A stretch of DNA of 64,000 bases from a virus. Location of the stretch: IMG/VR virus record IMGVR_UViG_3300049734_000086, positions 1 to 64,000 of that record; one strand, 5' to 3'. Below the pieces are notes generated by a model. That model searched no databases and had not been told where the DNA came from. It saw only the letters and a list, made by a program, of their open reading frames with translations. Shown here one piece after another: positions 1 to 64,000 of the stretch (within the stretch, counting starts at the first letter, position 1; the number at the start of each line of letters is the position of its first letter). A program made the position numbers and the translations under genes.

Positions 1-56
1 CGCCACTCATGCATCCCAGGCATGGTGGCGGGCCGACACGTGTACCGAGACTGGGC

Positions 57-308
57 TTACTGGCCGGGCGGGATGCCGGGGATCTCGGAGCCACGGCCCA
101 GGGCGGCCAGATCCCTGGCCTGCTCCAGCTCGTTGCGGTCGATGCGGTCCAGGTAGTCCTCGAAGTTGGATCGGAAGTTGGCCTCCTGCTCGGCGGACCA
201 TTCGAGCTTGGCGGCGAATTTCTGGATGGCGAGATTGACCAGCGACTTGCCGATCTCCGTGCCGTAGGCCTGCTTGGCCAGTTGATAGATGGCGAGTAGT
301 GCGCCCAT
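57..308 (-). CDS. hypothetical protein (83 aa)
   Basis: ATG with upstream AAAGGAG RBS; high-GC3 codon use. Confidence 0.75.
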   Translation of the reverse strand: MGALLAIYQLAKQAYGTEIGKSLVNLAIQKFAAKLEWSAEQEANFRSNFEDYLDRIDRNELEQARDLAALGRGSEIPGIPPGQ

Positions 309-356
309 GTTTGTGTCTGCTCCTTTGCTGTGGATGAACGGGTCAGCGAGCCGTGG

Positions 357-827
357 TCAGTGAGCCGGGACCTGCAGCGCAGGCTGGTAATCGAAGGCCG
401 CGACCGGCTTCCCACTCACCGCCCCGACCCCCACCTTCCCGCCCAGCAGCCGGTACATCTCGGCAACCACCCGGGCGATCTCCAATCCCAGTTTCACGCT
501 CTCGCTCCCCGGCAGCTTCTTGACCTGCTCGGCCAGTCTCCCGGCCGCCGCCACCATCTCGTTGACGTGCTCGATCTTCTTGTCCGCGACCGACTGGTTG
601 AAGGCCGCGCCCACCTTCAGGGCCTCGATCAGACTGGGCCGGATGTCCACGCACACAGTACGAATGGTATCGCTGGCCGGGGCGCTGCAGTACTTCTGCA
701 CCCCGTTGTCGACACTGGCCAGGGCGTCATGCACGGCGTCCTCGGCTGCCGCCAGTTGCGCGGCATTGGTCGACGCACACCCCGAGAGCCCCGCCGCAAG
801 TAGTCCGACGATCAGTACCCTCATCAT
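357..827 (-). CDS. putative lipoprotein (spanin-like or exclusion-type, uncertain)
   Basis: Start revised to MMRVLIVGLLAAGLSGC (lipobox LSGC) behind a GGAGG RBS. Confidence 0.7.
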   Translation of the reverse strand: MMRVLIVGLLAAGLSGCASTNAAQLAAAEDAVHDALASVDNGVQKYCSAPASDTIRTVCVDIRPSLIEALKVGAAFNQSVADKKIEHVNEMVAAAGRLAEQVKKLPGSESVKLGLEIARVVAEMYRLLGGKVGVGAVSGKPVAAFDYQPALQVPAH

Positions 828-846
828 TGATGTCCTCCCCCTCTGT

Positions 847-3800
847 TTAGAATCCCGGCCCACCGAATCCAGGCCCCGTGCCCCCGCCCAGTCCCACCGA
901 CAATCCACCCGACACCGACAGCTCCTGCGCCTCCAGGTCCACGTCCACGATCTCCAAGACCGGCCCTTCGAGCCACACATTGTAGTCAAGCGGCTTGATG
1001 ATCAGGTCCCAGACTTCCATCTTGGCGATGGCGGTGGGGTGGAACGACTCGGGATGCACGACCTTGATGACCGAGCCGAGATCGACCGGGTAGAACGTGC
1101 CGTCGTAGGTCTTCCCCAGCCCCTGGATCCGCGTCATGAACCCGATCGCCAGCCGCCCGTCGTTGCTCTGCACCCCCGGCGACACCCCCTGCCAGAACTC
1201 CCGCACTCGTGTGGCCCACTCCTCGTACACCTCTTCATCCCGCAGGACGTAGTTCTCGAAGCTGTGACGGTAGACCCCGTTGACCTGGGCCTGGGCCGCT
1301 GTGTCCTCGTCGACCAGTTGCCCGGAGAGCCAGAGGTGGAGATCGTCGGTCGGGGACCCCTTGGCCACACTGGGGACGTGGCGGTACCCGGCCACGTACT
1401 CGAGCCTGTTCATGTACTGGTTGTGATGCCGGTAGGTCTTGAAGTTCTGATCCCCCTTCAGGATGTCCAGGCCCGCGCGGTACGTGATGTTGGCCGTGGC
1501 CGTGGGGTCGGTGACGTGCAGGGTGATCTGACCATGCCGGTTCTCGCCGATCTTGATGAAGTAGCCCTGGCAGATCTCCCGCAGGTCCTCGATGCCCCGG
1601 CGCTGCCGTCCGTCCCGGCCCAGGACGATGGCGGCCCGGGCGCTGATCGAGGGGTTGACCTCGAAGCCGAAGTCGTGCGCGGCCTCGACACTGTCGGTGT
1701 CGAAGATCGAGTAGTGGCCCTCGGGCCCGTGCCAGATCGGCATGGGTGCGTAGGTGATCCAGTCGGTGGTGCCGGTGATGCAGTTCTGGATGATGAACTG
1801 GATCAGGCGGGCCGGGTTGGTGATGATCTTGCCGGTGCCGTTGGGGTTCTCGGCCAGTCCGTAGACCAGGGCCCCGAGCTGGATGTCCCCGGTGCGGATC
1901 TTCTCCGCGTAGGGGTGCGTGCGGAGGAAGAAGACGATGGTGTAGCGGCGGGGAGATCCGGTCGGGTAGTCGATGTACTGAGTCGCCAGTCCCGTGCCCA
2001 GTCCCCAGTTGTTCTTGAACGGGGCCAGGATCCCACCGGCCAGGGTGCCGTAGGCGGACTCGGGGACCACCAGCCGGACATCGTCGGTGGTGATGGTCGA
2101 GTGGACCGTCCAGACCACACTGCCGTCGGCCACCGTGCCACTGAGAGGCCATGTCGGTTCGGTACTCCCCGTGGTGCCAGCGGTGGTGCAGACGAACATC
2201 CGGCCCATGAAGGTGCGCGGGCGGATCAGGGAGCCGACCGTGATGACCTCGTCCTCTTCCCACGACGGCGGGTTGTAGGTCATGCCCGAGAGCAGCCCGA
2301 TCGCGCCCATCGAGACGAGATAGACATCGAAGTCCAGGTCCACGGCCGCGCCCCCGAATACGTCCTGGAGATTGGCCGGGCCGCCCAGGTACTTCAGATG
2401 CACGGCCCCCTCGGGGTCGTTGGTGAAGTCGCCCAGGACCACCGGGGCGGCCGTGTTCTCCAGGGAGGGGTCCATGGAGGCGAACCCACTGGGCCCGGTG
2501 CGGGAGAGGGCGTAGTTGGGGACCAGGGCCTCGGCGTTGCGGCGGCGGAGGAGATCGCCGAGCTTGGAGCTGACCTTGAGGGTGTAGGTCATGCGGGCCG
2601 TCGGGTCGCCTTCCTTCACGATCCCCACGGCGATGCGCCACGGGTCACCCTCCGCGCGCCGTACCGAGTCGTCCACCCAGTAGCTGAAGACCTCCGCGCC
2701 CTTCAGGGTTCCGGCTAGTGACGCGGCTCTCAAAGCCCCCGAGCGGTCGTCCAGCACGATGTCGTAGGGGAACTCCTCGACCGCCCCTTCCAGGGAGTAC
2801 CGGCGGCGTACGTCCGAGAAGGCCAGAATGGCTGGCGTCTTCTTGCCGTGGAACCAGACATCGCGGTCGTTGAACTGCGCGCGGTAGGCGTACTTCAGCC
2901 AGTCCCCGGTGGTCAGACGGAGATTGATGAACGTGAGCGGGCCATAGATCGGCAGTACCCCATCCTCGGGGTTGTCCCCAGGGTCCACTTCTCCGTCCAA
3001 CTGGGTGCTGATGCCCACGAATTGGACTGTGGCGACACCGGCCGAGGTGAACACGGACTCCGACAGCACATCGACCGAGGCGGTGAGCGCCACGGCCAGG
3101 AAGGGGGTACTGCCACCACCGGGCGGGGTGGTCTTGACCGACCACACGCTGTCGGGGCCGATGGCGACCAGGGGGTTGGCCAGATCGTTGGCGAACAGAC
3201 TGCCGCCGGTAAAGGTGGCCTCGGCGTTGGTGTCCCCGTCCACACGCAAGGTGATGGTGCGGTTGTCGTCGGCGACACTGAGCCGCCCCCGGACGCCCGT
3301 GACGAAGAAGGGGGTGACGCCGCCCAGGTTCGAGAAGTTCGATTCGGTATTGGTCCAGCCCTCGCCGCAGGGCGCGCAGTAGTTCGCCACCACGCCGCTC
3401 GGGTTGGCATCGGGCGTGATGGCGAACACGAACTCCCCATCGGTGTCGGCCAGGAAGGCCAGACCGATGGAGCCCAGGGCGTTGGTGGGCGTCCCGGTCG
3501 GGGTGATCTCGACCGAGAGCAGATCGTCTGGCGCGAGATCGAGCGAGAAGGTGGAGACGGCGGTCGTCTGGGCCGCGCCGCTGATCGTGGCGGTGGTGTC
3601 GGGGGTGCCGCCCGTGCCGTCCTGCTTGACTAAGTTCTTGTACAGAACAGCAATCCATGAGTCACCGGCCCCTGGGGCTTGGTGGACCCGGAACCGAAAC
3701 TTGGTGAGCGTCCCGGCGACCGACCACAGCGCCAGGGCCTTCTGGGCATTGGTGTTCTCGGTCTGCCCTGGCGAGGTCAGCGGGTTGACGTACTGGACCG

Positions 3801-4242
3801 CCACCGTGTTGAGCTGATCGATGTGGCCGCCGTAGATGCTCTCGTTGGCGGTGGCCGATTCGATCTCGATGGAGATGTGCTTCTCGGAGGCGGCAGGGGT
3901 GCCGCCCGAGGTCGACCGCCGGATCGAGATGGTGTCCCCGTCCGAGAACGAAATATCGTTGGAGGTGTCCTCGGCCTCGATGTTGGAGTCGGAGATGGTG
4001 CAGGTCAGCGCCGTGGCCGACCCGTTCTTCATGATGGTGTAGATCGCCGAGATCCCCGAGCCGGGTGCCGTGGTGAGCACGACCTTCAGGTTGCGGATCG
4101 TGACCGTCGAGGCGCAGGTGATCTGATGGCAAACACTGCTGTCGAGACTGGACCACGGGTTCAGACCACCGCCCATCGGGTTGTGGAACCGATCGCCCGT
4201 GTTATTGAGCGAGACCGTGCGCTTGACGCAGACCTGCTTCAT
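847..4242 (-). CDS. tail tip / central tail protein
   Basis: ~1130 aa, beta-rich, second gene after the tape measure; start MKQV adjacent to the upstream stop. Confidence 0.7.
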   Translation of the reverse strand: MKQVCVKRTVSLNNTGDRFHNPMGGGLNPWSSLDSSVCHQITCASTVTIRNLKVVLTTAPGSGISAIYTIMKNGSATALTCTISDSNIEAEDTSNDISFSDGDTISIRRSTSGGTPAASEKHISIEIESATANESIYGGHIDQLNTVAVQYVNPLTSPGQTENTNAQKALALWSVAGTLTKFRFRVHQAPGAGDSWIAVLYKNLVKQDGTGGTPDTTATISGAAQTTAVSTFSLDLAPDDLLSVEITPTGTPTNALGSIGLAFLADTDGEFVFAITPDANPSGVVANYCAPCGEGWTNTESNFSNLGGVTPFFVTGVRGRLSVADDNRTITLRVDGDTNAEATFTGGSLFANDLANPLVAIGPDSVWSVKTTPPGGGSTPFLAVALTASVDVLSESVFTSAGVATVQFVGISTQLDGEVDPGDNPEDGVLPIYGPLTFINLRLTTGDWLKYAYRAQFNDRDVWFHGKKTPAILAFSDVRRRYSLEGAVEEFPYDIVLDDRSGALRAASLAGTLKGAEVFSYWVDDSVRRAEGDPWRIAVGIVKEGDPTARMTYTLKVSSKLGDLLRRRNAEALVPNYALSRTGPSGFASMDPSLENTAAPVVLGDFTNDPEGAVHLKYLGGPANLQDVFGGAAVDLDFDVYLVSMGAIGLLSGMTYNPPSWEEDEVITVGSLIRPRTFMGRMFVCTTAGTTGSTEPTWPLSGTVADGSVVWTVHSTITTDDVRLVVPESAYGTLAGGILAPFKNNWGLGTGLATQYIDYPTGSPRRYTIVFFLRTHPYAEKIRTGDIQLGALVYGLAENPNGTGKIITNPARLIQFIIQNCITGTTDWITYAPMPIWHGPEGHYSIFDTDSVEAAHDFGFEVNPSISARAAIVLGRDGRQRRGIEDLREICQGYFIKIGENRHGQITLHVTDPTATANITYRAGLDILKGDQNFKTYRHHNQYMNRLEYVAGYRHVPSVAKGSPTDDLHLWLSGQLVDEDTAAQAQVNGVYRHSFENYVLRDEEVYEEWATRVREFWQGVSPGVQSNDGRLAIGFMTRIQGLGKTYDGTFYPVDLGSVIKVVHPESFHPTAIAKMEVWDLIIKPLDYNVWLEGPVLEIVDVDLEAQELSVSGGLSVGLGGGTGPGFGGPGF

Positions 4243-4243
4243 C

Positions 4244-5032
4244 TCAGTCGAGGACCAAGCCCATGGAGAGTTCCGCCACGGCAAAGATGACGGAGAGAAC
4301 GTTGCCAGTCGCGTTCTTCTGCTGCCACTTCAGCGAGGTGTGATCGACCTTCGCGTACCAGCAGTCGTTGACGGTGATGTCGGGGACGAACATGAACGGC
4401 TTGTTGATGCCGTGGCTGGACATCATCACGGCCTGGGCGATCAGGCGGTCGGCTTCACGCGCGAACAGCCCCCCGGCCCGCCGGAGACGGATGCCCCGGT
4501 CGTAGGTGAGGTCGAGTTCCAGGTAGGTCCGCTCGGCATTGTTGGGCCACTCGATCTCGTACTCCACCGCCCCCTGCTTCCCCACCTGCCAGCGCACGGT
4601 GTAGACCGCCGTGGGGAGACAGACGCGACCAATGGCGGGTGGCCCACTGCCGCCTTGAATGGCGATGGCGTGGTTGCTGGCGTTGAGCCCGGCGGTGAGG
4701 CGCAGGTCGAAGAAGACGTTGGTACATTGATCGTCGGCGCTGCGGGCCGGGATGGTCAGGGATTGGGTCCCACCCCCACCGCCCACGGCCACCAGTTGTA
4801 CGGCGCGGCCGGGCAGGTTGTGATTCATGATGCCCACAATGAGGGGTGTCCCGCCGCCGTGCGAGATGGTCAGGTCGGCGGTGGCGGCCCCCGCCTTGGT
4901 GACGTTCTGCGGGTTGAAGTCGGTCACATTCTCGGCGGCGTACTCCGGGTCGGCGTTGGGCACGTCCCAGGTGGCTGTGGAGCCGTTGACCAAGTCGTCG
5001 TCGGCCAGGGTGATCAGACAGGTCTTGGCCAT
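4244..5032 (-). CDS. putative distal tail protein
   Basis: 262 aa directly downstream of the tape measure gene (synteny). Confidence 0.6.
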   Translation of the reverse strand: MAKTCLITLADDDLVNGSTATWDVPNADPEYAAENVTDFNPQNVTKAGAATADLTISHGGGTPLIVGIMNHNLPGRAVQLVAVGGGGGTQSLTIPARSADDQCTNVFFDLRLTAGLNASNHAIAIQGGSGPPAIGRVCLPTAVYTVRWQVGKQGAVEYEIEWPNNAERTYLELDLTYDRGIRLRRAGGLFAREADRLIAQAVMMSSHGINKPFMFVPDITVNDCWYAKVDHTSLKWQQKNATGNVLSVIFAVAELSMGLVLD

Positions 5033-5034
5033 GG

Positions 5035-8000
5035 CTAGGCGCTCCCCTTACCCGACGGCACACCGTTCAAGGCTTTGGCGACAGCGTCGATGACAGTGGT
5101 CTGCAGGCCGTTCTCGTCGCGGTCGAACTGGCCCGGGAACTCGGTACGGATGATGTCCATGACTTTGATCTTGGTGCCGGTGTCGACACTCTCCCCGGTG
5201 ACGACCACGACGGCGACGTTGTTGGTAGTCTTGCCTCCTGGGCCTCCAGGCGAGGTGATGGGGCCGCCGGTCCCAGGGCCGACCCCCGCGCCGGAGAGCG
5301 CCGAGCCGCCGCCGAACACCGGCATCAGGCCGTTGCGGGGCGTGAGGATCGAGGCGGAGAACGGGCTGAACTCCGGCGGGACGAACACGCCAGGACCCGT
5401 GTCGGGCAACCGGCGGTCGAGCACCCAGTTGCGGGTCGGGTCCGGCACTTCATCTGGGATCGAGCGGATCCGCCGAATCAGGTCCAGCACCGCATCGCCG
5501 GTATCGTGAATGGCCTGGGTCGTGGCGTCCGCGCCCCGTGGCCCGCTGATCTTCCACTGGTCCAGGGCCTCGGACGACTCCGCAATGAGCTGCGTATTCG
5601 CGTCGAGCGGGGTGCCCAGACTGGTCGCGTTGGCCCTGACCGCCTGGAGGGTGGACTGGAACCCCTCGACCTGTCCCTGGAGGCCCGCGATCACCCGGTC
5701 GGGGTTACCCTCGATGTCGACGGCCAGGGTGGTCGTGACTGAGGAGGGCAGGCTGCTCAGGGCGGTGGTGGCCAGATCGACGGCGGGCGCGGCACGAGTG
5801 GCGGCCGTGGTGGCCAGACTGTTCAGGGCATCTTCGGTCGCCCCGACCTGGGCCGCCGTCTCGCTCCAGGCGGCTGCGGCTTGGTTCGCCGCCGCTGTCG
5901 TGTGCTGGATGTCTCCAGGCCCGGGGAATGGCTGGGTCCCGGTGCCCTGGTCCGGGAGCCTCCGGTCGATGTCCCAGTTGCGGGTCGGGTCGGGGATCTC
6001 GTCCGGGATGCCTTTGAGCTGCCGGATCAGCGCCTTGATCGCCTCCACCATGTCGTTGATGCCGTTCCGCATCTCCTCGAACACGGTCGGGCCCTTGTCC
6101 TGCCAGATGCCCAGTTCCTTCGACTGCGCGATCATCTCGGCCGTCACCGGGTCCAGGGCCACGCCCAGATCCTTCGCCCGCTTCTCGGCCTCGTGCAGGT
6201 AGTCCTGCATCGGCATCAGGGCCGCCCGCTGATCGCCGCCAAGCTGCGCGACCTCGCCCTGGATCCGGCGGAACATATTGATGCCGGTGCGCTCCATGGC
6301 GCGGAAGGTGTCGACGTTCTGGTCGTTCATGTTGCCCAGGGCGATGAACGACTGGGTCAGGCCGGTGACTCCGTTGATGACCGACGGGATGCGGGTCAGC
6401 AGGTCGGACTGCATGACCAGACTCTTCAGCCCGGTGTCCTCGATGTTGATGCCGAGGTCCTTGTAGGCCTGCGAGATCTTCTGCAGCGCCGGTTGCGAGG
6501 CGGCCAGGGCCTCGTTGAAGGACAGGCCCGCGTTAAGGGCAGCGTTGAAGGTGCCGACGGCGATCACGCCCAGGTCGGCCAGTTCCTGCTTGGCACCCTC
6601 GGCGGCGTCGGCTTGGTCTTCCAGCGCCCGGGTCAGGGCGTCCTGATCGCCGCCCGACCGACTCAGCTCGCGGACCTTCTCCCCGAGGTCGTGCCACTTC
6701 TTGAACTGCTCGTCCAGGGCCCCGACGATGGCGTTGGACCCGGCGATGGCGGTGGAGGCTTGGTTCTTCAGCGCCTCGGTAATGGCCTTGGATTCGATCC
6801 CGGCCTCCCGCGCCATCTGCACGACTTCCTTCAGCCCCTCGACCCAGTGCCCCGCCGCGTCGACGCCGTGCTCGAACGCCTCGCCCCACACATCGTCGAT
6901 GAGCCGCCCGGCGGTCGCGACATCGATCTCCTTCTTCTCCAGCATGACGAACACGTCGAGAAGGTTGCGCCACGCTTCGACGTGTGGAGGGACCTGGGAC
7001 AGGACCTTCTGGATCTCCGCCATCGCCTCGGCGACACGCTTGGGGTTGTCGGTGTCCCACAGCTTTTGCACCACGGCTTCGGCCTCGGCGGCGGAGCGGC
7101 CGGTGGCGAGGTAGGCGTCACGCACGGCGATGAGGGTGCCCTTCCACCGCTCGTTCCCGGCTTCGAGCCTCTGCGTGAACCCGAGGGTGCCAATGAGCTG
7201 GTCCTGGTACTTCTCGCTCTCCTCCCGTGCCTTCTTGACCGCCTCACTGACCCCGAAGAAGTGCTTGGCCAGCATGAACACGCCGACTCCGGCCAGCCCG
7301 ATGCCTGCCGTGGCAGCACTGAGTCCGACCGCGCCCAGGGTGGTCGAGGCCATGGCCTTGCCGAATGCCGTGGTGGCCAGAGCAGCCCCGCCAATGGTGG
7401 AGACCGTGGAGCCGATCGCCGCACCCCACTGGCCCGCCGCCGCCCCACCCACAGCCGCTGCCGCTGCCGCCCCGGCGCTCACGGCCTTGAAGGCGTTCTT
7501 GATGGCCTCGGTGGCCTTGAGGAGCGGTTTGGCGATGGCGTCGGCGATCTGCATCCCGATAGCGGCGAAGGCCCCACCGACCCCACCGCCTCCGGTGAAG
7601 GCCTGGGAGAACAGATCGGGCAGGTCGGTGAGGAGTCCCTTGAGGTTGGCGCGGATCTGCTCGCCGGTCTCGTTCTTCTTTCCGCTCGTGGCGGTGTTCT
7701 GGAACAGGAACTTCTGGGCGGCCTCGTCGGCGGCAATCAACGCCTGCTCGGCCACGAAGGCCTGCTCGGCGATGGCCATGATCCTCCGCTCGGTGCCCGC
7801 CGGGTCGTCCTTGTGGCCCAGCATCGCCAGGGCGATCTCGGCCTGGGCCACGCGACGGAGCTGGAGGATCTTGAAGTTCGCCTCCGACATCGACTGCTGC
7901 ATGGCCTCGTCGGACATCGTGCGCTCGATGTCGCGGACACGGAGGGCGTTGGCGATGATGGCCTCGCCGATGCGCTTGGTCTGGACTTCCAGTTCCGCCG

Positions 8001-9633
8001 TGAACTCCTTCCAGGTCGCGGCCCCCTTGACCAGATCGCGGTTCAGCTTCTCGATCTCCAGCTTGTCCATCGCCGCCGCGATTTCCAGGAAGATAGGCGG
8101 GATCGCGGCCCCGGCGATCTGCAGGTCGATGATGGCCTGCTTGACCTTGGAGCCGAACTCCGCAATCAACTGCGACTGGGTCATGAACCCCTTGGCGGCG
8201 GTGAGTTCCTTCTCCAGCTCCTTGGTCTTCTCCAGCAACTTCTGCGTCGAGTCCGTCTGCTGGTTCTGGGTATCGGTGACGGTACGGCCCGCATTGCCAT
8301 ACTCCATCGTCTTGCCGCGTGTGGCTTCGAGACTGACCGCCAGGGCATCGAGCTTGATGGCCCCCGACTGCAAGGCGTTCCCCCACCGGGCCTGCCGTTC
8401 GAGATCGGAGTTGGTCGCCTCGGACAGGCTGTTGTAGGCCTTCTCCAGGTTCTCGACGAACCGGGCGGTGTCCTCCATCGCCTGCCGACGGGCCGGGAGC
8501 CACGCCGCCGGGTTGGTGAACTGGGTCCATCGATCAAAGGCCAGTAAGGCTCGGAGGGTCATGGCCGCGAGGTTGATGAACCCCCCGGCCAGCTCCTGGA
8601 TCACGATCTTGACGGCGTGTGCGCCCACCTGGACCAGATCGAGCCCGCGCAGGAACCCGGCCAGGGCTTTGACGATCTGAATGACCGCATCGGAGACGAA
8701 CAGGAACGCCGCCCCGTTGTCGGACAGACTGGTCGTCATGTCCTGCAGCATGTCGGTGACGAACCGCATGGCCTCGCCGACCGTCTTGTTCTCGGTGATC
8801 GCCGCGCCCCAGGTGCCGAGCAGATTGTTGTAGACCGTCTGCAGACGGGTGAGGTTGCCCTGATAGGTCTGACTGACCCGAGAGGCGTCTCCGGTGAAGG
8901 CGATGGTCTCCTTGAGGATGCCGTTGTAGAGCGCCAGTCTGACCTTGGCGTCCGACTGCACCTTCGACAGGTCCGACGCCTTGAACCCCGCCTCGACCAG
9001 GATGTTGGAGAGGTTCTTGGTGACACCGACGTTGTCGACCATCATCGACAACTGGTTCTTGAGGCCCTGCGTGGCCCCGACGATGGACTCCCCGAAGGCC
9101 AGGGTCCCCTGCCGTCCGAACGCCGCAGCGTCCTTGAAGGCCAGCATCAGGTTGGTGGCTTGGTCGAGATTGAAGCGGGTGCCGAGCAGGTTCTTGAGCC
9201 CTTCGGCTGCTTGCCCGACCGTCATCAGACCATCGGCGGCCAGACTCTTGGCGGCTTTCTTCGCCGCATCCGCATCGACCCCGAACGCCCGGGCCACCGA
9301 GCTGAGGCCCAGCATGGCGTTGGTGGTCTTGATGGACTGGTCGATGGCCGTGGAGAAGGCGTCACGGGCCAGACTGAAGATCCCCGTGGCCAGTCGGCCG
9401 ATCACCCCGGCGAGGATCTGCCCGGCCGCGACCCCGCCCGTGATCATGGCGAACATGCGACCGCCCGACCCGGTGGCCCGTTCCAGGGCCAGTTGCAGCC
9501 GGGTCATCGCAGGCGTCACCTTGGTGTCGGAGGTGTTGCCGACCCGCTCAACCGCTTTGTCGAGATCGACGAACTTGGCCTTCGCGCCCTTGTCGTCGAA
9601 CTCGACCTCGATATAGATTTTGCGGTCAGCCAC
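5035..9633 (-). CDS. tape measure protein
   Basis: 1532 aa, Ala/Gly-rich helical with hydrophobic segments; follows the chaperone pair. Confidence 0.93.
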   Translation of the reverse strand: MADRKIYIEVEFDDKGAKAKFVDLDKAVERVGNTSDTKVTPAMTRLQLALERATGSGGRMFAMITGGVAAGQILAGVIGRLATGIFSLARDAFSTAIDQSIKTTNAMLGLSSVARAFGVDADAAKKAAKSLAADGLMTVGQAAEGLKNLLGTRFNLDQATNLMLAFKDAAAFGRQGTLAFGESIVGATQGLKNQLSMMVDNVGVTKNLSNILVEAGFKASDLSKVQSDAKVRLALYNGILKETIAFTGDASRVSQTYQGNLTRLQTVYNNLLGTWGAAITENKTVGEAMRFVTDMLQDMTTSLSDNGAAFLFVSDAVIQIVKALAGFLRGLDLVQVGAHAVKIVIQELAGGFINLAAMTLRALLAFDRWTQFTNPAAWLPARRQAMEDTARFVENLEKAYNSLSEATNSDLERQARWGNALQSGAIKLDALAVSLEATRGKTMEYGNAGRTVTDTQNQQTDSTQKLLEKTKELEKELTAAKGFMTQSQLIAEFGSKVKQAIIDLQIAGAAIPPIFLEIAAAMDKLEIEKLNRDLVKGAATWKEFTAELEVQTKRIGEAIIANALRVRDIERTMSDEAMQQSMSEANFKILQLRRVAQAEIALAMLGHKDDPAGTERRIMAIAEQAFVAEQALIAADEAAQKFLFQNTATSGKKNETGEQIRANLKGLLTDLPDLFSQAFTGGGGVGGAFAAIGMQIADAIAKPLLKATEAIKNAFKAVSAGAAAAAAVGGAAAGQWGAAIGSTVSTIGGAALATTAFGKAMASTTLGAVGLSAATAGIGLAGVGVFMLAKHFFGVSEAVKKAREESEKYQDQLIGTLGFTQRLEAGNERWKGTLIAVRDAYLATGRSAAEAEAVVQKLWDTDNPKRVAEAMAEIQKVLSQVPPHVEAWRNLLDVFVMLEKKEIDVATAGRLIDDVWGEAFEHGVDAAGHWVEGLKEVVQMAREAGIESKAITEALKNQASTAIAGSNAIVGALDEQFKKWHDLGEKVRELSRSGGDQDALTRALEDQADAAEGAKQELADLGVIAVGTFNAALNAGLSFNEALAASQPALQKISQAYKDLGINIEDTGLKSLVMQSDLLTRIPSVINGVTGLTQSFIALGNMNDQNVDTFRAMERTGINMFRRIQGEVAQLGGDQRAALMPMQDYLHEAEKRAKDLGVALDPVTAEMIAQSKELGIWQDKGPTVFEEMRNGINDMVEAIKALIRQLKGIPDEIPDPTRNWDIDRRLPDQGTGTQPFPGPGDIQHTTAAANQAAAAWSETAAQVGATEDALNSLATTAATRAAPAVDLATTALSSLPSSVTTTLAVDIEGNPDRVIAGLQGQVEGFQSTLQAVRANATSLGTPLDANTQLIAESSEALDQWKISGPRGADATTQAIHDTGDAVLDLIRRIRSIPDEVPDPTRNWVLDRRLPDTGPGVFVPPEFSPFSASILTPRNGLMPVFGGGSALSGAGVGPGTGGPITSPGGPGGKTTNNVAVVVVTGESVDTGTKIKVMDIIRTEFPGQFDRDENGLQTTVIDAVAKALNGVPSGKGSA

Positions 9634-9675
9634 GGGGGCCCTCCGACGCCGAGTTAGACGACTGGCCGTATTGGC

Positions 9676-10056
9676 TTACTCGCCGTCCTCCCGGTCGTTG
9701 CCCTGTGTGGCCTTCTGGTCCCCACGGGGCTGGTTCCGGTGGATCACGTCGAGCTTGTCGAGCAGTCGTGTCGCGTCGTCGTAGGTCAGCTTCGGTCGTC
9801 GGATGTCAAAGACGAATTGCGGGCCCAGCACATCGCGCACAATCGGCCGGGTGAGGTCTCGGTAGAGATCGAAGGCCTCGTAGTCGGCCACACTGAGCGC
9901 ACTGAACATCAGCGCATATTCGCAGTCTTCGTCGTTCAAGCACGGATAAGCGTCCGGGTCCTCCCTGATCGTCGCTTCGCTGACTAGTTGACAGCAGGTG
10001 ACGAGGTTGTGGTTTTCACTCCACCACTCGCAGAAGACCCGGAGCTGGCGTTTGGG
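9676..10056 (-). CDS. tail assembly chaperone, -1 frameshift extension (gpT-like)
   Basis: -1 frame is open from the slippery site to 9676 (PKRQLRVFCEWWSEN...PCLNDEDCEYALMFS...). Confidence 0.8.
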   Translation of the reverse strand, partial: PKRQLRVFCEWWSENHNLVTCCQLVSEATIREDPDAYPCLNDEDCEYALMFSALSVADYEAFDLYRDLTRPIVRDVLGPQFVFDIRRPKLTYDDATRLLDKLDVIHRNQPRGDQKATQGNDREDGE

Positions 10057-10469
10057 TCCTGCTCCTCCGACTCCCCGCCCCCGTCCTCGTCCCGCCCAAT
10101 CTGGCCTGCCTGGATTTCCCCAAGCTCACGCCCCACGCACAGCCGGACGATCTCCGACTTGACGATCTCCGGGAGCATGTTCTTGTAGACCGACTCGCAC
10201 GGCAGCTCCTTGCCTTCGTGCCGGACGCCCGTCCAGTTGACGATGCAGTAGTCGAGGCACTTCTCCACGAACCCCTGCCAGTCGAACCGCTCCTCGCGTC
10301 CCCGCCGGGTCTGCTCGTAGGTCGTCGCCTCCTGCCGGTACCGCTTCTGCGTGTCGTTGGGCACCACCCGGATGTCGAACACCGAGTCGTACTTGACCTT
10401 GGTGTCCGGGTCCACGAACTGGTACTTCCGCACTTCGTTGGGCTGAACAATCTCAATCATGCGTGCCAT
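9984..10469 (-). CDS. tail assembly chaperone (gpG-like)
   Basis: 161 aa between tail tube and tape measure; in-frame slippery heptamer near its 3' end. Confidence 0.85.
   Translation of the reverse strand: MARMIEIVQPNEVRKYQFVDPDTKVKYDSVFDIRVVPNDTQKRYRQEATTYEQTRRGREERFDWQGFVEKCLDYCIVNWTGVRHEGKELPCESVYKNMLPEIVKSEIVRLCVGRELGEIQAGQIGRDEDGGGESEEQDPNASSGSSASGGVKTTTSSPAVN
10050..10056 (-). other. programmed -1 frameshift slippery site C CCA AAC
   Basis: X XXY YYZ heptamer in the correct phase (GAC CCA AAC); shifting joins the downstream ORF. Confidence 0.85.
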
Positions 10470-10598
10470 GTCATCGTCTCCATCGTCGGGTCCTGGGAGG
10501 GGTGCTGGGAAACGGCGGCGGTAAGGCTCCCAGCACCCGAGAGTGCGCCTCCACCGCCGCCTGACTGCTCGCCTGTTCTTGGTAGCAGGGGCTACGCC

Positions 10599-11663
10599 TC
10601 AGGCCAGCAGGTTCGTCGAGCGAGTGTTGACCACCGTGATCCGCAGCGGGGCGGTCAGACTCGTCATGCCCGCAGGCGGTCCCGGAGGCATGTAGAGGTC
10701 GAAGTCCACCACCGGGCGGACCTGTCCGTGCCCGACGACCACCGCCTTGTAGCCCCCAGTCTGGACTTGCAGGTTGGGGATCTCGAAGAACAGCGAGCGT
10801 TGGGTCGTGGAGTTGACGTAGGTCCCGCGCATGTGCAGGTCGGCCTTGAACCTCTGGCTGGCGTGCATCCCGGCCTGGAGCGAGTTGGCCGAGGCCGAGG
10901 TCATGCGGGCGTAGGTGATCTGCATGGTGCCGGTCCAGAAGCCGTCGTCCTCGGCCTCGATGATGCCGTCGGAGTTGAGGACGAAGTCCTGGGCCAGGGG
11001 CCGGGTGATGTCCAGACTGAACTCCTTGGCCACGGGCACTTCATCGGTGGCGGTCAGCGAGTTGCCGGACTGGATGTTCATCCGCAGCCGGGTGAGGCGG
11101 CGGAAGGCTCGGTTGCCGGGCGTGGCGGGGACGGCCCCGGCCAGGGTCGCCGAGTTGTTGATGACCGAGTCGTAGGTGGTGCGGTTGCCGACGATGGCGA
11201 AGTTCACCTCCATCCGGCCCTGCGCGCCGACCTTGATGCCGAACCCCATCACCTTGAACGAGGGAATCTCCTGGACGTAGTTCTGGAAATTCGCCGCGTA
11301 GGTGAACATGGGGACCAGACTGGGGCTCAGCGTCAGGACGTGCTCGTAGGCCACCAGGGACCCGGCCGCCTGAGAGCTGACGACCACGGGAGTGGCGGCC
11401 GATCCCATGGCCCCGGCCAGAAACACGTCGGGGCCCTGCTCGAAGCGGAGCTGCATGGCCATGGTCGGGGTCACGGGCTGGTAGTCGCCGACCTCCGAAG
11501 GGCCGATGAAGTCCTGGGAGAAGGATTCGTCAATCACCATCTCAGGGCGGTTGTCGAACCCTTCGGTATTCATGATCAAGAGCTGGTTGGTGACCGAGGC
11601 GGGCACCGCCCAAGTGTTACAGCGGGCAAACCCCGCATCGATCAAACGTCCGACAACACCCAT
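10599..11663 (-). CDS. major tail (tube) protein
   Basis: Start MGVVGRL behind AAGGAG; ~354 aa beta-rich; upstream of the chaperones. Confidence 0.8.
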   Translation of the reverse strand: MGVVGRLIDAGFARCNTWAVPASVTNQLLIMNTEGFDNRPEMVIDESFSQDFIGPSEVGDYQPVTPTMAMQLRFEQGPDVFLAGAMGSAATPVVVSSQAAGSLVAYEHVLTLSPSLVPMFTYAANFQNYVQEIPSFKVMGFGIKVGAQGRMEVNFAIVGNRTTYDSVINNSATLAGAVPATPGNRAFRRLTRLRMNIQSGNSLTATDEVPVAKEFSLDITRPLAQDFVLNSDGIIEAEDDGFWTGTMQITYARMTSASANSLQAGMHASQRFKADLHMRGTYVNSTTQRSLFFEIPNLQVQTGGYKAVVVGHGQVRPVVDFDLYMPPGPPAGMTSLTAPLRITVVNTRSTNLLA

Positions 11664-11790
11664 GAGGCTGACTCCTTGCCTAGACTCCCGCGCGAGGGAG
11701 CTATGGCGCAATACGGGTTACGAGTCTTGTTGGTCAGTCTGAGACAGGTCGCCGGTCGGGTCACAGGACGGGTCATCGTACGCATCGGTG

Positions 11791-12198
11791 CTAGTCCAGG
11801 GTGACGGCAATCTGCAGCCGCCCCACGGCAAAGTCTTGGTCGTCTTCGGGTTCGGGGATGTCCGAGCCAGGAGCGGGCTCGTCCATCACGGAGTACGGGT
11901 ACTGCGGGTAGTCGTCGGTGATCGCATCCTCCAGCGCATCGAGGTCCACTTTCAACTGGCGGGCGGCTCCCCACCCGTCCCGTTGAATCCGCCGGGCCAC
12001 GTGGATGAACAGCAGGTACTCGTCGTTCTGCGCTCCGCCCACGTAGTCGATGGACCCGACTCGCTCGGCGCTGAGATGATACACCCGGTGCATCTGCGTC
12101 GAGGGCTGGAGATCGAAGTCGAACGGCTCGATCGACTTGTGAAAGCCCAGGGCCTCGGTCAGGACGGCGATGCGGAGGACCAGTTCGTCGGCGGTCAT
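11791..12198 (-). CDS. putative tail completion/terminator protein, paralog A
   Basis: 135 aa acidic protein directly upstream of the tail tube. Confidence 0.6.
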   Translation of the reverse strand: MTADELVLRIAVLTEALGFHKSIEPFDFDLQPSTQMHRVYHLSAERVGSIDYVGGAQNDEYLLFIHVARRIQRDGWGAARQLKVDLDALEDAITDDYPQYPYSVMDEPAPGSDIPEPEDDQDFAVGRLQIAVTLD

Positions 12199-12584
12199 GA
12201 GGGATTGCTCTCCCGGATGAACTCCACCGTGAAGCGGAGGCGGGCGACCAGGAAGTCCCCGACCTTGGTCGGCGGCTGGATCATCTTCTCGGGCACGGGC
12301 TCGTCGGCGACGTTGTAGCCACCGGCAATGGCGTCCAGGTGGACCTGATCCAGGGCCGTGTCCAGGTCCTGGTGCATCTTGACTCTGGTCTCCCAGGCCC
12401 CGAGGCGGCGTGTGCGCCGGGCCATGAAGATCGTGAACTCGTGCTGCTCGATCCGGTAGCCCGCGTCGGTCTGCAGGACCGGCTCGTGGTTGACCCGCTC
12501 ACTGGTCATGTGGAACACCTGATCCAGCCGGGTATCGGGTTGGAGATCGAAGTTGAACGGTTCGCGGGCGCGGGCGTATCCCAT
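12195..12584 (-). CDS. putative tail completion protein, paralog B (lacks N-terminal helix)
   Basis: EPFNFDLQPDTRLDQVFH aligns with EPFDFDLQPSTQMHRVYH of paralog A; TGATG-coupled start. Confidence 0.65.
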   Translation of the reverse strand: MGYARAREPFNFDLQPDTRLDQVFHMTSERVNHEPVLQTDAGYRIEQHEFTIFMARRTRRLGAWETRVKMHQDLDTALDQVHLDAIAGGYNVADEPVPEKMIQPPTKVGDFLVARLRFTVEFIRESNPS

Positions 12585-14059
12585 CACGCCGTCCCCATGC
12601 CTTCGATGACCAGGATGATGCGGTCCCACACCAAGCCGACAGCGGTGGTTTCGAGGACCGGCGGGGGAATCGGGGCGTCCCCGGCGAAGGTCGAGGAGCC
12701 GGTGGCTTGGAAGACCGCGTTGACGGTACGGCCCCCGGCCATGGCCATCGTGGCGCTGCCGGTGGAGGTCAGGACCGAGGCGGTGGTACTGGCTCCGGTC
12801 GCCGAGAGGGCGGCGGTGGCTGCCGAGGACAGGACTCCGGCAGCCGTGGCACGTCCGACCCCGGCCGCAGTGGCCACGCCAGCAGACGACAGTGCCCCAG
12901 GTTTGACGCCCGTGCCCACGGTGAGGCAGGTGGCCACCCCCGAGGCGTTGAGGACTGCAGCGGCCGTGGAGCGGCCCACGGTGGTGACTGTGGCGGACCC
13001 ACTGGAGGCCAGGGCGGAGGCAGCCGTGGACCGGCCAGTCGCCGAGCACGTGGCGGACCCCGAGGCCGAGAAGACCCCGGCAGTGACGCCAGCGTTCGAG
13101 GCCGCGAAGGTCCCGACACCAGCCGCGTTGAGGACCGAGGCGGCGGTACTGCGACCGACCGTGGAGACCGTGGCTTGACCCGAGGAGGCCAGAACGGACG
13201 CCGCCGTCGAGCGACCGACCGTGGTGACACTGGCCGCGCCACTGGAACTGAAGACGGCCGAGGCAATGGCCTGCCCGGTGAAGGCGACCGAGGCCGACCC
13301 ACTGGCGGAGAAGGCGGCGGGGGAGGCCCCACCTTCGCCGACCCCACCAATCGTGGCTTGCCCGGCGGCCGAGAACACAGCAGCCGCCGTACTGCGGCCG
13401 ACCGCCGAGAGTGCGCCGGTCCCGGCCGAGGAGAAGGCCGAGGAGGCGGTGGACTGGGCCGTGAAGGCGGCGGTACTCGAACCACTAGCCGCGAGGACCC
13501 CGGCTGCAAGTCGGGCCCCGACGAAGGTGGCGGTGCTGGTGCCACTACTACTGAGGACCGACGCCGCTGTCGACTGCCCCACCCCGGTGAGCGCCCCACT
13601 GCCTGCCGACGTGAAGACGGAGGCGGCCGTACTCCGCCCCACGGCACTGAGCGAGCCGACACCACTGCTACTGAGAATGGAGGCGGCCGTCGACCGCCCC
13701 ACCATGGACACGGAGGCCGCGCCACTGGAGGACAGAACGCCGGTCCCAATCGTGGCTCCGACTGCCGAGAACGTACCCGCGCCACTGCTGCTGAAGACCG
13801 ACGACGCGATCCCACTGCCGACCGTGGTGACCGTGGCCGACCCGCTGGAGCTGAGCACCGAGGCGGCCGTCGACCGTCCCGTGTGGGACACGGTGGCCAC
13901 ACCACTGCTGGCGAACACCGCAGCGGCGATGCTGGCCCCGACAAAGGCGGCCACCGCCACGCCGCTGGCGCTGACCGATGCGCTCTCGATCCCCGGCGCG
14001 GGCGGTGTGACCGCCAGGGTGTTGTTGAAGCGCGGAGACCGGAGTTGATGGAAGGACAT
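12584..14059 (-). CDS. Ser/Thr/Ala/Gly-rich repeat virion protein (~20-aa repeats)
   Basis: About 20 copies of VGRSTAASV(L/F)xSSGxAxxxx. Confidence 0.8.
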   Translation of the reverse strand: MSFHQLRSPRFNNTLAVTPPAPGIESASVSASGVAVAAFVGASIAAAVFASSGVATVSHTGRSTAASVLSSSGSATVTTVGSGIASSVFSSSGAGTFSAVGATIGTGVLSSSGAASVSMVGRSTAASILSSSGVGSLSAVGRSTAASVFTSAGSGALTGVGQSTAASVLSSSGTSTATFVGARLAAGVLAASGSSTAAFTAQSTASSAFSSAGTGALSAVGRSTAAAVFSAAGQATIGGVGEGGASPAAFSASGSASVAFTGQAIASAVFSSSGAASVTTVGRSTAASVLASSGQATVSTVGRSTAASVLNAAGVGTFAASNAGVTAGVFSASGSATCSATGRSTAASALASSGSATVTTVGRSTAAAVLNASGVATCLTVGTGVKPGALSSAGVATAAGVGRATAAGVLSSAATAALSATGASTTASVLTSTGSATMAMAGGRTVNAVFQATGSSTFAGDAPIPPPVLETTAVGLVWDRIILVIEGMGTA

Positions 14060-14070
14060 GGAGGTCTAGC

Positions 14071-14787
14071 CTACAAAGCCCTCCCGGGTGTGAAGGCAGC
14101 CGGGCGCAGGATGTTACCGGGCTGGAAGCGCCCGTAGAACGGATGGTCTTCGACTGCCGTTGTCCCGTTATTCGTGGGGCTCAGACCGCCGACCAAGTCT
14201 GTCAGTCCCAGGGCCTCGGTCAGCGGCCAGTACCCGACTGGCGAGTCGATGATGCGCGCATCGCGCCCTCGGGCTAGCATGAACATCTGGTCCGACGACA
14301 GTTCGACATCGCGCCAGATCGCAACCTCCGCGATCACGCCGTCGAAATAGTTCGTCCCGTTGGAGAGCGCCCCAAACGTCAGATTGACTGCCGGTTCTGT
14401 GGTGGGGCCACCCATGGTCCCCTGCATCGTGATGGACCCGTTGATGTACGACCGCGCACGCGCATCCGAAATTCGCCACGACGCACCCACCGCAACCCAT
14501 CGGTCGTAGAAGGCAGACACATCACCGCTGTCTTGGCCGACCTGCCATCCGAGTCCTTCAATGGGCCACGTCATGATGAGTCGAGTGTTCGGACTAGTAC
14601 CGGCCACCTTCAGCGACCAGCCATTCGTTCCAGCATCCTCCTTGCTGATGATGTAGCGTTCTAAGCCGTCAGACCCCGAGGTGGCCTTGATCCACGCATG
14701 CACCGTCCACGCCGTGATACCCACATTGTCGTGGGCATCCCCGACGTGAAACGACTGCGATGATCCCCGGACGAACTGTCTGCCCAT
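14071..14787 (-). CDS. LamG/concanavalin-A-like lectin domain protein
   Basis: WTVHAWIK, YING, FDGVIAEVAIW and GYWPL motifs. Confidence 0.8.
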   Translation of the reverse strand: MGRQFVRGSSQSFHVGDAHDNVGITAWTVHAWIKATSGSDGLERYIISKEDAGTNGWSLKVAGTSPNTRLIMTWPIEGLGWQVGQDSGDVSAFYDRWVAVGASWRISDARARSYINGSITMQGTMGGPTTEPAVNLTFGALSNGTNYFDGVIAEVAIWRDVELSSDQMFMLARGRDARIIDSPVGYWPLTEALGLTDLVGGLSPTNNGTTAVEDHPFYGRFQPGNILRPAAFTPGRAL

Positions 14788-14801
14788 AGTGGTCTGGCCT
14801 A

Positions 14802-16685
14802 CTAGACAACCTCAAACACCATCACGGCATAGCGGCCGTGGGGCGGATGCGTCACACGGTCGGCTGTCCGCAGGGGCACGTAGAGTCGCCGGGTCGCCGC
14901 GTCGAACACCACGCCCCCGAAGACTCCAGCAGTCCACTGCGTGCTGACGCCAAGGGTCGGGACGAGGTGACGAACTTCAAACTGATTCGTCGTCGGGACA
15001 CGGGACCATAGATCGGCCGTGCCCTTCGCCGTCGCAATCAGATCATCCGGGTTGTAGATCCACGCGAGTGGCACCCGCAAATGCGCGCCCGGCCCGGTGC
15101 CCTGCCACCAGTCGTCGAATTGGCCATGGCAGCAGGTCTTTGCCGCCGAGCCGTCACTGCGGAACGGATCGCCGTACCACAGATGCACGAACCCATCAGG
15201 GTCGCCCGGCGCTTGATAGCCCTGGGGCGTGGTGACGAGTTGTCCGAAGTAGAGGAGGCCGTGCTTGTCTGGGAGGTCGATCCAGATGCACGAATTCATG
15301 GTGTCGTCCTGGCCCGCTGCTGGGTCCTCGCCGCCAAAGAGCCCGAGACCCGGCTTGATGAACGAGCCCTGCCGACAGTCGTACTTCACGTTCCAGCCGC
15401 AGGTCTTGAAGCGCGTGTCGCGGGTCTGCCGGTGCTGGTAGTCGTGGAGGATCAGCCCGTGGTTGTCGACGCTCCAGTCGGCGTAATCGGTCGCGCCGTC
15501 CGGTGGCGTGTTGAGGGCGGGGAGATTGACCGCCGAGAGGATCGCGCCGAAAGGGGAATGGAAATTTCCGCTGGCCTGCGTCGACATCATGCCCGTGCGC
15601 TTGCCACTGAGATGGGCGTCGGCAAAGGCCTGGGGGATCTCGCAGAACGCTCCACGGGTCTTCTGGGAGTTCCACTTGGTGCGCCAGTTGCCGAAGGTGG
15701 CCGTGGTGCCGTCCGCTTTGAGTTGGACTGCGCCGATCGAGGGGTCGTGACCCGTGGGGATGTAGCCTTCCCCGTAGGTGTAGAAGATGGCTTGTTTCGA
15801 CTCGTCCCAGTGCAGACCGCCAAGCCACGAGGAATTGTTGCCGCCCCCGGTCAAGGTTTTGGTGAACGGCATACCCCACGACTTGATCTTCGGCATGAAC
15901 GGCGCGGACGCGACATCAGGCGCTGGGTCGGCAGACGGGAGGCCGTACTCAATCAGTTCGTTGCCTTGCGTCTCATTGCCGAGCGCGAAGAACTGCCGCT
16001 TGCCGTTCACGACACGGGACGTGAAGCCGCCACGCGAGTAGTAGCCTTCGGTGTAGGGGTCGAAGCGGTAAAAGCCCTTGAAGACCAGATCGCCGGGCAC
16101 CAGCACCCGCTTGGTCCCGCCACCACCACCGGGGTCGGTGCAGGCCTGGGTCGCGGTACGGGTCTCGATGCCGCTCAGGGGGCCACAGGCCGCGCCGCCA
16201 TTGGCCGGGGCCGTCACGATGCTCTTGGTCCAGGTCCTCTGCTCGCTGCGGGTCTGCTGTCCGCCCGCGCAGGCGGTCCAGGCCGTGACCGGCTCCCAGG
16301 CCCCGAAGGTCGGCTCGGAGATCACGCAGTCGACAGGGAGAGAGGGCGCGGAGGCGGTCTTGAAGCTGAAGACATCGCTCTTGGTCGCCCCGGCCCGGTT
16401 GAATGCCACGACCATCCAGTAGTAGACCGTGTTGGGCTGGGTCTTGCCGGTCAGGTCGAATGAGGTGGCGAAGGTGTCATTGGCGATACGAACTTCCGCT
16501 CTGGCCCCGGTGACCAGACTCCTGTCCGTGCTGCCGTAGAGGTCGTAGAAATCCGCGCCGTCGCAGGCCCACACCAGTCCGACTTCGGCATAGTTCTGCT
16601 GGCCGTTGGTCGGCTTCACCGCCACGGGCTTGGTTGGCTTGAGATACGTGCCCACCCAACGCTGCATTGATTCGTAATCACCCAT
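14802..16685 (-). CDS. adhesin-like virion protein (FN3-like + TSP1/spondin-like + C-terminal beta domain)
   Basis: QPNTVYYWMVVAFN (FN3-like); DCVIS..W..W.AC.GGQQTR..PANGGAAC (TSP1-like). Confidence 0.65.
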   Translation of the reverse strand: MGDYESMQRWVGTYLKPTKPVAVKPTNGQQNYAEVGLVWACDGADFYDLYGSTDRSLVTGARAEVRIANDTFATSFDLTGKTQPNTVYYWMVVAFNRAGATKSDVFSFKTASAPSLPVDCVISEPTFGAWEPVTAWTACAGGQQTRSEQRTWTKSIVTAPANGGAACGPLSGIETRTATQACTDPGGGGGTKRVLVPGDLVFKGFYRFDPYTEGYYSRGGFTSRVVNGKRQFFALGNETQGNELIEYGLPSADPAPDVASAPFMPKIKSWGMPFTKTLTGGGNNSSWLGGLHWDESKQAIFYTYGEGYIPTGHDPSIGAVQLKADGTTATFGNWRTKWNSQKTRGAFCEIPQAFADAHLSGKRTGMMSTQASGNFHSPFGAILSAVNLPALNTPPDGATDYADWSVDNHGLILHDYQHRQTRDTRFKTCGWNVKYDCRQGSFIKPGLGLFGGEDPAAGQDDTMNSCIWIDLPDKHGLLYFGQLVTTPQGYQAPGDPDGFVHLWYGDPFRSDGSAAKTCCHGQFDDWWQGTGPGAHLRVPLAWIYNPDDLIATAKGTADLWSRVPTTNQFEVRHLVPTLGVSTQWTAGVFGGVVFDAATRRLYVPLRTADRVTHPPHGRYAVMVFEVV

Positions 16686-16706
16686 TCGAGTCCTCCCCTC
16701 CTCTGG

Positions 16707-17384
16707 TTATGCGATGCCCCGGGACATCCCGACGCCCTTGATCGCTTTGTAGTTCTCCAACTGGTTCACCGGCAGCTCGGTGTACCCCACGGCGATGGCT
16801 CCCCAGTCCTCTGATGTGCCGAAGGTCCAGCTCAGGGTGACCCCGCCCGGGACTTCGGTGAGGAGGTACTGCTCCCCACCGCCGTGCGTGCCGTCGTCGG
16901 TGTTGGCGATGATGGTGCCGACCTGCGCCGAGGGGTTCCAGGTCTGCGCGCCCGAGCCGACGATGGCGAAGACGATGCCCGGGTCCTGCATCGTGACTGA
17001 CCCGGGCGTGGGGTTGGTCGAAGTGCCGTTGCTGGACGAGACCTGACGCAGGACGCCCGTGCCGCCCCGCGCCTCGACCATCGTGATGAAGATGGTCAGC
17101 GCCCCGGTGTTCGGGACCGTGATGGTGTAGTCCCCAGGCACGGGGTTGAGGACATCCCAGTACTCGACCGAGGTCTCCGGGCTCGCTGCCGCCTTGACCA
17201 CCCCCGCCCGTACCGTGAAGGCGGTGGAGCCCAGGGTCGGGCTCCCCCCGGCCCGGTTGGTGGCCCCGGCGACCTTCATCAGCAGGGCGAGCACCGACAC
17301 CCCGGGCAGCACCTCGTAGGTGAAGGTGATCGGGTTCCCGGCGGACGACGTACGGACTCGCCCGAGGCGGTAGGTGAACGCCAT
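16707..17384 (-). CDS. putative virion structural protein
   Basis: 225 aa Thr/Gly/Val-rich beta protein in the structural cluster. Confidence 0.6.
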   Translation of the reverse strand: MAFTYRLGRVRTSSAGNPITFTYEVLPGVSVLALLMKVAGATNRAGGSPTLGSTAFTVRAGVVKAAASPETSVEYWDVLNPVPGDYTITVPNTGALTIFITMVEARGGTGVLRQVSSSNGTSTNPTPGSVTMQDPGIVFAIVGSGAQTWNPSAQVGTIIANTDDGTHGGGEQYLLTEVPGGVTLSWTFGTSEDWGAIAVGYTELPVNQLENYKAIKGVGMSRGIA

Positions 17385-17402
17385 GGTCCTGGGTGGCCAG
17401 AA

Positions 17403-18233
17403 TCAGTTCAGGGACTCCAGCCCGTAATCCATCCCGGTGATGGTGTTGGACGCCGAGTTGGCCGACCAGTCCCCGGTGAAGGACAGGGCGGTGTCGGCGG
17501 TCAGGTCGACGGTCACGGCGGCCGGGGCGTCGAAGCCCGAGACGCCATACACGTTGGTCGACACGGCCGTCGACGACGTATGCACCGCAAGGCTGCCAAA
17601 TACCAGCAGCGTGCCCGTGGCACCGTTCAAGCGGGTCTGGATGTCCAGTACCGTGCGCCAGTTGACGTTGGTGACGCCCGAGCCCATGGTGATGGCTTCG
17701 GTGTTGGCCAGGATGGTACCGCTCACCCCGCCCCACCTGAGGGCCCAGACCATGGTGGGCGTGCCCGTGGTACTGAGCTTCCCCGAGCACGTCAGCCGCA
17801 TCCGGCGGCCGTCCTGCATGTAGTTGGCCGGGATGGTCACATTGGGGAAGAGAATGGTCTCGGTCGTGGTCGTGTGGACCGCCGTCCCATCGGCAGTCGA
17901 CCATGCGATCAGCTCCTCCCAGTACTGGCGGCTGTTCTGGATGTCCAGCGGCCACTTCCTGGGATTGAAGGGCCGCGCCGACTTCGGGATCCCCAGCTTC
18001 TTCTCCAGCTCCAGGATCCGGTTGGTCAGCAGCCCCGTTTCCGTCATCCGGGTCCACCGGGGGTCGATGCCGGTGCCGCCGCAGTGGCGGTCCCGGGAGG
18101 CGTGACGGGTGACCCGGCCCGAGGCCCCAGGGAGGGTGAGCAGGGAGCCGAGGCCGGAGCAGTCTGGACACCGGGGCCCGTGCTGGCCTTGCAGGTTGTG
18201 CGGCGGTCGTGCGCCGACAGTAGCGAGTGACAT
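17403..18233 (-). CDS. putative virion protein with N-terminal CxxCxGxG zinc-finger-like segment
   Basis: CPDCSGLG...HCGGTG followed by a Thr-rich beta domain. Confidence 0.55.
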   Translation of the reverse strand: MSLATVGARPPHNLQGQHGPRCPDCSGLGSLLTLPGASGRVTRHASRDRHCGGTGIDPRWTRMTETGLLTNRILELEKKLGIPKSARPFNPRKWPLDIQNSRQYWEELIAWSTADGTAVHTTTTETILFPNVTIPANYMQDGRRMRLTCSGKLSTTGTPTMVWALRWGGVSGTILANTEAITMGSGVTNVNWRTVLDIQTRLNGATGTLLVFGSLAVHTSSTAVSTNVYGVSGFDAPAAVTVDLTADTALSFTGDWSANSASNTITGMDYGLESLN

Positions 18234-18241
18234 GGTGTGGG

Positions 18242-18547
18242 CTACTCCTTCTCCGGTTGCGGGTGATCGGTCCTGTCGGCGGCTGGGGTCTCGGTGTCGG
18301 CATCGGCGGTGTCGGGGAGTGCAGCCAGTCCCTGACGCACCCGCTCCAGGACGCCTTCACGGGCTTCGAGCATCCGCTGCCGGATGATGTCGGGCTGGTC
18401 CATCGAGATGCCCTCCTGCGAGCACCGCTTGACCGCATCGGCCATAGCCTTCTCGATCTGGGCGCTGACCGACGCGCCCCCGCCCCACTTGGCGGCGCTG
18501 GACAGTGTGGCCACGGCGGACACAATCTTGGGTTCCTTCTTGGCCAT
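18242..18547 (-). CDS. hypothetical protein (101 aa)
   Basis: Start MAKKEPK behind GGAGG. Confidence 0.7.
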   Translation of the reverse strand: MAKKEPKIVSAVATLSSAAKWGGGASVSAQIEKAMADAVKRCSQEGISMDQPDIIRQRMLEAREGVLERVRQGLAALPDTADADTETPAADRTDHPQPEKE

Positions 18548-18549
18548 GG

Positions 18550-19020
18550 TCAGTCCTCCGTGATGGTCGAGGCGGTGGTCAGGCGGGGCGTGATGCCGTC
18601 GCCGGTGACGATGTTGGGAGTGACCGTGCCCTTGTAGAGGATCTTGCCGGTCGAGGACGAGGCGGTGCCGACGTGGGCGTGGGTGGCGGTACCCGAGCCC
18701 CCGGTCCCGGCCGGGAAGTCGATATTGGCCACCGGGGACACACTGTTGGCGGAGACCGTCCACCCACCCGTGGTCCTGGCGACGGCGACCCGGGCGTAGG
18801 AGGTGTAGGTGATCTCGTTGGTGGTCTGGTCGCCCGCCTCACCCGGGTCGGCCGTGTGCAGACCCATCTGCAGGTTGGCCAGCGGGGACGAGGCCGCGTT
18901 GTCGGCGATGTTGGCGATGGCGGTGGCGTTGAAGATCAGCTTCAGCAGGTCGTTCTCGAAGGTGTTGCCCTTGGACCGTGCCATGCTGACGAGCGGTCGC
19001 AGGCGAATGGGGTAACGCAT
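18550..19020 (-). CDS. head/tail fibre-type structural protein with 14-aa leader
   Basis: SKGNTFENDLLKLIFN...LHTADPGEAG...NEITYTSYARVAV, a common phage virion family; AAGGAG RBS. Confidence 0.75.
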   Translation of the reverse strand: MRYPIRLRPLVSMARSKGNTFENDLLKLIFNATAIANIADNAASSPLANLQMGLHTADPGEAGDQTTNEITYTSYARVAVARTTGGWTVSANSVSPVANIDFPAGTGGSGTATHAHVGTASSSTGKILYKGTVTPNIVTGDGITPRLTTASTITED

Positions 19021-19093
19021 CAGATACTCCTTGAGTGGGTGACGGGAACCGCTGGTGTCTGCATGGTCAGTCTGGTCAGCACAGTCATCGGAA

Positions 19094-19969
19094 TCATCCA
19101 CGCTCGATGATGAACAGCGATTGGTCGATCGGGGCCGCCGGGGAGCTGGGCACCACCTGCTCCTCCTCCGGCAGCGTGAACTCGTTGAGGCCGATGAGCG
19201 CATCAGCCAGCATGTTGTCGGCCATGGTGTGGTACTCGCGGGACTTCTCTTTCCACTCCCCGCGCTGCGCGCCCCAGCCCTCGCCGTACATCATCGCCAT
19301 GACCTTGTAGGCCGAGGGCAGGGTCAGGCGCGAGCGGCGGACGGGCAGGGCCTGGGAGATGGCGGTGGGTACCGAGGGGGTGCGATTGGCCCCCACCCGC
19401 ATCCAGTAGCGCCATGTCGACTGGTCGTTCAGTGAGCGCCGAGCCCAGTTGGTCGGGTGCTGCCAGCCGATCTGGCCACCGCCCGAGAAGGCAATGGAGT
19501 TGACCAGGGTGGCGTCAGAGAGGGAGGACATCGCCGACCAGCCCGTGCCGGTCCAGTACTCGTAGGTCCCCACGGTCAGACTGTTCACGTTGGGCGTGCT
19601 CTGCATGGTGAGCCAGAGCTTGCGCGGCGCTTCGGGCATCCCCAGGTAGAGGAAGTCCGAGCCGACGGTGACCAGGGTGGTGGCCAGACTGACATCGTCC
19701 AGCGTCTTGTTGGTCACCGCCTCCAGGACATCGGTGAAGACCCCTCCGGTGTAGCCCAGCGCGGACTCGGGCGCGAAGCGGACGGAGTGGTTGTGCGGGG
19801 AGTACCCGGCTTTGACGAGGCGCGAGTAGAGCCAGTCGTCGACCACCGACACCCGCTTCTGCGCCATGTTGGTGCTGACGACGGCCGGAGAGTTGCCGAA
19901 CACCTCCAGGGCGTCGTAGTCGACGGTCAGCACGTCGAGTTCGGAGATGATGTCGTCGACCCTGAGCAT
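19094..19969 (-). CDS. putative head-tail adaptor
   Basis: 291 aa; position after the capsid cluster; helical C-terminus. Confidence 0.45.
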   Translation of the reverse strand: MLRVDDIISELDVLTVDYDALEVFGNSPAVVSTNMAQKRVSVVDDWLYSRLVKAGYSPHNHSVRFAPESALGYTGGVFTDVLEAVTNKTLDDVSLATTLVTVGSDFLYLGMPEAPRKLWLTMQSTPNVNSLTVGTYEYWTGTGWSAMSSLSDATLVNSIAFSGGGQIGWQHPTNWARRSLNDQSTWRYWMRVGANRTPSVPTAISQALPVRRSRLTLPSAYKVMAMMYGEGWGAQRGEWKEKSREYHTMADNMLADALIGLNEFTLPEEEQVVPSSPAAPIDQSLFIIERG

Positions 19970-19981
19970 GCGTCGTGCCTC

Positions 19982-22900
19982 CTAGTCCACCAGGACCAGT
20001 TCCGGTTTCGCGGGCTGTGGATCCGGCGCGGGGACATCGGAGGGCCGTGCCCCTGCGTAGACCATGGTGTCGAACTCCGGGTTCTTGAGCGGCGTCAGGA
20101 AGTGCTTGGTGTGCCACGCGAGGAGGGACTGCGCCTCCTCTACGGTGCGGGCGTAGAAGACCTCGGGTTTCAGTTGGTGCGTGTTGAGACGTGGACGCCC
20201 CGCGCCGACACCCCAGAGGACCTCGAAGCCGACGCCGAGCCACTTCAGCGCCAGTTGGTACGACTTGTAGGCCAGGGGGTGGAGGCGGTGCGCCGGGTCT
20301 GAGAAGCCGTACTTGTCGTAGTAGGCGATGGTCGAGGTCAGGTACTGGTAGATCTTCGGCGTGAGCTGGGAGTCCGCGCCTTCGTATCCGGCCAGGACGG
20401 TCAGATCGCGCATGATCAGCACGTAGGCCAGCTCCCTGGGCTCTGGATCCTCGATCAGCTCCCGTTGCAGCAGGGGGAGGTTCCGCTGCGCCATCTTGTG
20501 GATGCGAATGGGTTCCGTTTCGTAGCCGTAGTGGACGATGTTGACCGAGGGCACATCGAGGGCCGGGAACACCGCCTCGTTCTTCTTGGTCTCGGGCTGT
20601 TCGTGGACCAGTCCGTAGAACTGGATGCCCCGGTTGGCGCGGAAGACGCGACAGGGGACATCGAAGAACTGGTCGAAGTCGAGCATCAGGTGGTGCTGCC
20701 GGATGATGTAGCCGAGATAGGGCCCCGCGCCGGTCAGTAGCGTGTGAAGCAGGTGCCCGCCCTGGAGATGTTCGTCGGCGTCAATCCACAGGATCCAGTC
20801 GGCTTGGTGGTCCTGCTCGGCCAGTCTGACAGACTGGTTGCGGACGGCCGAGAAGCCGCATTGCGGCCACTGGAGCCCCAGGGCGGTATGGTCGTGGACG
20901 TGGACGTGCGGGAACTGGGCGGCGACCGCCTTGGTCCCGTCGGTGGAGCCCGTGTCGATGATGACCGTGGCGTCGACCAGCGGCCAGATCGAGTGGAGGC
21001 ACCTGAACAGCCACTCCTCGGAGTCCCGGACCATCATCGTGGCGATGAGGCGCTGGTAGGGCCGGGTGGTCAGAATGGTGTGCCAGTGGTCGCAGGACAT
21101 CGACGGGTGAGCCTCGACGCCAGCCTCGGCCCGCCGCCACTGGATGATCCAGTGCCCGCACGAGTTCCCCCGGGGGCTGGGCCCGAAGTCGATGTGCTCC
21201 CACTTGGAGTGCTGCTTGCCCTGGAACAGCATCGTGATGTCCCGGAGCTGGAAGTGGTGCGTGTGGCCGCGTTGGAGCCGGGTGCGGAAGGGGATGTGCT
21301 CGGACAGGGGGCCGTGGGGGCAGGTGATGAGGCACAGGCCGCCGGGCTTGACGTGGGATTCGAGCCAGTCGATGACGAGGTGAGGCTCGGCGGTGTGTTC
21401 GAGGTACTCCCCGCAGAAGACCGCATCGTACCCCTCGCCGGGGACGGGCAGTGAGGGCATGGCGCTGAGATTGGCGTCGAGGAAGGTGACCCGGTCCTTC
21501 AGCCCCTCCTTGTCGATGGCGGTGAGGGCTTTGGCCAGGACGCCTTGCGAGTAGTCGACCAGACATACGCGGAGATCGGGCATGGCGCGGAGGGCCGCCA
21601 AGGCCAGACTGCCATTGCCGCAGGCCACGTCGAGTAGGGTCTTGATCCCCGCCTCCTTGAGGTAGTTGACGATGGCCAGCAGCCGGTAGGAGGTCCTGGC
21701 CTCCAGCTCGGTGTCCATCGAGAACTCCGCGTAGTCCTCGGCGGTCTGCTCCTCCTGGCGGATGACACGGTCGCAGAACTGATGCGCCTGCCACGCCTCC
21801 TGGGCCCATGGCTCGGTAGCGGTGTCGACGTGGCCTTCCCGGACAGCCGGGCCCTCGCCCTGGCGCTCCCAGTCGATGATGAGGTCACGGGCCACCAGCT
21901 TGGCTGCCACATGGTGGTCGTCATGGAGCAGCCGCCGGAGGACCTTCAGCTTCTCGGCCTGGTACCTCCGCTCGAACGACTCGACCAGGAACGTCTCCCA
22001 CTCCTGGGCGATGGTCTCGAACGTGTAGGCCGGGAACACGTGGGCCTTCCCCGCCTGCTGCATGTCGGAGTACAGCTCGTCGGCCTCCTCCTGGCTCTCC
22101 CCCTCGTCCCCGCCCGAGAGCGTGAACACGGCTTCGAGGAACGAGTCCTGGTAGGCCGCACTCATGGCGTCCCCTTCGATCAGGACGCCCGCGCCCTCGC
22201 CCACGGTCTCGGGGAGTGCGCCCTTGTAGGAACCGATCAGGACGCAGCCGCAGGCCTGGGCTTCCAGGGCGGCGATGCAGGAGGTCTCGGCGAAGTTGTC
22301 GACGCCCGGGTAGAGCATCAGGCGGGACGTGGTGAGGAGCTGGTAGAGGTCCGGCTTGGCCAGATTGCCGTGCCAGACGATGCCGCCGACCTTCTCGTTG
22401 ACGGCCGCGACCCGGCGGTCGTACTGCTCACAGACCTTGTGCCAGCCCTGGGCGTCGTACATCGAGTCGTAGCGACAGAGATGGAGTTCAGCGTCCGGGT
22501 AGCGTTCGCGGATCCGGGGCCACATCTTGAGCAGGGGGTCGAGGCCGCGCTCGGGACGCGAGATGTAGCAGTACTTGTGGCGGTTGCGTACCGGGTGAGG
22601 GACCTCGCGCCCCTCGAACGCCGCCAACCCGCCAGCGAGAGCTGCCTCGATGGACGAGGGCTGGTAGTGCTCGGGCCACACCGGGATCAGCGTGTGGTCG
22701 AAACCGTTCTTGGTCACCCACGACGGCGTCCCCCCGACAATGTCCTTCTGCTTCCCTTCCCACTGCTGGCGGTGGTACTGCGAGACGTAGACCAGGGTGT
22801 CGACCTGGGTCAGGGCCGAGGCGACCTGGGCCACGTCCGCGAGCATGTCCTGGTTCCACAGCAAATTGAGACCGGCCCGGGTCCTCATGGCGAACGGGCT

Positions 22901-23221
22901 GGTCATACGGAGGCTGACGAACACGTCCGGGGCGCAGACGCTGAGGGTTTCGGGCAGGTGCTCGGCCGGATGCCAGGAGACCCCGTCGTACTCACTGGGG
23001 TCCGTGGGGTCGAGCGTCAACTGCGCCGCAAAGATGTGGACATCATGGCCGCGCGAGGCAAGGTGCTTGGCCAGTCCGACGGCGGCCGACTCACTGCCGC
23101 CCAGGGAAGTCTTCCCCTCGATGACGGCACGGGAAAAGGGGACGGACTCGATGTAGAAGACGATGTTGAGGTTGGTCAGACGATAGTCGTCTGGCCGCAC
23201 GCCACTCGGAAGCATGATCAT
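19982..23221 (-). CDS. GT4-type glycosyltransferase + SAM methyltransferase + GT2 glycosyltransferase fusion
   Basis: LGGSE, SRPERGL, ETSCIAALEAQACG (GT-B); LLDVACGNG, EYLEH (class I MTase); DTGSTDGT, WIDADE, HYGY (GT-A). Confidence 0.88.
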   Translation of the reverse strand: MIMLPSGVRPDDYRLTNLNIVFYIESVPFSRAVIEGKTSLGGSESAAVGLAKHLASRGHDVHIFAAQLTLDPTDPSEYDGVSWHPAEHLPETLSVCAPDVFVSLRMTSPFAMRTRAGLNLLWNQDMLADVAQVASALTQVDTLVYVSQYHRQQWEGKQKDIVGGTPSWVTKNGFDHTLIPVWPEHYQPSSIEAALAGGLAAFEGREVPHPVRNRHKYCYISRPERGLDPLLKMWPRIRERYPDAELHLCRYDSMYDAQGWHKVCEQYDRRVAAVNEKVGGIVWHGNLAKPDLYQLLTTSRLMLYPGVDNFAETSCIAALEAQACGCVLIGSYKGALPETVGEGAGVLIEGDAMSAAYQDSFLEAVFTLSGGDEGESQEEADELYSDMQQAGKAHVFPAYTFETIAQEWETFLVESFERRYQAEKLKVLRRLLHDDHHVAAKLVARDLIIDWERQGEGPAVREGHVDTATEPWAQEAWQAHQFCDRVIRQEEQTAEDYAEFSMDTELEARTSYRLLAIVNYLKEAGIKTLLDVACGNGSLALAALRAMPDLRVCLVDYSQGVLAKALTAIDKEGLKDRVTFLDANLSAMPSLPVPGEGYDAVFCGEYLEHTAEPHLVIDWLESHVKPGGLCLITCPHGPLSEHIPFRTRLQRGHTHHFQLRDITMLFQGKQHSKWEHIDFGPSPRGNSCGHWIIQWRRAEAGVEAHPSMSCDHWHTILTTRPYQRLIATMMVRDSEEWLFRCLHSIWPLVDATVIIDTGSTDGTKAVAAQFPHVHVHDHTALGLQWPQCGFSAVRNQSVRLAEQDHQADWILWIDADEHLQGGHLLHTLLTGAGPYLGYIIRQHHLMLDFDQFFDVPCRVFRANRGIQFYGLVHEQPETKKNEAVFPALDVPSVNIVHYGYETEPIRIHKMAQRNLPLLQRELIEDPEPRELAYVLIMRDLTVLAGYEGADSQLTPKIYQYLTSTIAYYDKYGFSDPAHRLHPLAYKSYQLALKWLGVGFEVLWGVGAGRPRLNTHQLKPEVFYARTVEEAQSLLAWHTKHFLTPLKNPEFDTMVYAGARPSDVPAPDPQPAKPELVLVD

Positions 23222-23370
23222 CAGTCCTTCTGCGGCAGTGTGACCGCCGTGGCCACAAGGCGCGGTAAGTGGGTCTGCGAGTGAGGCCGTCAGCCCGCCG
23301 ATGGGCTCCGTGGGCCAGTGAGGTCAGCGTCTGGGGTCAGCGTCTGGGGTCGTCGAGGTCAGCGGGCAGG

Positions 23371-23511
23371 TCAGCGGCGTCGTCGGGATCGGCGTTTTAC
23401 AGGCTTACGAGCCCACCCGCCAGTCGCGTAGTAGGCGCGGACTTGGCGGGCGGTGTAGGTACGGCCCGAAGGTGAGCGGTAGCGGTTCTTACCGACCTTC
23501 TTGAAGGGCAC
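23371..23511 (-). CDS. small basic protein (46 aa), not in ORF track
   Basis: GTG start; MPFKKVGKNRYRSPSGRTYTARQVRAYYATGGWARKPVKRRSRRRR. Confidence 0.65.
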   Translation of the reverse strand: MPFKKVGKNRYRSPSGRTYTARQVRAYYATGGWARKPVKRRSRRRR

Positions 23512-23527
23512 GGGTCGGTCATCCCGG

Positions 23528-23728
23528 CTACGGAATCACCTTGGTGTTGACGTAACCCTGAGTCGTAATCGACACCGGGATCGCCGCCCCGGTCGTCGGA
23601 TGAATGCCCATCAGCACGACCCGGGTGCCGGGCGACTGTGCCTCGGCCGGGGTGGTCAGATTGTCGGCGAGCATGCCGACGATGATGCCGATGAGTACGC
23701 CGATTGCGATCTTGGCCCGCATGGTCAC
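23528..23728 (-). CDS. small signal-peptide/membrane protein
   Basis: Hydrophobic N-terminus, AEA motif, AAGGAG RBS. Confidence 0.65.
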   Translation of the reverse strand: MTMRAKIAIGVLIGIIVGMLADNLTTPAEAQSPGTRVVLMGIHPTTGAAIPVSITTQGYVNTKVIP

Positions 23729-23982
23729 TCCTTCTTGGTCCGGTCATCCGTCACGGGTGTACTCGAGCCTCGCCGGGGCAGTTCCGCCTTCTCGACCAGC
23801 TCGGACACCGGCTTGGTCGGTTCGGCGGTGTCCTCGGGCTTGCGGTTCTCCGGGTGTTCAGCCTCGGGCCCCAGCAGCTCGTTTGCCGCCTGCTTGAGGT
23901 CCTGGACTAGTTCGACGGTCACTTGACTGAGACTGGTCACGGCCTGCAGCTTCTTGAGCGCCTGTTTGGTCTTGTCGGTCAT
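23725..23982 (-). CDS. hypothetical protein (85 aa)
   Basis: GGAGG RBS; overlaps next start. Confidence 0.65.
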   Translation of the reverse strand: MTDKTKQALKKLQAVTSLSQVTVELVQDLKQAANELLGPEAEHPENRKPEDTAEPTKPVSELVEKAELPRRGSSTPVTDDRTKKE

Positions 23983-24325
23983 TGGGTCCCTCCGGGTGTG
24001 GGTGTGTTTCGAGATCCGGGCTGCAGGTGCAAGTTGTGCGCCTGAATCTCAATTCCCCCAGCAGCCGCGTCAGTACTTCACGTGCCCCCTCCGGCTGCCC
24101 GGTTTCCCCTGCAAACGGCAGGAGGCTTTCCGAGAGTGACCCGAGGAGCGCACACGACTCTTCGATTTGCTTGAGGACCGCCGGGTTCTGATTCTTGAGC
24201 GCATCGTCGGCCTGCTCCAGTCGTTCACGGATCCGCTTGGTGCGATGCGGACTCGCGCCCTTGTCGTCCTGGGCCTGCAAGTCCAGTTCGCGTAGCACGG
24301 GGTCGAAATACACTCTCTGTCGCAT
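23858..24325 (-). CDS. hypothetical protein
   Basis: GGAGA RBS downstream of a predicted promoter; 3' end overlaps the next gene. Confidence 0.5.
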   Translation of the reverse strand: MRQRVYFDPVLRELDLQAQDDKGASPHRTKRIRERLEQADDALKNQNPAVLKQIEESCALLGSLSESLLPFAGETGQPEGAREVLTRLLGELRFRRTTCTCSPDLETHPHPEGPNDRQDQTGAQEAAGRDQSQSSDRRTSPGPQAGGKRAAGARG

Positions 24326-24377
24326 CGGGGGTCTCCCAGGGGTCTGCAGCGGTCGTCGTGGCTCAGTCGGCGCGGGG

Positions 24378-24412
24378 AGTGTACGCTAAAAGGGTGGGTG
24401 TACGCAAAAGGG
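24378..24412 (-). promoter_or_regulatory. sigma70-like promoter overlapped by a direct repeat
   Basis: TTGCGT-18-TACACT; plus strand shows GTGTACGC(T)AAAAGGG twice. Confidence 0.5.
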
Positions 24413-24484
24413 CGGTGACCGGGTTTCTGCCGATCACCGCCAAAGTCAGTAGCGGGTTGTAACCGCCTTGACGCTACCACACTC

Positions 24485-24658
24485 TCAGGACACCTCCTCG
24501 GGCGGCTCGGTCTCATCGACCGGGGCCCACCCCTCGGCCCGCAGCGTCTTGCCCTGCGTGCGCCACTCTTCGTTGGTGACCGTCTTGTGTTCGCCCGTGT
24601 TGGCGTTGACCAGTTCCTTGGTGTTCTGCTGTCCGGGCGGGCCGTCTGGCTTTGGCAT
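24485..24658 (-). CDS. small protein (57 aa), not in ORF track
   Basis: MPKPDGPPGQQNTKELVNANTGEHKTVTNEEWR...; GGAGG RBS. Confidence 0.7.
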   Translation of the reverse strand: MPKPDGPPGQQNTKELVNANTGEHKTVTNEEWRTQGKTLRAEGWAPVDETEPPEEVS

Positions 24659-24711
24659 GAGTGGTTCCTCCCTGGGTGACGTGTGAACCGTGACCGTGGC
24701 TGTGACCGTAC

Positions 24712-25230
24712 CTAGGACCGTCCGCTGCCGCCCGAGGTGCCCGTGGTGGCCAGTTGCTTGGCGGCGGGGATTCCAGCTTCCTGCTCTCGCTGTCTGATCT
24801 TCAGGGCCTCGGCCTGGGCCATGGAGAGCGTGCCGAACTCGGCGGGCTCGTTGCCGGGCAGAGGCACGCGACCGCCCTGGTCCAGTCCCTCGTCCAGCTC
24901 CTCGCCCGTGTGCGGGTCGACGGCAGGCGGGGCGGCCATGGCGCGGACTTGCTGAATCGGGATGACCTCGCTGGTCCTCAGCACGAAGCCCTGGGGCACA
25001 CGTACCGTGACGTGCATGCCGTGGATCTCGTGGACAACCAGCCCGCCATAGAGACGGTCACCCTTCTTGACAGCCATGTCGGCGACGGCCTTCTCCGACT
25101 CCTTGTCGGCCTTCTTCTCGTCGCGCGACTTGTCGGCTTGCGCTTCCTCGAACGCCTCGGTGCGGCGCTCGGCATCGAGTTCCTGGCGCTCGATGACAGG
25201 ATCAACCGGCGGTTCTTCCTTCTTGGCCAT
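24712..25230 (-). CDS. hypothetical protein downstream of capsid gene
   Basis: 172 aa, charged N-terminus, GGAGG RBS. Confidence 0.75.
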   Translation of the reverse strand: MAKKEEPPVDPVIERQELDAERRTEAFEEAQADKSRDEKKADKESEKAVADMAVKKGDRLYGGLVVHEIHGMHVTVRVPQGFVLRTSEVIPIQQVRAMAAPPAVDPHTGEELDEGLDQGGRVPLPGNEPAEFGTLSMAQAEALKIRQREQEAGIPAAKQLATTGTSGGSGRS

Positions 25231-25264
25231 AACGTGTTCAACCTCCGCAGTTTCCAGGTTGCAT

Positions 25265-25310
25265 AAAACGGGCCGGGTTCCCCTTGACAGAGGGTGGGAA
25301 CCCGGCCCGG
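25265..25310 (-). terminator. intrinsic terminator after major capsid gene
   Basis: CGGGCCGGGTTCCC/GGGAACCCGGCCCG stem followed by TTTT. Confidence 0.8.
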
Positions 25311-25343
25311 TGTGTCGCGTAGAAGAAGCGAGTCAGTCTAGCA

Positions 25344-26528
25344 CTAGGCGCTGCGGGCCTGGAACATCTGCGCTTCCTGGTGCAGTTCCAGCGTGTACTC
25401 CCCGATGATGTGACGCCGTTCGTTGTCTCCCGTCTTGGCCAGATTCTGTCGCTGGAAGTTCCGGCCGGTGAGCGGCATGACGAAGATGCGGCGCGTGTCC
25501 ACGCCCATCATGGCCTGACGCGGCATCCAGGGCGAGACGATCTTGATCACGTCGCCGAAGTCGGTCGTGACTCGCTCGATGACCCGCTGCACGGTGCGGT
25601 CGGCCTGCTCGACCTGGATCTTGCTGGCGTTGGTGGCCGAGAGGGCCGCCGACCATTCCGAGCCCATGAGCAGTACGTTGAGGTTCCGCGCGCCAGCGTT
25701 CCACCCGACCTGCATCAGGGCATTGGTGTAGAACAGCGGGTCGGCGGTGAAGGAGCTGTTGACGATGATGCTGTTGTTGGTCGTCAGGATCGAGCGCAGC
25801 CCGTTCATGGTGCGGTAGGTGTTGTCGTCACCCAGGGAGCTGATGGCCACGGAACGGATGACGGCCTTTTCGAGGTCGCGTAGCAGTTCGATGGTCCGCA
25901 GGGTTTCCTGGTTCTCGATCTCCGAGCCCACGTTCGGGCGGGTCAGCACGGCCTGACGGGTGCCGCTGATCCGAATCGGCTTCTTGAAGATCTGGGTGAA
26001 GTTCTGCTTCGGGGTACGGGGCCGCGACACGTCACCGTCGGTGTCGTCGCCTTCCTTCTCCGCCGTCGAGATGACGAAGAGGGTACCGCCCGGGGCCAGG
26101 GAGTTCACACCCTGGGGGGTCAGACCGATGTTGCGGCTGACCAGGAGGCTGTTGGGCCCGGGAATCGAGGAGACCTGCACGATCTCACGGTTGCCCGAGG
26201 GCGGCTCGAACTCCAGGAGCATGCCGACCTGCAACAGGTGCGCGAGGCCGTCGGTCTGGAACCCGGTGGCGGCGGTGGCGCTGTTGATGGCGGTGGAGTT
26301 GATGATCCGGTCGGGGCCAATCGCCTGCTCGAACCACTGATGCACGGGCGAGATCGCCGGGCGCAGGGGCTGGGGCAGGAGGTCGAGGAACGGCGTCTCG
26401 AACGGGGACGCCAGGAGCAGGATTTCCGAGATGTCGGTGTCGATGACCTGGAAGTCATCGGAGGTGGCCAAGCCGGTGAAGACAGCGGCCCGGCTCACCT
26501 GCGGTGAAAGTCGGCGCGGGTATTTCAT
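25344..26528 (-). CDS. major capsid protein (HK97 fold, SU10/DUF5309-like)
   Basis: ETPF, HQWFE, EGDD, NFTQIFKKPIRISGT, TDFG, LAKTGD..IIGEYTLE; AAGGAGG RBS; downstream terminator. Confidence 0.9.
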   Translation of the reverse strand: MKYPRRLSPQVSRAAVFTGLATSDDFQVIDTDISEILLLASPFETPFLDLLPQPLRPAISPVHQWFEQAIGPDRIINSTAINSATAATGFQTDGLAHLLQVGMLLEFEPPSGNREIVQVSSIPGPNSLLVSRNIGLTPQGVNSLAPGGTLFVISTAEKEGDDTDGDVSRPRTPKQNFTQIFKKPIRISGTRQAVLTRPNVGSEIENQETLRTIELLRDLEKAVIRSVAISSLGDDNTYRTMNGLRSILTTNNSIIVNSSFTADPLFYTNALMQVGWNAGARNLNVLLMGSEWSAALSATNASKIQVEQADRTVQRVIERVTTDFGDVIKIVSPWMPRQAMMGVDTRRIFVMPLTGRNFQRQNLAKTGDNERRHIIGEYTLELHQEAQMFQARSA

Positions 26529-26876
26529 AGATGTCGGGCCTCCTTAGCGGCCTGAAGCAACCCTAGAAACGGACTAAGCGCGGAAGTCGGTTCCCCGTGA
26601 TTGTTACGGCCTGCGGGAACAGGCGGCCCTCCGTCACAGTGGCCGAGGAGGTCCCGGCAATCGGCGTACGGGTCGTCAGGATCGGCGAGTGGTCTTCGTG
26701 GTCAGTCTGGCGGGTCGTCGGGGGTCAGCGTCGGGAGTCGTCGAGGTCGTCAGGAGGGCGGGCCGGTGATGGCTGGGCACCGGCCCGCCGCGCAATGGCT
26801 ACCAGGGAGGGGTGGGAGTCGAGGACCACCCGGACCAGTTAGCACCGAGCAGTCTACACTACTCGTCAAGCCCGTT

Positions 26877-27833
26877 CTACTTCTGGGCCGCCTTCTTCTT
26901 CTCCTTCAGTTCCTGGACCTTGGCGGCGGCCACCTTGCTGGCCTGCATGTCACCCAGATCACCCGTCTTCTGGGCCTTGGCGCGGGCCTCCTTGTGGACC
27001 GTTTCGGCCGCCGCGATCTCCTTGTCGATGTCCGACACCGTCGCGCCCGTGTCCGAGCCTGACGCCCCGGCCCCACCGGCCCCACTGGGCTCTCCGTTGG
27101 CCTCGGCCTTGTACATCCAGGGCTTGTCGTGGCGGTGCTTCTCGATCAGGTCCTTCACGGTGACGGGCTTCCCGGCCTTGAGCAGTGGCTTGCCGTCGTC
27201 GCCGAGGATCATGGGCTTGCGCTCGTTGTCCAGCGTCATACGGGCGGCGAGCAGGGCCGCTACGTCACTGGGGTCGACCGCGCCCTGGGCGGTGGCCTCC
27301 AGGGCCAGGGCGTTGAAGCAGCGGTCCTGCCGAATCTCGCCCATCAGGGTCTCGATGGTCTTCTGCCGCTCACTGAGCGTCGAGTCGTGGTCCGCCTTGA
27401 TGGAGGCGACGACTTGGTCGTACTTCCCCTTCTCCTCCAGGGCGAGCCGTTCCCGCTCCTTTTCGGCCGCCTTGAGCCGTTCCAGTTCCTTGGCCTGCTC
27501 GGGGTCGGGGCCGGGGTTCTGCCGCCGCCACTGGGCGAGACGGTTCTCGATCAGTTCATCGAGCTGCGTCTGGAGCTGGGGCTTGGCGCGCAGGATCTCG
27601 GTCAGATTGTCGGCGAGACGGTCGGCGCCACCGCCCTGGTTGCCGCCCTGGGTGCCACCGCCGCCAGCACCCCCATTGCCGCCTTGGCCCTGCTGGCCAG
27701 ACTGGGCTGCATCGGCAGCGGCACTGCGGGCGAGAGGGAGGGGGAGGCCGTACAGTCGATAGGCGTGGGTCTTGGTCGTGGTCTTGGCTGTCAACGTCAT
27801 CGTACGAATCACCATGGTCGGCGGTCTCCTCAA
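26877..27833 (-). CDS. capsid scaffolding protein
   Basis: Gly-rich linker, ELIENRL coiled coil, KPWMYK..GAGGAG motif; upstream of MCP; start uncertain. Confidence 0.8.
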   Translation of the reverse strand: MRRPPTMVIRTMTLTAKTTTKTHAYRLYGLPLPLARSAAADAAQSGQQGQGGNGGAGGGGTQGGNQGGGADRLADNLTEILRAKPQLQTQLDELIENRLAQWRRQNPGPDPEQAKELERLKAAEKERERLALEEKGKYDQVVASIKADHDSTLSERQKTIETLMGEIRQDRCFNALALEATAQGAVDPSDVAALLAARMTLDNERKPMILGDDGKPLLKAGKPVTVKDLIEKHRHDKPWMYKAEANGEPSGAGGAGASGSDTGATVSDIDKEIAAAETVHKEARAKAQKTGDLGDMQASKVAAAKVQELKEKKKAAQK

Positions 27834-27834
27834 G

Positions 27835-28152
27835 TTACGGTTTTTCGGTCGGATTCTGGCCAGCCCCGCCCGATGGCGGGCTCATGGCTTTATGGACGGC
27901 CGCCCCGGTGGCGCGCGTGAAGCCGAAGACGCCAGCAGCCGATGTGGCCACGACGATCCAGGCGGCGAAGTACGAGAACAGTTGCGGGCGGCTCACCATG
28001 GCTTCCCGGCTGTAGCCCCACATCCCGCAGCCGATCGCGGCGATGGCCAGGACCAGCAGGGGGCCGTACTTGTCGGGGACCCCGCCCCATTTGACCAGAC
28101 TGGTCAGGGCGACGACGGCGGTGGAGACGGCGGCGATGGCTTCTGCGTCCAC
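27835..28152 (-). CDS. holin-like membrane protein
   Basis: Three hydrophobic segments; in lysis cluster. Confidence 0.6.
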   Translation of the reverse strand: MDAEAIAAVSTAVVALTSLVKWGGVPDKYGPLLVLAIAAIGCGMWGYSREAMVSRPQLFSYFAAWIVVATSAAGVFGFTRATGAAVHKAMSPPSGGAGQNPTEKP

Positions 28153-28161
28153 GGAACCTCC

Positions 28162-28425
28162 CTATTCGACGTGTCCACCACGGGCGAAGGCCTCGGTGGT
28201 GTCGTGCAGTAAGTACTTCACAATCTGCCACACCAGGGGCCCGAACTCCCGGGCGGCGGAGCCCATGGCGATGTAGCTGAGCGCCTTGAGTTCGCTCGCG
28301 TCGAAGACCGTGGCGGTGCCCCACAGGGCCAGAGCGAACACCCCTACGAGGCCCGACAGGATGCCGAGCTTCTTCCACGTGACCGTCGAGAGCTTTTGTA
28401 GCCGATACGGCTGTGAGACCATCAT
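28162..28425 (-). CDS. small membrane protein
   Basis: AAGGAG RBS; LGILSGLVGVFALALWG hydrophobic segment. Confidence 0.6.
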   Translation of the reverse strand: MMVSQPYRLQKLSTVTWKKLGILSGLVGVFALALWGTATVFDASELKALSYIAMGSAAREFGPLVWQIVKYLLHDTTEAFARGGHVE

Positions 28426-28436
28426 GGTCAGTCTCC

Positions 28437-29951
28437 TTAGTCCGGCGGCAGCCCGTATTCGGCTTTGTAGTCGTTGACGTGCTTCTTCTTGGACTCCTCC
28501 CAGGAGAGGTTCCCTGAGTAGTAGTCCCAGGCCGCGCGCTGGGAGTGGACCGAGATCATGCCAGGGTCGACGATGGGCGCTCCCGAGGCGTTGATGGCCA
28601 GTCCGAAGTCCACCGATTTCGATTCGTCGTAGGGAATCACGTCGTCTCCTCCTCCTCCACCGCCGCCCCCGTTGCCGCCCCCACCGCCACTGCCACTGGA
28701 TCCGGTCTTCCTGAGTTCCCTGAGCCGTTCCGCAATGGCCCCGGCGTTTTCCACGTCGAAGATGTTCTCCCACTGCCCCATGTCCGGGCGCGAGGCGTTG
28801 AGCCTGTTAGACCAGATCCCCGGGTCGGTGTGAAACGTGTAGCCCTTGAAGTGGGCGTCGATGGCCAGTTGGTACCGGCTCGCCAGCCAGCCGGGGTCGG
28901 TGCTGGAGACCACCGAGCTGTACGGGCCGATGGGTTCGGTCGACCACCGCTGCGCCGGGGCGTGGGGGCCGAGGTTCATGGGCCGGTGCAGGGAGAGGTC
29001 GCTGGAGTTGCGGCACCAATGCTCGGTGATCGCCGTGGCTGGGTGGCCAGAGTGCATCTTCTCGACTTCAGCGGCGATGACGGCCTCGTCGGGCCAGCCA
29101 CCCATGATGGAGTCCGGAGATGACAATGCGTACGGCACGCCAGGGAACTTTGGAATGATCTCCCAGCCGAGCATCCGCACGAAGTGCGAGGGCGAGAAGT
29201 TCGGGTGCGCGTTGACTTTGTACTCGTTCTGGGACTCGATCAGGACGAACATGTGAGCAATGTCCGCCAGCGAATCGCAGAAGCGGCGGCAGGAGTCCTT
29301 GATCTCCGACTCGGTCACCCATCCTGGATCCGCACCAGCAGTCACCACCTTGTGCTGCTTGAGGCCGTACTCCTCGAAACACATGCGGACGAAGTCGCGC
29401 ACGATCTGATCGTGGTTGGACCACGACATGAACACGCCTGCGTGCCGCCACGGATTGCTGGGATCGTCGGTGCCCACCGAGTTGAACGAGCGCACGTAGT
29501 CCGCGCCCAGGTCGTCGCGGATCCATTTGAGATTCGGACGGAGGCAGGGCCAGTTGTCCCGGAACGCGCGAGGGCCGTAGAAGAGGGAGCAGCCGAGCAG
29601 GGTACTGTGGACGGGGGCGGTCCCCAGGTGGTCCTTGGCGGTGACGGGGATGAAGTGCTGCCCGGTGATGTCCAGTTCCTCGGGGTGGAGATTCAGCGAG
29701 GCGTACGGCGCTCCCGCACTGACCACGCAGTCATAGCCGAGCAGACGCCCGCCGGTACTGATGGCGAAGGTGTCCGAGACCGGCGAGCCATTACTCGTGC
29801 TCTTGCACCCCCAGTTCTGCCCCGGATCGGAGAACCGGAACTGCTCCATGCACTGTCTCGTCCAGGGCTCGATCATCGGGCCGGAGGTCGGCAGCCCGAA
29901 GCGGTCGGCGAACTGCTGCAGCAAGGCACCGTGGGTGTTGGGATCGAACAT
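28437..29951 (-). CDS. putative glycoside-hydrolase-like (TIM barrel) protein
   Basis: LGADYVR and ESQNEY (clan GH-A-like NE motif); Gly-linked C-terminal domain. Confidence 0.45.
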   Translation of the reverse strand: MFDPNTHGALLQQFADRFGLPTSGPMIEPWTRQCMEQFRFSDPGQNWGCKSTSNGSPVSDTFAISTGGRLLGYDCVVSAGAPYASLNLHPEELDITGQHFIPVTAKDHLGTAPVHSTLLGCSLFYGPRAFRDNWPCLRPNLKWIRDDLGADYVRSFNSVGTDDPSNPWRHAGVFMSWSNHDQIVRDFVRMCFEEYGLKQHKVVTAGADPGWVTESEIKDSCRRFCDSLADIAHMFVLIESQNEYKVNAHPNFSPSHFVRMLGWEIIPKFPGVPYALSSPDSIMGGWPDEAVIAAEVEKMHSGHPATAITEHWCRNSSDLSLHRPMNLGPHAPAQRWSTEPIGPYSSVVSSTDPGWLASRYQLAIDAHFKGYTFHTDPGIWSNRLNASRPDMGQWENIFDVENAGAIAERLRELRKTGSSGSGGGGGNGGGGGGGGDDVIPYDESKSVDFGLAINASGAPIVDPGMISVHSQRAAWDYYSGNLSWEESKKKHVNDYKAEYGLPPD

Positions 29952-29964
29952 GGACGCTGGTCTC

Positions 29965-30570
29965 CTAGGCCGGGCGGGATTCTACACCATTGTTGACCTT
30001 GCCCTGGGCCCCGTTCGCCAGGACACGCTCGTAGGCCGCCTGGGCCACACTGCGGGTCTTGGCCCAGTTGAACTGCCCGAAGAAGCCGTCCGGGTCGATC
30101 TTGCGCCCCACCGGGCGGGCGATGGCCTTGTGTCCCACGACACGTTCCGGGGGGATCTTGTAGGCGGCCACGACCAGGGTCACGATCTCGTACAACGACG
30201 ACATCTGCACGTCGGTGAAGCCCGAATCGGGCGTGGCGACCAGCTCGATGCCCAGGGAGAAGGCGTTGACGTTCTTCCGGTTGTCTGGTGGGGGCATCTG
30301 GCTCACCCCGGCATGCCACGCCACCCGGTCGTCCTCGACACAGCGCACGATCTCCCCGTCCCGGCCGATGACGAAGTGGGCCGAGACCTTGGCGTCCTTG
30401 CGCGCGAACCACCGCAGGGTGGACTCGGTGGACAGTACCCCTGTGTAGTGGAGGACCAGGGTGTCGACAGGGAGCTTGCGGGCCGAGTGGTTCGGCGAGG
30501 GATGGTAGCGCCACGGCTTGGACTGGAAGATCGGCGGCGTGTGCGGGAAGTGCGGGACCAGTGGGGTCAT
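29965..30570 (-). CDS. endolysin, N-acetylmuramoyl-L-alanine amidase (Amidase_2)
   Basis: VLHYT, SAHF, AWHAG, SLGIE, GH..IA..RK.DP motifs. Confidence 0.92.
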   Translation of the reverse strand: MTPLVPHFPHTPPIFQSKPWRYHPSPNHSARKLPVDTLVLHYTGVLSTESTLRWFARKDAKVSAHFVIGRDGEIVRCVEDDRVAWHAGVSQMPPPDNRKNVNAFSLGIELVATPDSGFTDVQMSSLYEIVTLVVAAYKIPPERVVGHKAIARPVGRKIDPDGFFGQFNWAKTRSVAQAAYERVLANGAQGKVNNGVESRPA

Positions 30571-31004
30571 GAACGGGGCTCTGCTGGGGACTCGACGGGT
30601 GGGACGTAGGTCTTGAGCCGCTGTCTGGCCACGTGGACCAGATACCCCTTCAGCAGCCAACCGGCCGAGATGAAGTTGGCGAGCAGGATACCGGGCACGA
30701 ACACCGCCGTGCGCTCGCGCACCGAGCCCACCGCCGCCAGACTGAGACAGAGCAGGACCTGGGTGATCACGACCATGACCGCCCCGATGAAGCGGTCGGT
30801 CGAGATCAGCAGGCGGACCCCGTTCTCGCCCGAGCGCAGAGCGCCCCGGAAGTCCCAGATCCAGCAGTCGTACACCGACTTGCAGGCCACGACCACCCCG
30901 ACGAGGCGGAGGACCAGCGAGGCGATCTCCAGGACCGAGAGGCCCTGCGGCGGCCCGGGGGTGATGAACCAGAGCCAGACCCAGTAGAGCAACGTATCGG
31001 TCAT
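30567..31004 (-). CDS. multi-pass membrane protein
   Basis: 3-4 hydrophobic segments; ATGA-coupled. Confidence 0.65.
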   Translation of the reverse strand: MTDTLLYWVWLWFITPGPPQGLSVLEIASLVLRLVGVVVACKSVYDCWIWDFRGALRSGENGVRLLISTDRFIGAVMVVITQVLLCLSLAAVGSVRERTAVFVPGILLANFISAGWLLKGYLVHVARQRLKTYVPPVESPAEPRS

Positions 31005-31291
31005 CGCGGCGGGGTCCCCAGGTGCTTGAGACTGTCGCGCATGTCGCGGATCTCCTTGTCCACGAGCCTCAGTTCGTGCCGGGTGTTCGCCTGCTGCGAT
31101 TCGAGGACGGCGTAGAGCTGGTGGCTCTCGGCCATGTCCTTGGCGTACTGCGGCGGGTAGCGGATGATCCGGTAGAGACGCATCATGACGGTCACCAAGG
31201 TCGACCAACGGGTTCTCGGGCGGCTTCTCCGCTCGGGGTGAGCGGGCCGCTCGGGCTGGGCTCTGGCGGCGGCGGGATTACGGTTGGGCAC
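31001..31291 (-). CDS. hypothetical protein (coiled coil)
   Basis: Coupled to both neighbours. Confidence 0.55.
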   Translation of the reverse strand: MPNRNPAAARAQPERPAHPERRSRPRTRWSTLVTVMMRLYRIIRYPPQYAKDMAESHQLYAVLESQQANTRHELRLVDKEIRDMRDSLKHLGTPPR

Positions 31292-31580
31292 TGCGTCCCC
31301 CTTCGACGATCACGGGCAAGGCTTGGGCTACCGTGGTCAGACCCTGCTTGCCGACGGTGACGCCTTCTTTGGCGACCACGGCATTCCGCATGGCCATCTC
31401 GCGCCAGCGGTCTCGATCCTCCTTCATGTCCAGGAACACCCACCGGGGGATGAAGATGGGGGCCTTGGCCACGAACGAGAAATAGATGATCGAGCCGAGG
31501 AGCAGGACCACGGCGTAGGGGCTGGTCAGGAGTTCGCCCCACGTCCGGGGGTCGGGCGCAGCTTGAGCCACGAGCCACAT
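31278..31580 (-). CDS. single-pass membrane protein (holin/spanin accessory?)
   Basis: TM segment then PRW..DRDRWREMA. Confidence 0.6.
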   Translation of the reverse strand: MWLVAQAAPDPRTWGELLTSPYAVVLLLGSIIYFSFVAKAPIFIPRWVFLDMKEDRDRWREMAMRNAVVAKEGVTVGKQGLTTVAQALPVIVEGGRSAQP

Positions 31581-31642
31581 GGTGGTGTACCGGGGGAGGG
31601 ATGCGGAGGTCAGTATGCCTGCGGTGGGGGACCAACGCAACC

Positions 31643-32044
31643 TCACAACCGCAGCCGCCGCATGATGATCTGTTTGACCTCCCGGACCCACGATTGTGGG
31701 ATGCCGAGGAACCGGCGCACGGGGAGATTGCCGTGGCCCTGTTCGTGCTTCTCGGCGATGTCGGCCGAGCGGGCCGTGGCCATCCCCAGGCCGACCCGGT
31801 TCTCGGTCAGCATGCCGATGCCGTAGTCCTCGTCGAGCATCTGCCCGGTGTCGTGCAGGTCGACAGGGCCAGGGCGGCCAGACTGGTATGGGGCGAAGGC
31901 CCGGCCGTCTTCGTCGCGGCCCGATTTGGTCCGCCGGACAGTGCGCTCGACCAAGTGCATGCCGACCTCGCGCATGGTGTCGCGGCCCGGGGTGAGCTTG
32001 ATGTCCTTGAAGGCGAAATTGCGGCGGATCTTGATACGGGCCAT
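31643..32044 (-). CDS. virion morphogenesis (neck/tail completion, gpS/gpG-like) protein
   Basis: DEDGRAFAPY, LHDTGQM, HEQG..LPVRRFLGI. Confidence 0.8.
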   Translation of the reverse strand: MARIKIRRNFAFKDIKLTPGRDTMREVGMHLVERTVRRTKSGRDEDGRAFAPYQSGRPGPVDLHDTGQMLDEDYGIGMLTENRVGLGMATARSADIAEKHEQGHGNLPVRRFLGIPQSWVREVKQIIMRRLRL

Positions 32045-32055
32045 GGGGGTCAGTC

Positions 32056-32343
32056 TCAGATCTCCGCCTGCGAGGCCTGCCCCACCGCCCAGTTCACCGG
32101 CCCGGCGGTCAGGAGAATGGGTTGCATGGGCTGGTTGAAGGTCAGGATGGTCAGATACAGGTCCTCCCCGGCCGCGATCAGGGCGCGTTCCTCGTCGCTG
32201 GGCTGCCAGCGGGTGATGACGCGGCCGTCGGGGGTGCAGACCGAGGGCAGGGGGCGGTACTCGGGCTGGTCCTTGGCGATGATGACGGCCTGCGAGCCCT
32301 TGGGGACCCAGGCCGGGTTGACGCGGGGATCGACGATGTCCAT
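32056..32343 (-). CDS. hypothetical phage protein
   Basis: AKDQPEYRPLP..RW.PS.EER; AAGGAG RBS. Confidence 0.7.
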   Translation of the reverse strand: MDIVDPRVNPAWVPKGSQAVIIAKDQPEYRPLPSVCTPDGRVITRWQPSDEERALIAAGEDLYLTILTFNQPMQPILLTAGPVNWAVGQASQAEI

Positions 32344-32348
32344 GACGG

Positions 32349-32459
32349 TTACGGGCTCCTTTTCCACCACCAGACGTAGGCCAGACGGACGAGGAGGAGG
32401 GCGAGGACCAGGACGATGGCCCGGTCCAGGGCGGTGATGGGCTCGACGAAGCCGGTCAT
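32349..32459 (-). CDS. small membrane peptide (36 aa), not in ORF track
   Basis: MTGFVEPITALDRAIVLVLALLLVRLAYVWWWKRSP; ATGA-coupled. Confidence 0.55.
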   Translation of the reverse strand: MTGFVEPITALDRAIVLVLALLLVRLAYVWWWKRSP

Positions 32460-32665
32460 ATCCGCACGACCCCCTTGTGCTCCCCGCAGTAGTCGTACTT
32501 GCCGGTGACTGGGTGCCGGGTCTCGACTTCCGTACTCACGCTCCCCTGACTGATGCCGTGGTCGAAGTCCGTGGTGACAATAGCCACCAGTACGGGCGGG
32601 AAGCGGTGACAGTGGCCCAGTTCCCCGTCACCCGAGACCCAGTACTGACAGGTGTGGCAGTGCAT
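32456..32665 (-). CDS. small Cys-rich protein
   Basis: CHTC..CHRFPP..CGEH. Confidence 0.65.
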   Translation of the reverse strand: MHCHTCQYWVSGDGELGHCHRFPPVLVAIVTTDFDHGISQGSVSTEVETRHPVTGKYDYCGEHKGVVRI

Positions 32666-32667
32666 CG

Positions 32668-34548
32668 CTACTTCCGCTTGGCGGTCTTCGGTTTCCGGCT
32701 CGGAGCCTGACGCACCCGGACCCTGGCCAGCCGCTCCTGGTGGTCTCTGTCCTCCTGGGCCCTCACGTCCTCACGCTCGGCCTTGATGGTCTCCTTCTCG
32801 TCCTCCCGGTCTTCCTGCTCCCGAGGGTTGCGACCGGCGATCAGGTCCTGCCGCTCCTTGTCCTGGGCCTGCTGGGCCAGTGTCGACTCCGCCTCCAGTT
32901 CCTTCTCGATGGTGTCGCGGGTCGTCTGGTCGAGATCCGGCAAGGCCAGTTGCAGTACCCCCGCCTTGAGGAGTTTGGCGGCGGTCGGGCCCACACCCAG
33001 TTCCAGTACCAGCTTGGTCTCCTCCGCCTTGGCCAGGAGCTGCTCGACGTGGAACTCGTCGGGGTGCGCGATCCGAATCCCGGCCGCCTTGTACGCCGCC
33101 AGTCCACGCTCGGGGCCCAGGGTGCCCTGGAAGTACATCCGGGCGGCGAAGTAGTCGATCTCCTCGGCGTTGTCGGCCAGGGAGGCCAGACTCGAATTGA
33201 GGTCGGCCGCCTTGAGCTGCCGCGACCCCTCCGCCTCGGCCTCCTTGGAATCACTCTCCCAGGGCAGGGACGTGAGCCTGAACGCCTTGCGCTCGACCCT
33301 GGCCAGTTCCTCGGTGTAGCGGGCAGCCGGGCCGTCCCCGGGAGCCACGTAGATGGCCTGCCCGCCCTTGGTGAACACCACCGAGTCGGTCCCGACGTGC
33401 TCGCCCATGCGGTTGCGGGCATCCTGCACGGTCTCGTCGTCCTGGAGCGGGATGTTGAGAATGTTGAAGGTCTGGGCACGGAAGATCTCACGCAGCTCGG
33501 AGATCAGGTTGAAGTGGTCCTTGAACAGCCGCCCATCGCCCAGCAGGCCCCGGCCGATGATCGGGATCCGCGCCCTCCGCTTGCAGTACCACAGGCGGAC
33601 GGGGAGTTCCCCGAAGCCGTGCGGGCGGACCTGGACCTGCGCCCCGAAGGTGTCGAACTGGGTGGCGTACTGGCCATTCCAGGTGAAGTACCACCGCTCG
33701 GCGGGGAGGGGCTGATCGAGGAGTGAGGCCCGCTCGACAGGCTCCTCGACCTTGATGGCCGCCAGTTGGTTGCGCGGGGCCAGCCAGTCGGGGATGTCCA
33801 GGGGCGAGTAGCAGCGCAGGACCGGGCGGCCCAGTTGGGCCAGCGTGGTCAGACCCGTCTTGCCCCCGTTGGGGGTGATGTTGGTGCGGAGGGTGTTGGG
33901 GGGCTGGCGGTCGACCACGATGGCTTGGTGGCCGTAGACGTTGGTCAGGGTCTGCCACCGCTTGAGCCAGTCGTCCATGTGGGTGCCGTAGCCGTCCACG
34001 TCCTCCAGCCACTCCAGGTACGGGGAGCGGTCGAGGAGGGCAGGCTGGTTGGTCACTTCCCGCTTGGGCAGCTTGGCGTACTGGTAGTCGACGAACAGGT
34101 CGGTGATGGTGGCGGCGAAGTTCTCGTAGCGCGCAATCTGCTGGCGCTGGAGGTACTTCCGTTTCCGGCTCACGACCACCGTGTAGTCGGTCGACCCGTC
34201 GGTGTTCTGCTTGAAGTTCAGCTCACGGGGGTGCGGGACCAGGGCCTCACCCGACAGGTAGGGCCCATCCCCTTCGTAGACGTGTCCCAGCTCGGTCCAC
34301 ACCGAGGCCCACTCGATGTAGCGCGGATGCTTGATCGAGACGATGCCGGAGAGGGCGGACTGGGGGAGGCCACGGGCCCGGGCCGCTGCCAGGGCGGTCG
34401 ACTGGGTGATCGGGGTCCCAATGGGGATGGAGCGGCCGGTGGAGCCCAACGACTGTCCCGTGTCGCTGACGATGTTGAGACCCACGCCGACCCCGTAGGA
34501 GGTGCGGGGGGCGGCGGCGATGGGGCGGACTTTCGGGGTCTTGGCCAT
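32668..34548 (-). CDS. portal protein
   Basis: 626 aa; HPRY, YLQRQQIARYENF, DVDGYG, HGFGELPV; downstream of terL. Confidence 0.88.
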   Translation of the reverse strand: MAKTPKVRPIAAAPRTSYGVGVGLNIVSDTGQSLGSTGRSIPIGTPITQSTALAAARARGLPQSALSGIVSIKHPRYIEWASVWTELGHVYEGDGPYLSGEALVPHPRELNFKQNTDGSTDYTVVVSRKRKYLQRQQIARYENFAATITDLFVDYQYAKLPKREVTNQPALLDRSPYLEWLEDVDGYGTHMDDWLKRWQTLTNVYGHQAIVVDRQPPNTLRTNITPNGGKTGLTTLAQLGRPVLRCYSPLDIPDWLAPRNQLAAIKVEEPVERASLLDQPLPAERWYFTWNGQYATQFDTFGAQVQVRPHGFGELPVRLWYCKRRARIPIIGRGLLGDGRLFKDHFNLISELREIFRAQTFNILNIPLQDDETVQDARNRMGEHVGTDSVVFTKGGQAIYVAPGDGPAARYTEELARVERKAFRLTSLPWESDSKEAEAEGSRQLKAADLNSSLASLADNAEEIDYFAARMYFQGTLGPERGLAAYKAAGIRIAHPDEFHVEQLLAKAEETKLVLELGVGPTAAKLLKAGVLQLALPDLDQTTRDTIEKELEAESTLAQQAQDKERQDLIAGRNPREQEDREDEKETIKAEREDVRAQEDRDHQERLARVRVRQAPSRKPKTAKRK

Positions 34549-34569
34549 AGGCTCGGGCTCGAGTACTGA

Positions 34570-34872
34570 CTAGGGAGACACGGGATGTCCGTTGCCATTT
34601 GCGCCGGTACTGGTCCCGGAGGCCTGGGCCTTGGGCAGGTTCCCCGGGGTGTTCCCCAGCAGTCTGACCATGATGGCTCGCGGGCCCTTCTCGTGCAGGA
34701 CCGGCGTGAAGTCGACCAGCAGGCCCGGGACCAGGACCCGGGTCAGGTCGAACAGCTCCAGGCGGTGATCGTTGATGATGTCGTCGCGGTAGAAGAAGCG
34801 CGCGACCTCGGGCTCACGATCACTGACCACGAAGGCGTAGGCGTATTGGACGGATTTGATGCGGCCGGTCAT
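34570..34872 (-). CDS. cold-shock-domain (OB fold) protein
   Basis: MTGRIK..YAFV..FF..VDF..KGPRA. Confidence 0.7.
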   Translation of the reverse strand: MTGRIKSVQYAYAFVVSDREPEVARFFYRDDIINDHRLELFDLTRVLVPGLLVDFTPVLHEKGPRAIMVRLLGNTPGNLPKAQASGTSTGANGNGHPVSP

Positions 34873-34878
34873 GGGGTC

Positions 34879-35154
34879 TTAGTCCTCGTCTGAGTCATCG
34901 TGGGCAGCGGGGGTGTCCGTGTCGGAGTCGTCGAGGTCGTCTTCGTCGTTGTCACCGGCGATGGTGAAGCCGCCGGGATCGCCGACCCGAATCAGCCGGT
35001 CGTGGCGTTCGAGCAGGGCCTCGAAGGCGTCGGTCATGCCGTCGAGGACATCGGGATCGTCGCCGCTGTCGCCGTACAGATCGACTTCTAGATCCTCGTC
35101 GAACTCCTCATCGCGGCTCGGGCAGGCGCGACGAGTGCTGGGGCGCTGTGCCAT
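34879..35154 (-). CDS. highly acidic small protein
   Basis: Very Asp/Glu-rich; AGGAG RBS. Confidence 0.65.
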   Translation of the reverse strand: MAQRPSTRRACPSRDEEFDEDLEVDLYGDSGDDPDVLDGMTDAFEALLERHDRLIRVGDPGGFTIAGDNDEDDLDDSDTDTPAAHDDSDED

Positions 35155-35301
35155 GGTCCGGGTCTCCTGGGGCGTAAGGGAGAAAGCCCGGACACGATAG
35201 CACAGGTAGTGGCGATGGTCGGGGTGGGGCCCTATTGGTTGGGGATTCTAGGGGATTCTGTCCTTGGTGACCTTGTCCTGCTCATAGGGTCGGCTCCTAT
35301 G

Positions 35302-35415
35302 CTAGCGGCCAGCAATGCCGTGAGTCTTGCGCCAAATAGACCAACAGACCTTGCAGTCCTTAGGCGGTCGCTTAGCTTGGTAACTGGGATGCTTTGAGCA
35401 CTTCTTCGTAATCAT
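35302..35415 (-). CDS. small zinc-finger-like protein (37 aa)
   Basis: MITKKCSKHPSYQAKRPPKDCKVCW; AGGAG RBS. Confidence 0.6.
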   Translation of the reverse strand: MITKKCSKHPSYQAKRPPKDCKVCWSIWRKTHGIAGR

Positions 35416-35446
35416 GGGGTCGGCTCCTGTGCGGAGGAAAGGGCGG

Positions 35447-35836
35447 CTACTCCTTCGCATTGCGTGTGATCCACCAGTCGAGGAAATACGCCCCCGGTGG
35501 GTCGTGAACCGGCTCGCGCGGCAGGTTCTTACCATCGCCGCAGTTGTGGTCGTAGCGCCAACCGAACCAGACGCGCAAGTATCGACCCTCCTCCCGCCGC
35601 AGACGTACCTGAAAGAGCGGCGGCCACTGCACGCCCGCGTAGCCGTCTTCACCGAGAGGCACGCGGACCAGCCACTTCGCTTGGTAGAGGGAGTACACCA
35701 TGCTCGCCCGCTGAATGCCCCCAAGCAGCAGCCCGAGCGGCCCGCCCAAGCGCCAATCGGTCCCCATGTTGACGTACCGGAAGGCCAGCGGCTCGTCGCC
35801 CGTGGCCTGCGGCAGATAGCGGCGCAAATCAATCAT
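35447..35836 (-). CDS. hypothetical protein
   Basis: Coupled ORF, Trp-rich. Confidence 0.55.
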   Translation of the reverse strand: MIDLRRYLPQATGDEPLAFRYVNMGTDWRLGGPLGLLLGGIQRASMVYSLYQAKWLVRVPLGEDGYAGVQWPPLFQVRLRREEGRYLRVWFGWRYDHNCGDGKNLPREPVHDPPGAYFLDWWITRNAKE

Positions 35837-36110
35837 CGGCCGTAACTGACTCCGCCAGTCTGGCCAGCGTGTTCAGGGCGTCCCGCAACTGGCTCTCGAC
35901 GTTGGCCAGCCGCTTGTCGAACGCCGACAGGAGCCGGGTCTGCGCCTCCCCATCGGCCCGTACCCGTACCAGGTCGACCCGGATGCTGTCGACCGTGTTG
36001 GTCAGTCTGGCCAAGCGGTTCGTCGCGGCCCTGGTGTTGCGGAGCGTGGTGTCCTGGGGGTTGCGCTTCTTCTTCGGGGTCCGTGTCGGCGGCGTCATAG
36101 TCTCAGTCAC
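35829..36110 (-). CDS. coiled-coil hypothetical protein
   Basis: GGAGG RBS; heptad pattern. Confidence 0.65.
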   Translation of the reverse strand: MTETMTPPTRTPKKKRNPQDTTLRNTRAATNRLARLTNTVDSIRVDLVRVRADGEAQTRLLSAFDKRLANVESQLRDALNTLARLAESVTADD

Positions 36111-36669
36111 AGTAGCCTCCTTCGTTCCGCACCTTCAGCCGGATCATCTTCTTCTCCCACACTAGATTCCGCTCCTCGGTCCAGTCCAACCGACCGGGCC
36201 GGTTCCCGACCACGTTGAAGCGGGCATCCTCGCCACGCGCCCGACGGTTCCACTGCACCGCCATGCGCTTGAGCCGATTGCGCTCGGTCTTACTGAGCCC
36301 GAACCCGCCTTCGTGCTCGCTGAACGTGGCCTCGTCCAAGGCGCGTTCGACCTTGCGGGCAAAGATAGCAGCGGCCTGCAGGTCCCTGGGGCGGCACTTG
36401 GGGGCGCTCCCCGTGATGTGGCGGTACCCGGAGCGGAACTTCCCACCATGGGCTTCCAGCTCCACCTTGTCACTGGCGCGAGCCGGGTCAGGGTACCGTT
36501 CCTTGCGGTGCGGGTTGGCCTTCTTGACATGCGCCCGCATCTGGTCCGCTGTCTTGGTGGTCAGTTTGGGGAAGCAGACCGGGCACCACCGCTTCGAGTA
36601 CAAGGGGTCGGTGGGCAGCCTGAGCCAGTACGGCCCGCCACAGTTCTGGCAGGTGCGCTGCTCGATCAC
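36103..36669 (-). CDS. zinc-ribbon hypothetical protein
   Basis: GTG start behind AAGGAG; CQNC..CPVC. Confidence 0.6.
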   Translation of the reverse strand: MIEQRTCQNCGGPYWLRLPTDPLYSKRWCPVCFPKLTTKTADQMRAHVKKANPHRKERYPDPARASDKVELEAHGGKFRSGYRHITGSAPKCRPRDLQAAAIFARKVERALDEATFSEHEGGFGLSKTERNRLKRMAVQWNRRARGEDARFNVVGNRPGRLDWTEERNLVWEKKMIRLKVRNEGGYCD

Positions 36670-36950
36670 AGGTCGTACTCCTTCGCCGCCCGCTCCCGCA
36701 CCGCCTTGTTGCTGGTGCGCCGGGTGCGATCCGTGATGCAGGCCACGCAGGCCCCATTGGAGAAGTACCGTCGTGTCCCCCCGCACCGCTTGCACGGACG
36801 GCCCTCGAACTGGGTGATGTTGTCCTGGCAGGGCGGGGGCTTGGGTGCAGGGCCCGTGACCACCGAGGCCAGCGCCTCCTGCATCTCCCGGTGGAACTCG
36901 TCATCGCCCATCACCTCGCGGACGGGCGGCGGCATGGGAGGCTTCAACAT
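36666..36950 (-). CDS. zinc-finger hypothetical protein
   Basis: GRPCKRCG.T.RY.SNGACVAC. Confidence 0.65.
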   Translation of the reverse strand: MLKPPMPPPVREVMGDDEFHREMQEALASVVTGPAPKPPPCQDNITQFEGRPCKRCGGTRRYFSNGACVACITDRTRRTSNKAVRERAAKEYDL

Positions 36951-36958
36951 AGAACGAT

Positions 36959-36987
36959 AGATTAGAGATTCGGGGGGTATTAGGCAA
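36959..36987 (-). promoter_or_regulatory. sigma70-like promoter, probably leaderless transcript
   Basis: TTGCCT-17-TAATCT, 8 nt before the ATG at 36950. Confidence 0.55.
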
Positions 36988-37145
36988 GGGGAAACAAACG
37001 GCCGTCGGGTCGAGGGTATTTAGCACTCTGGGCACTACAGGTTACTGGGCACTCCAGGAGACTTAGCACCGAAGGCACAATTTCCAGGGCTTGTTAGTAC
37101 TACTAAACTAAGAGAGCGGACGGATTCCGTGGTCCGCACCCAGGC

Positions 37146-38759
37146 TCAGTACTCCCCGCCGGACCAGAAATTCGTCTCCGTGAACTCCTGCTGCAGGAAC
37201 AGCCGCTTGTCCGCCTGCGTGGTCCCGTCGACTTGGTCGTCATTGGCGGAGTTGGGGAACATGGTGTGCTCGTTGAGGAAGGACCCCACGGCCAGGAACC
37301 CCCCGGGCTGGTACGGCGGGGGGTTGTCGTTGTGGGCGTTGCCGGTACGGGCCACCCATTCGTACCCCGGGAGGGCGGGGTAGGGGATGACGTAGTTCCC
37401 CGCCTGCAGTCGTGGACTCATGGCGTGGGCCCTGGCCTCCTTACTCGTGTCGACCTCGATGCTCAGGATCCCCGGGACCTCGTCTTGGAGGGTCCGAATG
37501 ATGGCCGTGCCGTTGGCCTTGTCCTCGACCAGGATCGCGTTGGGGATCTGGCGGTGACAGAGTCGGAGGGCGCGGACCTGGGTCTGTGACTCGATGAAGT
37601 CGAAGTGGCCGCGCTTCTGGTTGATGAGGAACGCCAGCGCCCCGGTACGGCCCCAGGCTTGGCCTACGACATACGAGTGCTCCTCACGGTCCTTGAAGGC
37701 CATGTCCCACGAGTCGATACGTTCCTCGAAGCGTGGGGGGAGGGGCAGGATCGGACGGCCATTCTCATCGGGGGTACCGCAGAGTTCGTGTCCGGCCGGG
37801 GCCCAGTACCGCCACCACGACCGCTTCAGAATCCCACCCTCGGCTGGTGTGGGGTCTTGTTGGAATTGGGCGGCGTAGGCGTTCCCGAGGTCGATCTTGA
37901 GGCGGTCGATCACGGGCTGGGGGAAGCGTTCGGGGAAGAGGAGTTCCCCGGGCTCGGTGCGCGGGTCGGTGAAGAACGGGCGGCCGTCGTTGAGGTGGGT
38001 GAAGCAGCGGCGCTTGGGGTCGAACTCGGCCTGGAGATTGAGGTGGACGTACCCCGCCTTGTTGTTGAGCACGTGGCCTGAGAGGTCAGACTCGTGCCCC
38101 CTCTGCATGATGATCACCTTGGCGACCTTGCGCTGGTCGTTGATTCTGGTGGCCATGACCTCGTCCCACCACTGCACCACCGCCGCGCGCATGTTCTCGG
38201 AGTGGATCTCCTTCATGTTGTGCGGGTCGTCCGCCACCAGCCGGTCGCCGCCCTCTCCCGTGTTGGAGCCCGAGACTGACGTACTGAGGTGGTACCCCAT
38301 CTTGTCGTTCTGGTACTTGATCTGACCATCCGGGGTGAACTTCTGCTTCCCCAGTTGGAACACGTGCGACCACCCGGACTTGTACCAGGGCGTGTCCATG
38401 ATCAGGCGGCGGCGCTGGGAGTCCCGTTGGCTGAGAGTCTGGGCGTACGAGCTGAAGATCCAGCGCGTGTGGGGCAGTCCGCCCGGTCCCCACTCCCAGG
38501 TGGGCCACATGATGGCCACCAGGGTCGATTTGGCGTGGCGGGGCGGGATGTTGATGAGGAGCAGGTTGATGTCCCCGAACGTCACCGCCTCCAAATGGTC
38601 ACAGATGGCGTCGTGGAACCACGTCCAGGCCAGGGGGGTCCTGGGCTCGACGATGGGCCACGCCAGCTTGGTGTATTCACGGAGGCCGCCCCGGGTCTCG
38701 GACAGGCGGTACCCCAGCTCGTTGCGGACATCCTCGTAGGTCAGGGCGGTGAGAGGCAT
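37146..38759 (-). CDS. terL: terminase large subunit
   Basis: INIPPRHAKST (Walker A), VADDPHN (Walker B), IIMQR, AQFQQDP, SWDMAFK, VEDKANG, DDQVD. Confidence 0.95.
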   Translation of the reverse strand: MPLTALTYEDVRNELGYRLSETRGGLREYTKLAWPIVEPRTPLAWTWFHDAICDHLEAVTFGDINLLLINIPPRHAKSTLVAIMWPTWEWGPGGLPHTRWIFSSYAQTLSQRDSQRRRLIMDTPWYKSGWSHVFQLGKQKFTPDGQIKYQNDKMGYHLSTSVSGSNTGEGGDRLVADDPHNMKEIHSENMRAAVVQWWDEVMATRINDQRKVAKVIIMQRGHESDLSGHVLNNKAGYVHLNLQAEFDPKRRCFTHLNDGRPFFTDPRTEPGELLFPERFPQPVIDRLKIDLGNAYAAQFQQDPTPAEGGILKRSWWRYWAPAGHELCGTPDENGRPILPLPPRFEERIDSWDMAFKDREEHSYVVGQAWGRTGALAFLINQKRGHFDFIESQTQVRALRLCHRQIPNAILVEDKANGTAIIRTLQDEVPGILSIEVDTSKEARAHAMSPRLQAGNYVIPYPALPGYEWVARTGNAHNDNPPPYQPGGFLAVGSFLNEHTMFPNSANDDQVDGTTQADKRLFLQQEFTETNFWSGGEY

Positions 38760-39052
38760 CAGTTGACCGTGTCCGTGTGGCCAGTGTCCGCCTTGGCCTT
38801 GACGGTCCTGGCCTTCGCCGTCTGGTAGTAACCACGGCACGCCTCGACGAGGACGAGCCCGGTGGTCTGCACGTTCCGATCGTTGAGTACCCACTGGTAC
38901 CGCAGGCAGATCTCCAGTCGAACGACCAGCCCGTGGACCATGGCGAGCAACTGGTCCCGTTCACTGCCTCCTATCGCCTCTGCGGATTCGATCAGCGCGT
39001 CCACGACTTCGGTCTGCAGGCTCTCTAGGCTGGGTGTGTCGTCTTGGTTCAT
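38759..39052 (-). CDS. hypothetical protein
   Basis: Between terS and terL; GAGGAG RBS. Confidence 0.6.
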   Translation of the reverse strand: MNQDDTPSLESLQTEVVDALIESAEAIGGSERDQLLAMVHGLVVRLEICLRYQWVLNDRNVQTTGLVLVEACRGYYQTAKARTVKAKADTGHTDTVN

Positions 39053-39056
39053 GGTG

Positions 39057-39959
39057 TCAGGGCTCCTCACTCGGCGTGGGCGGGGTTTCCTCGGTGAACT
39101 GGTCGAACGGGGCTGCGATGTCCGCCCGCAACACCTCATCGACCCTGCGCGCCTCCCCTTCGATCACCAGCGGGGTGCTGGTACTCAGTGTCGCTTGGGG
39201 GATCGGTCTGGACTCCTGCAGCCGTCTGGCCAGGGAGACCAGATCGTCCATCGTCGCCTCCGCTAACGGCCGCCGGATGTTGAGGTCCACTTCGACTGGT
39301 GCGTCGAGTCCGAGCATCTTGGCCCTCCGGCTCATGATGTTCAGGGCCTGGGCGATGGAGTACGTCTCTCCCCGTTCGATGGCGGGCCACAGGTAGGTCA
39401 TCATCTTGTCGAGCCGCGTCAGGTCCAGGGCCCGGATGTCCTCGGCCAGGATGCGCTCGTACTTCCGCAAGTACGCCAACGCCTCCTGCACGTCCTGGTG
39501 CGCCGTCTTGACACTGACCCCCAGGGCCACACCGATCTCGCGGTAGTCGTACCCTGCCGCCCGGTAGTTGAGGGCCTCGACCCGGCGCTGCTCCTTGGTC
39601 AGCCGCTGGGGCTTGGCGTCGTCATGCGGGATCTTGTCGGGTTCGAGCGGCACGGCCTCTTCGACTTCCGGGAGTGGCTTGCCGAGGTCGATGCGCGGGA
39701 GCTTACCGACGAGACTGGCCTTCCCGGCCTCAGTCTGACCTTGGGGGCCGGGGCCATCAGATGGGGAAGTGTCAATGCCGTTACTCGGGGCGGGCCCTGT
39801 GGGCTCACCCGTCACACCCCCATCGTCACCGTGCGGGGGCTCGGGGTTGGTCAGGTGGTCCAGGCCGCCCTTGAACTCGCCGGGGATCTTCTTACGAGTC
39901 TTGCCTTTACGAGCGTTGGCGGCGTTGCGGCGGTGGGTGGTGGTACGGTGGCCGGGCAC
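39057..39959 (-). CDS. terS: terminase small subunit (HTH)
   Basis: ALNYRAAGYDYREIG..LGVS..TA HTH; RRAKMLGLDAP. Confidence 0.8.
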   Translation of the reverse strand: MPGHRTTTHRRNAANARKGKTRKKIPGEFKGGLDHLTNPEPPHGDDGGVTGEPTGPAPSNGIDTSPSDGPGPQGQTEAGKASLVGKLPRIDLGKPLPEVEEAVPLEPDKIPHDDAKPQRLTKEQRRVEALNYRAAGYDYREIGVALGVSVKTAHQDVQEALAYLRKYERILAEDIRALDLTRLDKMMTYLWPAIERGETYSIAQALNIMSRRAKMLGLDAPVEVDLNIRRPLAEATMDDLVSLARRLQESRPIPQATLSTSTPLVIEGEARRVDEVLRADIAAPFDQFTEETPPTPSEEP

Positions 39960-40169
39960 GGGGAATTAGGCTCCAGAATCAGGGGTCATCGACGGGTCTG
40001 GGCAGGCAGGGTAACAGGAATTCGGTGTTACCGGGTAGCCCTGGGCTGCCAGCGGGGTACTGCGGCGGGGTCTGGCAAGGGTACTGCGGGCCGGGCCAGG
40101 GAGGTCAGTTACTGGGCTCTGGGGCTTATGGCTGAGCTAGGTCCTGGCAGCCTGGAAAGTGTCTCAAAA

Positions 40170-40270
40170 TAGGACAGTCTGGCCTAGGTGGTTGGGTGTA
40201 TAATGTGGGCTTGTCTGGTCAGTCTGAGCCTTGATTGCAGCTACTGACCACGACGTGACAACTGAATCTG
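40170..40270 (+). promoter_or_regulatory. early promoter region
   Basis: TATAAT at 40199-40204 in a CG-free patch; CAGTCTGGCCTAG and ACAACTGAAT shared with the 56.9-57.0 kb region. Confidence 0.55.
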
Positions 40271-41240
40271 AGCATGCCCTGGATGACCCCGCCACAACGG
40301 AGGGCCAGGGACAGGCCGCCAAGTAGACATGGCGATGACCCAGCCGCTCACCCCAACGACCCGAGACCGCGATTCGGAACGGCCGCTGACGAATGGCTTC
40401 TGTGACTGAGACACGGGAGCCGTGAGGAGTACTGGTGCCTTGTGAGAAGCAAGGCCGACCGCCTGAGAGCGTGTGCCGCAAGCGCCCCGAGACCGAGCCA
40501 CCGGAACGGGTGCGGCACTCATCCTCCCAGGCGTGGAGCCGTCGAGTGGGGCCGACCGACACATGAGGACCAGCGTGGAGCACCCGCTCTGGAGCTACGA
40601 GACCAGGGTTGCGACGGGGATGAGCCGACCACGCCATGTGGACTAGAGTGACAGTGATGGCGCGGCAGCACGGAAGCAAGCAAGGACGTGCGCGCAGTGC
40701 TCGCGGGTGACTGGCAAGCCGAGAGACCGGGTGACCGGGGAGCTTGGATCGGTGGGACGAGAGGACAAGGCCCTCGTACTTCCCGCAACGCCAGAGCACG
40801 GAGGCGGGTGTGCCGGTTCGATCCCGGCCCCTTCATCCACCAGTCGGTATCAAGGCCGACCCGCGCCATCGCCAGCTCCTAGAAACCAACCACCAAACAC
40901 GCACGGCCGATGGAGGAGAGTAGGGCCATCATTCACCCGTGCCGCGACGACGAGCCGCGCCCTGAGACCGAGCCGCCGGAACGGGCACCACGGCCACGTC
41001 ATGCGACCAAGCAGCCAATCGAAGTGTGAAGCAAGCCGCCATGAGGCGTCCGAGCCAGTGTGACTGGGCGTGGGTGGGGGGTCTCCCGAATGGACGGGAT
41101 TGAAGAGGGAGCCATTCAACAAGAACTGGCGGGAACGGGGAGACCGGCAACGGTCGATGAACCGCCGCGAGTGCCGCCCCTGACTGTGAGTCGCGGTACG
41201 CCGAGGGTGAAGCAGGATAGCCCTCGACATGGAAGTGAGG
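40210..41240 (+). ncRNA. putative large structured non-coding RNA / leader
   Basis: ~1 kb without credible ORF; many short hairpins with GNRA loops; a thrice-repeated motif; T-arm plus CCA. Confidence 0.5.
40746..40842 (+). ncRNA. tRNA-like element (non-canonical)
   Basis: GCCGG-TTCGATC-CCGGC T-arm then CCCTTCATCC-A-CCA; no recognisable anticodon arm. Confidence 0.45.
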
Positions 41241-41253
41241 AGGGAGCCGAGCA

Positions 41254-41433
41254 ATGGCCGACAAGATGACGAAGTTCGAGGCCCAGGTCACGGTCGTGAT
41301 CTTCGCCGACTCGCAGGGCGATGCGGTGATGGAGATCGAGCGGAGGCTGACAGGCGACAAGCCGCCGGGCCGGGACCAGTACGCCCTGATCGTGCAGGAC
41401 ACGCACTGCAGGCGGGTGAGGGAGACACGGTAA
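41254..41433 (+). CDS. small protein (59 aa), not in ORF track
   Basis: MADKMTKFEAQVTVVIFADSQGDA..; TAATG coupling. Confidence 0.65.
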   Translation: MADKMTKFEAQVTVVIFADSQGDAVMEIERRLTGDKPPGRDQYALIVQDTHCRRVRETR

Positions 41434-42101
41434 TGATCATCAAACGACAACTCTTGAACGCCGCCAAGCAGGCGGTGACGGGCGAGGACACACGGTACTA
41501 CCTGAGCGCCGTGCAGGTGCAGCCGGATGGGGCGCTGGAGTCGACCAACGGGCATCTGGCGCTCATTCTCACAGACACCAGTGCTGGGTACCAAGACCCC
41601 GACTTCCCCAAGGTGGAGGGCGCAGGGAAGGCCACCAAGATCACCAAGCCGGTACTGGTACCGGCGGACATGATCGAGCGGCTGGTCAAGGGGACGGCGC
41701 GGAAGGCGACGATCCCGATCCTGCAGACGGTCCAGGTCACCCGGGACGAGGCCAAGAAGGCCACCGTGCTGGTGTCCACGGACCTCAGTGTCCCGACGGT
41801 GGTGACGCTGAAGGACGAGACGGTGGAGGGCCTTGGGACGTTCCCGACGCTGGAGAAGGTCAAGCCGAAGTGGGACAAGAAGACCAAGACCTTGAAGGTC
41901 AGACTCAGCGCCGAGGTGCTGACGGTGTTGATCAAGGCGGTGATGGCCCTGCGGTCGGAGGGGAAGGCGACCCGGAATACGAGCTTGGACTTCGAGTTCC
42001 GGGTACCGGAGGGCGAGAAGCCGGTCGAGGACCAGTTCTGGGTGCGGTCGGAGTACGACGGACTGAAGATGGAAGCCATCGTCATGCCCATGCGGGTGTG
42101 A
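41433..42101 (+). CDS. sliding clamp (DNA Pol III beta)-like protein, short
   Basis: EDTRYYLSAV..STNGH, GTFP, terminal IVMPMR. Confidence 0.7.
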   Translation: MIIKRQLLNAAKQAVTGEDTRYYLSAVQVQPDGALESTNGHLALILTDTSAGYQDPDFPKVEGAGKATKITKPVLVPADMIERLVKGTARKATIPILQTVQVTRDEAKKATVLVSTDLSVPTVVTLKDETVEGLGTFPTLEKVKPKWDKKTKTLKVRLSAEVLTVLIKAVMALRSEGKATRNTSLDFEFRVPEGEKPVEDQFWVRSEYDGLKMEAIVMPMRV

Positions 42102-42112
42102 GGGGGGACGTG

Positions 42113-42346
42113 ATGGCCGACGGGATCTTCAAATCGGAGGACATCGAGCTGGTCGTCCGGGTGCTCAATGACCCGGAGTGCCCTGCACACATTCGGAGCA
42201 TCACCACCGAGCATGACCATCAGCAGGCGGTGCTCGACCATGCCCGCCGCCTCCTGAATCAGGCGGGGGACAGGCAGCGTGAGATAGAGGGTCGGCTGCT
42301 CAAGGCGTGCCAGGAGTACGTACGGGAGAAGGAGAAGGGAGACTGA
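42113..42346 (+). CDS. hypothetical protein
   Basis: ATG in dense operon. Confidence 0.55.
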   Translation: MADGIFKSEDIELVVRVLNDPECPAHIRSITTEHDHQQAVLDHARRLLNQAGDRQREIEGRLLKACQEYVREKEKGD

Positions 42347-42348
42347 TC

Positions 42349-42900
42349 ATGCTGACTGACTACGAACGAGAGAACATCACGGCGCTCATCACGGTGATCG
42401 AGCGCGAGGACGAGGTCCAGTGCTACATGGGCGACTGGCTCAGGGTCGACGGGCTCATGGAGCAGTTGAAGCCCGTGAGCGAGCGGGGGCGGCCCGGGTG
42501 CGGCACCGTGGGGTGTCTGGCCGGGACTGCCGTGGTGAACCTGCTGCCCTCGCTGCTCATGCCCGGCACGGGGCTCAACACCGGGGCGAGGCGGTCGTAC
42601 GAGCACGTTCTGGTGCCCTACGAGTGGGCCCTGAGCAACAACGTCGAGATACGCGAGGTAGTCGACGGCGTGGAGTTCGAGCTGACGCCAGGGACCATGA
42701 CCAAGACGACAGCGGCCAGGGTCCCGATCTCTCATGCGGCCCAGGTCCTGCTGGGGGAGACGGTGGCGCGGGCCTTCTACCTGACCGACGCGCCCCATGA
42801 CGAGCAGATGAGCGACAAGGAGTGGATGCTGATGGTCCTGCGTCTGGCCTTGAGGGGCCGGTTGGACGAGTACATCGACGACCGCATCTACGAGAACTAG
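42349..42900 (+). CDS. hypothetical phage protein
   Basis: CGTVGCLAG motif; GGAGA RBS. Confidence 0.65.
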   Translation: MLTDYERENITALITVIEREDEVQCYMGDWLRVDGLMEQLKPVSERGRPGCGTVGCLAGTAVVNLLPSLLMPGTGLNTGARRSYEHVLVPYEWALSNNVEIREVVDGVEFELTPGTMTKTTAARVPISHAAQVLLGETVARAFYLTDAPHDEQMSDKEWMLMVLRLALRGRLDEYIDDRIYEN

Positions 42901-42913
42901 AGGGGAGGACACT

Positions 42914-43150
42914 ATGCGCTACCAGACACACGGACGCAGTGGGGTACGGAGACTCCAGGGCTGGGCCTGCACGACCAGACTGGTGATTGACGGCTGGTCG
43001 AGTACCGGCTGGACAGGGGACGGGGAGGTTGCGTACGTACACGTGGCCGGGTTCACCGCCCAGCCCATCATGGGGGGCCTGTTGCTGTCGGTGTTCGACG
43101 AGCACCGGCAGTTCCTCGGGACGGTGGGGAACGTGCGGGAGCTGCCATGA
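42914..43150 (+). CDS. hypothetical protein
   Basis: GGAGG RBS. Confidence 0.65.
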   Translation: MRYQTHGRSGVRRLQGWACTTRLVIDGWSSTGWTGDGEVAYVHVAGFTAQPIMGGLLLSVFDEHRQFLGTVGNVRELP

Positions 43151-43368
43151 TCCGGGCGCTTCTGAGCCTGGGTGGCCGGTTGCGGTGGCACCCGAGACGG
43201 CCGCACCAGTGGAGCCGGTGGGCCATCGGGGAACGGACGCTGTTCGGGCCGTATGGGACGACCAAGGACCCGATCAATGTGCGGAGGTGCGAGCGGTGCG
43301 GCATGAGCCAGCATGCCCGGATTGATGAGAAGGTGCCGCAGTCGTGCGGCGGGGAGGAGCTGCCATGA
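43147..43368 (+). CDS. hypothetical protein (CxxC)
   Basis: ATGA-coupled. Confidence 0.6.
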   Translation: MIRALLSLGGRLRWHPRRPHQWSRWAIGERTLFGPYGTTKDPINVRRCERCGMSQHARIDEKVPQSCGGEELP

Positions 43369-43562
43369 AGGCCACGACCCCAGCGGGGCTGGTGAAAGGC
43401 GCGGGGATTCCCCAGGGCCCGCGCGTGAACACGTTCGTCGAGTGCGGCTGCTGTGGGCAGTACCACCGCACCGACTTCCGGGGCGACTGCCGGGAGGACA
43501 GCGAGCGGTACCCCGACCTGCCTGTGGGGGCCGAGTTGGTGGAGGAGGAGGAGTTGCCATGA
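43365..43562 (+). CDS. small Cys/His protein
   Basis: ECGCCGQYH..GDCRED. Confidence 0.65.
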   Translation: MKATTPAGLVKGAGIPQGPRVNTFVECGCCGQYHRTDFRGDCREDSERYPDLPVGAELVEEEELP

Positions 43563-43987
43563 CCAAGGACCAGCAGGCCAGACCGGCCAGACCGGCCACG
43601 GTGTTCGTCGAGTTCACCGTCCAGATCAGACTGGAGACGCTGCAGGACCTGCTCAGTACCGCCGTGGAGCAGGGGTGCCCGTACTGGGCCGAGTTCGACG
43701 AGGTGCAGACCAACCGTGACACCAACGCACCGGTCCAGAGCTGTGGGTGGTACTACACATCGGTACGTGTGGCCGAGCGCGAGCCCAGTAAGGGGGCGGC
43801 GCGGAAGCGGTTCGTGGTGACCCCGCGCCGGATGGTGGAGGGGCTGGAGAAGCTGGCCCGGGCCGACCACGAGAAGTTCCCGGCGGCCGGGAAGCACCTC
43901 GCCGACGCCTTGACCGGGGACTGGGACGCCGTGACGGCCGACGTGGTCCTGCAGATGGCGACGTTCGGGGAGCTGGTGTACGGCTGA
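43559..43987 (+). CDS. hypothetical phage protein
   Basis: C-terminal DAVTADVVLQMATFGELVYG. Confidence 0.7.
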   Translation: MTKDQQARPARPATVFVEFTVQIRLETLQDLLSTAVEQGCPYWAEFDEVQTNRDTNAPVQSCGWYYTSVRVAEREPSKGAARKRFVVTPRRMVEGLEKLARADHEKFPAAGKHLADALTGDWDAVTADVVLQMATFGELVYG

Positions 43988-44000
43988 TGGAGGCGATGTC

Positions 44001-44288
44001 ATGACAGTCAAGGAGTTCATTCGCGTGCTCAGGAAATTCCCGCCTGACGCCCTAGTGGTGACCACACGCCACAGCGATTCGGTGGAGGCTGCCGCGCCGA
44101 TCGCGGAGAAGGGGATCAAGCGGCAGGCCGGGGCGTACGTCGAGGTGCTGACCACCCGCCGCTACGGTCTCCTGCATAAGACCCCGGCGCAATACAAGGC
44201 GGACTGGGAGGCGTACGAGGCCTCGATGTCGGCCCAGGATCGGGCGTTGCTGGTGGATGTGGCCTACATCGAGGGGGAGGACGGCTGA
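44001..44288 (+). CDS. hypothetical protein
   Basis: MTVKEFI..L.KFP.D; GGAGG RBS. Confidence 0.7.
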   Translation: MTVKEFIRVLRKFPPDALVVTTRHSDSVEAAAPIAEKGIKRQAGAYVEVLTTRRYGLLHKTPAQYKADWEAYEASMSAQDRALLVDVAYIEGEDG

Positions 44289-44494
44289 TGGACCCCGACG
44301 CCAATCTCAAGGAGCAGCGGGAGCTGGTACGGGACATCCGGCGCTACATCGAGAACGAGGGCCGCGCGCCGACCGACGACACCGACCGGCTGGTCGATCT
44401 CGTCGAGGCCCTGGACGAGTGGATCGTGAAAGGAGGATTCCTGCCGCGTGACTGGCGTCAATGGGAACGCCGCCGCGACCTGACCAAAGACTGA
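44288..44494 (+). CDS. hypothetical phage protein
   Basis: MDPDANL..ALDEWI.KGGFLP..W. Confidence 0.7.
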   Translation: MDPDANLKEQRELVRDIRRYIENEGRAPTDDTDRLVDLVEALDEWIVKGGFLPRDWRQWERRRDLTKD

Positions 44495-44562
44495 CCACGG
44501 AGACCGTAGACTGTAGAGTACGACGCACGGAACATTACCTCGTGACACGAATGGAGAGACCG

Positions 44563-45009
44563 ATGACCAAGCACACTACGTCGAGACGGATGACGAAGCG
44601 ACCCAATCAGAAGGCCCAGCCACGGGCGGTGAAGGGGGATCTGGTCAAGACGCCCAGTACCCCGAGCCGGTTGCTGGCGACCAAGGCGCAGCTCCAGGCC
44701 CAGGCCGAACAGGGCGCTGCGGTGGCGGGGACCGGCAAGACCACGACCATCACCACCAAACCCACGCACAAGCCCACAGCCTCGGCGGTCAGTCTGGTGG
44801 CGCAGTTCATCACCGACCGCATCGAGGGCGAGCTGCTGCTCCGCGACCCGCTGGTGTTCGTCAAGGACGCCATCGTGCATCAGGGGCAGATCACGTTCGT
44901 CAAGTACGTCCTCCGGCGCGAGGGGGTGAATACCCCGTACGGGTTCATCTACCTCACCGAGCGGCAGGCCGAGGGCGTGGGGACGATGGTGGCACTGGGG
45001 GTGCGGTGA
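44563..45009 (+). CDS. hypothetical protein, basic N-terminus
   Basis: GGAGA RBS. Confidence 0.65.
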   Translation: MTKHTTSRRMTKRPNQKAQPRAVKGDLVKTPSTPSRLLATKAQLQAQAEQGAAVAGTGKTTTITTKPTHKPTASAVSLVAQFITDRIEGELLLRDPLVFVKDAIVHQGQITFVKYVLRREGVNTPYGFIYLTERQAEGVGTMVALGVR

Positions 45010-45263
45010 TGGCGCTGACCCACCAAGACCGCGCCGCGATCACCTTCGATGCGCTGCTCTCATTCATTGCCCAAGCCGAACTCGGCAACGCTCGGCACGA
45101 CACCCATCGGCTCGGGGTGCTGCTGGAGGAGGCGGTGGCTGTGGCACAGCGAGAGGCCAAAGGGCCGTCAGGGCCGGTGGATAGACAGTACCAAATGCTC
45201 CTAACGACGGCATTGCGGTTCGTCCGGGAGCTGGAGAAGGAAGAACGAGAGGGGGTGCGGTGA
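45009..45263 (+). CDS. hypothetical protein
   Basis: TGATG coupling. Confidence 0.6.
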   Translation: MALTHQDRAAITFDALLSFIAQAELGNARHDTHRLGVLLEEAVAVAQREAKGPSGPVDRQYQMLLTTALRFVRELEKEEREGVR

Positions 45264-45469
45264 TGACTTCCACTGAGTACGAGCTGTACACCGAGCAGTC
45301 GCTCCAGGCCGCGACACGGATCGCTGCCAAGTACGGCGGCGCGTCGGTGATGCACAATGCCCCGCTCATTGTGGCCTTGGTGGCTGGAATGACCGCCGGG
45401 TTCATGGCGGTGGGGATGCGAGTGGCCGAGGCCATTGAGGCCCATGCGAAAGCGACGAGGGAGAAGTGA
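45263..45469 (+). CDS. hypothetical protein
   Basis: TGATG coupling. Confidence 0.6.
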   Translation: MTSTEYELYTEQSLQAATRIAAKYGGASVMHNAPLIVALVAGMTAGFMAVGMRVAEAIEAHAKATREK

Positions 45470-45669
45470 TGCTACCACCCAGACAGATTGGTCAGACCTA
45501 CGAGGACCGGGCCTTCAAGGCCCTGCAGCGGGCCGAGTCGAACAAGCTCGAAGTCGAGGGCAACGCGATTGAGGTGGCGTACTACCTCACTGAGGCGCTG
45601 GTGTTCGCCATCCTGGCCGCCAGCCGGGACGTGTGTGATGCGATTCGGGATCACCAGGAGGGGAAGTGA
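45469..45669 (+). CDS. hypothetical protein
   Basis: TGATG coupling. Confidence 0.6.
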   Translation: MLPPRQIGQTYEDRAFKALQRAESNKLEVEGNAIEVAYYLTEALVFAILAASRDVCDAIRDHQEGK

Positions 45670-46085
45670 CCATGGGGACCAAAGACTCAATACGTATCTC
45701 CGAGCGCCACGGCATCAACCCGAGCCTGATGCAGTGCTTCGTGTGCATGCAGCCCATGGGCGTGGTCCTGTTCGGTCGACTCAAGGACGACGCCGAAGCT
45801 CCCAGGGGGGTGTGTCTGAACCAGGAGCCGTGCGACAAGTGCAAGGCGTTGATGGCGAAGGGCGTGATCCTGATCTCGGTCAGGGAGACCACCGACCCCG
45901 AGGAGCAGAAGAACCCGTACCGGACGGGGGGCTGGGTGGTGGTGAAGGAGGAGGCCGTGGAGCGGATCTTCGACCCTGCCAGTGCCAAGGCGGTCCTGAA
46001 GCGCCGGATGGCGTTTGTGACCGACGAGACCTGGGACCAGTTGGGGATCCCCCGTGGGGCGGTGGAGGGGGTGCCTAGTGAATAG
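45666..46085 (+). CDS. zinc-binding hypothetical phage protein
   Basis: HGINP..CFVC..PCDKC..NPYRTG. Confidence 0.7.
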   Translation: MTMGTKDSIRISERHGINPSLMQCFVCMQPMGVVLFGRLKDDAEAPRGVCLNQEPCDKCKALMAKGVILISVRETTDPEEQKNPYRTGGWVVVKEEAVERIFDPASAKAVLKRRMAFVTDETWDQLGIPRGAVEGVPSE

Positions 46086-46317
46086 GACCAAGTTCTACCC
46101 GCTGCACAGCGACAGCCTCATATCCGTACTCGGCAAGCGGCCACAGCGCCACGGGATACTGACCGGGGAGTTCAGACCGCCGAAGGCGGGGGAGTGGTAC
46201 TTGAGCGGGGCCATCCCCGAGTGCTACCGCGCGCCCAATGACCTGACCACGGCCTACCAGATTGTACGGATCGCGGAGACCGAGACCGTGACGGAGATCA
46301 GGGAGAAACGGACATGA
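46078..46317 (+). CDS. hypothetical protein
   Basis: TGEFRPPKAGEWYLSGA. Confidence 0.6.
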   Translation: MNRTKFYPLHSDSLISVLGKRPQRHGILTGEFRPPKAGEWYLSGAIPECYRAPNDLTTAYQIVRIAETETVTEIREKRT

Positions 46318-46496
46318 GTGACACCGACACCGTCTACCGGGGCGAGCGCATCTACTGGCACACGGTCCCGCACCCCGACGGCCAGCCGCAACTGGTGTGC
46401 AGCGTGCGGAACTGGAGCGGGATCTGGAACAGCGAGCAGGCCGCCAAGGACTACATCGACTGGGTGCTGCAGACCCGGGGGAGGTACCGGACATGA
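46314..46496 (+). CDS. hypothetical protein
   Basis: ATGA-coupled. Confidence 0.6.
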   Translation: MSDTDTVYRGERIYWHTVPHPDGQPQLVCSVRNWSGIWNSEQAAKDYIDWVLQTRGRYRT

Positions 46497-46630
46497 CCCC
46501 GGACCAAGCAGACCAGATCATCCGCCTCCTCAGAGGCATCCTGTTCGCCATCGACTTCCTCGCCGTAATTGTGGCGGGTGCGGGCATCGCCATCTGGGGT
46601 GCGACCAGACGCCTCGCCTCGAAGTCCTGA
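46493..46630 (+). CDS. small membrane protein
   Basis: ILFAIDFLAVIVAGAGIAIWG. Confidence 0.55.
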   Translation: MTPDQADQIIRLLRGILFAIDFLAVIVAGAGIAIWGATRRLASKS

Positions 46631-46697
46631 CGAGGAAGTGGCGGTAAGGCTCGGACTCTACCGGCGATTTCGACGACTCACACGGAGGCAACGCGCA

Positions 46698-48311
46698 ATG
46701 ACCCTACAGACCGTACGACACTGGAGCCCTGCCCAGCAGGCCATCTTCGAGTGGATCGAGCATCCCGAACGTAACACTAAGCGCAATCTGGTCGTGGAGG
46801 CCAAGGCGGGAACCGGCAAGACCACCACCATCATCGAGGGTGTCAACCGTGCCCCCGACCCCCTGGCCCTGCTCTCGGCCTTCAACAAGTCCATCGCTAC
46901 CGAACTCCAGCGCCGCCTGACCCGGCCCGGAGCCGAGGCTTTCACACTCCATTCCATCGGCTTCCAGTGCGTGAAGCGGGTGTGGCGTGGGGTGCGGGTG
47001 GACGAGAACCAGAACCGTCACTGGAATCTGGCCAGGACGGTGGTGGGGTGCGCGGACAGGCGGGGGATCCTGAGCCTGGAGCCCGGGGCGGTGCAGGCCC
47101 CGTTCTCCGTGGTCAGACTGATGGCCAGTCTCAACCAGCAGGTCCGGGAACTCACCGCCTTCCCGACCCGCGACGACATCATGGACATCATGGTGGAGTA
47201 CGAGCTGTCGCCGGACGACCAGCTCAAGATGATGGGCTGGCAGCCCGAGCGGCTGGCGGAACTGACCCTCCAGGTCCTGGAGACGGCCGCCACCGTCCGT
47301 CCCCCGGCGGGGATCGACTTCGCCGACATGCTGTTCCTGCCGGTCAGGAACAACTGGATGGTCCCCGCCTACGACCTCGTAGTCATCGACGAGCGCCAGG
47401 ACATGAACCCACTACAAGTGGCCATCGCCAAGGGGGTGTGCAAGCCCGGTGGGCGCATCATCGCGGTCGGGGACACCCGGCAGGCCATCTACGGGTTCAG
47501 GGGCGCGGACACCAAGTCCCTCGATGCCCTGCAGCAGGAGCTGGATGCTGATGTACTCCCGCTCAACACCACGTACAGGTGCGGCAAGGCCATCGTGGCC
47601 GTGGCCAAGGAGCTGGTGCCCGAGTTCGAGGCCGGGGAGGAGAACCCAGAAGGGGTAGTACGGACTGTGGGCATGGACCAGATGCTGGAGCAGATCGGGC
47701 CGGAGGACTTCATGCTCTCCCGGATCAACGCCCCGATGATTGCCGTGGCCATGAGCCTGATCCGCGCCGGGAAGCGGACCCGGGTGCAGGGCAACGAGCT
47801 GGGCAAGGGGCTCAAGGCCCTGGCGGTGAGACTGGCCAAGGAGGCCGGGAGCGTGGAGGACTGGCTCGACGCCCTGGGACGGTGGGAGATGGAGGAGGTG
47901 CGGCGGGCCGAGGAGCGGGACATGCAGCGCCGGGCCGACTTCGTCAGGGATCAAGCCGAGACCCTGAGAGTGGTAGCGGACGGCATCACGTCGGTGAGTG
48001 AGGTGTCGACCCGGCTCTCCCAGTTGTTCGACGTAAACCCCAACCTGCCCGGGTTCATCGTCTGTAGCTCCGTGCATCGGGCCAAGGGGCTGGAGGCCGA
48101 GCGGGTGTTCGTGCTCCGGGACACCCTGGACCTGCCAGTACCGTGTGACTGCGGGCATCGGCACCAGGGGAAGGAAGCGTGTCCGAAGGGGTGCGGGTGT
48201 ACCAAGTACCGGGTCAATGCCGTGGCGCAGCAGGAGGAGAAGAATCTGACCTACGTGGCCGTGACCCGGGCCAAGCAGGAATTGGTGTGGGTGGTCGGGG
48301 AGAAGGAGTAG
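46698..48311 (+). CDS. UvrD/Rep-family SF1 helicase
   Basis: AKAGTGKT, TLHS, DFADML, IDERQD, VGDTRQAIYGFRGA, TYRC, HRAKGLE, YVAVTRAK. Confidence 0.93.
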   Translation: MTLQTVRHWSPAQQAIFEWIEHPERNTKRNLVVEAKAGTGKTTTIIEGVNRAPDPLALLSAFNKSIATELQRRLTRPGAEAFTLHSIGFQCVKRVWRGVRVDENQNRHWNLARTVVGCADRRGILSLEPGAVQAPFSVVRLMASLNQQVRELTAFPTRDDIMDIMVEYELSPDDQLKMMGWQPERLAELTLQVLETAATVRPPAGIDFADMLFLPVRNNWMVPAYDLVVIDERQDMNPLQVAIAKGVCKPGGRIIAVGDTRQAIYGFRGADTKSLDALQQELDADVLPLNTTYRCGKAIVAVAKELVPEFEAGEENPEGVVRTVGMDQMLEQIGPEDFMLSRINAPMIAVAMSLIRAGKRTRVQGNELGKGLKALAVRLAKEAGSVEDWLDALGRWEMEEVRRAEERDMQRRADFVRDQAETLRVVADGITSVSEVSTRLSQLFDVNPNLPGFIVCSSVHRAKGLEAERVFVLRDTLDLPVPCDCGHRHQGKEACPKGCGCTKYRVNAVAQQEEKNLTYVAVTRAKQELVWVVGEKE

Positions 48312-48313
48312 GG

Positions 48314-48448
48314 ATGCGGGCCATGGTCGTCACGGCGATCCTGCTCTCCCACTTGGCGGTGGGTCTGGCCAAGTCGGCCAGTGAGTTGGCGGAGACGGTG
48401 TGGGAGTGGTGGAGGGACAGCAGGGACGGGAGGGAGGGGGAGTCATGA
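48314..48448 (+). CDS. small hypothetical protein
   Basis: AAGGAG RBS. Confidence 0.45.
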   Translation: MRAMVVTAILLSHLAVGLAKSASELAETVWEWWRDSRDGREGES

Positions 48449-48984
48449 AGCGTTCCATCGATGTCGAGGTCAGGAAGCAGAAGGGGATCCGAGGCGTCAT
48501 CACCGGCTACGTCGCCAGTGTCGGGCCCATCGAGGCCTACGGGACCACCGAGGAGGGGGCCGTGGAGGGGGTCGAGGAGCTGGTCCGGCAGGCGTTGGGA
48601 CGGCTGGACCAGGGCCCATTGACCGGACAGGTCTACGGCAACTGGTACGTGGTGTTCCCGACGGCCCAGGGCTGGGGCACATGGTGCGACGTGTACTCGG
48701 GGCAGAACTACTACACCGAGAACGGGTGTGACAGCCGGGACGAGGCCGAGAGGAGCATCATCAGGCATCTGGCCTTGCAGTCCTGGACGTTCGAGGCCGC
48801 CAGTGACGAGGAGTACGTCCTGGGGGTGCCGAAGCTGACCGAGCGGGAGAGGAAGGAGGTGCTGGCCCAGCTCCGGTGGTACCGGGAGATGAAGCGGCTG
48901 GTGGGGAAGGGGTACACGGACCACGAGGCCAGACAGATCATCGGCGGGTTCATGACAGAGACGGCGGAGGGGCCCCATGCCTAG
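48445..48984 (+). CDS. hypothetical protein
   Basis: ATGA-coupled; codon bias. Confidence 0.65.
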   Translation: MKRSIDVEVRKQKGIRGVITGYVASVGPIEAYGTTEEGAVEGVEELVRQALGRLDQGPLTGQVYGNWYVVFPTAQGWGTWCDVYSGQNYYTENGCDSRDEAERSIIRHLALQSWTFEAASDEEYVLGVPKLTERERKEVLAQLRWYREMKRLVGKGYTDHEARQIIGGFMTETAEGPHA

Positions 48985-49216
48985 GAACGTGCGGAACTGG
49001 TGGCTGGAGCTGGACATCGACGGCAAGACACAGCGCATCGAGGCCGGGCCCCAGTCGAGAGTGGGCGGGTTCACCCTGACCATCAAGCAGCGGGACCAGG
49101 GGGACATCGTGACGGCCCTGGAGGTCACAGGGCTGGCCGACGGGCGTGGGAATCTACTCCTGCGGGCCGAGATGGACGCCTGTGAGCCGCTGGAGTTCCG
49201 GTCGACGAGGGACTAA
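48977..49216 (+). CDS. hypothetical phage protein
   Basis: VRNWW.ELDIDG..GP...GGF. Confidence 0.65.
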   Translation: MPRNVRNWWLELDIDGKTQRIEAGPQSRVGGFTLTIKQRDQGDIVTALEVTGLADGRGNLLLRAEMDACEPLEFRSTRD

Positions 49217-49220
49217 AGCC

Positions 49221-49346
49221 ATGAAGCGGATCAGAGACTGGCTGTCGTCGCTGGACCTGGAGGACTGGGCCGCCCTGGCGTGCCTGGGGAGCCTGCTGTT
49301 CCTGCTGTTCATCTTCGCGGACTATCTGATGTGGAGGACGCTATGA
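49221..49346 (+). CDS. small membrane protein
   Basis: One hydrophobic segment. Confidence 0.5.
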   Translation: MKRIRDWLSSLDLEDWAALACLGSLLFLLFIFADYLMWRTL

Positions 49347-50002
49347 GTCGAGAGTACGAAGTCGAGCGGTTCGACGTAGAGGGCCTGACGGTGCGGATCG
49401 TCCAGGACCCCGACCCCCAGGACCCACGGGAGGATGACAACCTGGGCACCATGGTGTGCTGGCACCGGAGGGCCACACTGGGCGACGGGGGGCTGTACAC
49501 ACGGAAGGGGATGGAGCAGTTCAAGTTCGCCGAGCCCCAGGACTACTACCGCTGGAAGGAACTGACCAGTGAGGACGGCGACCCCGTGGCCGTGGAGCTG
49601 CCCCTCAGCCTCTACGAGCACGGCGGCATGACCATGTGGGCGGGGCGGCCGGGCGAAGGGCCACCGGGGACCAACTGCCAGTGGGACAGCGGGCAGGTCG
49701 GGTACATCTTCGTGACCCGGAAGAAGGCCCTGGCGGACATGGGCTGGAAGCTGCTGACGATGACCCGGCTGCAGAAGCTGACCGAGATACTGACCAGCGA
49801 GGTCAAGACCTACGACCAGTTCCTCCAAGGCGACATCTACGGCTACGTGGTGGAGGACGTGGAGGGGGAGTCCCTGGACTCGTGCTGGGGGTTCTACGGG
49901 ATGGAGGAGGTCAGGAGCGAGGGGAAGGGCGCGGCCGAGTGCATCCTGGCCGAGCGGGAGAAGGCCAGGAAGGACGAGCAGGAGGAGCGTGATGGAGCTT
50001 GA
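49343..50002 (+). CDS. conserved phage early protein
   Basis: DPRE.DNLGTMVCWHRR..LG, YEHGG, WDSGQVG, DSCWGFYG. Confidence 0.75.
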   Translation: MSREYEVERFDVEGLTVRIVQDPDPQDPREDDNLGTMVCWHRRATLGDGGLYTRKGMEQFKFAEPQDYYRWKELTSEDGDPVAVELPLSLYEHGGMTMWAGRPGEGPPGTNCQWDSGQVGYIFVTRKKALADMGWKLLTMTRLQKLTEILTSEVKTYDQFLQGDIYGYVVEDVEGESLDSCWGFYGMEEVRSEGKGAAECILAEREKARKDEQEERDGA

Positions 50003-50186
50003 CGCCAAGCGGGTCTACAAGGGGCTGCGCGGACTGGTCCGGCGGGTACGGATCCTGGAGAACGACCGCAATCTCAAACGCCACTGCAGCGCCAAGAGCA
50101 TGAAGGCCTTGGCGGAGCTGTCCTTGATGGCCGACAAGCTGGAGGCGGTGTTCCAGATGGCTGTGGAGGAGAGCGATGGCGCATGA
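49989..50186 (+). CDS. hypothetical protein
   Basis: GGAGGAG RBS. Confidence 0.55.
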   Translation: MMELDAKRVYKGLRGLVRRVRILENDRNLKRHCSAKSMKALAELSLMADKLEAVFQMAVEESDGA

Positions 50187-50388
50187 TCGCAACCCGCACC
50201 TCCCGGCCATTGGCAGCCCCTGGACCCACGCCATCAAGAAGCGGCTGTGGCCCAGACCACTGCTCAACCAGGCGGCGAGGCCGGTGCGGCGGAGGCCGCT
50301 GAGGAAGCTGCTCGCGGATCTGCGGAAGCAGTCACTGCAACGGTGGATGAATCTGTCGCGCTACAGCCGAAAGAGGTATCGACCATGA
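50176..50388 (+). CDS. basic hypothetical protein
   Basis: Coupled ORF. Confidence 0.5.
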   Translation: MAHDRNPHLPAIGSPWTHAIKKRLWPRPLLNQAARPVRRRPLRKLLADLRKQSLQRWMNLSRYSRKRYRP

Positions 50389-50624
50389 GCACTCCCTACT
50401 GGACCATCGAACGAGCCTTCAAGGCCGGGTTCAATGCCGGGTTCGCCGTGACGGGAGAGGGCTGGAACCAGGAGTACCCGTTCAGCACCCAGGATCCGTC
50501 TGACCAGAGCCGTGAGAAGGAGCGGGCAGACGACCTGGAGAGATACATCCACGAGCGGCAGGCCGCCTGGGAGCAGTTCCAGCGAGACCTGAAGGCTGGG
50601 AAGACACCGGAGACCGACCAATGA
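50385..50624 (+). CDS. hypothetical protein
   Basis: AF.AGF...GEGWN.EYPF. Confidence 0.6.
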   Translation: MSTPYWTIERAFKAGFNAGFAVTGEGWNQEYPFSTQDPSDQSREKERADDLERYIHERQAAWEQFQRDLKAGKTPETDQ

Positions 50625-51640
50625 AAACCTTCGACTACATCCGCGCCTGGGACCGCATCGCCTATCCGGCGTGGCAGACCCTGAGTCCTGACATCAAAGC
50701 CCTGGTCTTACGGACCCACGTGGTCGCCAAGGATCTGGGGCAGGGGGACGATCTCCAGATGCTGTGGCCCGAGGTTCTGAAGACCAGGGTCCACTTCCGT
50801 ATGTCGTTCGAGGACTTCACCTCGGCCGATCTGGCCTTCGCGGCCCGGGTTGTCAATGCCCTGGGCCACTGGTACCACGCCCGGGCCGAGCACCAGGAGC
50901 CGTGGCTCGACGACCGGCTTGGGACGCACTGGAAGTTCGCCCGCTACTGCGACCAAGTCCTGCAGGCCAGACTGCAGATCCCACAGCCCGTGGGCTCGAG
51001 TACCACCGGGTTCGGCCTGGAGATCCACGAGGGGGCCATCCGGCTCACCTACGCCTCCACCCGCTCGTGGTCCTGGCGGGAGGTGGCCGTGGCGACCGAG
51101 GAGGGCAAGACGCTGGCCGAGCAGATCAAGGCCGACAGCCAGCGGAGGATCAGTAACATCAACCGCTCCTGGGCTGCCCGCCGTGACAGGGAGGCCTGGA
51201 CCTACATGGAGTACCTGAAGTCCCCGGGCGTCATCGACTGGCCCGAGCCGTGGCGGCCGTTCATGAACCTGGAGCCGATGATGATCGACGAGGAGGAGTT
51301 CAAGGCCCGGGAGGCCCAGCACCCGGACGTGAAGGAGCAGACAGTCAAGGCCCTGATCACGAGGCACCAGAAGCAGGTCGCCGAACTGGACACGGAACTG
51401 GCAGGCAAGATCTGGCTGCTGAATCACGGCCAGGACCTGAGCAACTGGATCTACTATGCCCACACCGAGACGTTCACGTGCGGGTGGTACCGGCCCGTGA
51501 GCCCCGAGCGGCTGGAGGTGATCCGGCGGCAGGTGGCGGGGATACCCTGGAAGGCCACAGTGAAAGTGGAGGGGCAGGGGGAAGTGACACTGACGACGAC
51601 AGGCATGGCGCTGCATACGGAGACCAAGATCCATGGATGA
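50621..51640 (+). CDS. hypothetical protein (339 aa)
   Basis: Long coupled ORF with strong codon bias. Confidence 0.75.
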   Translation: MKTFDYIRAWDRIAYPAWQTLSPDIKALVLRTHVVAKDLGQGDDLQMLWPEVLKTRVHFRMSFEDFTSADLAFAARVVNALGHWYHARAEHQEPWLDDRLGTHWKFARYCDQVLQARLQIPQPVGSSTTGFGLEIHEGAIRLTYASTRSWSWREVAVATEEGKTLAEQIKADSQRRISNINRSWAARRDREAWTYMEYLKSPGVIDWPEPWRPFMNLEPMMIDEEEFKAREAQHPDVKEQTVKALITRHQKQVAELDTELAGKIWLLNHGQDLSNWIYYAHTETFTCGWYRPVSPERLEVIRRQVAGIPWKATVKVEGQGEVTLTTTGMALHTETKIHG

Positions 51641-51974
51641 CAAACCGACGACTTCGACGATGGACAAGTTCGACCGCGCCCTCCACAACCTGGATGGCCG
51701 ACCCGACGTACTGACGACCGCCGCCACCACCGTGGTGACCGTGCCCTATCTGACCGGGCCGGTCACGACCTTCATCGTCCAGACCAAGCGTGTCATGAAG
51801 GAAGGCGACACCATCTTCCTGCAGTACCTCGACGAGGAGGGCTCCCGGCGCATCGTCATCCCCGCCAAGGTGGCCAACGTGATGGCCAGACAGCGGGAGA
51901 GTCTGACCGCCAAGAGCCGGAAGCGGGCCGCGCAGCAGGGCCAGCAGACCAAGAAGGAGAAGGCCGGGAAGTGA
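51633..51974 (+). CDS. hypothetical protein
   Basis: Coupled ORF. Confidence 0.65.
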   Translation: MDDKPTTSTMDKFDRALHNLDGRPDVLTTAATTVVTVPYLTGPVTTFIVQTKRVMKEGDTIFLQYLDEEGSRRIVIPAKVANVMARQRESLTAKSRKRAAQQGQQTKKEKAGK

Positions 51975-52118
51975 TCCTGACGTGGCTGCTGCGGATGTTC
52001 TTCCGCTGGCGCTGGCATCGCCGGGCCCCCACGCACGACTACGTCAACAGCCACGCCAAGGGTCCCTACTACCACAGCAAGTACGACCGCACAGACGAAG
52101 ACTGATCATGGAGACTCA

Positions 52119-52898
52119 ATGGATCACACCACGTTCTCTTGGCTCGACCCACCGACCCTGACCGTCATGCCCAAGGGCCTCGCCATCCGCGAGCGCCTGC
52201 ACCGGCACGGGCGAGCCACCCTGGCCGACCGCCCCACCATCCCCAACACCGGGGCGCTGGTCCGGTTCGTCATGCCGTACCTCGCCTACCTCCCCCGCGA
52301 GCGGATGGTGGCGGTGTTCACCGACTCGAACATGCAGGTCAACGGGGCCGCCGTGATGGGCGAGGGCACCTCGGTCGGGGTCCTCTGTGACCTCAAGGCC
52401 CTGGTGCGCTACGCCTCCTACACCAACGCCTCGGGGGTGTTTTTGGCCCACAACCACCCCAGCGAGCTGCCCGAGCCCTCGCCCGAGGACGAGGCGTTGA
52501 CCAGAAACGTCCGGGTGGTGCTCAACGTCCTGGGCGTGGAGCTGGTCGACCACGTGATCCTCTCCCAGGACCACTACTGGTCGTTCGCCGACGCCCAGCA
52601 CCCGGCGATTGTGGCCAACCGGGGTGTGAGCCAGCAGATTCTGGCCATCGGGGTCAGGATGGGGGTTCACACCGGGGTGGTACCGAGTGATAATACGGAT
52701 GACACAAGTGATGACGCACGAACACTGACCAAGGAGACCGACGATGGCCAAGACGACGAAGACCAAGACCAAGACCGCCAAGACCAAGACCGCCAAGCCC
52801 AAGAAGCAGCCGAAGCAGGCGACGGGACCCGCGCAGGTGAAGCCCCAGGCCAGGGCCCGGAAGGCCAAGGCCCCCAAGGCCCCCAAGGCCGCCAGTAA
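52119..52898 (+). CDS. RadC-like JAB domain protein
   Basis: AHNHPS..PEPS.ED..LT..LVDHVI; tail overlaps the next promoter and gene. Confidence 0.85.
   Translation: MDHTTFSWLDPPTLTVMPKGLAIRERLHRHGRATLADRPTIPNTGALVRFVMPYLAYLPRERMVAVFTDSNMQVNGAAVMGEGTSVGVLCDLKALVRYASYTNASGVFLAHNHPSELPEPSPEDEALTRNVRVVLNVLGVELVDHVILSQDHYWSFADAQHPAIVANRGVSQQILAIGVRMGVHTGVVPSDNTDDTSDDARTLTKETDDGQDDEDQDQDRQDQDRQAQEAAEAGDGTRAGEAPGQGPEGQGPQGPQGRQ
52666..52694 (+). promoter_or_regulatory. sigma70-like promoter
   Basis: TTCACA-17-GATAAT upstream of AAGGAG RBS of gene at 52744. Confidence 0.55.
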
Positions 52899-53172
52899 CG
52901 GCATCCCCATCATCGTGGCTGGGCGCACCCTGACCGACATCGCCAACGGAGTCGGCAGCTCGGTGGCCTTCATCGCCCGCTGCTACAAGGGACGCAGGGC
53001 CCCGAGCCTTGCCACCTACTTCGACATCGTGGACTTCACCGGCATGGACTACGCCGAGGCCCGCACGACCTTCTGCAGCTTCGCCAAGCGCACCCGGCAG
53101 ACCCCGGTGGCGCTCAAGGCGATGAAGGCCATCCGGGGCGGCAAGGCCCTGAAGTCCCAGCAGGCGGCCTGA
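52744..53172 (+). CDS. HTH DNA-binding protein with Lys/Ala-rich tail
   Basis: TLTDIANGVGSSVAFIARC..GRRAPSL (XRE-like); KTKTAK repeats. Confidence 0.7.
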   Translation: MAKTTKTKTKTAKTKTAKPKKQPKQATGPAQVKPQARARKAKAPKAPKAASNGIPIIVAGRTLTDIANGVGSSVAFIARCYKGRRAPSLATYFDIVDFTGMDYAEARTTFCSFAKRTRQTPVALKAMKAIRGGKALKSQQAA

Positions 53173-53178
53173 CCCCCC

Positions 53179-54093
53179 GTGGCCCGCACCTACAACTGGT
53201 CCTGGCCCCCCAAAGGGGTCAGGCCCGAGGCCTGGAAAGCCACCGAGACCATCTGCAAAGAGGCGATCAAGCGGAGCGGGACCACCACCTGCTCCTGCGC
53301 CTTCTCCACCGGCAAGGACTCGCTGGCGATGATGATTGCGCTCCACCACTTCTTCGAGACCGTGGTCCCCGTGTTCTGGTACCACGTGCCCAACCTCGGG
53401 TTCATCGAACGGAGCCTGGAGTACTACGAGCGGGTGTTCAAGACCCAGACGGTCAGACTGCCTCACCCGTACCGCTTCTACCACTTCTCCTACTTCCAGC
53501 TCCAGCCGCCCGACCGGATCGCGGCCATGGACTGGATCATGGCGGAGGTTCCTGATTTCACCATGGACTCCCTGTTCGGCGAGGTGCGGACCCAGTACGG
53601 CCTCGACAAGCTGGGAGGCTCGAAGATCGGGGCGATGCACGCCACCGGGATCCGGGCGGCCGACTCCCCGATCCGGGCCAGTCTCTACCGCAAGCACGGC
53701 GGGTTCGCGCCCGCTGGCCTGCTGTTCTACCCAGTGATCACCTGGAACCTCGACGACATCGAGGCGGCCTTGGACCACACCGGCCTGATGCTGCCGCCCG
53801 AGTACCGCTTCATCGGCCGCAGCTTCGACGGCATCATGCGGCGCTACACGACACCAGTGAAGGAGCATTGGCCGGAGGACTGGGTCAAGATCCTCGACGA
53901 CTTCCCGCTGGCCGACCTGGAGTTCTTCCGGGCCGAGAAGGTCACACCGCCGGAGCTGCTGAAGCCGCTCTACAAGTTCATCGGACGCGAGGGACCGAAG
54001 ATGAGCGATACTCTCCGCCGGGAGGAGACCGCACATGCAACCGACTCGACTCGCCCTGGTGACCGCCCTCGTCGCCGTCGCCCTGACCGCTAG
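53179..54093 (+). CDS. PAPS-reductase-like (PP-loop) protein
   Basis: AFSTGKDS, TGIRAADS..R, YPVITW, GRSFDG. Confidence 0.8.
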   Translation: MARTYNWSWPPKGVRPEAWKATETICKEAIKRSGTTTCSCAFSTGKDSLAMMIALHHFFETVVPVFWYHVPNLGFIERSLEYYERVFKTQTVRLPHPYRFYHFSYFQLQPPDRIAAMDWIMAEVPDFTMDSLFGEVRTQYGLDKLGGSKIGAMHATGIRAADSPIRASLYRKHGGFAPAGLLFYPVITWNLDDIEAALDHTGLMLPPEYRFIGRSFDGIMRRYTTPVKEHWPEDWVKILDDFPLADLEFFRAEKVTPPELLKPLYKFIGREGPKMSDTLRREETAHATDSTRPGDRPRRRRPDR

Positions 54094-54982
54094 AGGCCAC
54101 ACGCAAGTCCGCGAACTCGAACTGCTGGTGGTGATGGACGGGGAGTTCACCCAGCGCATCGCCCCCACCACGCCCCAGCAGTGGCTCGACGCCCTGGTGA
54201 CGGAGTCCAATGTCTGGTGGGAGAGGGACCTGGGCATCCGGCTCAAGGTCGTCCGCCTCGACGCCTTTCCCGACCCGGCGACCGACCCGTTCACGGCGGC
54301 CACGGACAACCCACAGGGCACGCTCGACGAGATCTCGGCCTACGGCAATGCAGTCAGTACCCCCCGAGACGCCGCGCATCTGTTCACCGGCCGCGCGATG
54401 ATGTACGGCGGCTACACCTACGTCGGGGTGACGTGCAAGCACCCGGCGTTCAGTTATGGCTGGTCGCAGTTGGGGTTCTGGGGCTACAACTGGACGATTG
54501 CCGTGGCGAGCGTGGAGCTGGCCCACCAGTTGGCGGGTGTCTACTACGACAACATCCCGAGCTGTGACGGGGCCTTGTTGGGCAAAGGGCCAGCGCCGGA
54601 GGACTACCACCAGTACTGGTTCTGCGCCGCAGCCAAGGCCGACATCGACGCCCACTTGGCGGCCAACCCCCCATGTCTGACCACCGAGGGCGGACCCCCG
54701 CCCACCGACACGCAGTCCCCAGTGGTCAGTATCATCGAGCCGTCGGGCAATAGGATCCCGGCGGGCCCGACCTTCACCATCTCGGCCCAGGCCACCGACA
54801 ATGTCGCCGTGGCGCGGGTGGACATGGCGGTCAATGGCGTGCTGGCGTGTACCGACGACCTGTCGCCCTACGCCTGCACCGCCCCGCAGAACGCGAAGAA
54901 CAAGAACTACCGGATCGAGGTCCGCGCCTACGACACGGCGGGGAACGTCGGGACGGCCAGTAAGACGGTACGAGCACGATGA
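54035..54982 (+). CDS. secreted reprolysin-like pseudo-metalloprotease with Ig-like domain
   Basis: Signal peptide; RDAAHLFTG, G.TYVG..C; zinc motif altered to VELAHQLAGVYY; DT..P.V, ATDNVAV..V, AYDTAGN. Confidence 0.7.
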   Translation: MQPTRLALVTALVAVALTARGHTQVRELELLVVMDGEFTQRIAPTTPQQWLDALVTESNVWWERDLGIRLKVVRLDAFPDPATDPFTAATDNPQGTLDEISAYGNAVSTPRDAAHLFTGRAMMYGGYTYVGVTCKHPAFSYGWSQLGFWGYNWTIAVASVELAHQLAGVYYDNIPSCDGALLGKGPAPEDYHQYWFCAAAKADIDAHLAANPPCLTTEGGPPPTDTQSPVVSIIEPSGNRIPAGPTFTISAQATDNVAVARVDMAVNGVLACTDDLSPYACTAPQNAKNKNYRIEVRAYDTAGNVGTASKTVRAR

Positions 54983-55021
54983 GTCGGATGACCCGAATGA
55001 TCAAGGAGACGCGCAACCCCT

Positions 55022-55531
55022 ATGGCGAAGAAACCCCTACCCCCGATGCGGCACATGGTGCGGACCAGCGGCCCTGGTGCCCGCCCGATGACTAAGCCGA
55101 AGTCCGGCATCCAGAGCAAAGCGCAGAAGCAGGCCGAGGAGGACCTGGAGATGACGCCGCTGGAACTGGTCCAGCAGGCCGAGGTCGAACTGGCCAGTAT
55201 CGCCGCCAGCCGGAACGACCCGAAGAACGTCGAGTGGCGCAAGGCGCGGATGAAGTCGCAGCAGCAGATGGCCGACGCCAACAATACCGAGTACTGGTGC
55301 TGCGTGTGCTTCCAGAGCGAGGAGCAGAAACTGGACTTCCTGAAGCAGTCTGGCCTCCTCCGCCACGACGAGGACAAGTACTTCACCGCCCAGGAAGTCG
55401 TCGACGCATGGAACGAGGGGAGGAGCCGCAAGCCCCTGAAGTTGACAGCGGACAGTCGTGGGCACCATACTCTGCCGGTGAACCGGCGATGGTCGCGCTT
55501 CGCCATGCCCATTGAGGGGCCTGGGGAATAG
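55022..55531 (+). CDS. hypothetical protein, PAPS-reductase module
   Basis: TEYWCCVCFQS.EQK..FL; AAGGAG RBS. Confidence 0.7.
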   Translation: MAKKPLPPMRHMVRTSGPGARPMTKPKSGIQSKAQKQAEEDLEMTPLELVQQAEVELASIAASRNDPKNVEWRKARMKSQQQMADANNTEYWCCVCFQSEEQKLDFLKQSGLLRHDEDKYFTAQEVVDAWNEGRSRKPLKLTADSRGHHTLPVNRRWSRFAMPIEGPGE

Positions 55532-55596
55532 GTCGCGTCAAGGACCCAGCCGGTCAGAATGCTCACCCCGGAGCCAAGCGGGGAGGGAGACAGAAT

Positions 55597-55794
55597 ATGC
55601 AGTACGCATTCACCGGCAAAAATCTCGTGTCCATGGCGTGTGTCCCGGCGACGGGCGGGGGCCGTGGTGGCCGTCGGCGTCGAGCGGGTCGTCAACCGAA
55701 TGGCCGTCCCCTCCTGCGTGGGGCTGCGGCTCGGAGAAGTAACGCGGCGTTCCGGCGTCGACTTCTGAGACTCCAGGAGGCGGGGATCCGCTAA
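55597..55794 (+). CDS. Arg/Gly-rich small protein with 14-aa leader
   Basis: MQYAFTGKNLVSMA-CVPATGGGRGGRRRR; GGAGA RBS. Confidence 0.65.
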   Translation: MQYAFTGKNLVSMACVPATGGGRGGRRRRAGRQPNGRPLLRGAAARRSNAAFRRRLLRLQEAGIR

Positions 55795-55847
55795 CGGACT
55801 GAGGGCAGTCGGCAGTCGGCAACGGTCGACGGCCGCAGTCGGCGTAC

Positions 55848-55893
55848 AAGAAAAAACCCCTAACAGGTTCTAAGGGCCTGTTAGGGGTTTCTT
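55848..55893. terminator. bidirectional intrinsic terminator
   Basis: AAACCCCTAACAGG/CCTGTTAGGGGTTT stem with A/T tails between convergent units. Confidence 0.85.
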
Positions 55894-56086
55894 ACTCTGA
55901 GGGTTCAGCCAGTGGTCTACACTGCACTGGCCCTATAATCCTGCAGCATGTCTCAGGGCCCTGCAGTGGCCAGTACCAGAGGAATAGCAGGCCACAGAAG
56001 TTAATGGCCTGCCACTGCTCCACAGCTACTGTGATTGGGGATCCTAGGTTGGTCCTGTAGGTCAAGAGCTTAGGCTCGATTCTCAT
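55892..56086 (-). CDS. small protein in CG-free island
   Basis: ATGA-coupled; ends at terminator. Confidence 0.5.
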   Translation of the reverse strand: MRIEPKLLTYRTNLGSPITVAVEQWQAINFCGLLFLWYWPLQGPETCCRIIGPVQCRPLAEPSE

Positions 56087-56205
56087 CTCAGCACCTTGAT
56101 TGCTGGCATGTGCTTAGCCTGCCACTGGTCTACAGCCTGCCTTGCCCCAGTTGCCAGCATGGCAGCCAGGGCAACTAGGACAAGGCCCAGTGTTAGAGTT
56201 TTCAT
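56083..56205 (-). CDS. small hydrophobic peptide (40 aa), not in ORF track
   Basis: MKTLTLGLVLVALAAMLATGARQAVDQWQAKHMPAIKVLR; GGGAG RBS. Confidence 0.6.
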   Translation of the reverse strand: MKTLTLGLVLVALAAMLATGARQAVDQWQAKHMPAIKVLR

Positions 56206-56224
56206 TCTGTTCTCCCTTGGGTTG

Positions 56225-56276
56225 GTCAGACTGACCTAGCTGGGTTCTCTGCCTTTGGTACTGCCCCTGAGAGTGC
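56225..56276. repeat. inverted repeat, left arm
   Basis: 56249-56276 is the exact reverse complement of 56851-56878; 56225-56237 matches 56888-56900. Confidence 0.95.
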
Positions 56277-56458
56277 AGGTTAACTACTCTGACTCTGTGC
56301 CCCTGATCTCTAGCCAGTGGGTTGTACTGGCAGCCTTGATTGCCTCTGCAGGCCTTGCCATGGTTAGCAAGTCTGGTTGTTCGTCTGCTCTGTAGCACAG
56401 GCCACAGTAGCATCTAAGGGCCTGTAGTCTGGCCTTGGGGGTTCTCGACTGCAGCTTG

Positions 56459-56824
56459 CTACTTGAGCTTTGCTGTGATCTCAACATTGTCCAAGGTCCA
56501 GACTTGCCCTTTGTGACAAGGCAGGTTGGCCAGTGCTCTGTTGATGGCTGCAACCTGGTTAGCTGCTAGCTGCTTTGGCTGGAGGTAGTAGTTGTCCCCA
56601 TACTGGGAGGCAGCCTTGAGATCTGAGGCAAGTTCGGCACCCTGAAAAATCATAGAGTGCTTCTTCTTCCCCTTCTCCCCTGCCTTGGTTGCCTCTGTCC
56701 TAGCTGGCACCTTGCCCTTGGCTTGGACTGCCTTGCCCTTGCCCTTGGCTTGGACTGCCTTGACTGCCTTGCCCTTGCCCTTGCCCTTGTTCGACACTGC
56801 CTTAACTGGATTCTGCTTAGCCAT
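56459..56824 (-). CDS. Lys-rich putative nucleic-acid-binding protein
   Basis: KGKGKAVQA repeats; AGGAG RBS. Confidence 0.75.
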   Translation of the reverse strand: MAKQNPVKAVSNKGKGKGKAVKAVQAKGKGKAVQAKGKVPARTEATKAGEKGKKKHSMIFQGAELASDLKAASQYGDNYYLQPKQLAANQVAAINRALANLPCHKGQVWTLDNVEITAKLK

Positions 56825-56850
56825 TGGTCTCTACTCCTGAAATCTGAAAA

Positions 56851-56900
56851 GCACTCTCAGGGGCAGTACCAAAGGCAGGAACCTGTAAGGTCAGTCTGAC
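56851..56900. repeat. inverted repeat, right arm
   Basis: Partner of 56225-56276. Confidence 0.95.
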
Positions 56901-56906
56901 TTAGGT

Positions 56907-56975
56907 ATTCAGTTGTAAAGAGCATAGGCAGCCTACCATAGGCCTAGGAGGTCAGATGTTAAATCCATGTTAAAT
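56907..56975 (-). promoter_or_regulatory. promoter plus boxA-like element
   Basis: ATTTAACAT twice; TTAACA-16-TATGGT; TGCTCTTTACAACTGAAT. Confidence 0.5.
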
Positions 56976-57024
56976 GTGGCCTAGGTGGTCAGACTGTGCA
57001 GTCTGGCCTAGCTGGCCAGTTCTC

Positions 57025-57300
57025 GGCAGCCAGGGCCAGGGCCAGACATGGCAGCCAGGGCCCTAGGATGGCCCTAGGATGGCCAGGGCCAGGACACTAG
57101 CAGTCTGGCCAGGGAGGCAGCCAGGGCCCAAGGGCCAGGGCCAGGGCCCAAGGGCCAGGGCCAGGGCCCAAGGGCCAGGGCCCAAGGGCCAGGGCCAGGG
57201 CCAGGGCCAGGGCCAGGGAGGCAGGGAGGCAGGGAGGCACCATTGATCAGAGTTGGCAGCCAGGGCCAGGGCCAGGGCAGTAGTAGCAGTAGCAGGGCCC
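57025..57300 (+). repeat. (GGGCCA)n tandem array with GGGCCCAA and GGGAGGCA variants
   Basis: Directly visible; more than 20 GGG tracts. Confidence 0.95.
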
Positions 57301-57580
57301 TGAGACGCCCGTCACCACGCCCCACCGTCCCGCTGACGGCCAGGGTACGATTCGTCAATCGGGCAGCCAGGACCGCAGCCAGGACCGCCCGCGCACGCCC
57401 CAGACCCAAGCCCTACCGCTAGTGGTCCGGGCCGCTAAACCCCCCTACATTGTGGGACTTCCCACGGTCGGGCTTTCCCTCATACACTGCCGCTCGTTCC
57501 CATGCGACGGTCTCTCAATCGTCACGCTGGCCGCCCCACCTCTGCCCGGTCAGCGCCGCCCCTTCCCTGGAGCTACGTAC

Positions 57581-58135
57581 ATGCCGCGACACGCTTCGAC
57601 CAACGCCGACGACATCGACGCTCGGCGATCTCAGTACGCACCCGAGGACTTCATCATCCCGAGCAAGGACCATAAGGGCGACTCGGTGCGCGTCTGGAAC
57701 CGGATCCAACCGGGCCACGACCGCGCCGTGGCCGTCATCGTCGGCAGTAAGCGGTTCCCCTTCAAGACCCCTGGTGACTGCGTGCGCTGGTGCATCCATC
57801 GTGGGCTCAAGACCCTGGAGCAGATGGAGCCGGTCCCCAGCGTCACCCAGCAGCTCGACGCGATGATGGGGGCGCTGCGTGACGAGGAGTTCCACCAGGA
57901 GTTCCAGACCTTCATCCAGCACGCGCAGTCGGTGATCCAGCGCCACGTGACCGAGGGGTCGCACGGAGAGGCCCGGCGGCTCATCGCCACGCTCAAGGCG
58001 GAGGTCCTGAAGATGCCCAAGGGCTACTGGCGCGAGAAGTACCTCACGGCGATCCAGAGTCAGTTCAAGCACATCCTCGACGAGAAGCGGGCGCGCGTCC
58101 ACCTGCTCCGCGCCGTCGACGAGGACGAGTCGTGA
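57581..58135 (+). CDS. putative DNA-binding regulator
   Basis: GGAG RBS; FKTPGDCVRWCI.RGL (RHH-like, weak). Confidence 0.55.
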   Translation: MPRHASTNADDIDARRSQYAPEDFIIPSKDHKGDSVRVWNRIQPGHDRAVAVIVGSKRFPFKTPGDCVRWCIHRGLKTLEQMEPVPSVTQQLDAMMGALRDEEFHQEFQTFIQHAQSVIQRHVTEGSHGEARRLIATLKAEVLKMPKGYWREKYLTAIQSQFKHILDEKRARVHLLRAVDEDES

Positions 58136-58272
58136 ACTGGCTCCTCCTCTTTGCCTTCCTCGGTCTGATCTTCCAGGCCGTCAGTCCACTGGCGGTGATC
58201 CAGGACATGCTCATCCTGCTGGCGGCGGTGCTGCTGGTGCTGGCGGTGAGTGGGAGGAAGCCATGGGCGTGA
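58132..58272 (+). CDS. small membrane protein, not in ORF track
   Basis: GTGA-coupled; two hydrophobic segments. Confidence 0.5.
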   Translation: MNWLLLFAFLGLIFQAVSPLAVIQDMLILLAAVLLVLAVSGRKPWA

Positions 58273-58499
58273 GGAACAAGGCCGAATGGGCGGCCGAGAT
58301 GAACGGGGTCGCCGCCATTGTCCATCAGGCGATTCGTGGCGGGATGCGACTGGGACTGAGCCGGGAAGCGGCGGCGCTGGGGGCCCAGATCGGGGTCCTC
58401 AGCTTCATGCGCGTGGATGGCGTGAACGAGGACGATGTGATTCGGGAGGCCAAGAAGGCAGTGCCGGTCGGGCCTCCCGGACGGGTGACGCAGGTATGA
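58263..58499 (+). CDS. hypothetical protein
   Basis: GGAGG RBS. Confidence 0.6.
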   Translation: MGVRNKAEWAAEMNGVAAIVHQAIRGGMRLGLSREAAALGAQIGVLSFMRVDGVNEDDVIREAKKAVPVGPPGRVTQV

Positions 58500-58515
58500 C
58501 CGGCGGCGACGGCCG

Positions 58516-58743
58516 ATGACCACGGTGACCACGGAGACCAGTATGACTGCCGATGAAGCACGCAACGCAACGATCGAGGCCCTGGTGCGGGAGGTGGATT
58601 ACCTGCTCCCCAACGACTATCCGGCGTGGCTCGAACTCGCCCGTCGCGCCGTTACCACTGAGCGCAAGATCGAGAGCATCGAGGCCCGGGTCACGGCGGC
58701 CCTGACCGAGCTGGTGGATGCCGGGTACGGCCACGGTGTCTGA
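58516..58743 (+). CDS. hypothetical protein
   Basis: Operon context. Confidence 0.55.
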   Translation: MTTVTTETSMTADEARNATIEALVREVDYLLPNDYPAWLELARRAVTTERKIESIEARVTAALTELVDAGYGHGV

Positions 58744-58745
58744 CC

Positions 58746-60458
58746 GTGCGTAGTCGCCAAGTCTATGCCCGCTACCAGCGGCCCAGGGAACCTCTCTTCC
58801 CGCCGCCCAACCTCCTCGGAGCGCCCCAGCGGTTCGCCGAGTGGCGGGCCTTCCAGGACCAAGCCATCTGGGACGCCAGTGAGGCCGACGCCCGCTTCGT
58901 CATGCAGGTCGTGCCCACAGGCGCGGGGAAGTCGCTCATCTACACGATGCTGGCCGTGCTCCTCAAGGCCCGCACCATGGTGCTGACCCGGACCAAGGCC
59001 CTGCAGGACCAACTGACGCGGGACTTCGCCTCCATCGGCCTCAAGTCCATCAAGGGCATGAACGCCTACGTCTGCAACGCCATGCAGCCCGGTGGGGAAC
59101 TCTACGGCATCTTCGGCCAGCAGCAGATCAAGGCCGGGCACATCATCGGCTGCGACGAGGGGCCGTGTCGTGTGGGGGCCCACTGCACACTGAAATCCGG
59201 GGGGTGCGACTACTACGATGATGTCGAGCGGGTGAAGCAGGCAGCGTTGGGGGTCTCCAACTACACCTACTGGATGCACCAGCACAAACACGGCAAGGGA
59301 CTCGGCAAGTACGATCTGTTGGTCCTGGACGAAGCCCACGACGCGCCCGACGCCCTCTCCGAGTTCCTGACCGTGAGCCTGGAGGCGTGGCAGTTGGCCA
59401 AGATGGGAGCCCAGCCCCTCGACGGGGACGCCGACTACGACCAGTGGGCGCAGTGGGCCGGGCACTACTGGGTGAAGATCGCGGGCAAGGCCGAGCAACT
59501 GGCCATGGAGATCAGACAGGCCCACTCCGAGCGCCGCAGGGTCAACATGGCCGACGTGGGGGAAGCCAGGATCCTGGGCCAGCTCTCGACCATCCTGGAC
59601 ACCATCCGCAAGATGGACAGCACGTGGGTCTGCTACACCAGGACCGAGCCGAAGAAGCAGTGGGTGTTCACGCCCGCATGGCCCGCGCCGTGGGCCGAGA
59701 AGTCCCTGTTCCTGGGCATCCCCCGGATCATCCTGACCTCGGCGACCGTGCGCCCCAAGACGGCTCACTACCTGGGCATCCAGGACAAGGACCTGCACCT
59801 GACCGAGTACCCGGCGATCTTCCCGGCAGGCCGCCGTCCCGTGGTCCACATCCCCACGGCCCGGGTCGTCCACACCTGGGAGCACACCGCCCAGCGCAGG
59901 TGGCTGGCGCGCATCGACCAGATCCTTGCCGCGCGCCCGGATCGCAAGGGCATCATCCACACGGTGTCCTACGCGCGGGCCAAGCAAATCTACTTGAACT
60001 CGGAGCACCGGGAGCGCATGATTACGCACTCGACGGAAGGCACCCGGCTCGCCATCACCAAATTCAAGCAGGCCGACCAGGACTCCGGCAAGGTCCTGGT
60101 GAGCCCAAGTGTGACCACGGGGTACGACTTCCCGTACGAGGAATGCGAGTTTCAGATCATCGTCAAGATCCCGTTCCCCGACTCGCGGGATCCGGTCCTC
60201 AAGGCCAGACAGGCCAGCGATGCGGAGTACGGGATGTATCAGACCCTGCAGACCCTGGTCCAGGAGTGCGGACGGGGGATGCGGGCCGAGGACGACTACT
60301 GCGAGACCTTCATCATCGACGATCTGGTCAAGTGGGCCGTCTGGCGGCACAAGCATCTGGTGCCCGAATGGTTCCTGGGCACCCTGAAAACCGTGGAGGT
60401 GATTCCGGCACCGCCCCCACGGATCAACCGGAAGCGTGCCGGTGACACTGAGGAGTGA
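58746..60458 (+). CDS. DinG/XPD-like SF2 helicase
   Basis: PTGAGKS, ALQDQL, four Cys (putative Fe-S), LDEAH, TSAT, TGYDFP, QECGRGMR. Confidence 0.88.
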   Translation: MRSRQVYARYQRPREPLFPPPNLLGAPQRFAEWRAFQDQAIWDASEADARFVMQVVPTGAGKSLIYTMLAVLLKARTMVLTRTKALQDQLTRDFASIGLKSIKGMNAYVCNAMQPGGELYGIFGQQQIKAGHIIGCDEGPCRVGAHCTLKSGGCDYYDDVERVKQAALGVSNYTYWMHQHKHGKGLGKYDLLVLDEAHDAPDALSEFLTVSLEAWQLAKMGAQPLDGDADYDQWAQWAGHYWVKIAGKAEQLAMEIRQAHSERRRVNMADVGEARILGQLSTILDTIRKMDSTWVCYTRTEPKKQWVFTPAWPAPWAEKSLFLGIPRIILTSATVRPKTAHYLGIQDKDLHLTEYPAIFPAGRRPVVHIPTARVVHTWEHTAQRRWLARIDQILAARPDRKGIIHTVSYARAKQIYLNSEHRERMITHSTEGTRLAITKFKQADQDSGKVLVSPSVTTGYDFPYEECEFQIIVKIPFPDSRDPVLKARQASDAEYGMYQTLQTLVQECGRGMRAEDDYCETFIIDDLVKWAVWRHKHLVPEWFLGTLKTVEVIPAPPPRINRKRAGDTEE

Positions 60459-60463
60459 ATCGC

Positions 60464-61294
60464 ATGGCGAAAAATGAGAAGCGCGTCTCCCTGCGGCCCG
60501 AGGATGCCGTCCAGGGCGGGCTGATCGAAGACGTGGATGTCACGTTCAAGGCAGCGGGGTTTCAGTTGTTCGACTACAACGGCAAGGCCGATCCGTGGGT
60601 CTGCCTCCGCATCGACATGGAGGACAGTGAAGGGGATCTGCACGAGCAGTTCTTCTCGGCGGCCAACCCCGATCACTTCGCGCCCTCCAGCGATGGGGAC
60701 TACATCGTCTCGACCGGCGAGAAGGGATCACTGAACAAGGGCTCGAATTACATCGAGTTCATGACCTCGCTGATCAACGCGGGATTCCCCTCCCCGGCGT
60801 TGGACGAGGGGATCAGTGCCATCGTGGGGACCAAGGTCCACGTGGTCCGCAGGCCCGCGACCGTGCGCCGGGGGATCATCAATCAGGCCGGTGGGGAGAA
60901 CCAGCGCGAGAAGACTGTGTTGGAAGTGAGCAAGATCCTGGAGCTGCCCGAGGCCTTGAGGGGGAAGGGTGCGAAGGCGGCGAAGGGGGGTACCAAGACC
61001 ACGACGGCTACCGCGAGTGGGAAGACCAACGGCAAGGCCAAGCAGGTCGAGGAGAGCGAGCTGGACGAGGACGATGTGACGTTGGCCGAGTACGTCAAGG
61101 AGCTGCTGGCGGAGGCGGACGGTGAGGACATCAAGGTGACCGATCTGGTCCAGAAGGTCTTCGCCGGGTACCCGAAGGGGGAGAACAAGAAGGCCGCCAC
61201 CAAGCGGGTGATCAAGGAGGACTTCCTGCAGGCGGCGGCGTCGGCTGGGTACTTCCTCTACGCTGACGGGGAAGTGTCGGCGGTCCCGGAGTAA
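60464..61294 (+). CDS. replication/recombination protein (possible ssDNA-binding)
   Basis: Beta-rich N-terminus, acidic C-terminus; between helicase and nuclease. Confidence 0.4.
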   Translation: MAKNEKRVSLRPEDAVQGGLIEDVDVTFKAAGFQLFDYNGKADPWVCLRIDMEDSEGDLHEQFFSAANPDHFAPSSDGDYIVSTGEKGSLNKGSNYIEFMTSLINAGFPSPALDEGISAIVGTKVHVVRRPATVRRGIINQAGGENQREKTVLEVSKILELPEALRGKGAKAAKGGTKTTTATASGKTNGKAKQVEESELDEDDVTLAEYVKELLAEADGEDIKVTDLVQKVFAGYPKGENKKAATKRVIKEDFLQAAASAGYFLYADGEVSAVPE

Positions 61295-61391
61295 GGCGAA
61301 GGATGCTGAGGGGGTCGGGGCTAATTGTTCGGCCCCAGACCCCCGTTCGTCACCCACGGCCCACAAGGTCAGTCTCCCCCAACGAGACCCC

Positions 61392-62036
61392 ATGCTCATC
61401 GTCCCGCGCGCCGAGCCTCTGCCTACACTCCCCCGGACGGCGCGGCCGTACCGCGACCCCGGCATCCACGTCTCGGCCATCATCAAGGACCTGTGCGTGG
61501 CCCTGGACCCCGAGCGGTTCGGGGACAACAAGACCGAGCGGCAACAAGCAGCGGACGGGCGGGACGAGTTCTACGAGGACCTGGAAGAGAACCCCAAGAT
61601 CTGGCTCGGGCAGGCGGTGGACCAGTACCTCACCGCTTGCCGCAGCCGGTCGGGGTCCCTGGCCTTCCGCCCCCTGGCCGTGAAGCACCAAGGCGTGTGG
61701 GCCAGCACCGATCTCATCGTCCTGACCGACGAGCCGCCACGGCCCAGGCTCCCGGGGGACTCAGACGACCTGCTGGTCGAGGAATTCAAACTGACCTGGA
61801 TGTCCGTCCGGTCTGGGATCGAGGACCGCAAGTTCGTTCATTGGTTCTGGCAGATCAAGTGGTACGCCTGGGTCCTAGAGACGGTGCGGGCCCGGCTGCG
61901 GGTCTACTTCGTCAACGGGGACTACGGGCCGCCGAGGCCGCAGTACCGGGTCTGGGATCTGCTGTTCACGTATCGGGAATTGGAGACCAACGCAATGATG
62001 TTGCTCGGGCACGCACGGAAGCGAGGCTTACTCTGA
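61392..62036 (+). CDS. PD-(D/E)XK exonuclease (Cas4/RecB-like)
   Basis: HVS, STD, EEFKLT, Q...Y. Confidence 0.75.
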   Translation: MLIVPRAEPLPTLPRTARPYRDPGIHVSAIIKDLCVALDPERFGDNKTERQQAADGRDEFYEDLEENPKIWLGQAVDQYLTACRSRSGSLAFRPLAVKHQGVWASTDLIVLTDEPPRPRLPGDSDDLLVEEFKLTWMSVRSGIEDRKFVHWFWQIKWYAWVLETVRARLRVYFVNGDYGPPRPQYRVWDLLFTYRELETNAMMLLGHARKRGLL

Positions 62037-62037
62037 C

Positions 62038-62877
62038 ATGGCCATCACCACGACGACTAGTACCAGTACCACCATCACCGCCCCCGCCGGGTCCTCGTTC
62101 AAGGAACTCAAGGAGGCCGATCCCCCGCGCCATCTCATCGCCGCCATCGACGGGCTCCCCCGGGAGGGCCGGACCCATTTCAGTCTGACCGCCCCGTACC
62201 CCCTGGCCTACATGCAGATGGACCCAGGGGGCGACGACGTGCTGCCGAAGTTCCTGCCCGGCGGCCCCTTCCACCGCAGCAAGTCCAAACTGTTCCACTC
62301 CGCCTACTACGTCGATGTGCGGCCGGGGCTCTCACCGCTGGAGGTGTCCAAGATCGCCAACGACATTTGGCTCCGCAGCGCCCAGGACTTCGAGGCGGCG
62401 CTCAAGACCATGCGGACCCTGGTGGTCGACACCGCCAGTGAGTGGTTCACGTGCCTGAAGCTGGCCCGGTTCGGCAAGCTCACCCAGGTCATGCCTGAGG
62501 ACTACGGCCCGGTCTACGCCGAGTTCCGCAGACTGATCCGCAAGGCCTACAACTACGAGTGCAACGTCCTGCTGCTGCACAAGCTCAAGGACGAGTACAC
62601 CCGGGACGAGAAGACCACCGACGGCAGTGGGAACAGTCGGCGGAAGCCTGGGAAGAAGACCGGCAATCTGGTCCGCGACGGGTGGAACGGGCTGAAGTAC
62701 GAGGTTCAGATCGAGGCCCGCTGCTTCAAGGACGAGGACCGGGAGTTCTGCCTGGAGGTGGTGAACTGCCGACAGCGGCCCGAGCTGGACGGCGAGGTGC
62801 TACCGCAGGAGATGTGCAACTTCCAGCAGTTGGCGATGCAGGTGTACCCCGGGACCAAGGAATCGGACTGGCGGTAA
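62038..62877 (+). CDS. AAA_24/Sak4-like ATPase
   Basis: GLPREGRT Walker A variant; LVVDT Walker B; next to exonuclease. Confidence 0.7.
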   Translation: MAITTTTSTSTTITAPAGSSFKELKEADPPRHLIAAIDGLPREGRTHFSLTAPYPLAYMQMDPGGDDVLPKFLPGGPFHRSKSKLFHSAYYVDVRPGLSPLEVSKIANDIWLRSAQDFEAALKTMRTLVVDTASEWFTCLKLARFGKLTQVMPEDYGPVYAEFRRLIRKAYNYECNVLLLHKLKDEYTRDEKTTDGSGNSRRKPGKKTGNLVRDGWNGLKYEVQIEARCFKDEDREFCLEVVNCRQRPELDGEVLPQEMCNFQQLAMQVYPGTKESDWR

Positions 62878-62897
62878 GGGAGAGGGGGCCGATAACC

Positions 62898-63470
62898 GTG
62901 CGCCACTACATCAAAGGGACCTTGTGGGACCGCTTCTGGGCCCGGGTACGTACAGGAGATCCCGACGAGTGCTGGCCATGGACGGGCGGGGTCTCCCTGG
63001 ACCGCCATGGGAACCCGAAGCGGGGGGTGGTCCGCGAGGCCGGGCAGGGATCGAGGCTTCTGCTCGCTCACCGGCTCGCCCTGGCCTTCGCCGGGTCTGG
63101 CCTGCCTGACTACGATCTGAAAGTCTTCCCCGAGGGGCCGAGGGCCGGGCAACAGCGGCTCGCCTGCCACGTGTGCAATAACCGGCTCTGTTGCAATAAT
63201 CTCCGGCACCTGTACTGGGGCACGGAGGAGGAGAACATCCATGACCGTATCCGTTGGCATCAGGAGCAACGGTACCGAGAGATCTTCATTGCCCTCTGCG
63301 GGCGCGAACCGACACCCGCAGAACTCCTGGCCGGAGTCGTGGCCGAAGATCCCGGTGATCGTGGTGGAGCAGTCGAGCAACAACAAGATCTCGGACCCCA
63401 AGGGCCGGGGGATGAGCACGACCTACGTGGCCCAGGACACCTGCCCGGAGAGCTGTCCGTTGAGGAATGA
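62898..63470 (+). CDS. HNH endonuclease
   Basis: RFW..V, CWPWTG, AHRLA, CH.CNN..CCN..HL.WGT..EN..D. Confidence 0.88.
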   Translation: MRHYIKGTLWDRFWARVRTGDPDECWPWTGGVSLDRHGNPKRGVVREAGQGSRLLLAHRLALAFAGSGLPDYDLKVFPEGPRAGQQRLACHVCNNRLCCNNLRHLYWGTEEENIHDRIRWHQEQRYREIFIALCGREPTPAELLAGVVAEDPGDRGGAVEQQQDLGPQGPGDEHDLRGPGHLPGELSVEE

Positions 63471-64000
63471 GGGGTGTTATGCCGAGACCGGGTGGGCGGG
63501 GCTGCAGACCTACCGGATCAACACGGTCCAGAAAGCCCTGCGGTGGAGTGTGACCAAGCTGGCCCAGGTGGAGGCCATGATGATCGGACGGCTGACCGGG
63601 ACCCGAAGGCTGAGAGCCCATGTCGTGGGCGACTGCTCGACGGTCATGGGAGCCAGACACGTCGGTGGGGCACTCAGGCGGCACGAGGCCAAGCACGGGA
63701 TGCGGGCCTGGACCTACACCCATGCGTGGCGCGAGGTGCATGCACTCGACTGGGCCGGGGCTCGAGTACTGGCCAGTTGCGGTACCGTGGGGGAGCTGCA
63801 GGAGGCGCACGACCGGATGTACGCGGCGACCGTCATCATTCCCAGGACCGAGAGCCGGAAAGCCTACCAGTCCGGTGGGTTCACCATCATCCCCTGCCCC
63901 GCGCAGTTCAAGGACGCCAGGACCGGCCAGCGGCAGACCACCTGTGAGCGGTGCAACTTGTGCTCGGACACCAAGCGGAACTGGGCCCGCAAGCGGGTAG
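63241..64000 (+). CDS. Cys-rich gp88/radical-SAM-like protein, partial, not in ORF track
   Basis: Open from ATG 63241 (GGAGGAG RBS) to window end; TCPESCPL...GCYA, RAHVVGD, WTYTH, CPAQ..TCERCNLC. Confidence 0.7.
   Translation, partial: MTVSVGIRSNGTERSSLPSAGANRHPQNSWPESWPKIPVIVVEQSSNNKISDPKGRGMSTTYVAQDTCPESCPLRNEGCYAETGWAGLQTYRINTVQKALRWSVTKLAQVEAMMIGRLTGTRRLRAHVVGDCSTVMGARHVGGALRRHEAKHGMRAWTYTHAWREVHALDWAGARVLASCGTVGELQEAHDRMYAATVIIPRTESRKAYQSGGFTIIPCPAQFKDARTGQRQTTCERCNLCSDTKRNWARKRV

Follow-up and report, generated by a model that had tools for sequence, protein, structure and literature searches.

Organization of the minus-strand unit and its surroundings

The stretch of DNA analyzed here (hereafter, the window) corresponds to bases 1-64000 of the 74,430-bp IMG/VR virus record IMGVR_UViG_3300049734_000086, which carries direct terminal repeats and has a GC content of 65%. 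Genes are read from the minus strand up to approximately 40 kb and from the plus strand beyond that point, and the unit described below is a bracketed minus-strand unit sitting within the plus-strand gene block. Its neighbours are, on one side, a gene for a reprolysin/Ig-like protein together with a gene without assigned function, and, on the other side, a gene without assigned function together with a helicase gene. The phage terminase is at most 39% identical to known ones, with its best matches in phages of Proteobacteria, and the phage is only a distant relative of known phages. No DNA or protein similar to this phage was found in the phage collection, and searches for related loci by both flanking proteins, by the relative P0002 and by alignments A1-A3 in viral, metagenome and genome collections returned none.

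Read along the minus strand, the unit holds a promoter candidate, a boxA-like motif, a first arm of an inverted repeat, a gene of 121 codons, a spacer, the second arm and two small open reading frames (ORFs), all of them located where the original prediction had placed them. The 121-aa gene (56459-56824, minus strand) starts at an AUG at 56822-56824, preceded by the Shine-Dalgarno sequence AGGAG at 56834-56838, and the ORF is as it had been described, including the Lys-rich character of its product. The N-terminal half of the protein is disordered and rich in Lys, Gly and Ala, being coded by AAGGGC-type repeats, and the C-terminal half is a conserved domain of approximately 70 aa that belongs to an unnamed family. 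Relatives were found in at least eight metagenome clusters, of which one is close, with 81% identity across the domain, and the other seven are less closely related; all of them combine a different basic, low-complexity N-terminus with the same C-terminal domain, in which H, G, L, L, A, GD, L, QL and W are invariant. Pfam, PHROG and PDB gave no match for the protein, its Atlas neighbours were uninformative, and no recognizable arginine-rich motif is present in this Lys-rich sequence. Moreover, the AlphaFold model reached a pLDDT of 55, which is too poor for a fold search. From its composition, our guess is that the protein may bind nucleic acids.

The gene is followed by an untranslated spacer of 182 nt (56277-56458, minus strand), extending from the stop codon to the second arm, which has neither excess structure nor a credible ORF, in agreement with the approximately 180 nt of doubtful coding potential noted originally. 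Beyond the second arm, the two small genes that had been proposed were also recovered. The first is a 40-aa ORF (56083-56205, minus strand) with an N-terminal hydrophobic segment and GGGAGA upstream, whose stop codon overlaps the next start codon (ATGA), and the second is a 64-aa ORF (55892-56086, minus strand), likewise with a hydrophobic segment and without any relatives found. The motif AV(D/E)QWQA is common to both, and their hydrophobic segments suggest products of a small membrane type. Next comes a hairpin (55851-55893) with flanking A and T runs, which is predicted to terminate the minus-strand unit, and probably also the converging plus-strand transcript. From promoter-like site to terminator, the unit thus has the appearance of a self-contained minus-strand operon.

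The whole unit is enclosed in a CpG-free island of 1,462 bp (55844-57305) with sharp boundaries, of which the terminator hairpin forms the lower edge. The island holds 6 CpG dinucleotides where approximately 90 would be expected, that is, an observed-to-expected ratio of 0.07 against 0.96 elsewhere, and its arginine codons are of the AGR type. On the minus strand, each of the six CpGs that are left stands in the context NCGA, with (G)AAC following in five cases. GC content is 53% in the coding part and rises to 72% in a hexamer-repeat tract (57029-57300), located upstream of the island promoter and itself CpG-free, which is built from GCCAGG / GGCCCT units, with super-repeats of 20 and 34 nt and plus-strand GGG runs every 6 nt.

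The complementary arms, the outer blocks and the boxA-like motif

We then focused on the two arms that bracket the 121-aa gene. Arm 1, the leader strand (56851-56900, minus strand), consists of an outer 13-nt block (56888-56900), a 4-nt loop, 5 nt (56879-56883) and a perfect 28-nt block (56851-56878). Arm 2, the trailer strand (56225-56276, minus strand), begins with the matching 28-nt block (56249-56276), followed by a bulge (56248), 5 nt (56243-56247), a 5-nt loop and the outer 13-nt block (56225-56237). As an inverted repeat in the DNA, the core (56249-56276 / 56851-56878) is 100% complementary over 28 nt, with an imperfect outer extension (56225-56248 / 56877-56900). As RNA, the arms pair over 13 bp, a 4x5 internal loop, 5 bp, a 1-nt bulge and 28 bp, so that both repeat search and folding bear out the blocks of 28 bp and 13 bp around an internal loop that had been proposed. 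The duplex comprises 46 Watson-Crick pairs (13 + 5 + 28) with no G.U, its energy is -95.2 kcal/mol, and pair probabilities are 0.98-1.0 in the modelled 1079-nt transcript.

A perfect repeat of 28 nt is far beyond chance, and no other perfect long inverted repeat occurs in the window. Folding of the 761-nt region gave a z-score of -8.0 against shuffled sequences, compared with -0.9 for the 574-nt interior alone, which indicates that the excess structure arises from the arms and that the interior is ordinary mRNA. Each arm is spanned by independent DNA and RNA contigs in the reference orientation; the inverted repeat is therefore not an assembly artefact. Words from the arm core gave no match in IMG/VR or among 185,579 representative genomes of bacteria and archaea, and a predicted variant arm sequence found no match either; an 18-mer common to the reference and variant arms gave two chance matches, both on unrelated low-GC contigs. 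Rfam returned nothing above noise.

Exactly one cistron lies between the arms, and their placement respects both ribosome-binding sites: 27 nt separate the end of arm 1 from the AUG of the 121-aa gene, and arm 2 ends just 5' (a few nt) of the Shine-Dalgarno sequence of the next gene. At 28 perfect pairs and 46 in all, the flanks of the RNA that would be released exceed the approximately 20 bp of double-stranded RNA that characterize a leader-trailer helix. In general, RNase III accepts perfect duplexes of 28-33 bp as substrates. In addition, the inner part of arm 1 has an alternative partner, as a local hairpin (56820-56876, minus strand; -25.3 kcal/mol, z-score -3.7) pairs it with the Shine-Dalgarno sequence and the AUG of the 121-aa gene. 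According to the model, the probability that the Shine-Dalgarno sequence is unpaired increases from 0.20 without arm 2 to 0.50 with arm 2, a modest gain.

Each of the outer 13-bp blocks (GGTCAG-W-CTGACC) is a palindrome that contains the 10-mer GGYCAGWCTG twice; this 10-mer is present in 34 copies in the genome against approximately one expected. Thirteen of the 34 copies lie between genes, in many cases 20-70 nt ahead of a start codon, and copies flank a TATAAT at approximately 40.2 kb. A near-palindrome formed by two inverted copies of the same 10-mer, GGTCAGACTG-TG-CAGTCTGGCC (56987-57008), lies 25-45 bp upstream of the -35 hexamer of the unit's own promoter candidate. As the outer blocks share this genome-wide motif, the outer stem may exist for another reason, or as a by-product, and only the inner 33 bp are specific to the 121-aa gene. 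This link of the outer blocks to a genome-wide palindromic motif had been missed in the original prediction.

The promoter candidate itself is sigma-70-like (TTAACA-16-TATGGT, 56935-56962, minus strand), with a predicted start near 56928, and is overlapped by two ATTTAACAT direct repeats. Between this site and arm 1 lies the boxA-like sequence TGCTCTTTACAACTGAAT (56907-56924, minus strand), whose core GCTCTTTA occupies 56916-56923. Sequence comparison upheld the boxA of the original prediction in this respect, as E. coli rrn boxA has the same 8-nt core (GCUCUUUA). That 8-nt core is recognized by NusB-NusE (PMC3177189, PMC13753749). Moreover, GCTCTTTACAA agrees at 10 of 11 positions, with C and not A at position 9, with GYTCTTTAANA, the consensus of gamma-proteobacterial boxA (PMC5725501). 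The full 11-nt consensus is accordingly not present, and the 13-mer rrn boxA aligns only with three mismatches. The motif is of the E. coli type (UGCUCUUUAACA) and not of the B. subtilis type (AUGAUCUUUGAAA), following the types given in PMC13753749.

The 74,430-bp genome contains a single GCTCTTTA, and this copy lies 15 nt upstream of arm 1. Because approximately one copy per genome is expected from composition, only its position is notable; the probability of this position is approximately 6e-4 for an 80-nt leader, as judged after the fact. With a start near 56928, the motif would lie at about +5 to +12 of the transcript, preceded by only about 4 nt. In an rrn-type signal, a boxB hairpin stands upstream of boxA and a G/U-rich boxC downstream. 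Neither boxB nor boxC, as defined for such signals (PMC10250234), was found near the motif, and the 15 nt leading from it to arm 1 (CAACUGAAUACCUAA) are not G/U-rich.

The unit in soil DNA and RNA contigs

To place the unit in its natural setting, we turned to soil sequence data, in which the stretch is present in at least seven metagenome runs, with parts of it in 11 metatranscriptome runs. Two RNA runs from different soil studies, chosen because the stretch occurs in them, were mapped on 54500-58500; contigs of this kind reveal neither the strand nor the termini of an RNA. RNA contigs covered 56035-56905 and 55493-55874, with nothing in 56912-57700, and a DNA contig was continuous across 56654-57119. 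The unit is more present in RNA libraries than its neighbours, and nothing more is read from this coverage. Since the longest RNA contig stops at 56905, downstream of the boxA-like motif, the motif may lie outside the RNA or overlap a promoter. In both RNA runs, contigs break in or beside arm 2, at a place where DNA contigs continue. These breaks could result from RNA ends, from poor library yield of a stable duplex or from strain polymorphism, and we give them little weight; as only contigs were compared, neither the breaks nor the absence of coverage above 56905 can be read as RNA ends.

The same contigs revealed strain variation within the unit. At 56861, within arm 1, a substitution that reads G>A on the plus strand and C>U in the transcript would preserve a wobble pair in the minus-strand RNA only, which speaks for a role of the RNA. 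One strain variant carries three changes clustered in a 6-nt stretch of arm 1; two of these would create a small internal loop if arm 2 had no compensating changes, in a run that has no coverage of arm 2. Of 151 spacer positions compared, 9 are changed in a variant strain. In the 64-aa ORF, 5 of 8 differences between strains affect the third position of a codon, suggesting that it is a real gene, and a variant of the 121-aa gene lacks 12 nt, in frame, in the repeat half.

Possible meaning of the long-range pairing

We propose, with a probability of about one half, that the arms form a leader-trailer RNA helix which makes the first cistron an RNase III-excisable mRNA with paired ends. According to this reading, a minus-strand transcript would start near 56928-56960, pass through the boxA-like motif, arm 1, the 121-aa gene, the spacer and arm 2, and continue through the two small membrane-type ORFs to the terminator at approximately 55851-55893. 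Before arm 2 is made, arm 1 would pair locally with the Shine-Dalgarno sequence and the AUG of the 121-aa gene; once made, arm 2 would pair with arm 1 into the 46-bp helix, closing the first cistron into a loop. Host RNase III would then cut the perfect duplex, which would detach a short 5' leader, free a 121-aa mRNA with base-paired, exonuclease-resistant ends, and separate it from the downstream two-gene RNA, so that the two would have independent fates. Any such cutting would be the host's, since the phage record holds no RNase III gene. Moreover, because arm 1 otherwise pairs with the Shine-Dalgarno sequence and the AUG, a modest rise in translation would be expected once the helix is completed or cut, and unmasking of the ribosome-binding site may, on the basis of the model, represent a secondary role of the helix. 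Finally, if the boxA-like motif is transcribed and bound by NusB/NusE, the leader would stay tethered to the transcribing polymerase, Rho would be kept from acting in the untranslated spacer, and the distant arms would find each other more easily, as in rRNA operons. Formation of the helix in vivo, its cutting by RNase III, the use of Nus factors and the effect on translation are what we infer from the features described above.

The RNA reading is partly supported, namely by the order of the signals, by the dominant energetics of the helix and by the presence of the unit in RNA libraries without its flanks. If it is right, the locus would represent a variant of known RNase III and 5'/3'-UTR mechanisms, and not a new kind of system. 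An mRNA with the layout of an rRNA operon would show that phages can use the rRNA maturation machinery to excise and stabilize a protein-coding message, and it would offer a compact natural system, of approximately 0.7 kb, in which co-transcriptional long-range RNA pairing is set against translation.

One close likeness is to the rRNA operons (E. coli rrn, with the rrnTAC factors NusB, NusE, NusA, NusG, SuhB and S4, and RNase III), where a boxA core also stands a few nt 5' of the leader strand, and where leader and trailer strands also form a long helix that encloses the product. The length of the phage helix is in the range of the 16S and 23S processing stems. A boxA-tethered polymerase has been proposed to join the two strands and to boost RNase III processing (PMC10250234, bioRxiv 10.64898/2026.03.17.712431). 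Unlike in rRNA operons, the predicted phage helix encloses a translated 0.57-kb mRNA for the 121-aa protein, is perfectly Watson-Crick and comes without boxB or boxC. The combination of boxA with a leader-trailer helix is regarded as a hallmark of rRNA operons, the only setting in which, to our knowledge, Nus factors have been demonstrated to assist in bridging distant RNA ends. Recruitment of Nus factors through the boxA-like motif is a plausible suggestion, to which we would give roughly one chance in three. That the mRNA is built like an rRNA precursor in every respect, with boxA-Nus tethering of the leader, a trailer 0.6 kb away and excision by RNase III of a closed, end-paired mRNA, is quite unlikely.

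Other systems share part of the design. In the pL-nutL leader of phage lambda, boxA is followed by an RNase III-sensitive structure that controls the next gene, which codes for the small basic protein N. The phage unit presents the same putative order, with the boxA-like motif first, then a structure of RNase III type and then a small basic protein; however, the lambda structure is a local leader hairpin that does not span a gene, and the lambda system needs boxB and the N protein. In T7 early mRNA, host RNase III cuts between cistrons and leaves stable paired ends. The T7 sites lie between genes and fold locally, as hairpins that contain internal loops; in contrast to the arms described here, none of them pairs across a gene. 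Pairing across a whole cistron, between sequences located before and after one ORF, is found in two bacterial mRNAs. In icaR of S. aureus, a UTR duplex involving the Shine-Dalgarno region creates an RNase III substrate (PMC3868564), and in hbs of B. subtilis, the mRNA of a basic nucleoid protein, 5'/3'-UTR pairing modulates the access of RNase (PMC5737220). Both duplexes are short and imperfect (14 bp in hbs, the 7-nt UCCCCUG in icaR), whereas the phage helix comprises 46 bp and lies in a polycistronic transcript; furthermore, the icaR 3' UTR masks the Shine-Dalgarno sequence, while arm 2 of the phage is predicted to free it.

Among the other explanations, the one that survives best is that the repeat acts in the DNA and does not recombine, either as sites for a protein (e.g., in promoter looping or repression) or as a recent inverted duplication under gene conversion, with RNA pairing as a by-product. 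All 46 pairs being Watson-Crick counts against the RNA reading, as it fits a DNA-level or recently homogenized repeat equally well. The outer blocks point in the same direction, being palindromes of a 10-mer far in excess of its expected number, of which a third double copy stands upstream of the promoter and further copies flank the TATAAT at approximately 40.2 kb. Moreover, the three clustered changes in arm 1 look like a single templated event. Nevertheless, the inner 33 bp lack palindromic symmetry and have no second occurrence, and thus are not instances of the shared motif. A repeat acting only in the DNA also leaves unexplained why the arms are placed around one cistron and why one of them is complementary to a ribosome-binding site, and, according to the model, the duplex forms once transcribed, whatever its origin. 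We consider this explanation possible, if on the unlikely side; should it hold, the locus would still draw attention, in an uncultivated soil phage, to a regulatory motif that lacks an explanation and to an expression island free of CpG.

It can also be supposed that the helix forms and stays uncut, working as a clamp against exonucleases or against the entry of RNase E, J or Y, or as the partner in an anti-anti-RBS switch, with the boxA-like motif being there by coincidence. Folding, the local hairpin and the accessibility of the Shine-Dalgarno sequence speak for such a helix just as they do for a cut one, and a single copy of GCTCTTTA is what chance would provide. A perfect duplex of 28-33 bp is, on general grounds, unlikely to escape RNase III where the host has the enzyme, and the modelled effect on the Shine-Dalgarno sequence is modest for a switch. 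A precedent for action without cleavage is given by the 14-bp 5'/3'-UTR pairing of hbs mRNA, which modulates RNase Y access without RNase III (PMC5737220). On balance, we regard an uncut helix as unlikely.

The original prediction had also offered, as its alternative, an invertible DNA segment of approximately 575 bp, in which a site-specific recombinase would flip 56277-56850 and thereby switch the 121-aa gene off and on. Long inverted repeats around a segment of a few hundred bp (approximately 0.6 kb here) are indeed what is found in invertons (Hin, Gin, Cin, and those of Bacteroides). However, the phage differs from these systems in that its genome has no recombinase, its second orientation is unseen in contigs, and inversion would move neither a promoter nor an alternative gene. 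No match to Resolvase (PF00239) or Phage_integrase (PF00589) was obtained in the 74,430-bp record, with positive controls detected, so that the absence of an invertase, originally stated for the window, extends to both serine and tyrosine recombinases and to the whole record. The proposed search for both orientations was carried out on contigs, which can miss rare forms: every arm-spanning DNA or RNA contig, from three samples, was in the reference orientation, and no inverted joint was found. In addition, the segment contains neither a promoter nor a credible gene on the opposite strand, meaning that nothing sensible would be expressed when flipped, and the strand composition of its interior is uniform and matches minus-strand coding sequence. 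Inversion is therefore disfavoured and very unlikely. It is highly improbable that the gene arrived on a small mobile element, either MITE-like or a transposon with a passenger, of which the arms would be the terminal inverted repeats, even with approximately 50 bp of terminal repeats and a gene within a compositionally odd island, given that there is no target-site duplication (flanks CCTAA and CAACC), that the element is present in a single copy in the genome, that its arm core is missing from the collections searched above, that no transposase was found, and that the island reaches approximately 400 bp beyond each arm, whose ends are hence not its borders.

Two further candidates were discarded. 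A retron is not supported, as the record has no match to the reverse transcriptase family PF00078. Circularization of the mRNA, which the original prediction had held possible, likewise found no support, the phage record containing no match to PF09414 (RNA_ligase) or PF01139 (RtcB); a host ligase is possible, and circularization is, like inversion, unlikely.

If the mRNA were indeed built like an rRNA precursor in every respect, the cassette that encodes it, which lies in the CpG-free island and is seen in soil RNA more than the rest of the phage, may be designed to give a transcript that is unusually long-lived, or that evades nucleases or host defence. Regarding the origin of the CpG-free island, our search of the literature on CpG-free phage islands found nothing relevant. 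A CpG methyltransferase or a base modification behind the island was considered and rejected, since the phage has no gene for a C5 or N4/N6 methyltransferase or for TGT. Enrichment of palindromes or restriction sites in the island is weak (z-score of approximately 2 for 4-mers). Words found in the island recur in the main regulatory region at 40.1-40.25 kb, itself also CpG-poor, and for this reason the island looks native to the regulation of the phage and not freshly imported.

Composition of the CpG-free island

The CpG-free island has sharp borders at 55844 and 57305 and holds 6 CpGs in 1,462 bp, with an observed/expected CpG ratio of 0.07 as compared to 0.96 in the rest of the sequence. 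All of these residual CpGs lie in an NCGA context on the minus strand, followed in 5 of the 6 cases by (G)AAC, and the tetranucleotide CTAG is enriched within the same borders. Neither a methyltransferase nor a TGT gene was found in the phage record.

Between the island's promoter-like site and the diverging gene at 57422 lies a tract of GCCAGG/GGCCCT hexamers (57029-57300), which is CpG-free, has 72% GC and is further organized in 20- and 34-nt super-repeats. Because its plus strand carries a GGG run every 6 nt, the tract has the potential to form G-quadruplexes. The second-longest CpG-free stretch, of 159 bp (40092-40251), surrounds a TATAAT at about 40199 on the plus strand, has two flanking copies of the 10-mer GGYCAGWCTG, and has the words ACCTAGGCCA and CCACATT in common with the promoter region of the island.

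A genome-wide 10-mer

The whole record (G000) contains 34 copies of GGYCAGWCTG in 74 kb, where about 1 would be expected; examples are found at 5812, 19682, 36000-36012, 40175, 40217, 56224, 56889, 56987-57008 and 57101. Thirteen of the 34 are intergenic, and a gene-leader form, CAGWCTGACCA, is located 20-70 nt upstream of start codons. Intragenic copies are mostly in a single codon phase, forcing the rare codons AGA and AGT. Moreover, strand polarity is blockwise, being plus at 1-32 kb, minus at 34-40 kb, plus at 44-54 kb and minus at 55-74 kb. Possible roles for this 10-mer are those of a promoter or operator word, of a processing site, and of a polar signal resembling Chi.

Genes and transcripts of the island and its lower edge

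The 121-aa gene (56459-56824, minus strand) and its relatives P0002-P0011 form a family of small, unnamed proteins found in metagenomes only, for which Pfam, PHROG and PDB searches returned no match. Their N-terminus is variable, basic and of low complexity, rich in K, S, T, Q and A with very scarce Arg, and is joined to a C-terminal domain, about 70 aa long, that is conserved. In the 121-aa gene, the Lys-Gly repeat region (56731-56789) is a tandem repeat with length polymorphism; at 56767, 12 nt are missing in frame from one soil strain.

Contigs from both soil RNA runs also cover the CpG-rich stretch 55493-55874, which separates the gene at 55022-55531 from the shared terminator. This stretch, which includes an Arg-rich 65-aa ORF (55597-55794, plus strand), may represent either a small gene that is well expressed or a 3' UTR that converges on the island.

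Within the 64-aa ORF, in its C-terminal half, the segment 55885-56049 is strain-variable: 11 of its 165 positions differ in one soil run, and contigs from several runs break at both of its edges.
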